The notes beneath the pieces were generated by a model. That model did not search any database and was not told where the DNA came from. It saw nothing but the letters and a program-made list of their open reading frames with translations. Below are positions 1 to 4,853 of a DNA stretch of 4,853 nucleotides, in pieces. Source of the stretch: a virus. Its lineage: Duplodnaviria; Heunggongvirae; Uroviricota; Caudoviricetes. Where the stretch lies: IMG/VR virus record IMGVR_UViG_2706794665_000004. One strand, written 5' to 3'. The translations under genes and the position numbers were made by a program. How positions within the stretch are numbered: position 1 is the stretch's first letter; every line of letters begins with the position of its first letter.

Positions 1-152
1 GACAAAGTCATCGGGCATTATCTGAACATAAAACACTATCAATAAGTTGGAGTCATTACCAAAAAAACCGCCGAAACGGGTTAAGTGCGGGTGCGTTGAG
101 GATGCCTGACACATCAAAGGTGGCGGGAGATTACTCTCCCGCCTGGTCACTC

Positions 153-308
153 TTACTCTCTAGATTCGTAGTCTACGAAAACAGCGACCTCCGTCTGGCC
201 GATTCGGATTCGTACCTCGCAGAGGTCTTTCCTCGTTACCAGTGCCGTCACAATGACGGTTAAACAGATGACGATCAGGGCGATTAACATCGCCTTTTGC
301 TGCTTCAT
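153..308 (-). CDS. hok: Hok/Gef-family type I toxin, 51 aa (MKQQKAMLIALIVICLTVIVTALVTRKDLCEVRIRIGQTEVAVFVDYESRE)
   Basis: Internal ATG at 306-308 of the 70-aa ORF, preceded by AAGGAG about 9 nt upstream. Single transmembrane helix, conserved RKDLCE and GQTEVA motifs, TAA stop at 153-155. From memory the first ~35 residues match E. coli HokD/HokC and the C-terminus diverges; not verified by search. Confidence 0.85.
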   Translation of the reverse strand: MKQQKAMLIALIVICLTVIVTALVTRKDLCEVRIRIGQTEVAVFVDYESRE

Positions 309-365
309 AGCCTGCTTCTCCTTGCCTTTCGGCACGTAAGAGGCTAACCTACATTTGTGAGACAT
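153..365 (-). CDS. mok: Mok-like leader ORF, in-frame 19-codon N-terminal extension of hok (MSHKCRLASYVPKGKEKQA + Hok)
   Basis: ATG at 363-365 opens the same frame as hok. The 70-aa product resembles, from memory, chromosomal MokC (basic leader ...KVKEKRAM fused in frame to Hok). Hok/sok biology: mok translation is needed for hok translation. Only a weak GAGG lies upstream. Confidence 0.45.
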   Translation of the reverse strand: MSHKCRLASYVPKGKEKQAMKQQKAMLIALIVICLTVIVTALVTRKDLCEVRIRIGQTEVAVFVDYESRE

Positions 366-415
366 AGATTGGGCCTCAGATTAATGTTAAGCGTCTTGCA
401 GGACGCGTAATGTTA
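357..415 (+). ncRNA. Putative Sok-like antisense RNA complementary to the mok start region (position inferred by analogy, ends not defined)
   Basis: By analogy with hok/sok loci the antitoxin RNA lies antisense across the mok start. Candidate promoter on + strand by eye: TTGCCT 322-327, 17-bp spacer, TAACCT 345-350. Small hairpin GCGTC/GACGC at 391-406, but no clear U-tract terminator. Confidence 0.2.
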
Positions 416-646
416 ACTGGGGCTTTTCTCTGTCTGCCTTACAGTGACATACCCGAGGCAGACAGCCTCAAGCACCCGCAGCAATCTTACCGACACCGAT
501 AAGAAAACGCTATTTTTTATTGCCAGCACCATCTATCCAGGCTAGTTTATCTGCGTCAGAACGGCGCAATGCGCTCGCCTGAGATACGTTTACTTGCCAT
601 GGTAACAACAGGTAACGGCAATTGCTGTTTCTGTTTTGTTTCCTTC

Positions 647-684
647 AAAAACCCCGGACCATCAATCCGGGGTTTTTGTTTGTT
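647..684. terminator. Bidirectional Rho-independent terminator
   Basis: Perfect 7-bp GC-rich stem CCCCGGA (652-658) / TCCGGGG (666-672) with 7-nt loop, flanked by A5 (647-651) and TTTTTGTTTGTT (673-684). This gives a U-tract on both strands. It sits about 80 nt downstream of the DUF551-like gene stop. Confidence 0.75.
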
Positions 685-762
685 AACCCCAACGGCAAAT
701 CGAATACACCACCAGCGCCACCGCCATCGCAATTCCTACCGTGGTGAATGCCTCAGGCCAGG

Positions 763-1128
763 TCATTGATTCACCTCCTGCGGTGGTTCCGGTAGCGGCA
801 TCCAGTGAGTTGAGCTCTCTACTTCAACGCCGTCTTTGTCCACAAAAGCCATCTTATTCCCGCCACGAGTGGGGCAAAAAACCTTATCCCAGGAACCGGG
901 GAATACATTCCCGAGATCATCGAGAAGAATCACATCGCAATATTCAGCAGGAACTGCATCACTACAGCTTATCCAGCCAGCCGGAGCTACCGGAGAGTTG
1001 CCAGCCTTACGCATGGCCATTTCCACGATTTCAACCATATCTCCTGGTGGAATTTTACAAAGTTGCCCAATACATTTCTGCTGCCTGGCATATTCGAGAA
1101 TGTGCTCCAGTTTGGTTCGATTAATCAT
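763..1128 (-). CDS. DUF551-like phage protein, 121 aa
   Basis: ATG at 1126-1128 with GGGAGA Shine-Dalgarno upstream; its start overlaps the TAA stop of the upstream gene (TAATG). C-terminal motif ...GWIS...THWMPLPEPP is as I recall for DUF551 family phage proteins. TGA stop at 763-765. Confidence 0.75.
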   Translation of the reverse strand: MINRTKLEHILEYARQQKCIGQLCKIPPGDMVEIVEMAMRKAGNSPVAPAGWISCSDAVPAEYCDVILLDDLGNVFPGSWDKVFCPTRGGNKMAFVDKDGVEVESSTHWMPLPEPPQEVNQ

Positions 1129-1793
1129 TATTTATCTCCCTTAAGCATGGCAGCGCGGCAGGCGTTCCAGCCATCAACATAATCAAACGTATTACTATCG
1201 TTTGGCCCGATTTCATCCGGCACTATCGGCTCTGGTTGGATAGTGACGTTGGCAAAGGCAGCACGCAAACCGGTTTTAATTTCTTCGATTTCATCAGAGC
1301 CAAGCGATGAATCTGACAGTGCGTGATGGAATGCGTAAGCCATGTCGTCGTTTACTGCAACCGGCACTGCCGGCGCTGCGTAAAGCGGTGTTATATCTGC
1401 CCGAAAATCACATGCTTTATGCAGTCGTACCCAACACTCAACTTCCGCTTTGTCAAAATATATAGCAGTGAACGTATTAGATTCCTGGTCAACTTGAGTA
1501 AACGTCACCTTCCACGCTACAGCTACGGCTTTCCATCCATCAGGTTGTCGCATTCGCGGGGCAGCATAAAGCTCATGCATTCCATCAGGCAGCGAGTGAC
1601 CCACATACTCACCGAACCCGTCAATACACATGCCCCCATCTTCAACAATGCATTCCGCTACAGGCTCTGCTTCCAGTGATGCCAGAGCGATAAGCGCCAG
1701 TTCACGAATTTCACCGCCGTCTATATCGTCAATATCATCGCGGCCAGAAATGTTAGCCAGCCATTGCAGTCGCTCTTTGGTAATAGTGGTCAT
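1128..1793 (-). CDS. Hypothetical acidic phage protein, 221 aa
   Basis: ATG at 1791-1793 overlaps the HNH gene stop (ATGA), with GAAGGGG Shine-Dalgarno upstream. By hand count about 39 Asp/Glu versus 17 Lys/Arg. Internal repeat of an L-Y-A-A-P motif (HELYAAPRM and ITPLYAAPAV). No family recognised. Confidence 0.75.
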   Translation of the reverse strand: MTTITKERLQWLANISGRDDIDDIDGGEIRELALIALASLEAEPVAECIVEDGGMCIDGFGEYVGHSLPDGMHELYAAPRMRQPDGWKAVAVAWKVTFTQVDQESNTFTAIYFDKAEVECWVRLHKACDFRADITPLYAAPAVPVAVNDDMAYAFHHALSDSSLGSDEIEEIKTGLRAAFANVTIQPEPIVPDEIGPNDSNTFDYVDGWNACRAAMLKGDK

Positions 1794-2155
1794 GCCGTAG
1801 CCCCTTCTTGATATTTTTCAAACCAGAACACAACCGGGTCAGATTTCATTTCAACCAATCCCATACGAACCAGCGCTTTGCCTTTCCCGGACGCAAGGAA
1901 TTCACGACGACCATCACTGATAATTCGTCGATAATCTTCCAGGCTACTGCAATGCTTGTGCAGATTGCATGGGTGGCATGCTGGTACCATGTTGGATATA
2001 TCGTCACGTTCCTGGTGAAGCATATTTCCATCAAAACGAATGACCGGTTTTACATGGTCTGCATGCCACTTTTCGCCAAGTTCGCAGCCGCAATAAGCGC
2101 AGCGACCACCGAACTTCATGCGCAGTTCTGCACGTTGTTTTTTCGTCAGTGCCAT
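1790..2155 (-). CDS. HNH (His-Me finger) endonuclease, 121 aa
   Basis: Motifs CAYCGC (CxxC), WHADHVKP (catalytic His), NMVPACHPCNLHK (second CxxC plus Asn/His), the classic zinc-binding HNH arrangement. Start placed at the internal ATG 2153-2155, which has AAGGAAAG upstream; the 30-codon extension to 2245 has no motif support. Confidence 0.88.
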   Translation of the reverse strand: MALTKKQRAELRMKFGGRCAYCGCELGEKWHADHVKPVIRFDGNMLHQERDDISNMVPACHPCNLHKHCSSLEDYRRIISDGRREFLASGKGKALVRMGLVEMKSDPVVFWFEKYQEGATA

Positions 2156-2156
2156 A

Positions 2157-2375
2157 TCAGCTTTCCTTATACGGATTAATTTTATTGTGCAGTGTGTTGA
2201 ATGACGCCCATACCACGTCGTTATACAATTCAATAACTGGCTCAATTATTTTTCCGATTATCCAGACAAAAATTAGCGGGGATATCGGTGTCATCAACAC
2301 GATAAACAGAATGAGAAACAGGAATTCTGTTGTTCTACTCTTTCGCGGATATTTTTTTCTAAATAATGTAACCAT
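2157..2375 (-). CDS. Possible small membrane protein, 72 aa (MVTLFRKKYPRKSRTTEFLFLILFIVLMTPISPLIFVWIIGKII...)
   Basis: ORF with a basic N-terminus followed by one strongly hydrophobic transmembrane-like segment. Its TGA stop (2157-2159) lies 1 nt from the HNH ATG, consistent with translational coupling. Against it: AT-rich with rare codons, weak Shine-Dalgarno partly buried in a hairpin; could be noncoding. Confidence 0.3.
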   Translation of the reverse strand: MVTLFRKKYPRKSRTTEFLFLILFIVLMTPISPLIFVWIIGKIIEPVIELYNDVVWASFNTLHNKINPYKES

Positions 2376-2380
2376 TCATT

Positions 2381-2398
2381 ACCGCCCTTTCGGGCGGT
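2381..2398 (-). terminator. GC-rich hairpin with GAAA tetraloop (ACCGCCC-GAAA-GGGCGGT on minus strand), possible partial terminator or attenuator between replication genes and the HNH cassette
   Basis: Perfect 7-bp stem and 4-nt loop seen directly in sequence. The downstream minus-strand sequence AAUGAAUGGUUACAUUAUUU is only moderately U-rich, so function as an intrinsic terminator is uncertain. Confidence 0.3.
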
Positions 2399-2467
2399 CT
2401 CCTGATGATTTGAGGGTGCAGAAATCCCTCCGGTTAAGGATTAAATTTTTAACAGTGCTAAATTTAA

Positions 2468-2881
2468 TTATTCAGTTCTGGATTTTGTCGCCCTGCGTAT
2501 CCGCGCTTTCGCGTTACGCTCAATCTGTATCAGCTTTTCTATATTTCTCCGCCTTTCCTGTTCCTCCTGGCGCAATAGCCTTACATCATCTGCCAGTCTG
2601 GTTTCTCTTTTTGCCACAGAGAGCATCCAGTCAAACGGCTCCACAACCGCACCGCAGATTTTACAGCGGACCTGACGCTCTTTTTCGTCAACCCGGACAG
2701 AGGCGTGATGGCAATATGGTCTTTCCGATGGTTCATAAAGAAAATTAACCTGATTACGTGGGTCATCCTCTTTTACCGGAAATAAAACGATATTGCTTAA
2801 CTCATCTTGGTGATGCTGCCAACTTACTGATTTAGTGTATGATGGTGTTTTTGAGGTGCGAAGCCTGATAGCTAATTTCAT
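2468..2881 (-). CDS. Hypothetical phage protein with putative zinc-ribbon (C-H-H ... CxxC) and basic coiled-coil C-terminus, 137 aa
   Basis: ATG at 2879-2881 immediately follows the TGA of the upstream gene (TGAATG), with AGGAGG 11 nt upstream. Motif PYCHHASVRVDEKERQVRCKICG. TAA stop at 2468-2470. Confidence 0.7.
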   Translation of the reverse strand: MKLAIRLRTSKTPSYTKSVSWQHHQDELSNIVLFPVKEDDPRNQVNFLYEPSERPYCHHASVRVDEKERQVRCKICGAVVEPFDWMLSVAKRETRLADDVRLLRQEEQERRRNIEKLIQIERNAKARIRRATKSRTE

Positions 2882-3304
2882 TCACAGTATCGCCTCCTGA
2901 AAATTACCCTGATAGAAAGCCAGTACACGCTGCATAGCTTCGCTCTTCCGGCACTCGCGACAGATTATATTCAGGCGCCTGTCGTAGCGGCGTATTTCTC
3001 CGTCAGGTAATGACCAGATAAGGTCCGGATCAACAACAACCGGTTTCCTCACCTTTACTCTCGAGAGTTTTTTGCGGGCGCTTTGCCAGTCCTTGCGAGC
3101 CTGTTCAGACGGGAATAAGCCGTAGCCAGAATTATATACATCACCACTTGCGACCAGTTCTATGCATAAGCGACCGACAGACGCACGACTGATACCTGTT
3201 TCATCTGACAACTGCCGAATCGTGACCCGACCGTCCTGATGCACGAGTTCCACAATTCGCGTCTTCAGTTCTTCCCGCTGTTCGGGAGTAAAAGGTTTCG
3301 CCAT
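2882..3304 (-). CDS. Winged-helix/HTH DNA-binding protein, 140 aa
   Basis: ATG at 3302-3304 with strong AGGAGG Shine-Dalgarno (3309-3314 on + strand). HTH-like segment TIRQLSDETGISRASVGRLCIELVASG. Located directly downstream of the DnaC-like gene. Confidence 0.78.
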   Translation of the reverse strand: MAKPFTPEQREELKTRIVELVHQDGRVTIRQLSDETGISRASVGRLCIELVASGDVYNSGYGLFPSEQARKDWQSARKKLSRVKVRKPVVVDPDLIWSLPDGEIRRYDRRLNIICRECRKSEAMQRVLAFYQGNFQEAIL

Positions 3305-3318
3305 AAATCCTCCTGAAA

Positions 3319-4065
3319 CTACTTAACAACCCTCGAATGGCTAACATTCGGACGCCAGCTCTCCCAGTTAAAATTCACCCAGCGCCCGCCGTTCATGACC
3401 ATGCGATCCATCACCCGCTCGCCGAGCAATGTTTTCATCACCTCATAGTTCAGGTTTGTCAGCATCCCCACGCTGCGCATCGACGCTGTCCGGCGATCAA
3501 CAATCTGGTGCAGCACCACCTGCTCGTTTTTCGTCTCGCGCTGAATGCCAATTTCATCAAGAACCAGCAGATCCACTTCGCACAGCTCCCGCAAAAATTT
3601 TTCGCCTGACTGCCCGTCGTCATAGCTGGCGTGCAGGGCGCTCATAACATCAGCCACGGTAACCACAATCACTGTCTGACCGTCTTTCAGCAGGCGATTC
3701 CCGATAGCTGCCGCTAAGTGATTCTTCCCGGTACCAGGTTTTCCGCTGAACGCAAAATTTGTACACCCGGTCATCAGTTCATCGGCGATGGATTTCGCCT
3801 GGCTTAACGCGTATCGCTGGCCGTCGTTCTGCACCTGGTAATTCGCAAACGAGCATTTACGGTGCAACGGCTGGATGCCTGAGCGATTCAGAATTTTTTC
3901 CACCCGCAACTGGCGATTCAGGCGGTTGATCTCCTCGCTACGTTTCTGGCCTTCAGCAAGTTGCCACTCGCGCCACTCCGCTACCGTTCTGAATGGGGCG
4001 GTTACATGTGGCGGGGTCAGTCGGCGGATGCGTTCCAGAACGCCGCCTGTCGCAATATTTTTCAT
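3319..4065 (-). CDS. ydaV: Prophage DnaC-family AAA+ helicase loader / replication protein (YdaV-like), 248 aa
   Basis: Walker A motif GKPGTGKNHL, Walker B-like DLLVLDEIG, overall DnaC/IstB-like architecture. N-terminus MKNIATGGVLERIRRL resembles Rac prophage YdaV as I recall it; symbol is by similarity, not verified. ATG 4063-4065, TAG stop 3319-3321. Confidence 0.9.
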   Translation of the reverse strand: MKNIATGGVLERIRRLTPPHVTAPFRTVAEWREWQLAEGQKRSEEINRLNRQLRVEKILNRSGIQPLHRKCSFANYQVQNDGQRYALSQAKSIADELMTGCTNFAFSGKPGTGKNHLAAAIGNRLLKDGQTVIVVTVADVMSALHASYDDGQSGEKFLRELCEVDLLVLDEIGIQRETKNEQVVLHQIVDRRTASMRSVGMLTNLNYEVMKTLLGERVMDRMVMNGGRWVNFNWESWRPNVSHSRVVK

Positions 4066-4071
4066 GGTCCG

Positions 4072-4748
4072 TTACCCCCTGAAGCCTGGCGGGATCGCAC
4101 TGTCCGGCAACGAGACGGTGTTAACCTGTCGGAGCAACGTCTCAGGCCGAACACCTTTCGGCGCGAACAGGCCCTGGTATTCATTGGCGATGCTGTGTCG
4201 AATCACCTGCTCAGGTGTAAAACCCTGCTGACGGAATTTTTCCAGTTCCCGTATCGCCCCGTTAGCGCCCTGCTCCGTTCGAATCGGTTTTCGCAATGCC
4301 TGTCTGAACCGGACCCACTCATGCCAGAGTGTTTCCGGCAACCAATCGGGCAGCTCAATAGCCTCCGGCTCGAATTTTTTAGACGCTCGTTTTTGGCGAG
4401 GGGGAGATCAGTATTTAGATCTTCCTCTTCCTCTTCCTCTGGTAACGCTTTTTGATCCGTTTGTGTAACGCTGGCAGCGTTACCTTTTCGTTTCAGTTCG
4501 CGTATTTTTGTTACTCGCTCGTTTGTAACCGCCCGTTTTTTTTAGAGCTTTTTCCGTTATGACGTTCAAAGTTAGGTAGAGAAAGCCCTCCGTCATTTTC
4601 GACCAGCCATCCAACCTGAATTAACGCATCAGCAAAACCAGACATAAAAGTGATGCGATCTATTGCACTTTTTGTAACGCCGCGAGCGTTACAATCTGCA
4701 TTACCGTCTATCATTTGTTGATCCGCCCATGCCCAGAAGCGAATAACC
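4072..4748 (-). pseudogene. Disrupted ydaU-like (DUF1376-type) replication-initiator gene: 5' end truncated by IS insertion and split over three reading frames
   Basis: Three consecutive stop-free minus-strand frames tile the region: 4748-4514, about 4541-4380, and 4407-4075. The switches fall at an A8 run (4536-4543) and an A6 run (4375-4380) on the coding strand. Position immediately upstream of the DnaC-like gene matches the ydaU-ydaV arrangement in Rac. The 87-aa ORF's apparent GTG start (4772-4774) lies inside the IS terminal repeat. Confidence 0.6.
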
Positions 4749-4853
4749 TGAGGTAGCCTGAGTTTAACGGACACTCCTTCCTGAAATAGAATGGCATCAG
4801 AAGGAGCTAATAATGAGCAGAAAAACCCAACGTTACTCTAAAGAGTTCAAAGC
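4749..4853 (+). mobile_element. Left end of an IS3-family insertion sequence (IS600-like), continuing beyond the window
   Basis: Terminus begins TGAGGTAGCCTGAG at 4749 (IS3-family ends start with TG). AAGGAG at 4801-4806 and orfA ATG at 4813, about 64 nt from the end, as typical for the family. Assignment to IS600 is from memory of its end sequence and OrfA N-terminus. Confidence 0.8.
4813..4853 (+). CDS. IS3-family transposase OrfA, N-terminal fragment (MSRKTQRYSKEFK...), runs off window
   Basis: ATG at 4813 with AAGGAG 6 nt upstream. N-terminal sequence has the basic, KEFK-containing start typical of IS3-family OrfA HTH proteins. Confidence 0.8.
   Translation, partial: MSRKTQRYSKEFK

Follow-up and report, generated by a model that had tools for sequence, protein, structure and literature searches.

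The window, a 4,853-nt stretch of DNA analysed as a whole, very probably carries at positions 61–489 a complete hok/mok/sok type I toxin-antitoxin (TA) cassette of the prophage hokW-sokW/hokD subgroup, within a degraded lambdoid prophage of Shigella sonnei and in its nin-type region. This reading is drawn from sequence comparison and predicted RNA folding. The cassette belongs to a known family and a known type of locus, which are already annotated and catalogued: the identical 51-aa protein is present in RefSeq as "Hok/Gef family protein [Shigella sonnei]" or "MULTISPECIES ... [Shigella]", on at least 1000 contigs, and three Hok genes were counted in S. sonnei Ss046 (Fozo et al. 2010; PMC2887945). 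Although RefSeq annotates the toxin gene, the annotated records examined contained no Sok, mok or regulatory-RNA feature.

Positions 1–2859 of the window are 100% identical to S. sonnei chromosomes, including that of Ss046 (CP000038). In these genomes, the sequence corresponding to window positions 1–60 extends into a full IS1, followed by genes for a DUF1367 protein, YbcO and a Q-like antiterminator. On its other side, the cassette is flanked by DUF551 and HNH genes. Because these flanks are nin-type genes and a late-gene regulator, the cassette lies inside a degraded lambdoid prophage and not outside the prophage operon, where the original prediction had placed it. The distance of about 280 bp that this prediction gave between the locus and a terminator is accurate, as a symmetric terminator (A-run, GC-stem and T-run) is found at 646–678, 281 nt from the mok ATG. 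Weak Rfam matches on the plus strand at 523–684 (STnc30, PsrR1, His leader and others; E-values of 0.08–0.7, far below gathering thresholds) were driven by the 646–678 hairpin and were taken as chance. Similarity searches also showed that the cassette is widespread in Escherichia coli, where 4720 of the 5426 complete genomes match 61–700, at a median of two sites each. The best E. coli match, in strain FDAARGOS_944, is 99.5% identical and has no IS1 at the site. Many lambdoid phages match the module at 89–93%, including the hokW/mokW/sokW loci of 933W and VT2-Sakai (Sp5).

Several features of the surrounding DNA are worth recording. A hydrophobic 27-aa open reading frame (ORF) at 683–766 on the minus strand (MTWPEAFTTVGIAMAVALVVYSICRWG) shares an ATGA with the stop codon of the upstream gene; a near-identical counterpart is placed likewise immediately before hokW in 933W (locus L001, 1939–2022, minus strand), where the upstream genes are different. 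This ORF had no Pfam or PHROG match, and it is unannotated in both records. Farther away, 2809–2859 consists of 51 bp from the left end of IS1; in the reference genomes of S. sonnei (loci L053–L057) the IS1 interior continues at 2859 for at least about 450 nt, while the window passes directly into a DUF977 gene at 2860. A minus-strand ORF at 2468–2881 reads across this fragment, and the real gene within it is probably 2468–2824, by comparison with an E. coli locus (L002, 7408–7764). The ORF has a weak match to Pfam Zn_Ribbon_TF and resembles L0139 of 933W (L001, 2019–2489, minus strand) around a CxxC...CxxC...PF motif; it may therefore be another early-region gene common to the window and 933W, differently placed in each. 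Finally, the replication-gene region at 4380–4560 appears to be in decay: the E. coli relative is homologous up to 4380, inside a YdaU-family pseudogene, beyond which come a CTT/CCT-rich stretch and short broken ORFs.

The cassette and its boundary comprise the following features, listed along the window.

1–60, plus strand: IS1 right end, identical to S. sonnei genomes where an IS1 transposase gene (PF03400) comes next; it marks the module boundary and lies outside the TA system.
61–79, minus strand: predicted hok mRNA terminator, with a 4-bp stem and UUCG loop (68–79) followed by U7 (61–67).
87–101, minus strand: fbi element CCUCAACGCACCCGC, predicted to pair with tac, C95 being bulged.
122–143, minus strand: GC-rich hairpin after the stop codon (RNAalifold helix 8, also present in the single-sequence fold).
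153–308, minus strand: hok ORF, 51 aa and stop codon, starting at an internal ATG at 308 (MKQQKAMLIALIVICLTVIVTALVTRKDLCEVRIRIGQTEVAVFVDYESRE) and carrying T36I relative to its relatives.
153–365, minus strand: mok ORF, 70 aa with an ATG start, in frame with hok and ending at the same stop codon; match to PHROG 251, "MokW-like host killing" (E-value of 1e−31).
299–310, minus strand: hok start region, predicted to pair with 173–185 within the ORF and so to sequester the hok translation start (helix 6; 98% of cells paired, two pairs changed on both sides).
322–327, plus strand: sok promoter −35 box TTGCCT, overlapping the hok Shine-Dalgarno (SD) sequence on the other strand; TTGCC or TTGACC is conserved across the alignment.
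336–342, minus strand: CUCUUAC box, predicted to pair with GUAAGAG(UG) at 148–156, spanning the hok stop codon (helix 4; paired in 28 of 28 homologues).
345–350, plus strand: sok promoter −10 box TAACCT, identical in 933W and 17 nt from TTGCCT.
357–427, plus strand: predicted Sok RNA of 71 nt, with a 5′ tail, a long hairpin and UUUU at 424–427, recognized by homology to the annotated sokW of 933W.
374–377, minus strand: mok SD sequence GAGG, inside the Sok target and 9 nt upstream of the mok ATG; its columns are invariant in 28 homologues.
417–423, minus strand: ucb-like box GCCCCAG, predicted to pair with the mok SD region (373–379) in the full-length fold and with tac in the 3′-truncated fold (helix 3; four pairs changed on both sides).
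430–465, minus strand: 5′ hairpin of the hok mRNA (helix 2), where the window and 933W differ by a compensatory G-C/A-U change.
466–479, minus strand: predicted 5′ end of the hok mRNA and tac element GCGGGUGCUUGAGG, pairing with 87–101 in the minimum free energy (MFE) fold; position 1 of the Rfam model RF01794 falls at 477.
484–489, minus strand: putative −10 box TAAGAT of the hok/mok mRNA; a TANNNT hexamer (TAGAAT, TATAAT, TACAAT, TATATT and others) is equally far upstream of GCGGG in aligned full-length homologues.

The identity of the two ORFs is supported by domain searches at scores far beyond chance. Hok matches Pfam PF01848 (HOK_GEF) over all profile positions (1–42 of 42) with 76 bits, for a cut-off of 22, and an E-value of 1.7e−21. 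Its score of 51.7 bits against the NCBIfam Hok subfamily NF007279 is below the cut-off of 73, a shortfall that is not discriminating because HokD and HokC of K-12 and HokW fall below the cut-off as well. For the same reason NCBIfam naming was uninformative as to subtype: it has no HokD or HokW equivalog, and all four reference Hoks score below the subfamily cut-off. These matches bear out the initial description of a 51-aa Hok gene with an in-frame Mok-like leader, as well as its comparison with mokC/hokC, since K-12 mokC and hokC have one common stop codon and the same in-frame layout. The mok ATG (363–365) is kept in almost all of 28 aligned homologues. Also correct was the statement that about 35 N-terminal residues match HokD and that the C-terminus differs: residues 1–35 are identical to those of K-12 HokD, for 46 of 51 identical residues overall. 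The proposal of a distinct paralogue, on the other hand, does not hold, given that the VDYESRE C-terminus places the protein in a common prophage allele group close to the VDYESEK of HokW (22 and 48 occurrences, respectively, among the protein clusters retrieved) and that the exact protein is in RefSeq for Shigella. The span first given for the locus, 153–480, had the coordinates of ORF and leader right but was incomplete, as the unit runs from the hok −10 box (484–489) to the U-run (61–67); the 3′ untranslated region (UTR) at 61–152, which contains the fbi element, fell outside that span.

By its sequence, the antidote RNA gene looks intact and not missing. The original prediction had pointed to TTGCCT and TAACCT as the promoter of a Sok-like RNA; both boxes are present, and the region that contains them (322–350) is identical over 29 of 29 nt to the sokW promoter of 933W, which is functional: a mutation of the sokW −10 box abolished antitoxin activity, and the primer used for the promoter-less sokW mutant alters exactly the TAACCT hexamer (PMC8621323). 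In both annotated sokW of 933W and K-12 sokC, the RNA starts 49 nt upstream of the respective hok ATG, and the same offset therefore puts the Sok start at G357 here. The predicted RNA is complementary to the mok SD (374–377) and the mok AUG (363–365). Its fold consists of a single-stranded 5′ tail and a long near-perfect hairpin, G+C-rich at the base, and then UUUUCUCU (−31.4 kcal/mol, z = −4.8, no shuffled sequence being as good); in this model the hairpin and the U-run form an intrinsic terminator. The hairpin/terminator stretch has two differences from sokW. The earlier suggestion that no clean terminator is present, and that the antitoxin RNA may be absent or degenerate, is thus not supported, as the predicted 71-nt RNA ends in such a structure.

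A consensus promoter and terminator scan of positions 1–800, with a threshold of 9 of 12 matches, reported no promoter and called neither the Sok nor the hok terminator. The sok promoter is a modest one by comparison with the consensus (7 of 12 positions), and the case for its strength derives from its identity to a promoter that works elsewhere, that of sokW. As for the terminators, the rules of the scan (loops of 3–8 nt and at least five T in eight positions) do not fit those of Sok and hok; folding and comparison with homologous Sok RNAs that are mapped or annotated were therefore used instead. The Rfam model RF01794 (sok) aligns to 303–477 on the minus strand over its whole length (model positions 1–157 of 157) with 118.1 bits, for a gathering threshold of 59, and an E-value of 2.2e−27. 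As the matching strand is the minus strand and the alignment stops at the hok AUG, the model corresponds to the 5′ UTR of the hok mRNA and not to the Sok strand. The family named "sok antitoxin" thus runs from tac to the hok AUG on the sense strand, and a strand-aware annotation pipeline would put "sok" on the wrong strand here.

The control elements of the hok mRNA were examined by folding and by comparison of 28 non-redundant full-length homologues from Escherichia, Kluyvera, Citrobacter, Pantoea and Photorhabdus. Beside the −10 box TAAGAT no −35 element was recognizable, and the consensus scan at its threshold of 9 of 12 was silent there; in plasmid R1 the hok −10 box is TATGAT, as shown through suppressor mutations (PMC9841398). 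When the minus-strand transcript was folded, as had been proposed for tac/fbi pairing, the 5′ and 3′ ends were found paired in the MFE structure of the full-length RNA (479 to 61; −168.9 kcal/mol, z = −6.4). The predicted tac-fbi duplex of the window has 14 bp and one bulged C (479–466 with 87–101; −25.6 kcal/mol). In an RNA truncated at 116, after the post-stop hairpin, the 5′ end shifts in the thermodynamic prediction to the ucb-like box at 417–423, a tac-to-ucb switch that is described in the model for R1 hok (PMC9841398).

RNAalifold analysis of the 28 homologues recovered the tac-fbi helix, the 5′ hairpin, the Sok-target hairpin, the CUCUUAC/GUAAGAG clamp, the hok-start helix and the post-stop hairpin, the ucb-like box being paired with the mok SD at the base of the Sok-target hairpin. 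Over the predicted pairs, 98.2% of cells are paired, against 38–48% when partners are slid by 1–3 columns, and 11 pairs are changed on both sides, against 1–5 in the slid controls; these counts score a structure that was itself derived from this alignment. The covariation amounts to few independent events, because most compensatory changes split Escherichia-type from Photorhabdus-type sequences. In the MAFFT alignment, the inner half of fbi is displaced by one column between these two types, a shift due to the bulged C which makes this half unscorable by column pairs; per-sequence duplex folding was used instead, and showed that the duplex is retained in 28 of 28 homologues (−18.5 to −29.3 kcal/mol). 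Its compensatory changes include one position where U-A is replaced by C-G and two where G-C is replaced by A-U, some of them in the inner duplex half; at alignment columns 6/403, for instance, UA is found in 16 sequences, CG in 11 and UG in one. The long-range clamp formed by 336–342 and 148–156 is possibly a dcb-type interaction; being nearly invariant across the 28 sequences, it provides no evidence from covariation. Judged by sequence and alignment, then, the hok mRNA has all its control elements, and compensatory changes across the 28 homologues accompany part of them.

Given these elements, two other readings of the locus had to be weighed. The one implied by the original prediction is that of a toxin gene of the HokD/RelF type standing alone, with no working antisense antitoxin. 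The NCBI pipeline does label many near-identical genes "hokD", and the N-terminal identity to K-12 HokD points in the same direction. However, K-12 hokD aligns only to 62–322: sok and its −10 box, the mok start, ucb and tac are missing there, whereas the window has all of them, together with a sok promoter identical to the functional one of sokW and a terminator hairpin with its U-run. This reading is already contradicted at the sequence level, and we give it hardly any credence.

Alternatively, the cassette may be complete in sequence yet a silent relic, like most chromosomal hok loci of K-12, as a result of T36I, weak promoters, a weakened terminator or the adjacent IS1. Shigella genomes are known to contain many decayed genes. 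Moreover, the junction with IS1, whose transposase frame is on the plus strand and converges on hok, is directly at the 3′ end of the module: it falls at 60/61, inside the U-run of the hok terminator, and abuts the last U. About 150 bp of neighbouring DNA are absent compared with E. coli FDAARGOS_944 and there is no visible target duplication, a pattern suggestive of an adjacent deletion linked to IS1. The terminator has a stem of only 4 bp, against CCCGC-UUCG-GCGGG and U6 (five GC pairs) in relatives, no promoter reaches consensus grade, and T36I, the S. sonnei allele, is the sole amino-acid change from the nearest E. coli allele, at a position occupied by T or S in 45 of 45 close relatives (genome contigs). 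Inactivity is frequent among chromosomal hok loci, some of which have degenerated (Fozo et al.; PMC2887945), and IS elements adjoin inactivated K-12 hok loci, as does IS186, 20 bp from hokC.

Against this reading, no frameshift, stop codon or deletion was found in any element of the cassette, so that the sequence shows no sign of the truncated or otherwise inactive hok relic that had been envisaged at the outset. The insertion left 7 of 8 U and cut no module element; fbi and the U-run are intact beside IS1, unlike in hokC of the K-12 type, where IS186 replaces the fbi region. The 4-bp terminator stem is shared with the IS-free E. coli FDAARGOS_944, from which the window differs at only three places over 61–700; other than T36I, these are a synonymous change in codon 43 and a base in the loop of the 5′ hairpin. 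Position 36 varies among representatives at 50% identity, where distant homologues that look intact include ones with the hydrophobic L, V or Y. A few E. coli alleles whose C-termini are different also carry I36. At the level of sequence there is thus no sign that Hok is inactivated. A residue equivalent to T36 is not mentioned in the main text of the R1 study (PMC9841398). Finally, at least 1000 S. sonnei contigs carry the exact allele. We therefore consider a silent relic unlikely. Less probable again, and to be held as a speculation with little in its favour, is that the S. sonnei allele is non-neutral, T36I attenuating or retuning Hok while IS1 and the weak terminator would alter 3′-end formation, hence the fbi-dependent timing, in a lineage-specific domestication of a prophage killer cassette.

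If the sequence-complete cassette works as its relatives do, its transcription, processing, toxicity and biological role can be inferred by homology with R1 hok/sok and Sp5 hokW-sokW. A weak constitutive promoter (−10 TAAGAT, 484–489) would produce a minus-strand mRNA of about 420 nt. The full-length mRNA would be locked in an untranslatable form, its 5′ tac (466–479) being paired to the 3′ fbi (87–101) and the ucb-like box (417–423) masking the mok SD. Slow trimming from the 3′ end would strip fbi, the 122–143 hairpin being the likely stop point for the exonuclease according to the R1 model (PMC9841398); tac could then pair with ucb, which would expose the mok start. In the absence of Sok, translation of mok would drive the coupled translation of the 51-aa membrane toxin Hok. 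When present, the 71-nt plus-strand Sok RNA (357–427, made from TTGCCT-17-TAACCT) would bind the mok SD and AUG, block translation and mark the duplex for RNase III. The role of the cassette could be to assist lysis on induction, as for Sp5, or could amount to mere persistence of the cassette.

These data have little importance beyond the correct annotation of the locus, namely that S. sonnei has kept a prophage hok/mok/sok cassette that is complete in sequence and full-length, whereas its K-12 counterpart hokD is truncated. Specialists of type I TA systems may note two details, the ending of 933W homology at both module edges and the position of IS1 precisely at the end of the terminator U-run, compared with the removal of fbi by IS186 in K-12 hokC.

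The closest characterized system is hokW-mokW-sokW of the Stx2 phage 933W and the Sakai prophage Sp5 (AF125520; Takada et al. 2021, PMC8621323), with 92.4% nucleotide identity over window 79–485. HokW of 933W is identical to Hok at 48 of 51 residues (94%) and likewise has an in-frame mok; the differences include T36I and the C-terminus, ...SRE in the window and ...SEK in HokW. The two loci have the same sok promoter and the same Sok start relative to the hok ATG, and tac and fbi are identical. About five positions differ in the 5′ tail of Sok; since Sok is encoded in cis, its target carries the matching changes automatically. The hok −10 box reads TAAGAT in the window and TAGAAT in 933W, and the DNA upstream is unrelated; the sequences also diverge 3′ of fbi, where the window has its hairpin and U7. 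Homology is thus limited to the module: it spans the interval between a point immediately 3′ of fbi and the hok −10 region (window 79–485, L001 1501–1905). Moreover, the 933W module adjoins the large L0134 gene and L0139–L0141, whereas that of the window lies between nin-type genes and a Q-like gene. The end of homology at both edges, together with the different locations, suggests a cassette that moves as a unit (a mobile cassette or moron). In experiments on Sp5, HokW arrests growth, and sokW expressed from its own promoter prevents this arrest, a protection that partly requires RNase III and Hfq; upon induction by mitomycin C, the sokW RNA is lost, HokW is found in the inner membrane, and about twice as much phage is released as by the deletion mutant (PMC8621323). 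A preprint on the Pas sRNA that cites hokW-sokW contains only this citation and has no bearing on the present locus.

K-12 hokD (relF), in the cryptic prophage Qin, is of the same subgroup and also prophage-borne, with 46 of 51 identical amino acids (90%) and 91.6% nucleotide identity over window 62–322. Its DNA aligns to this interval only: it is 5′-truncated, has neither sok gene nor mok start, ucb or tac, and is preceded by relBE, whereas the window keeps 323–489 with all the elements. The C-terminus is VDYESRE in the window and TAYEPEE in K-12 HokD. By this alignment, the locus of the window is the complete form of what K-12 has as a truncated hokD relic. K-12 hokC (gef)/mokC/sokC is more distant (about 74% nucleotide identity) but has the same in-frame layout, the same 49-nt Sok offset and the same RNA helices. 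SokC is 59 nt long, and the hairpin of the window Sok is about 18 nt longer. In K-12 hokC, IS186 is inserted 20 bp past the stop codon, in place of the fbi region (alignment row L017), while in the window IS1 comes past the terminator. Finally, hok/mok/sok (parB) of plasmid R1 follows the same logic, with a tac/fbi lock, ucb, mok-coupled translation, a cis-antisense Sok and a TANNNT −10 box (PMC9841398), although R1 Hok is only 44% identical to HokW, the closest characterized relative of the window Hok (PMC8621323). The R1 locus is a plasmid system for post-segregational killing, whereas the copy in the window is borne by a prophage.

Follow-up and report, generated by a model that had tools for sequence, protein, structure and literature searches.

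Probable exchangeable single-gene cassettes in the nin-equivalent region of a defective, Rac-type lambdoid prophage

Mosaic accessory regions and small HNH nucleases

HK97 gp74 is a small stand-alone HNH nuclease of about 110-120 aa with two CxxC zinc pairs and a DH...N...N core, and the HNH family is also a classic one among the free-standing homing endonucleases of phages, whose genes include T4 mob and seg and SPO1 I-HmuI. Prophage accessory regions often carry defence or anti-defence genes. [quoted passage not shown] YfdS, the DUF551 protein of the yfdQRST cluster, damps DnaA-dependent initiation (PMC4776307). A literature search on mosaic boundaries returned nothing relevant, and no mention of 'DUF4014' was found in the literature search.

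We analyzed a coupled gene array within a window of 4,853 nucleotides (the whole stretch of DNA analysed, IMG/VR record IMGVR_UViG_2706794665_000004). Like the lambda nin region and its equivalents in Rac, DLP12 and Qin, the array lies between replication genes and a late-gene activator, consists of dense, coupled small ORFs running up to a terminator, and has accessory content; it differs in that the window contains no NinB, NinG, RusA or other nin-family gene, and the HNH protein of the array is not a member of NinG. The same DUF4014-HNH block is found in Stx phage ArgO145, in the early-left ea region among 'ead/Ea22-like' genes, whereas the genes studied here lie downstream of the replication genes, at the nin-equivalent position, rather than between exo and xis.

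Taken together, the region is probably where the early rightward operon of a defective Shigella/E. coli prophage, lambdoid and of Rac type, has its distal end, and it would be made up of five exchangeable single-gene cassettes. These would be independently exchangeable at the nin-equivalent position rather than parts of one multi-protein system. Two types of joint connect them. In the first, the upstream gene has a Shine-Dalgarno sequence (SD) inside its final codons, and the stop, one base and the next start come after it; in the second, start and stop overlap as ATGA or TAATG. Whole ORFs would be gained, lost and swapped exactly at start and stop codons. We regard the locus as an ordinary mosaic accessory region of the nin/ea type; it offers little new biology, and its analysis removes a false lead.

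Gene content and joints of the array

The features of the array and its surroundings are as follows.

3304..2882, minus strand: DUF977/Ren-like gene, between the cassette and the DnaC-like replication gene
2881..2468, minus strand: gene for a 137-aa zinc-ribbon protein, between the cassette and the DnaC-like replication gene
2381..2403, minus strand: 5' leader of the DUF4014 cassette (sequence reading)
2375..2157, minus strand: DUF4014 small membrane protein, 72 aa (Pfam PF13198, PHROG 1832, composition)
2155..1790, minus strand: predicted stand-alone HNH (beta-beta-alpha-metal) zinc-finger nuclease, 121 aa (PF01844)
1793..1128, minus strand: acidic 221-aa mosaic protein of the Ea22/DUF551 'MTT-leader' family (BLAST module map)
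1128..763, minus strand: DUF551 protein, 121 aa (PF04448; PHROG 924 and 24004)
766..683, minus strand: hydrophobic 27-aa ORF (MTWPEAFTTVGIAMAVALVVYSICRWG), a fifth gene overlooked earlier (sequence reading)
646..678, both strands: bidirectional intrinsic terminator with A-run, CCCCGGA...TCCGGGG stem and T-run (terminator scan and sequence reading)

The minus strand carries the four genes at 763-2375, in the order DUF4014, HNH, 221-aa acidic protein and DUF551. Reading the sequence gave the same joints as the first-pass annotation: a 1-nt gap between DUF4014 and HNH (TGA-T-ATG), a 4-nt overlap between HNH and the 221-aa gene (ATGA), and a 1-nt overlap between the latter and DUF551 (TAATG). Scanning for promoters and terminators gave no candidate site of either kind on the minus strand between 763 and 2375, and the earlier proposal of one operon with coupled translation holds for this dense unit, which the terminator at 646-678 closes. 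Every boundary in the array is a standard coupling joint; close coupling thus characterises arrays of this kind and is no evidence of partnership. More generally, start and stop codons that overlap tightly in the early operons of lambdoid phages mark generic boundaries and are unsafe as a sign of a functional module. Plus-strand ORFs at 741-1124, 836-1144, 1323-1679, 1808-2179 and 2149-2748 had no family match and were rejected as spurious antisense frames. No Rfam family matched within the cassette, the sole match being sok at 303-477.

E. coli VL40 has a near-identical prophage, in which the cassette is flanked by the replication genes on one side and by hok, DUF1367, DUF1364 and a DUF1133/Q-like gene on the other, which agrees with the analogy to the nin region drawn earlier; the order replication genes, DUF977, cassette, hok and YbcN/YbcO/Q-like genes is that of a Rac-like prophage. 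The cassette had also been placed between the replication module and the terminator. Its nin-like position stands, but the DUF977 and zinc-ribbon genes intervene on one side, and on the other the 27-aa ORF is the true last gene.

The HNH gene starts at the ATG at 2155, the TTG at 2245 heading only a mechanical ORF. Its product matches PF01844 over residues 19-68 with 28.2 bits, above the Pfam gathering threshold of 21.4, and C19, C22, H31, D33, H34, N55, C60, C63, N64, K67, F110 and E113 are invariant in a family alignment of 42 members. Both the sequence and the AlphaFold model (pLDDT 89.4) contain the putative catalytic D-H, the structural N, the metal-binding N/H and two CxxC zinc pairs, and the core of the model superposes on the HNH domains of Cas9, Cap5, Gme and McrA. 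These observations uphold the earlier designation of the protein as a probable HNH endonuclease. Searched as a single sequence, it matched no PDB sequence, while the family profile recovered HNH cores only, the nearest being the Geobacter Gme HNH nicking endonuclease (4H9D, E 1.8e-4). The two have in common a length of about 110-120 aa, two CxxC pairs, the DH...N...N core and an overlapping HNH-core fold; the match is limited to a core of about 55 residues, whereas the C-terminal helices and the C-terminal tail (GLV...PVVFWFE) are specific to the family of the cassette protein. Third codon positions account for 64 of the 85 variable sites, and family members as distant as that of Comamonas still measure 120-140 aa, as would suit a retained function. 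Judged from sequence, the gene is a self-contained, predicted nuclease cassette under strong purifying selection, whose enzyme would nick or cut DNA non-specifically or in a structure-dependent manner in phage DNA metabolism, or would merely propagate itself. Roles for this and the other four proteins are suggested by family membership.

The 221-aa protein contains 22 D, 17 E, 8 K and 9 R residues (D+E 17.6%), giving a pI of 4.34 and a net charge of -22, which agrees with an earlier hand count of about -22. BLAST against 120 homologues divides it into modules A (1-46), B (47-87), C (88-136) and D (137-221), with charges of -6, -6, -1 and -9, respectively, in a poorly modelled protein. Module D is shared with the Ea22 family of the lambda/Stx exo-xis 'ea' region (IPR025153), forming the C-terminal part of the Ead_Ea22 (PF13935) proteins P0044, P0054 and P0093, and modules A and D together are common to DUF551 proteins, being fused to DUF551 in P0035. 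[quoted passage not shown] The downstream 121-aa protein consists of a 50-aa N-terminal part followed by a DUF551 domain at residues 51-117 (PF04448, 69.9 bits against a cut-off of 22), in agreement with its earlier description as DUF551-like, and no similar sequence was found in the PDB. Both proteins belong to the Ea22/DUF551 mosaic family, in which an N-terminal leader is combined with swappable, generally acidic modules.

The first-pass annotation had suggested that the acidic protein could be an anti-restriction DNA mimic. Profile searches, which identified the DUF551 domain in its neighbour, returned for the 221-aa protein no Pfam (E up to 0.01), NCBIfam or PADLOC match, and only PHROGs of unknown function, each covering part of the protein; PDB sequences gave nothing meaningful. 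The AlphaFold model, built from 57 sequences, reached a pLDDT of 52.6 and was confident only at residues 90-138, and Foldseek found no PDB match with E <0.1. Structure prediction therefore speaks neither for nor against a mimic, while no Pfam, PHROG-function, PADLOC, PDB sequence or fold match connects the protein with Ocr, ArdA or other mimic families. Like Ocr and ArdA it is acidic, but its acidity is modest and a family trait, since 116 of the 120 homologues have a pI <5. The mimic proposal is not sustained by these results, and for acidic members of the Ea22/DUF551 family charge alone is insufficient to diagnose a DNA mimic. Because lambda Ea22 favours lysogeny and YfdS damps DnaA-dependent initiation, the 221-aa and DUF551 proteins may, by analogy, modulate phage or host development by binding proteins, rather than act as DNA mimics.

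Distribution of the cassettes and readings of the nuclease

By megablast, which misses divergent copies, the full cassette (>=80% query coverage) is present in 2 of 5426 complete E. coli genomes, as is the full 221-aa gene, while DUF4014 and HNH together are present in 217 of 5426. The cassette is abundant in Shigella, with the exact 221-aa sequence on at least 1000 Shigella contigs, and in IMG/VR the full cassette occurs as one haplotype only, 98-100% identical. Its component genes are found separately in hundreds of genomes. Among 80 HNH-bearing viral contigs (the best-scoring 80 of 469, partly redundant), the HNH gene occurs in about 45 neighbour architectures, in both ea-type and nin-type regions and at 96-100% amino acid identity, and the joints around it are invariant in all of them: +1 upstream and -4 (ATGA) downstream. 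The same joints in every architecture are therefore generic cassette boundaries and no evidence of partnership. Where the upstream gene is DUF4014 it ends in ...KES*, and the other sampled upstream genes end in ...KGE/KGD*, encoding the SD. Counting the 80 viral contigs, three annotated records and the window as 84 loci, DUF4014 directly precedes HNH in 59, and many E. coli genomes carry DUF4014 without HNH; since the two are often adjacent and can be inserted together, a functional link may exist between them alone.

The empty-site junction AAAGGAGAGTGATRTGACYAC was found in 109 viral contigs, and the HNH-less empty junction reads ...AAAGGAGAGTGATATGACCACT.... Contig L142, without HNH, shares both flanks with L047, which has it, and further presence/absence pairs are formed by L142 with L050, L055 and L053 and by L129 with L057, where DUF4014 and HNH were inserted as one unit. 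HNH-less sites carry the same flanks, which marks HNH, by itself or jointly with DUF4014, as inserted precisely at a start codon. More distant relatives have no conserved partner: the Yersinia relative lies near NinB and RusA with no coupled downstream gene, the Klebsiella relative near NinG, followed by a leader plus DUF551 protein, and the Comamonas relative near an integrase with unrelated small ORFs downstream. Co-occurrence across diverged relatives was therefore not observed, and because the four genes fail to co-occur in related prophages, an outcome that the first-pass annotation had itself taken as counting against its proposal, the neighbourhood comparison speaks against the functional four-gene module, whether nuclease with partner or defence/anti-defence, that had been proposed.

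That module would pair an HNH effector with an acidic partner, or supply the mimic discussed above, and defence and anti-defence genes are indeed frequent in prophage accessory regions. In addition to the net charge of -22, the HNH core weakly resembles the PADLOC models of Septu PtuB and PDC-M01B (best E 3.2e-8, 31.6 bits). These matches span the generic HNH core only, however, and the PtuA ATPase is absent beside the cassette; the retron-associated HNH model TIGR02646 scored 21.8 against a curated cut-off of 52.15, with no retron nearby, and IscB (NF040563) 23.8 against 175. PtuB, retron-type and IscB identities for the HNH protein were rejected on these scores and neighbourhoods. No PADLOC defence model matched the 221-aa, DUF551 or DUF4014 proteins, the genes co-occur only in the single haplotype, and the acidic protein is mosaic, with a family-wide acidity, a D+E content and a model, lacking any fold match, that do not favour the proposal; we consider a defence or anti-defence module very improbable. 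It is scarcely to be expected, too, that HNH and the downstream acidic protein form a nuclease-inhibitor pair in the style of colicin DNases and their immunity proteins, with the MTT-leader domain neutralising the nuclease. All 80 enterobacterial viral loci have a gene overlapping the HNH stop by ATGA, every sampled one beginning with MTT, the 221-aa leader family is acidic, and the Klebsiella relative likewise precedes a leader plus DUF551 protein. However, the Yersinia and Comamonas relatives lack such a downstream gene, leader-family genes are common without an upstream HNH (the 109 empty-site contigs), and the leaders adjoining HNH vary widely. In Enterobacteriaceae the gene following HNH nearly always opens with this kind of MTT leader, a loose association of HNH with 'a leader-family protein', although the same leader genes also occur without HNH.

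Two further readings concern the nuclease itself. As a DNA-processing enzyme of benefit to the phage, it would be structure-specific and resolve recombination or replication intermediates in the manner of lambda Rap/NinG or T4 endonuclease VII, or assist the terminase as HK97 gp74 does, which we consider rather unlikely. The nin-equivalent position, the purifying selection, the proximity to 4H9D, a match to PHROG 'endonuclease VII' (E 2.8e-12) and a sub-threshold NinG match are consistent with such a role. The NinG match (PF05766), however, reaches 18.2 bits against a cut-off of 25.4 and covers only profile positions 93-147 of 193, and relatives share their nin region with NinG or RusA, so that a substitute for either was rejected. 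Terminase genes never adjoin HNH in the loci examined; whereas a gp74-type gene would have terminase and portal neighbours at the end of the late operon, HNH lies in the early region, away from terminase, at every locus examined. HNH is also dispensable, as HNH-less arrays are common.

It appears distinctly unlikely to us that HNH, on its own or in combination with DUF4014, constitutes a selfish endonuclease cassette of the homing type. Such an enzyme would cut HNH-less arrays at or near 'SD-stop-N-ATG ACC ACN' and be copied in by repair, and its cutting could also drive shuffling of neighbouring cassettes. Free-standing homing genes have in common with the cassette the HNH family, classic among such endonucleases, and insertion between genes, and here the nuclease ORF is exactly present or absent at the start codon between homologous flanks, with the same gene recurring in the many contexts described above. 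They differ from it in that this 121-aa protein has no recognisable DNA-recognition domain or DNA-binding extension beyond the short tail, and identical HNH nucleotide alleles always have identical neighbours, which gives no sign of very recent spread; very recent homing was rejected for this reason. Because DUF4014 comes and goes at the same kind of joint and adjacent genes are mosaic, ordinary recombination suffices, and the conserved family length fits a retained function. A more specific form, in which HNH is a minimal homing-type nuclease targeting the 'AAGGAG-stop-N-ATG ACC ACN' joint between Ea22-family cassettes and its breaks fuel ea/nin mosaicism, is highly doubtful; if true, it would provide a mechanism for that mosaicism, although no finding here favours it. 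As a by-product, the analysis documents a nuclease ORF present or absent exactly at a start codon.

The DUF4014 leader and the terminal 27-aa ORF

Two further by-products concern the ends of the array. At its distal end, the ATG of the 27-aa ORF overlaps the DUF551 stop (ATGA), and 4 nt separate its own stop from the terminator stem. This conserved ORF closes 54 related loci, whichever gene precedes it, and occurs in 88 phage records at 63-100% amino acid identity, with 7, 2 and 14 variable sites at first, second and third codon positions. It lacks annotation in the records inspected, although a few other records annotate it, and its product is probably a single-pass membrane peptide.

At the proximal end, the small membrane ORF recognised by the first-pass annotation is the 72-aa DUF4014 protein, which matches PF13198 with 90 bits (gathering threshold 23.2) over residues 1-71, aligned to profile positions 1-71 of 72. 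It has a basic N-terminus and one hydrophobic helix, which would suit a single-pass membrane peptide, and its gene has a GC content of 35.6%. In the leader, the SD AGGAG (2403..2399) is followed by a GAAA-looped hairpin of 18 nt (2398..2381) and, 5 nt on, by the ATG at 2375; the RNA fold has an energy of -20 kcal/mol (z -3.3). The SD-hairpin-AUG leader travels with DUF4014 and is presumably functional: the arrangement CAGGAG-RCCGCCYGAAAGGGCGGT-AAKRA-ATG is kept 5' of DUF4014 in most related loci, despite divergent DNA farther upstream.

Gene order and coupling of the cassette

Every real gene of the window lies on the minus strand, and plus-strand ORFs across the region gave no family matches. 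In the order of transcription, the features are as follows:

4774..4511 and 4341..4072 (-): YdaU/O-like replication initiator, broken into two fragments
4065..3319 (-): DnaC-like helicase loader
3304..2882 (-): DUF977/Ren-like protein
2881..2468 (-): zinc-ribbon protein, 137 aa, separated from the cassette by a 92-nt spacer
2376-2420 (-): DUF4014 leader, with Shine-Dalgarno (SD) sequence (AGGAG), 18-nt GC hairpin with GAAA loop, and AUG
2375..2157 (-): DUF4014, 72 aa
2155..1790 (-): HNH, 121 aa
1793..1128 (-): 221-aa acidic protein
1128..763 (-): DUF551 protein
766..683 (-): 27-aa hydrophobic ORF, its own stop 4 nt before the terminator stem
646-678: terminator
365..153 (-): hok/mok gene (Pfam HOK_GEF, E 1.7e-21)
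303-477: sok RNA of the hok/mok locus (Rfam, 118 bits)

Reading the sequence confirmed the four ORFs and three joints described in the first-pass annotation: DUF4014 and HNH are joined by TGA-T-ATG, HNH and the 221-aa gene by ATGA, and the 221-aa gene and DUF551 by TAATG. Its gene list was incomplete, however, as it missed the 27-aa ORF (MTWPEAFTTVGIAMAVALVVYSICRWG, window 683-766), whose ATG overlaps the DUF551 stop through a further ATGA. HNH starts at the ATG at 2155 and not at the TTG with which the mechanical ORF opens further upstream. A scan of the minus strand within the cassette returned no promoter-like or terminator-like site, and the five cassettes form one coupled transcription unit.

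The window DNA belongs to a Rac-like lambdoid prophage. For each of the 221-aa, DUF551 and DUF4014 proteins, the exact sequence was found on at least 1000 contigs bearing the name Shigella sonnei or S. flexneri, and E. coli VL40 carries a cassette copy that is 99.8% identical. In VL40 the replication genes stand on one side of the stretch, and hok, DUF1367, DUF1364 and a DUF1133 (Q-like) gene on the other. This placement is that of the lambda nin region and bears out the analogy drawn earlier for its location. The YdaU/O-like initiator is split between frames (window 4072-4853), fitting the 'defective prophage' label, and the sequence beyond about 4745, up to the edge of the window, is multi-copy, annotated as 'transposase' in 3060 E. 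coli genomes (IS insertion). Possible origin iterons are the palindromic TGTAACGC...GCGTTAC repeats found at 4460-4483 and at 4669-4693. Directly after the terminator, hok/mok/sok makes up a complete type I toxin-antitoxin locus (window 153-477, minus strand), and Stx phages repeat the order 27-aa ORF, terminator, hok.

Independent assortment and standard joints

The first-pass annotation had interpreted the four genes as a candidate accessory or defence/anti-defence module. While the underlying observation was correct, the module interpretation is not supported by co-occurrence, a check which that annotation had itself proposed and by which the four genes do not belong together: at ≥80% query coverage in 5426 complete E. 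coli genomes, the whole cassette (683-2405) was present in 2 and the DUF4014+HNH pair in 217, and the full-length 221-aa gene was found in the same 2 genomes as the whole cassette, with partial copies in 246. Each of this pair is also found without the other: E. coli UTI89, for one, has HNH but no DUF4014, and many O157:H7 strains have DUF4014 but no HNH. We also reconstructed gene chains for the best 80 of 469 IMG/VR contigs (HNH 96-100% identical), which revealed about 45 HNH neighbour architectures. In this sample, the HNH, 221-aa and DUF551 arrangement is a single haplotype (98-100% identical). Most frequent among the other arrangements is DUF4014-HNH-114 aa-27 aa; Stx phage ArgO145 has this version, surrounded by 'ead/Ea22-like' genes of its early-left ea region. 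The Yersinia relative of HNH (74% identity) has NinB upstream and YbcO/RusA downstream, the Klebsiella relative (61%) is accompanied by a 341-aa leader plus DUF551 protein and then NinE/NinG/Q, and the Comamonas relative (47%) neighbours a 551-aa protein near an integrase. The cassettes assort independently.

Across the best 80 of 469 contigs, the gap between the upstream gene and the HNH ATG was 1 nt and the HNH stop was overlapped via ATGA by the next gene, whatever the neighbours. Sampled upstream genes, except DUF4014 (...KES*), terminate in ...KGE* or ...KGD*, their closing codons AAA GGA GAG TGA serving as the SD sequence for the next gene, and all sampled downstream genes open with ATG ACC ACN (MTT). 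The HNH-less joint AAAGGAGAGTGATRTGACYAC was found on 109 viral contigs. In 76 of these, the gene after the joint matches one located behind HNH elsewhere, over an alignment of at least 150 nt. The HNH-less viral locus L142 reads ...ATCAAAGGAGAGTGAT followed directly by ATGACCACTATAACC..., and in locus L047 these flanks enclose the HNH ORF, inserted precisely at the start codon and adding ~362 nt; comparison of loci L129 and L057 revealed DUF4014 and HNH inserted as a pair at a joint of this type. Gain or loss of HNH, by itself or together with DUF4014, takes place precisely at a start codon.

Since the joints stay the same whatever the neighbours and have HNH-less counterparts, tight coupling represents the standard boundary of interchangeable cassettes rather than the mark of a four-protein system. 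That the HNH nuclease itself targets these joints and drives the shuffling appears improbable to us. It is classical knowledge that the novel joints of lambdoid phages coincide with the borders of genes. The genes described here, the families they belong to and the principle of mosaicism are already known and annotated.

The HNH, DUF4014 and 27-aa products

The HNH protein exceeds the Pfam HNH threshold. Members of its family are 120-140 aa long, range from Enterobacterales to Comamonas and share the invariant residues C19, C22, H31, D33, H34, N55, C60, C63, N64 and K67, together with a family-specific C-terminal motif in which F110 and E113 are invariant. The AlphaFold model of the HNH protein is confident (pLDDT 89.4), and its core superposes, at E-values that are weak throughout, on HNH domains from Cas9, CBASS Cap5, the Gme nicking endonuclease, McrA and T4 endonuclease VII; the closest solved sequence to the family is 4H9D (E 1.8e-4). 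Assignments to NinG, TIGR02646 and IscB fell under the cut-off, and no PtuA was found beside HNH. Variable sites are distributed 14/7/64 by codon position, a strong third-position bias indicating that the protein is maintained by selection, and identical HNH nucleotide alleles always had identical neighbours, giving no sign of very recent spread. We infer that the enzyme would nick or cut DNA in phage DNA metabolism, or merely propagate itself.

DUF4014, presumably a single-pass membrane peptide, has a GC content of 35.6% (2157-2375) versus 48-49% in the three downstream genes, which suggests a different cassette origin. Its leader has a predicted fold of -20 kcal/mol (z -3.3) and may act as a split SD or in the control of translation. 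The SD-hairpin-AUG unit accompanies DUF4014 even where the upstream DNA differs, and a second DUF4014 class without the unit has a GTG start after a normal SD. One Shigella sonnei protein record (P0122, 194 aa, one short contig only) fuses DUF4014 and HNH in a single ORF (PF13198 + PF01844), probably because the stop codon and the single spacer nucleotide were lost.

Variation in the 27-aa ORF favours third codon positions (7/2/14 in 54 related loci), and diverged copies with 63-100% amino acid identity hold the reading frame (88 phage records), so this ORF is probably a real gene; its product would be a single-pass membrane peptide. Many lambdoid and Stx phages have this ORF as the final member of the array, regardless of the preceding gene, and it is without annotation in the records inspected.

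The acidic protein and its DUF551 neighbour

BLAST against the 120 best homologues divided the 221-aa protein into modules A (1-46), B (47-87), C (88-136) and D (137-221). Relatives combine A+D followed by a DUF551 domain (e.g. P0035, 264 aa), A+B alone, C+D alone and more besides, and module D is the C-terminus of Ead_Ea22 (PF13935) proteins such as P0044. These combinations assign the protein to the mosaic Ea22/DUF551 family of 'leader plus modules' proteins, to which the adjoining 121-aa DUF551 protein belongs as well. Ea22 proteins are mosaics with a common N-terminal part and unrelated, mostly acidic C-terminal domains, one variant having DUF551 (PMC10834534).

The composition D22 E17 K8 R9 (pI 4.34) agrees with the net charge of -22 counted previously, and the charge is distributed across all four modules. 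The suggestion of a DNA mimic found no support: searches of Pfam, NCBIfam, PADLOC and PDB returned no match, and acidity is a family trait, with pI <5 in 116 of the 120 best homologues and a median net charge of -0.09 per residue. The AlphaFold model is too poor for a structural verdict (pLDDT 52.6, confident solely at residues 90-138), and no fold relative was found with it. By analogy with lambda Ea22, described in PMC7093339 as promoting lysogeny, and with YfdS/DUF551, which adds to yfdQRST inhibition of DnaA-dependent initiation (PMC4776307), the acidic proteins might be binders of host or phage proteins that tune development.

Two cluster members (P0242, P0244) carry the name 'valyl-tRNA synthetase' for the 221-aa protein, an evident misannotation. 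Short linkers (LYAAP..., AEPV/AEPI, NSPVTPDGW) recur between the modules of Ea22/DUF551-family proteins, located at residues 74-80 and 146-151 of the 221-aa protein and also present in viral loci L047, L053 and L079. They resemble a within-gene version of the standard joints between genes.

Follow-up and report, generated by a model that had tools for sequence, protein, structure and literature searches.

A 72-codon open reading frame upstream of a prophage HNH endonuclease gene belongs to the DUF4014 family of predicted membrane proteins and is under purifying selection

Introduction

Small phage proteins that alter O-antigen exist, among them the Gnarl proteins (PMC12373910), and a review states that phage epsilon15 has been suggested to code for two inhibitors of AT3 acetyltransferase function that are uninvestigated (PMC9558356). 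The 60-residue epsilon15 gp28 carries the name 'serotype conversion: transacetylase repressor', and epsilon15 gp22 and Iap of Pseudomonas phage D3 are small phage membrane inhibitors of alpha-polymerase. The genes for these O-antigen inhibitors adjoin int or tailspike genes, and their products act in lysogens. Hok is another small, prophage-borne protein with a single transmembrane (TM) helix, and is accompanied by the sok antisense RNA. Two arrangements of phage genes also bear on the locus described here. Free-standing HNH homing-endonuclease genes occur as presence/absence cassettes with exact boundaries at gene junctions, and genes 38 and 25 of phage T4 have hairpin-bridged, or 'split', ribosome-binding sites.

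The DUF4014 family comprises phage proteins of about 72 residues. Its named phage members are L0067 of 933W, H0077 of VT2-Sakai, gp46 of epsilon15, gp27 (gene 27) of epsilon34, gp23 (gene 23) of g341c, gp39 of ES18, HK225_057 and an ORF of D6. The public names of these proteins are contradictory and unreferenced, some records giving 'acetyltransferase inhibitor' and others 'released from the phage upon host infection'. The epsilon34 genome paper notes that its genes 25-28 are similar to epsilon15 genes 45-48 and says nothing more, and the paper on the Phi24B exo-xis region treats that region as a whole. A literature search under the family identifiers and legacy names found no experiment on any DUF4014 protein.

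Here we analyze a 72-codon open reading frame (ORF) in a 4,853-nt stretch of Caudoviricetes DNA (IMG/VR record IMGVR_UViG_2706794665_000004; hereafter the window). A sequence-only reading had described it as an unannotated small membrane-protein gene translationally coupled to an HNH endonuclease gene, perhaps a toxin, abortive-infection effector or superinfection-exclusion factor, and had allowed that it might equally be noncoding leader sequence. We find that the ORF is a catalogued DUF4014 gene maintained by selection on its protein product, and our comparison of loci suggests that its link with the HNH gene is incidental.

Results

A catalogued phage accessory gene

The ORF begins with the ATG at 2375 and translates as MVTLFRKKYPRKSRTTEFLFLILFIVLMTPISPLIFVWIIGKIIEPVIELYNDVVWASFNTLHNKINPYKES (Table 1). 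Both the basic N-terminal string and the hydrophobic string quoted in the sequence-only reading occur in this translation, and the hydrophobic stretch is 27 residues long. The AT-rich composition and rare codons reported there are also borne out: GC content is 35.6%, against 45-55% in the adjoining genes, and 8 of the 72 codons are rare (11%; AGA twice, ATA three times, and one each of CGA, CTA and GGA), against 4-6% in most neighbors.

Against Pfam DUF4014 (PF13198; gathering threshold 23.2 bits) the protein scores 90 bits (E 1.3e-25), with residues 1-71 aligned to model positions 1-71 of 72, and against PHROG 1832 it scores 151 bits (E 1.5e-44, 1-71 of 72). It carries every invariant column of the family, whose hallmarks are a length of about 72 residues, a basic N-terminus with YPR-x-SR, P-x-x-P within the TM segment and a C-terminal HNK-x-NPY. 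A search of NCBIfam returned no family matching the protein.

Annotation status is not decidable from the window alone and was judged by database comparison. The identical protein, WP_000256997.1, is annotated in E. coli FDAARGOS_944 as a RefSeq 'DUF4014 family protein' with the same bounds, and its gene ends 1 nt before an annotated HNH endonuclease. By megablast, the 219-nt sequence is present in 1012 of 5426 complete E. coli genomes (~19%), with at most 6 copies per genome. When 40 records were taken at even spacing down the ranking of the 1021 E. coli records with a match, the feature under the match was 'DUF4014 family protein' in 40 of 40. The ORF is therefore neither unannotated nor, as had been supposed of such genes, routinely missed by gene callers; it is, with near certainty, an already catalogued DUF4014 / PHROG 1832 phage accessory gene.

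DUF4014 is a narrow family: among 1.84 billion representatives, an exhaustive profile search yielded only 25 clusters, several of which are fragments or fusions, and a scan of contigs returned just two loci, with E. coli and Shigella flexneri representatives, that added no diversity. DUF4014 was found in all 933W-type Stx phages examined.

Table 1. Positions of the features discussed, numbered from the first letter of the window; all lie on the minus strand
Feature	Position	Strand	Basis or remark
DnaC-like loader	3319-4065	-	
DUF977/Ren-like gene	2882-3304	-	
PHROG 1621 ORF	2468-2881	-	
Conserved 5' boundary element	2376..2430	-	exact hairpin match, MFE fold, conservation
Hairpin GAGGG-N9-CCCTC	2412-2430	-	part of 5' boundary element
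Shine-Dalgarno (SD)-like AGGAG	2399-2403	-	part of 5' boundary element
GC hairpin CCGCCC-GAAA-GGGCGG	2382-2397	-	followed by 6 nt, then ATG
DUF4014-family CDS	2157..2375	-	72 codons plus TGA; ORF list, Pfam, PHROG, RefSeq, dN/dS
Hydrophobic TM segment FLFLILFIVLMTPISPLIFVWIIGKII, codons 18-44	2244..2324	-	Kyte-Doolittle, AlphaFold; invariant P30 and P33 (PISP kink)
C-terminal helix and tail, codons 45-72	2160..2243	-	most constrained part; invariant E45, E49, Y51, F59, L62-HNK-x-NPY69
AAGGAA, codons K70-E71, SD for the following gene (HNH in the window)	2163..2168	-	sequence, codon fixation
TGA-T-ATG stop/start junction DUF4014/HNH, 1-nt spacer	2153..2159	-	sequence
HNH endonuclease CDS	1790..2155	-	Pfam HNH, PHROG 2118; presence/absence cassette at the junction of DUF4014 and the 'MTTIT...' gene
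221-aa ORF	1128-1793	-	
DUF551 gene	763-1128	-	
hok	153-365	-	

Selection acts on the encoded protein

We compared 89 copies of the 72-codon stretch, from the window and 88 fetched loci. They comprise 50 distinct DNA alleles, 48 of which are intact at exactly 72 codons; the remaining two have had the 5' end cut by insertions. For the annotated frame, pooled Nei-Gojobori estimates over 45 E. coli-type alleles give a dN/dS of 0.19; no other frame is as low (range 0.30-2.8 over the remaining five), and variable sites are distributed 19/15/37 over the three codon positions. By segment, dN/dS is 0.23 in the N-terminus, 0.24 in the TM segment and 0.089 in the C-terminal 28 residues. Only 0.34% of shuffles of the 219 nt keep a stop-free frame, which, together with purifying selection in frame, places the ORF beyond chance.

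Salmonella-phage homologs at 46-51% identity extend this pattern to a distance at which synonymous sites are saturated (pS about 0.7-0.76): they retain 72 codons, zero indels and 23 invariant residues, including K7, Y9-P10-R11, R14, E17, P30, P33, E45, E49, Y51, F59 and L62-H-N-K-x-N-P-Y69. The invariant I/L-N-P-Y codons vary synonymously (ATTAATCCGTAT / ATCAACCCATAT / TTAAATCCGTAC), so that what is conserved there is the protein. PISP and HNKINPYRE are kept even in P0141, a distant homolog of 68 residues. The ORF is protein-coding and under purifying selection, most strongly on its C-terminal 28 residues, and we regard its identity and coding status as near-certain. Two checks put forward with the sequence-only reading came out in the gene's favor: synonymous and nonsynonymous changes reveal purifying selection, and a search for copies broken while HNH is conserved turned up just rare decayed or IS-disrupted ones.

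As a separate observation, the protein database holds rare frameshifted or truncated DUF4014 variants, as expected of decaying prophages.

A predicted N-in/C-out membrane protein

The Kyte-Doolittle 19-residue maximum is 2.68, and net charge is +5 over residues 1-17 and -2 over residues 45-72; the family means are +4.0 at the N-terminus and -1.3 at the C-terminus. A hydrophobic helix of at least 19 residues with positive-inside charge asymmetry is thus predicted, as in bitopic proteins. AlphaFold, run on a 26-sequence alignment, predicts two helices, 14-28 and 32-66, with residues 29-31 breaking the run at the PISP motif (mean pLDDT 83; 86-96 across the hydrophobic segment). These predictions agree with the earlier view of a small membrane-protein gene. 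The positive-inside rule is an established guide to membrane orientation, and the charge distribution makes N-in/C-out in the inner membrane the likeliest topology, which would place the most constrained part of the protein in the periplasm. Alternatively, the conserved PISP motif could mark a re-entrant hairpin with both ends cytoplasmic.

Foldseek returned no PDB match for the AlphaFold model, and a sequence-profile search of the PDB gave just chance matches to TM helices; a two-helix peptide model of this kind carries no fold information. Two other classes of small membrane or exported protein were considered and rejected. No family member contains a Cys and there is no AxA-type site past the h-region, so that neither a lipoprotein nor a cleavable signal peptide fits, and the gene lies outside any lysis cassette, which tells against a holin.

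A packed gene junction with an inserted HNH cassette

At the 3' end, the TGA (2159-2157) is followed by a single T (2156) and the HNH ATG (2155-2153), and AAGGAA sits 8 nt 5' of that ATG. The arrangement described from the sequence, a stop 1 nt before the HNH start and an HNH SD inside the last codons, is thus correct. The gap from the DUF4014 stop to the next gene is 1 nt in all E. coli-type loci and 3 nt in epsilon15, g341c and HK225; at a distant metagenomic locus, L090, the next gene overlaps DUF4014 by GTGA (4 nt). In the 48 intact alleles, position K70 is encoded by AAG (45) or AGG (3) but in no case by AAA, the codon used nearly always for K7, K42 and K65. Codons K/R70-E71 probably carry a dual constraint, from the protein and from the downstream SD.

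The gene behind this junction varies. At least six unrelated families occur directly downstream of DUF4014, and HNH follows in 38 of 87 loci, equivalent to 5 of 24 distinct junction sequences. In g341c and HK225 an HNH homolog lies upstream instead, with a 4-nt overlap with the DUF4014 start. Loci that lack HNH read ...AAGGAAAGCTGAT directly followed by ATGACCACTATTACC. Precisely between the two, the window carries an insert of 362 nt (2155-1794), which ends ...ACGGC immediately before ATGACCACTATTACC, and the HNH stop overlaps the next ATG. The HNH gene thus behaves as a separate mobile cassette placed into a pre-existing coupled junction. The proposed translational coupling to HNH divides accordingly. 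The arrangement for coupling stands, as junction and embedded SD are both present and conserved, and a specific functional pairing with HNH does not, as the same junction precedes at least six unrelated genes and HNH is an insertable cassette. The link between the two genes appears to be incidental, a product of the generic packing of phage genes.

A hairpin element at the start of the gene

Across DUF4014 loci the gene starts in one of two ways: it is coupled directly to the upstream gene (...AAAGGAGAGTGAT and then the start codon), or it is preceded by a hairpin element. The window has the latter. The element has the consensus GAGGG-N9-CCCTC, CAGGAG(G/A), CCGCCC-GAAA-GGGCGG, 6 nt, ATG, and is conserved 5' of DUF4014 in loci with gaps of 32-143 nt. 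Its GC hairpin is exact in the window, where 0.01 matches are expected by chance, and is present in the MFE fold. In related loci it also stands before other genes, with 6-9 nt to the ATG in every case, and is therefore a portable block-start or boundary element that is not specific to DUF4014.

The sole good SD for the ORF lies 23 nt from the ATG, beyond the GC hairpin. We infer a hairpin-bridged SD, in which the GC hairpin would bring AGGAG near the ATG. Of the hairpin variants across loci, two are G-U-compatible, one alters the loop but preserves GNRA, and two are disruptive; no compensatory pair was seen. Equally well, the element may be a hairpin for RNA stability or processing, or a recombination 'linker' where mosaic blocks meet. 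An intrinsic terminator was rejected for the GC hairpin: neither strand has a U-tract after it, and a terminator scan found none.

Placement in delayed-early accessory regions

The gene order of the window is typical of the early-right region of a lambdoid or Rac-like prophage. In 933W, DUF4014 lies in the exo-xis region between orf61-like genes and xis/int; in the P22-like phage g341c it lies in the ea region; in HK225, epsilon15 and the window it follows the replication genes; in the P1-like phage D6 it is part of an imported ea-like block; and in L090 it follows recET-like genes. In every case it lies, co-oriented, within a delayed-early accessory region (exo-xis, ea or post-replication nin-like), frequently beside Ead/Ea22-like and DUF551 proteins. 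DUF4014 travels as a 72-codon unit across several temperate enterobacterial phage lineages.

A crude consensus scan of the minus strand from 1700 to 3000 found no sigma-70-like promoter or intrinsic terminator. The ORF therefore lacks the promoter and terminator of its own that characterize a prophage 'moron', and it is packed with a 1-nt gap in most loci. Its delayed-early placement implies expression on infection or induction and not in the lysogen. An antisense promoter inside the ORF was also considered; the plus-strand match at 2201-2229 is within chance expectation and was discarded.

The window itself is a decayed, IS-riddled prophage segment. It carries an IS1 end at 1-60 and a solo IS1 terminal repeat of ~50 nt at ~2809-2858; the upstream ORF takes its first codons from this repeat, which is also a breakpoint with respect to the closest relative. 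An IS3-family end from ~4748 cuts short a YdaU-like gene. In this remnant the DUF4014 gene may be silent.

Discussion

Our best overall explanation, which we consider probable if well short of assured, is that the window carries an ordinary, catalogued DUF4014 gene for a small membrane protein, whose likeliest role would be to modulate a protein of the host envelope from an N-in/C-out position. The mechanism itself, in which a small bitopic inner-membrane protein would bind some envelope or membrane protein of the host during lytic development, is a tentative suggestion on which we would not insist. The protein would be made only when the early operon is transcribed, on infection or induction, and would insert N-in/C-out in the inner membrane; its kinked helix and conserved tail would then bind a host integral-membrane or periplasmic envelope protein stoichiometrically, and this binding would change the envelope during lytic growth. 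Following the legacy name 'acetyltransferase inhibitor', O-antigen/ECA acyltransferases are a putative target class. A bolder version would make DUF4014 proteins widespread single-pass membrane 'plug' peptides, produced early in lytic growth, that bind a polytopic enzyme of the host envelope and inhibit it (AT3-type O-antigen/ECA acetyltransferases being the one candidate, and a weak one) and are distant kin of epsilon15 gp28. This is a long shot; if true, such small-protein inhibitors, at work on an enzyme within the membrane, would form a new class.

The legacy name, taken at its word, makes DUF4014 proteins membrane inhibitors of host O-polysaccharide (AT3-family) acetyltransferases that aid surface conversion, a reading descended from epsilon15 gp46 that we judge unlikely yet worth keeping in sight. 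The g341c and HK225 records carry the name, derived from NP_848254.1 (the g341c gene 23 record reads similar to 'acetyltransferase inhibitor protein epsilon15p46'), several NCBI proteins are called 'sugar acetyltransferase inhibitor', and both the remark on two proposed epsilon15 AT3 inhibitors (PMC9558356) and the precedent of the Gnarl proteins (PMC12373910) are in its favor. So is a weak similarity of the N-terminus and TM segment to gp28: the DUF4014 profile aligns to it with an hhalign probability of 66% (E 5.8e-5; BLASTP E 0.016), a marginal score in a TM segment where composition inflates scores, so we treat the resemblance as a lead and not as evidence of homology. DUF4014 showed no similarity to epsilon15 gp22. 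Against the name, our literature search found no experimental basis for the label, which RefSeq has since replaced, and the supplements of the Gnarl accessory-gene screen do not contain a DUF4014 sequence. Moreover, the gene occupies lytic early operons without a lysogenic promoter, unlike conversion genes, and it occurs in phages isolated on rough K-12-type hosts (HK225, D6) as well as in Stx phages of O157, none of which offers an obvious O-antigen acetylase as a target.

Other readings fit the locus less well. A small single-pass membrane protein beside a nuclease invites the idea of a toxin, abortive-infection effector or superinfection-exclusion factor forming a two-gene module with HNH, and a sizeable minority of loci do have HNH next to DUF4014, on its downstream or its upstream side; the HNH also has weak PADLOC matches to PtuB-like HNH proteins. 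DUF4014 itself matched no PADLOC family at E <= 0.1, and HNH, a precise insertion, is next to it in just 38 of 87 loci, with at least five other families at the same junction. Pfam detects no Hok/Gef domain on the ORF, and the sole Rfam match in the window is sok at 303-477 (118 bits), so neither the toxin domain nor the cis antisense RNA of a type I toxin was found; nor was a promoter or terminator of the gene's own. Expression in the lysogen is not expected of N/Q-dependent early operons, and persistence intact in ~19% of E. coli genomes, at up to 6 copies each, speaks against a potent toxin. Early placement, the absence of a defense-model match and this persistence together argue against a lysogen-expressed exclusion factor or potent toxin, and we consider the proposal improbable. 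The chance is slimmer still that DUF4014 is a virion-associated ejection protein, as the product name 'released from the phage upon host infection' on the epsilon15 gp46, Min27, Stx2 II, P27 and other records and on PHROG 1832 would have it. The gene is always among early (recombination, replication or ea) genes and never in a structural module; where late placement would be expected, early regions house it in 6 of 6 annotated phages or contigs examined. The 933W-like Stx phages, P22-like phages, epsilon15, HK225 and the P1-like D6 have quite different virion types, and a shared ejection protein across at least five such lineages is unlikely, which argues against the label; the literature search found no paper in its support. 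Finally, an AT-rich region with 11% rare codons and a conserved stop/start junction with embedded SD might suggest a noncoding leader, or a 'delivery' uORF that feeds ribosomes downstream and whose peptide sequence is irrelevant. Selection analysis effectively refutes this, leaving it next to no credence: dN/dS is lowest in the annotated frame (0.19 overall, 0.09 in the tail), the invariant I/L-N-P-Y codons change synonymously, 23 residues are invariant at ~50% identity without indels, and the Pfam match reaches 90 bits.

As a discovery, the ORF matters little, since Pfam, PHROGs and RefSeq already contain the gene. The family matters more: DUF4014 is a selected, conserved membrane protein without a published function, although it is present in major Shiga-toxin phages and in about one-fifth of complete E. 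coli genomes. Knowing what it acts on would put the annotation of thousands of prophage genes in order. The locus is also a clean example of lambdoid accessory-gene chaining, in which the last codons of each gene supply the SD for the next, and it shows a portable SD-plus-hairpin element at block starts and an HNH cassette slotted into a stop/start junction.

Compared with the systems introduced above, DUF4014 differs from Hok, with which it shares small size, a single TM helix and carriage by prophages, in lacking a comparable RNA regulator and any sequence similarity; Hok has the sok antisense RNA and its own Pfam domain. The likeness to free-standing HNH homing endonucleases concerns the neighboring HNH ORF and not the DUF4014 gene: the HNH of the window is likewise a cassette, present or absent, that fits a gene junction exactly, its homing is putative, and in different phages it lies on either side of DUF4014. 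At the 5' end, the element resembles the T4 gene 38 and 25 sites: its SD stands about 23 nt off the ATG, and the stable hairpin predicted between the two would restore normal spacing. The hairpin keeps its distance of 6-9 nt to the ATG before different genes.

With gp28 and the other small phage inhibitors of O-antigen enzymes (gp22, Iap), DUF4014 has in common its size, its phage origin and a TM helix behind a basic N-terminus; with gp28 it also shares a weak PRKS-x3-E-x-LF motif similarity, though gp28 differs in having two hydrophobic segments and no HNKxNPY tail. All three inhibitor genes are set apart from DUF4014 by their place beside int or tailspike genes and their action in lysogens, DUF4014 being found in lytic early operons. 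The closest relatives are the other members of DUF4014 / PHROG 1832, with which the protein of the window has in common a full-length match, 72 residues, PISP and HNKxNPY motifs and an early-operon setting. To the common Stx-phage allele it is 93% identical, with a few differences in N-terminal and TM residues and nothing of substance between them.

Forms and composition of the DUF4014 gene

The DUF4014 domain is found fused to other sequence as well as free-standing. In addition to the fusion encoded by the P1-like phage D6, the DUF4014-containing forms include a 271-aa Ead/Ea22-like fusion (P0135) and a 142-aa protein with the C-terminal half only (P0138), and the match of the DUF4014 protein to PHROG 8930 is limited to residues 39-71. 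The ORF at window 2157-2375 has a GC content of 35.6%, well below every neighbouring gene (45-55%), and 11% rare codons. This points either to a separate evolutionary origin or to an effect of the Phe, Ile, Leu, Lys and Asn content on composition.

Mosaic surroundings of the DUF4014 gene

The HNH cassette comprises 362 nt inserted exactly at a TGAT/ATG junction, with DUF4014 on one side and the 'MTTIT...' gene on the other, and in phages g341c and HK225 an HNH homologue is located on the opposite side of DUF4014. The HNH gene looks like a free-standing homing endonuclease. Upstream of DUF4014, the boundary element consists of a GAGGG-N9-CCCTC hairpin, an SD-like CAGGAG and a GC hairpin (CCGCCC-GAAA-GGGCGG), followed after 6-9 nt by ATG. 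Elements of this type precede several unrelated accessory genes and may serve as a hairpin-bridged ribosome-binding site, a mosaic-junction linker, or both.

The repeat within the PHROG 1621 ORF, which we take to be a solo IS1 terminal inverted repeat, matches a many-copy repeat of E. coli genomes (median 10 places per genome) and lies just where the window breaks away from L001, the closest relative. The first ~23 codons of that ORF come from the repeat, which gives it a chimeric N-terminus. The left edge of the window is presumably formed by an IS1 end of the other type. At the right edge, the IS3-family end, which is probably IS600-like, is multi-copy among E. coli genomes, carries the annotation 'transposase' and cuts the YdaU-like replication gene short. 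The YdaU-family gene is split into two ORFs, with a (TCCTCT)-rich stretch at about window 4427-4446 between them; in L001, YdaU is likewise annotated as two partial pseudogene pieces. The hok/sok locus combines a Hok/Gef domain ORF bearing an upstream mok-like extension (window 153-365, minus strand) with a sok antisense RNA (window 303-477; Rfam RF01794, 118 bits).

Features of the window and of related phages
Feature	Source	Position	Strand	Remarks
Complete hok/sok type I toxin-antitoxin locus	window	153-477	-	Hok/Gef domain ORF and sok RNA
HNH endonuclease gene	window	1790-2155	-	presence/absence cassette
Portable boundary element, ~55 nt	window	2376-2430	-	also in L043, L045, L047, L048, L051, L067, L078, L087 (homologous loci)
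Presumed solo IS1 terminal inverted repeat, ~50 nt (GGTGATGCTGCCAACTTACTGATTTAGTG...)	window	~2809-2858		inside ORF 2468-2881 (-)
Presumed IS1 end, other type (reverse complement of GGTAATGACTCCAACTTATTGATAGTG...)	window	1-60		left edge
IS3-family element end	window	~4748-4853	+	ORF begins MSRKTQRYSKEFK
YdaU-family (replication O-like) gene, two ORFs	window	4072-4774	-	ORFs 4072-4341 and 4511-4774
DUF4014 fusion, 151-aa ORF	L091 (D6)	2495-2950
gp28 'transacetylase repressor'	L006 (epsilon15)	28344-28526	-	annotation
gp46, DUF4014	L006 (epsilon15)	38035-38253	+	family membership

Relation to epsilon15 proteins

Epsilon15 gp28 and gp46 weakly resemble each other in a PR(K/Q)S-x3-E-x-LF motif and in the TM segment, with an hhalign probability of 66%. 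The resemblance may be the reason for gp46's old name, 'acetyltransferase inhibitor'.

Follow-up and report, generated by a model that had tools for sequence, protein, structure and literature searches.

The window analysed here is the whole of a 4853-bp short-read draft contig (CWSW01000217.1, assembly GCA_001252695.1). Read on the minus strand, its right-hand part carries the remains of a prophage replication-initiator gene followed by an intact helicase-loader gene, and the initiator gene breaks off where the end of an insertion sequence begins (Table 1). At the opposite end of the contig, window 1-60 consists of the final 60 bp of IS1 (right end, ...AAGTTGGAGTCATTACC). An IS thus closes the contig on either side, IS1 on the left and IS600 on the right, as is expected when short-read assembly breaks at repeats. 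An ORF of the Hok/Gef family of type I toxins (153-365, minus strand, 70 aa, Pfam E = 1.7e-21) adjoins the IS1 end; related genomes have it annotated with a length of 51 or 70 aa.

Several chromosomes match the left-hand part of the window (1-2859) at 100% identity, among them CP019689, that of Shigella sonnei 75/02 (PMC5447701). In the same paper the S. sonnei drafts of Holt et al. 2012 appear under accessions of a similar kind (CX series). On the grounds of this identity and of the accession series, it is likely that the contig comes from S. sonnei.

Table 1. Coordinates of the features around the broken initiator gene (positions in the window; strand left empty where none applies)
Feature	Position	Strand	Remarks
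ydaV/DnaC-like helicase-loader gene, intact	3319..4065	-	NCBIfam PRK12377, 1-248/248, E = 8e-154; Pfam IstB_IS21, Bac_DnaA
Remnant of 262-aa replication-initiator gene (phrog_2509)	4072..4748	-	nt 105 (codon 35/36) to stop; pseudogene with three lesions
89-aa ORF, initiator C-terminal domain in native frame (YdaU-like)	4072..4341	-	100% identical to intact C-terminus
10-bp deletion (AGGGGGATTT)	4398..4399		between 7-bp direct repeats AGGGGGA; second frameshift, codons about 151-154
19-bp palindrome GTAACGCTGGCAGCGTTAC	4465..4483		inside initiator gene; one of three copies in intact loci
87-aa chimeric ORF, GTG start	4511..4774	-	8 IS600 codons + junction codon, native V36-K105, 8-residue out-of-frame tail
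T8 run (A8 in gene orientation)	4536..4543		six in intact genes; +2 frameshift after K105
Second 19-bp palindrome GTAACGCCGCGAGCGTTAC	4674..4692		inside initiator gene
Target-site duplication, one copy	4746..4748		ACC on + strand, GGT in gene orientation
IS600 left end (IRL side)	4749..4853	+	105/105 identity; cut off by contig end

The inserted element and its boundary

The initial annotation had read the terminal sequence as the end of an IS3-family element starting at 4749, and this was borne out, as all 105 bp of window 4749-4853 were identical over their full length to IS600 in 3,210 E. coli records (E = 4e-47), at sites labelled in RefSeq as 'IS3-like element IS600 family transposase'. 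The terminal inverted repeat starts at 4749, and the ATG of orfA (MSRKTQRYSKEFK) lies at 4813 on the plus strand, opening a 100-aa OrfA of which the first 13 codons only are in the window. The transposase genes point away from the gene remnant. A promoter scan of the IS600 end gave a single promoter-like match (TTAACG-17-TAGAAT, 4764-4792), which faces inward, and no promoter-like site facing outward on the minus strand.

The full element could be described from a related locus (L003), where it is 1264 bp long and matches annotated IS600 copies from S. sonnei plasmids at 99.9-100% identity. Its orfA spans nt 65-367 and its orfB is read in the -1 frame from nt 304, with an A7G slippery site (AAAAAAAG) at nt 316-323 in the overlap of the two. 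Pfam assigned OrfA (100 aa) to HTH_Tnp_1 and OrfB to rve, and the termini have the form TG...CA (TGAGGTAGCC... and ...GTACACCTCA) as imperfect inverted repeats matching at 19/27 positions. The element is IS600, of the IS3 family, and every IS3-family feature that could be tested for was present. With the IS600 of Shigella and enteroinvasive E. coli it shares the orfA/orfB arrangement, the -1 frameshift site, the DDE domain (rve), the TG...CA ends and, in related loci, a 3-bp duplication, with no difference of note, the window itself holding the first 105 bp only. Five insertion sequences have expanded in every Shigella species, and IS600, which is one of them, gives rise to pseudogenes (PMC7373316).

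The breakpoint was located by megablast of window 4000-4853 against 5,426 complete E. coli genomes and by a three-way alignment of the window with two intact reference loci, L001 (FDAARGOS_944) and L002 (COL60J). The gene region was present in 681 of the 5,426 genomes, and every match ended at window 4749. The junction between IS600 and the gene was found in none of them (best coverage 88%), and an exact search for it in the GTDB contigs, one genome per species, gave no match, the outcome to be expected if GTDB counts Shigella under E. coli. Both intact loci were colinear with the window up to 4749 and unrelated to it afterwards; a continuous alignment of intact homologues over this position was looked for, and none crosses it. 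The divergence means that nt 1-104 of the gene (34 codons plus 2 nt) are absent on the window side. The T at 4749 matches the target by chance, and the true boundary, fixed by the TG...CA ends of the element together with the 3-bp duplication, lies between 4748 and 4749.

As the window is the entire contig, the other end of IS600 cannot be recovered from its own sequence; the far side is not readable there, and the evidence on it comes from related loci. The assembly collection has an identical 87-aa chimeric protein in 481 blocks, of which 14 have contigs longer than 1 Mb, and the junction-bearing loci that we compared represent eight distinct places (L003-L010). Six of these (L003, L005, L006, L007, L009, L010) hold a complete IS600 of 1263/1264 bp with a GGT duplication, and the flanks read ...AAGGT-IS600-GGTTATT... 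where the intact gene has ...AAGGTTATT... The window shows one copy of GGT and the six related loci show both, which supplied the second IS end and the target-site duplication that had been sought beyond the window. On the far side of IS600 in these loci follow the 5' gene fragment, the leader, ydaT, cro and a cI-like repressor gene, and a 41-aa ORF (MASNW...GKV+EVYWQ) consists of native residues 1-36 and five IS-encoded residues. The suggestion that the native N-terminus and promoter were displaced or lost thus holds as to displacement, since they lie beyond a full IS600 in the six loci; they have not been deleted there.

At the remaining two places the far end of IS600 adjoins another IS transposase gene (L004) or a Rac-type ydaV (L008). 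Both far ends are rearranged, indicating that the IS600 copy has also served as a rearrangement point. A similar recombination or rearrangement junction in the source strain, with the N-terminus lost from the locus and not displaced by 1.26 kb, is suggested by these two of eight places, and L008 belongs to a draft series of similar accession style and matches the ydaV region of the window without indels. We nevertheless regard it as unlikely for this strain, since six of the eight places, several chromosome-scale assemblies among them, show a simple insertion with duplication, and since window 2860-4853 is 100% identical to L003 as well as to L004, with 7 mismatches to L008. If the insertion is simple, the right end of IS600 would be joined to ...GCATTAGGGAAGGT / ...CCGCATTAGGGAAGGT.

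The junction could also be thought to have arisen in assembly, from a chimeric contig end, the gene itself having no IS, given that the window is a short-read draft contig with repeats at its ends and has a second suspicious join inside (2809-2859, see below). The same junction and 87-aa ORF do, however, recur in the 481 blocks, including independent chromosome-scale assemblies with the complete IS and its duplication. We rejected an artefact at the junction as extremely improbable, those independent assemblies having effectively refuted it.

Lesions in the initiator gene and their order

The remnant of the gene was defined by alignment to the intact genes of the reference loci (L001:3073-3861 and L002:3073-3861; 789 bp, 262 aa). 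It had been proposed that the minus-strand reading frame runs straight into the IS, which would encode the GTG start and the first 8-9 codons, and both coordinates and count were exact: the IS part (4749-4774) comprises 26 nt, or 8 codons and 2 nt, and the native frame resumes at V36. The stop of the 87-aa ORF at 4511 is not the natural one, because it results from the +2 insertion in the T run. For the 10-bp deletion, slippage is the best explanation. The 89-aa ORF downstream is no longer joined to any start of the initiator gene, and both ORFs would be by-products with no expected function. A hexamer repeat (CTCTTC, window 4421-4440) encodes an acidic EEEEEE linker of the initiator, and its length varies among assemblies with the same junction (+18 bp in L005, +24 bp in L010), a variation that may reflect true instability of the repeat in a pseudogene or else noise of the assemblies.

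Our preferred reading, to which we give a probability of roughly 0.93, is that IS600 (1264 bp) inserted at codon 35/36 of the phrog_2509 initiator gene of a lambdoid prophage. By this transposition the first 34 codons, the ribosome-binding site, one of the three palindromes and the entire early operon upstream (cI, cro, ydaT) would have been parted from the rest of the gene and from ydaV. The remnant has, in addition, the +2 homopolymer frameshift and the 10-bp slippage deletion, which leaves a dead gene, and the contig, from a Shigella sonnei-like genome, stops 105 bp into the element because IS600 is a multi-copy repeat. The initiator gene is dead, its loss of function being inferred from its sequence, and the prophage is clearly defective, as had been supposed. 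That the replication module was inactivated by IS transposition is plausible; the effect of the IS cannot be separated from that of the two further frameshift lesions, and this part of the claim is therefore not demonstrable.

The T8 run and the 10-bp deletion occurred at all eight junction-bearing places and in neither of the intact loci. Among the eight loci and the 5,426 complete E. coli genomes, none was found that carried one or two of these lesions but not all three, and the lesion-bearing segment had no full-coverage match above 94.4% in the latter. There is somewhat less than an even chance that the gene was already a pseudogene, through the T-run frameshift, the deletion or both, when IS600 landed, and that the element is a passenger. 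Since both small lesions are found wherever the junction is, they cannot be younger than the spread of the allele, and the surrounding prophage, with many copies of IS1, IS600, IS110-family and other IS3-family elements, a truncated integrase and a shortened ydaT, fits a long-standing decay. Nevertheless, no complete E. coli genome among the 5,426 had the small lesions without the IS, and the reverse order is equally compatible with the data.

The 87-aa ORF might be supposed to be a functional expressed protein, a truncated form of the presumed DNA-binding N-terminal domain that could, for example, interfere with the replication of related phages. A GGAAGGA lies just upstream of the IS-borne GTG, hundreds of assemblies have the ORF among their called genes, and two of three palindromic candidate binding sites are still in the locus. 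Against this, the IS end has no outward promoter-like site, the Shine-Dalgarno-like sequence abuts the GTG at a spacing of about 0-4 nt, the ORF has lost residues 1-35 of the domain and closes with a tail read out of frame, and its wide occurrence is explained by clonal descent. As a real gene it was rejected as very improbable, on account of the promoter, the spacing, the missing residues and the tail. Even more far-fetched is the specific version in which the fragment (residues 36-105) would be expressed, bind the palindromes and act as a dominant-negative or exclusion factor against incoming phages of the same initiator specificity; such a role, if true, would explain the retention of the ORF across hundreds of Shigella assemblies.

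The initiator family and the replication module

The intact 262-aa protein matched phrog_2509 over its full length (1-262 to 1-277/277, E = 1.2e-89), a family whose label, 'replication initiation protein', rests on annotation. The 87-aa ORF covers positions 34-102 of this family (E = 9e-37) and the 89-aa ORF positions 193-277; the C-terminal domain also matches phrog_6451 and phrog_678 (PHROG). The gene had been called ydaU-like, which is right for the C-terminal half, where over 124 aa the intact initiator has 81% identity with Rac-type YdaU (285 aa, DUF1376; BLASTP E = 2e-73), and not for the part adjoining the IS, which belongs to phrog_2509 and has no DUF1376. The N-terminal residues, about 135, had no BLASTP similarity to Rac-type YdaU, and neither the intact 262-aa homologue nor either fragment matched Pfam DUF1376 (PF07120) at E <= 0.01, the domain being present in the Rac-type YdaU of L008, L014 and L020. 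The initiator is a domain-swapped mosaic, judging from these alignments, a pattern common in lambdoid replication genes. In COL60J the intact gene is annotated as 'phage replication initiator YdaU family protein'.

Scanned against Pfam and NCBIfam, neither the intact protein nor its fragments could be assigned to a family, save for a far sub-threshold match to DnaT: the last 19 residues of the initiator (window 4072-4128) weakly match the DnaT C-terminus (NCBIfam PRK02854, E = 0.002-0.006, far below the cut-off). In E. coli, dnaT lies just upstream of dnaC, and the position of the initiator gene upstream of a dnaC-like ydaV parallels this order.

In the intact loci (L001, L002) the genes follow each other as ydaT, initiator, ydaV and DUF977. 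Next in this replication operon comes ydaV, 6 bp downstream of the broken initiator. Polarity probably silences it, as IS600 stands between ydaV and the early promoter region and has no outward promoter-like site. Downstream of ydaV, the DUF977 protein (window 2882-3304, minus strand) hits PHROG 142, 'Ren-like exclusion protein' (E = 2.7e-44), along with several HTH families of the winged-helix type.

Two known systems can be compared with this module. The Rac YdaU-YdaV module of E. coli K-12 has the same gene order and resembles ours in the C-terminal 124 aa and in ydaV over its full length; it differs in that Rac YdaU belongs to DUF1376 and phrog_6451, whereas the initiator here is a phrog_2509 protein whose N-terminal part has no BLASTP similarity to YdaU. 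In phage lambda the initiator gene O precedes the helicase-loader gene P in the early rightward operon, and the origin lies inside O. The present locus is similar in the order of initiator and loader, in the acidic mid-gene linker, in the repeated dyad-symmetric 19-bp sites in or near the initiator gene and in a weak match to phrog_678 ('replication initiation O-like'). By analogy with lambda O, the C-terminal domain presumably contacts the loader.

The 19-bp palindromes have the form GTAACGC-N5-GCGTTAC and occur in the intact loci as three exact copies about 200 bp apart, against a chance expectation of about 0.01. The third copy precedes the native ATG by 14 bp (L001:3875-3893) and in related genomes is found beyond IS600 (L003:8624-8642), so that the insertion parts it from the other two. 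They are candidate initiator, origin or operator sites. As a candidate origin they differ from the four clustered iterons of lambda.

The internal join and the setting of the insertion

The second join of the contig lies at 2809-2859, where the first 51 bp of IS1 replace exactly 51 bp of the native sequence seen in L001 and L003. To its left the window matches, at 100% identity, the prophage that S. sonnei genomes carry at the Rac (ttcA) site, in which a full IS1 with a 10-bp duplication occupies the join point and IS600 follows 139 bp further; to its right it is 100% identical to the mod-adjacent prophage bearing the IS600 junction. The 221-aa ORF likewise led to the prophage at ttcA. The two prophage loci are 1.1 Mb apart in one 4.82-Mb assembly (L004 for the mod-adjacent one, L012 for the Rac-site one), and the 137-aa ORF that spans the join (2468-2881), partly encoded by IS1, was found in this contig only in the whole assembly collection. 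The join most likely stems from a misjoin of short reads or from faulty gap closure, with a real IS1-linked recombination as the less likely cause. In PMC7373316 the short reads of S. sonnei that were screened averaged 59 bp, and this draft may belong to that data set. The IS600 finding is unaffected by the join, as it lies wholly in the right-hand block, and it recurs in complete genomes.

We conclude that this is a real and exactly placed IS600 insertion in a triply broken gene of an IS-ridden defective prophage. The case is ordinary Shigella genome decay, already known in kind, and it resembles the IS-driven decay described by Hawkey et al. 2020 (PMC7373316) in having an expanded IS within a gene, IS copies as rearrangement points and contigs that end in an IS; prophages have 0 occurrences in the main text of that paper. 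For annotation it means that the 87-aa and 89-aa ORFs are fragments of one pseudogene and that the 137-aa ORF is likewise a fragment. The IS600 site is a shared, lineage-marking insertion in S. sonnei-like genomes and a point of IS-mediated rearrangement, and the contig illustrates how short-read assemblies end in IS copies and possibly misjoin at them.

The IS600 that follows IS1 by 139 bp in the Rac-site prophage (L012, about 8079-8217) is again a left end, in the DUF977-proximal homologous region and in the same orientation as that of the window; both prophages have been struck repeatedly by the same types of IS.

Follow-up and report, generated by a model that had tools for sequence, protein, structure and literature searches.

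A replication-initiator gene of a Rac-type prophage has very probably become a genuine, inherited pseudogene in Shigella sonnei, with three independent inactivating lesions. We reached this reading from a stretch of 4,853 nucleotides, called here the window, which is the entire S. sonnei draft contig CWSW01000217.1 (4,853 bp; assembly GCA_001252695.1). The lesions are a change in the length of a poly-A tract, a 10-bp deletion and an insertion of IS600. We describe below the intact form of the gene, the three lesions and their spread, and weigh the readings in which the gene would still be intact, recoded or switched.

Results

The gene and its intact homologues

The two genes that concern us are as follows.

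4072-4748, minus strand: remnant of the replication-initiator gene of a Rac-type prophage (ydaU by position, phrog_2509 type), from alignment with intact coding sequences
3319-4065, minus strand: ydaV, intact, a DnaC-like helicase-loader ATPase of 248 aa, from NCBIfam and Pfam matches

The remnant corresponds to nt 105-789 of an intact gene of 789 nt (262 codons), and its stop codon TAA lies at 4074-4072. We fetched three intact coding sequences of 789 nt each, from E. coli FDAARGOS_944 (WP_038340159.1), from COL60J (WP_001737256.1) and from phage Rac 442/2, where the gene is annotated as ydaU. The gene order is ydaT-ydaU-ydaV around all three, and the COL60J protein is named by PGAP 'phage replication initiator YdaU family protein'. 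In the window, ydaV starts 6 nt past the stop of the remnant. Its product matches NCBIfam NF009043 over the full length (510 bits) and the DnaC equivalog NF005931 (E=1.7e-91), and is also matched by Pfam IstB_IS21 and Bac_DnaA.

The intact 262-aa protein belongs to a cluster of 1,716 members. Its residues 1-262 align with positions 1-277 of the 277 positions in phrog_2509, 'replication initiation protein' (E=1.2e-89), and a second matching profile is phrog_678, 'replication initiation O-like'. From the copy in the window the phrog_2509 match is possible only across three frames, with codons 1-35 missing.

The original prediction had called the gene ydaU-like and had associated it with DUF1376. 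The first part of this label holds in terms of position and of the C-terminal domain. The YdaU of the E. coli K-12 Rac prophage (285 aa, DUF1376) occupies the same slot between ydaT and ydaV as the 262-aa type, both types match phrog_678 and phrog_6451, and the 262-aa homologue shares its C-terminal 124 aa, at 81% identity, with the 285-aa YdaU (DUF1376 type) of another S. sonnei locus (L008). The second part does not hold. The N-terminal 135 residues or so of the 262-aa type are unrelated to those of the K-12 type, its best family being phrog_2509 and not phrog_6451, and the 285-aa YdaU of L008 carries PF07120 whereas the 262-aa homologue does not. A Pfam scan of the intact 262-aa homologue at E<=0.01 returned 0 families, DUF1376 (PF07120) included, and we rejected the DUF1376 label for its N-terminal part for want of such a match. 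An NCBIfam scan of the same protein gave only a sub-threshold resemblance of 19 residues to the DnaT C-terminus (E=0.006; 16 bits, where the cutoff is 201), and a literature search on ydaU function yielded passing mentions only. The 262-aa protein is thus a mosaic that is equivalent to YdaU by position but is not of the DUF1376 type; its N-terminal domain is presumed to serve origin binding.

Three frames of one gene

Translation of the minus strand gives three successive protein-like pieces in three frames, with a homologous coding signal throughout.

4538-4747, minus strand: frame A segment, codons V36-K105, VIRFWAWADQQ...HNGKSSKK, identical to intact residues 36-105
4406-4535, minus strand: frame B segment, R106...LNTD (RAVTNERVTKIRELKRKGNAASVTQTDQKALPEEEEEEDLNTD), a basic/acidic linker that reads RAVTNERVTKIRELKRKG...EEEEEEDLNTD, identical to the intact protein
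4072-4398, minus strand: frame C segment, RQKRASKKFEPEAIELPDW...PPGFRG*, the C-terminal domain common with the DUF1376-type YdaU, from translation

The first switch is confined to 4541-4516 by the frame A stop at 4513 and by the stop at 4544 after which frame B is open. Frame B supplies the codons from 106 to the deletion junction, from 4535 to about 4399-4406, and frame C begins with R (CGC) at 4398 and runs to the stop at 4072. Because neither frame B nor frame C meets a stop across 4407-4208, the second switch is not placeable by reading open frames alone, and comparison with the intact protein, in which the corresponding region reads ...DLPLNPPRQKRASKKFEPE..., is needed to place it.

The original prediction had proposed that an intact homologue be aligned across the frames, and this alignment bore out the idea of a single broken gene, as the three frames fit the 262-aa protein end to end. 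When A8 was set to A6 and TCCCCCTAAA was re-inserted, the window and FDAARGOS_944 differed over 685 nt by 1 synonymous base, and the repaired translation was 100% identical in amino acids to WP_038340159.1 over residues 36-262. In a megablast search of 4066-4853 against 5,426 complete E. coli genomes, 680 genomes covered at least 80% of the query. The alignment begins at window position 4749 and covers 692 nt of the subjects but 684 nt of the window. A four-way DNA alignment of the window with the three intact coding sequences contains exactly three structural differences, which are the A tract, the loss of 10 nt and the end of homology at 4749.

The three lesions

The lesions and the neighboring elements with which they might be confused are the following.

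4536-4543, minus strand: A8 run, first frameshift lesion; most intact homologues have A6 (+2 here), some Shigella A9 (-1 here)
4420-4440, minus strand: AGAGGA x3.5 tandem repeat encoding an E6 tract, no lesion, from TRF on the intact gene
4399-4405, minus strand: surviving 7-bp direct repeat TCCCCCT, the junction of the 10-bp deletion (TCCCCCTAAA lost), from comparison of intact homologues with the window
4375-4380, minus strand: A6 run, unmutated, the K-K of ...ASKKFEP... in frame C, not a frameshift site
4746-4748, minus strand: GGT, one copy of a 3-bp target-site duplication (gene nt 105-107), from both flanks in S. sonnei locus L004
4749-4853, plus strand: left end of IS600 with the terminal inverted repeat TGAGGTAGCC... 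and the orfA start at 4813, from identity to IS copies

The A8 and A6 runs are present on the coding (minus) strand at 4536-4543 and 4375-4380, and three frames are indeed in use, as had been noticed from the sequence at the start. The claim that the frame switches at both homopolymers survives for A8, where the intact homologues differ from the window, but not for the A6 run, which is unmutated; a 10-bp deletion takes its place. Nor would a single-base indel at each site restore the frame, since the second site needs 10 bp, and the first site is one base away only from A9 and two bases away from A6.

At the first site, frame A reads AAA AAA AAC and then meets a stop 8 codons on, at 4513-4511. 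The tract is A6 in all three annotated intact genes. A pattern scan with free tract length matched 16 metagenome contigs and 2 GTDB representatives, and A6 was found in 17 of these 18 copies, the exception being A7 in metagenome contig L020; the two GTDB species-representative matches, S. flexneri and one E. coli, are both A6, and both carry the 11-bp deletion described below. Among the 5,426 complete E. coli genomes, 617 matched an A6 query. None of them matched a synthetic A8 or A9 query exactly, and the best hits to these queries were the same A6 records. An in-frame A9 (KKK) occurs in six loci, three of S. dysenteriae (L033-L035) and three S. sonnei contigs (L036-L038), and an intact 261-aa S. 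dysenteriae gene (WP_119163372.1) carries it. The 10 S. sonnei loci that resemble the window (L004-L013) all have A8.

Two bases separate the A8 allele from the common A6 form, and one base separates it from the A9 form of Shigella. The window has the same single synonymous difference from the A6 form (FDAARGOS_944) and from the A9 form (S. dysenteriae), so that both A6->A8 and A9->A8 are compatible with the data. None of the homologues compared has A8 in an otherwise intact gene; the allele was found only together with IS600 and the 10-bp deletion. We infer that A8 would have arisen by replication slippage on a coding homopolymer whose functional alleles are A6 or A9, with a shift of the frame as the result.

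At the second site, GATC is followed by TCCCCCTAAA TCCCCCTCGCC in the intact homologues but directly by TCCCCCTCGCC in the window and in 10/10 S. sonnei loci. These alignments show that the second frameshift lesion is the loss of 10 bp between direct repeats of 7 bp, and that the A6 run is not changed. The deletion takes out a single unit of the imperfect tandem duplication TCCCCCTAAA/TCCCCCTCGC, probably through slipped-strand mispairing, and shifts the frame again. The run at 4375-4380 is also A6 in FDAARGOS_944, COL60J, S. dysenteriae, S. flexneri and the metagenome copies, and it is AAACAA in Rac 442/2 and others. The real lesion lies about 20-30 nt nearer the 5' end of the gene than this run. 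As a consequence, the junction peptide first written for the repaired protein, '...DLPLAKNERLK-KFEPEAI...', is chimeric: AKNERLK is an out-of-frame reading of the DNA for 'NPPRQKRASK'.

Both indels of the window sit in a low-complexity basic/acidic linker (KSSKK...EEEEEE...LPLNPP) between the N- and C-terminal domains, beside the GAAGAG repeat. This repeat varies in length among loci without breaking the frame. In CCAGAG(GAAGAG)nGAAGAT, n is 1, 2, 5 or 6 and in frame each time (noted in L006, L007, L009, L010, L018, L030 and L033); four 4.8-Mb S. sonnei assemblies have n=5 or 6, the window has n=2, and proteins with E4 to E10 tracts are known.

The third lesion was absent from the original prediction. 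It is the IS600 at 4749, which removes codons 1-35 from the remnant. Window positions 4748-4853 match several IS copies of S. sonnei loci at 100% identity. The complete element of L004, 1,262 bp long, shares 99.8% identity with elements annotated as 'IS3-like element IS600 family transposase'. The element is inserted after gene nt 107, and the end of the contig falls inside it, so that the window shows one side only. In L004, IS600 is bordered directly on its far side by the first 107 nt of the gene, and the flanks, ...GGGAAGGT|IS600|GGTTATTCGC..., overlap by GGT. Since the gene flanks and the GGT duplication are both there in L004, the IS600 insertion is a simple one that split the gene after codon 35. 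This insertion, with its GGT duplication after nt 107, cuts codons 1-35 and the promoter from the remainder of the gene. In four other loci (L008 and L011-L013), what lies beyond IS600 is not the 5' end of the gene but the truncated ydaV of a second Rac-like prophage, of the DUF1376 type; this arrangement points to recombination between two prophages, mediated by IS600.

Spread of the lesions among genomes

All three lesions were found in 10/10 fetched S. sonnei assemblies, and the A6 run at 4375-4380 is unchanged in each. The fetched set consists of 10 different GCA assemblies with contigs of 55 kb to 4.86 Mb, short-read contigs included. One of the loci (L011) has two A8 copies on a single contig. 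We found the exact 87-aa product that reads across the IS600 junction and the A8 tract in 481 index blocks and on 492 contigs, of which the longest measures 4.86 Mb. It has been deposited as 'putative bacteriophage protein [Shigella sonnei]', FORC11_0721, and the identical fragments include FORC11_0720.

Homopolymer sequencing or assembly error had been offered at the start as the alternative to genuine pseudogenisation, the frame of the genome being really intact at one or both sites. There are some grounds for caution, because the window, a draft contig built from short reads, has IS copies at its ends, it has one probable assembly artefact elsewhere (2810-2859), and the isolated A7 in metagenome contig L020 could be a sequencing error. 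However, A8 and the 10-bp deletion are identical in 10 independent assemblies of varied contiguity, and the second lesion, as a deletion of 10 bp, is unlike a homopolymer miscount. The length of A8 was consistent between the independent assemblies (10 compared, at the assembly level), which is not the mark of an error. Because the same lesions recur in 10 assemblies and the exact A8-containing fragment on 492 contigs, we exclude sequencing error as the source of the frame switches and give an intact frame in the genome practically no probability. Genuine pseudogenisation, which had been named first, is what the three lesions relative to the intact homologues and their presence in 10/10 assemblies bear out.

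Different lesions of the same gene were met elsewhere. S. flexneri SFBU1023 (L031) and E. coli ECMA0423 (L032) have a separate 11-bp deletion (GGGCGCTAACG) between GGGCG repeats, at gene nt ~591-601, and the open reading frame ends at 210 codons. Slipped-strand mispairing is the probable cause of this deletion as well as of the 10-bp one, since each takes out one unit of a short imperfect tandem duplication. The three S. sonnei contigs with A9 (L036-L038) carry a second allele with an intact 5' end, in which IS600 lies at nt ~405 instead of 107. From these alleles, the same initiator gene has decayed several times, independently, in Shigella-type genomes.

The rest of the contig

Window positions 2860-4853, which include the remnant, are 100% identical to L004. 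At 2810-2859 (context 2382-2881), 50 nt of an IS1 end have taken the place of prophage DNA of the same length. On the right side of this point the identity to L004 is 100% over about 2 kb, and on the left there are 4 SNPs in 428 nt, after which homology is lost. A 137-aa ORF that covers the point (2468-2881) was found in this one contig only. The segment looks like a scaffolding or gap-fill chimera of two paralogous prophages; a real IS1 remnant is less likely.

Window positions 1-62 are the 3' end of an IS1, 100% identical to copies of 'IS1-like element IS1A family transposase'. With its start in IS1 and its end in IS600, the contig is a short-read one that breaks off at a repeat at either end. 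The module at 488-2381 has a DUF4014 match, weak HNH and DUF551 matches and a 221-aa ORF, where other S. sonnei loci have QueH instead, and the hok region at 77-487 shows an identity of only 90.7% in this comparison. The module and the diverged hok region indicate either prophage mosaicism or the chimera at 2810-2859.

Discussion

Can the A8 site be recoded?

A ribosome or a polymerase might slip at an A8 tract followed by C. Programmed -1 ribosomal frameshifting or transcriptional slippage at A8, followed by a second event downstream, would yield a functional initiator from the split frames. The heptamer A_AAA_AAC is in phase in frame A (4536-4543 plus C4535), and a slip of -1 would lead back into the ancestral frame. 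A_AAA_AAC is the frameshift site of IS1 insAB' as well, and transcriptional slippage is supported by long A/T runs, for example in Shigella mxiE and in dnaX of Thermus. The A8C tract gives the IS1 heptamer in the correct phase. Moreover, the 111-nt stretch past A8 folds better than its shuffles (z=-3.05).

However, the only stable hairpin, of 8 bp, starts about 52 nt downstream of A8, and at the canonical spacing from A8 (5-9 nt downstream) the search for a stimulatory RNA structure found only a 5-bp GUUAC/GUAAC stem. Of the usual elements of a -1 frameshift signal, the heptamer is there but a stimulatory structure and a conserved arrangement are not. The intact homologues have a single ORF with A6 or A9, and no lineage compared has kept A8 where the gene is otherwise intact. 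A 10-bp deletion without a slippery sequence accounts for the second frame change, with the unchanged A6 run 20 nt beyond it, and IS600 has cut the remnant off from its start codon and promoter. Thus, unlike the IS1 and slippage systems, the arrangement is unconserved, has no close stimulatory structure, relies on a deletion for its second change and stands in a gene split by IS600. The original prediction had set programmed frameshifting aside as a remote third choice, and with single-ORF homologues, a non-slippery second site and a split gene, we agree and regard it as having next to no chance of being correct. Incidental low-level -1 slippage at the A8 site alone is conceivable at most.

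Is the linker a switch?

Another reading of the A8 tract is that the poly-A is a phase-variable contingency site, ON with A6 or A9 and OFF with A7 or A8, and that S. sonnei is in the OFF state, later frozen by the other lesions. It would be compatible with pseudogenisation as the present state. Tracts of A6, A7, A8 and A9 are found among close alleles that are otherwise 0-2 SNPs apart, the in-frame A9 may be a frame-restoring change, and adjacent repeats of the same linker also vary in length. On the other hand, A6 is overwhelmingly dominant in E. coli, and a tract of six is short for phase variation. A8 is invariant in the 10 fetched S. sonnei loci, with its product on 492 contigs and no ongoing switching visible, and variation of the tract is limited to Shigella lineages known to accumulate pseudogenes. 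We consider this reading very unlikely, though less so than error or programmed recoding.

A wider version of it would take in the whole linker. There are 6 copies of the heptamer GTAACGC in the window, where 0.58 would be expected, and 0 of 200 shuffles reached 6. Five of the 6 copies are within the initiator remnant, as 9-bp perfect palindromes (4441-4484 and 4672-4694). These palindromes may be candidate binding sites of the initiator, with a phage origin inside the initiator gene, and an origin so placed is the arrangement of lambda O, to which we liken the candidate sites. One could then imagine the linker, with its poly-A, GAAGAG, TCCCCCTAAA duplication and GTAACGC palindromes, as a hypermutable region that toggles prophage replication, where A8C leaks product by a -1 slip. 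If this were true, S. sonnei would represent a frozen OFF state and not random decay. We hold it to be a speculation with a chance even slightly smaller than that of the simple phase-variable site.

An ordinary pseudogene of Shigella

We return to the inherited pseudogene as the preferred reading. Intact full-length orthologues exist in relatives, the disabling lesions are defined, and the lesions are reproducible across genomes. Of the pseudogenes of S. sonnei, 50% are directly due to IS insertion and a further 12% combine an IS with another inactivating mutation (Hawkey et al. 2020, PMC7373316). The case described here resembles those IS-plus-indel pseudogenes in the same host, in having IS600 together with frameshifts, in being fixed widely and in having intact E. 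coli orthologues (Hawkey et al. 2020, PMC7373316). There is no essential difference from them, except that the gene is prophage cargo and not a metabolic gene, and that its lesions are known from sequence only. We conclude that the feature is of a kind already known, an ordinary triple-hit prophage pseudogene produced by routine Shigella decay.

The remnant has presumably lost its function. A counterpoint to a dead locus is that ydaV, downstream, is intact and that expression of the C-terminal 89-codon ORF (4341-4072) by itself is possible in principle. We infer that selection on the defective prophage was relaxed during the reductive evolution of Shigella.

The finding carries little weight outside annotation. 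There, the locus should be entered as a single pseudogene, interrupted by IS600 and frameshifted. This matters to the extent that some deposited S. sonnei records split the locus into two or three 'hypothetical' or 'putative bacteriophage' proteins. The case also teaches that a reading based on open frames only can misassign a frameshift to the nearest homopolymer. The length variants of the poly-A and GAAGAG tracts might serve as minor typing markers. For Shigella itself, the locus is a clean worked case of how a prophage gene decays through IS insertion and slipped-strand indels.
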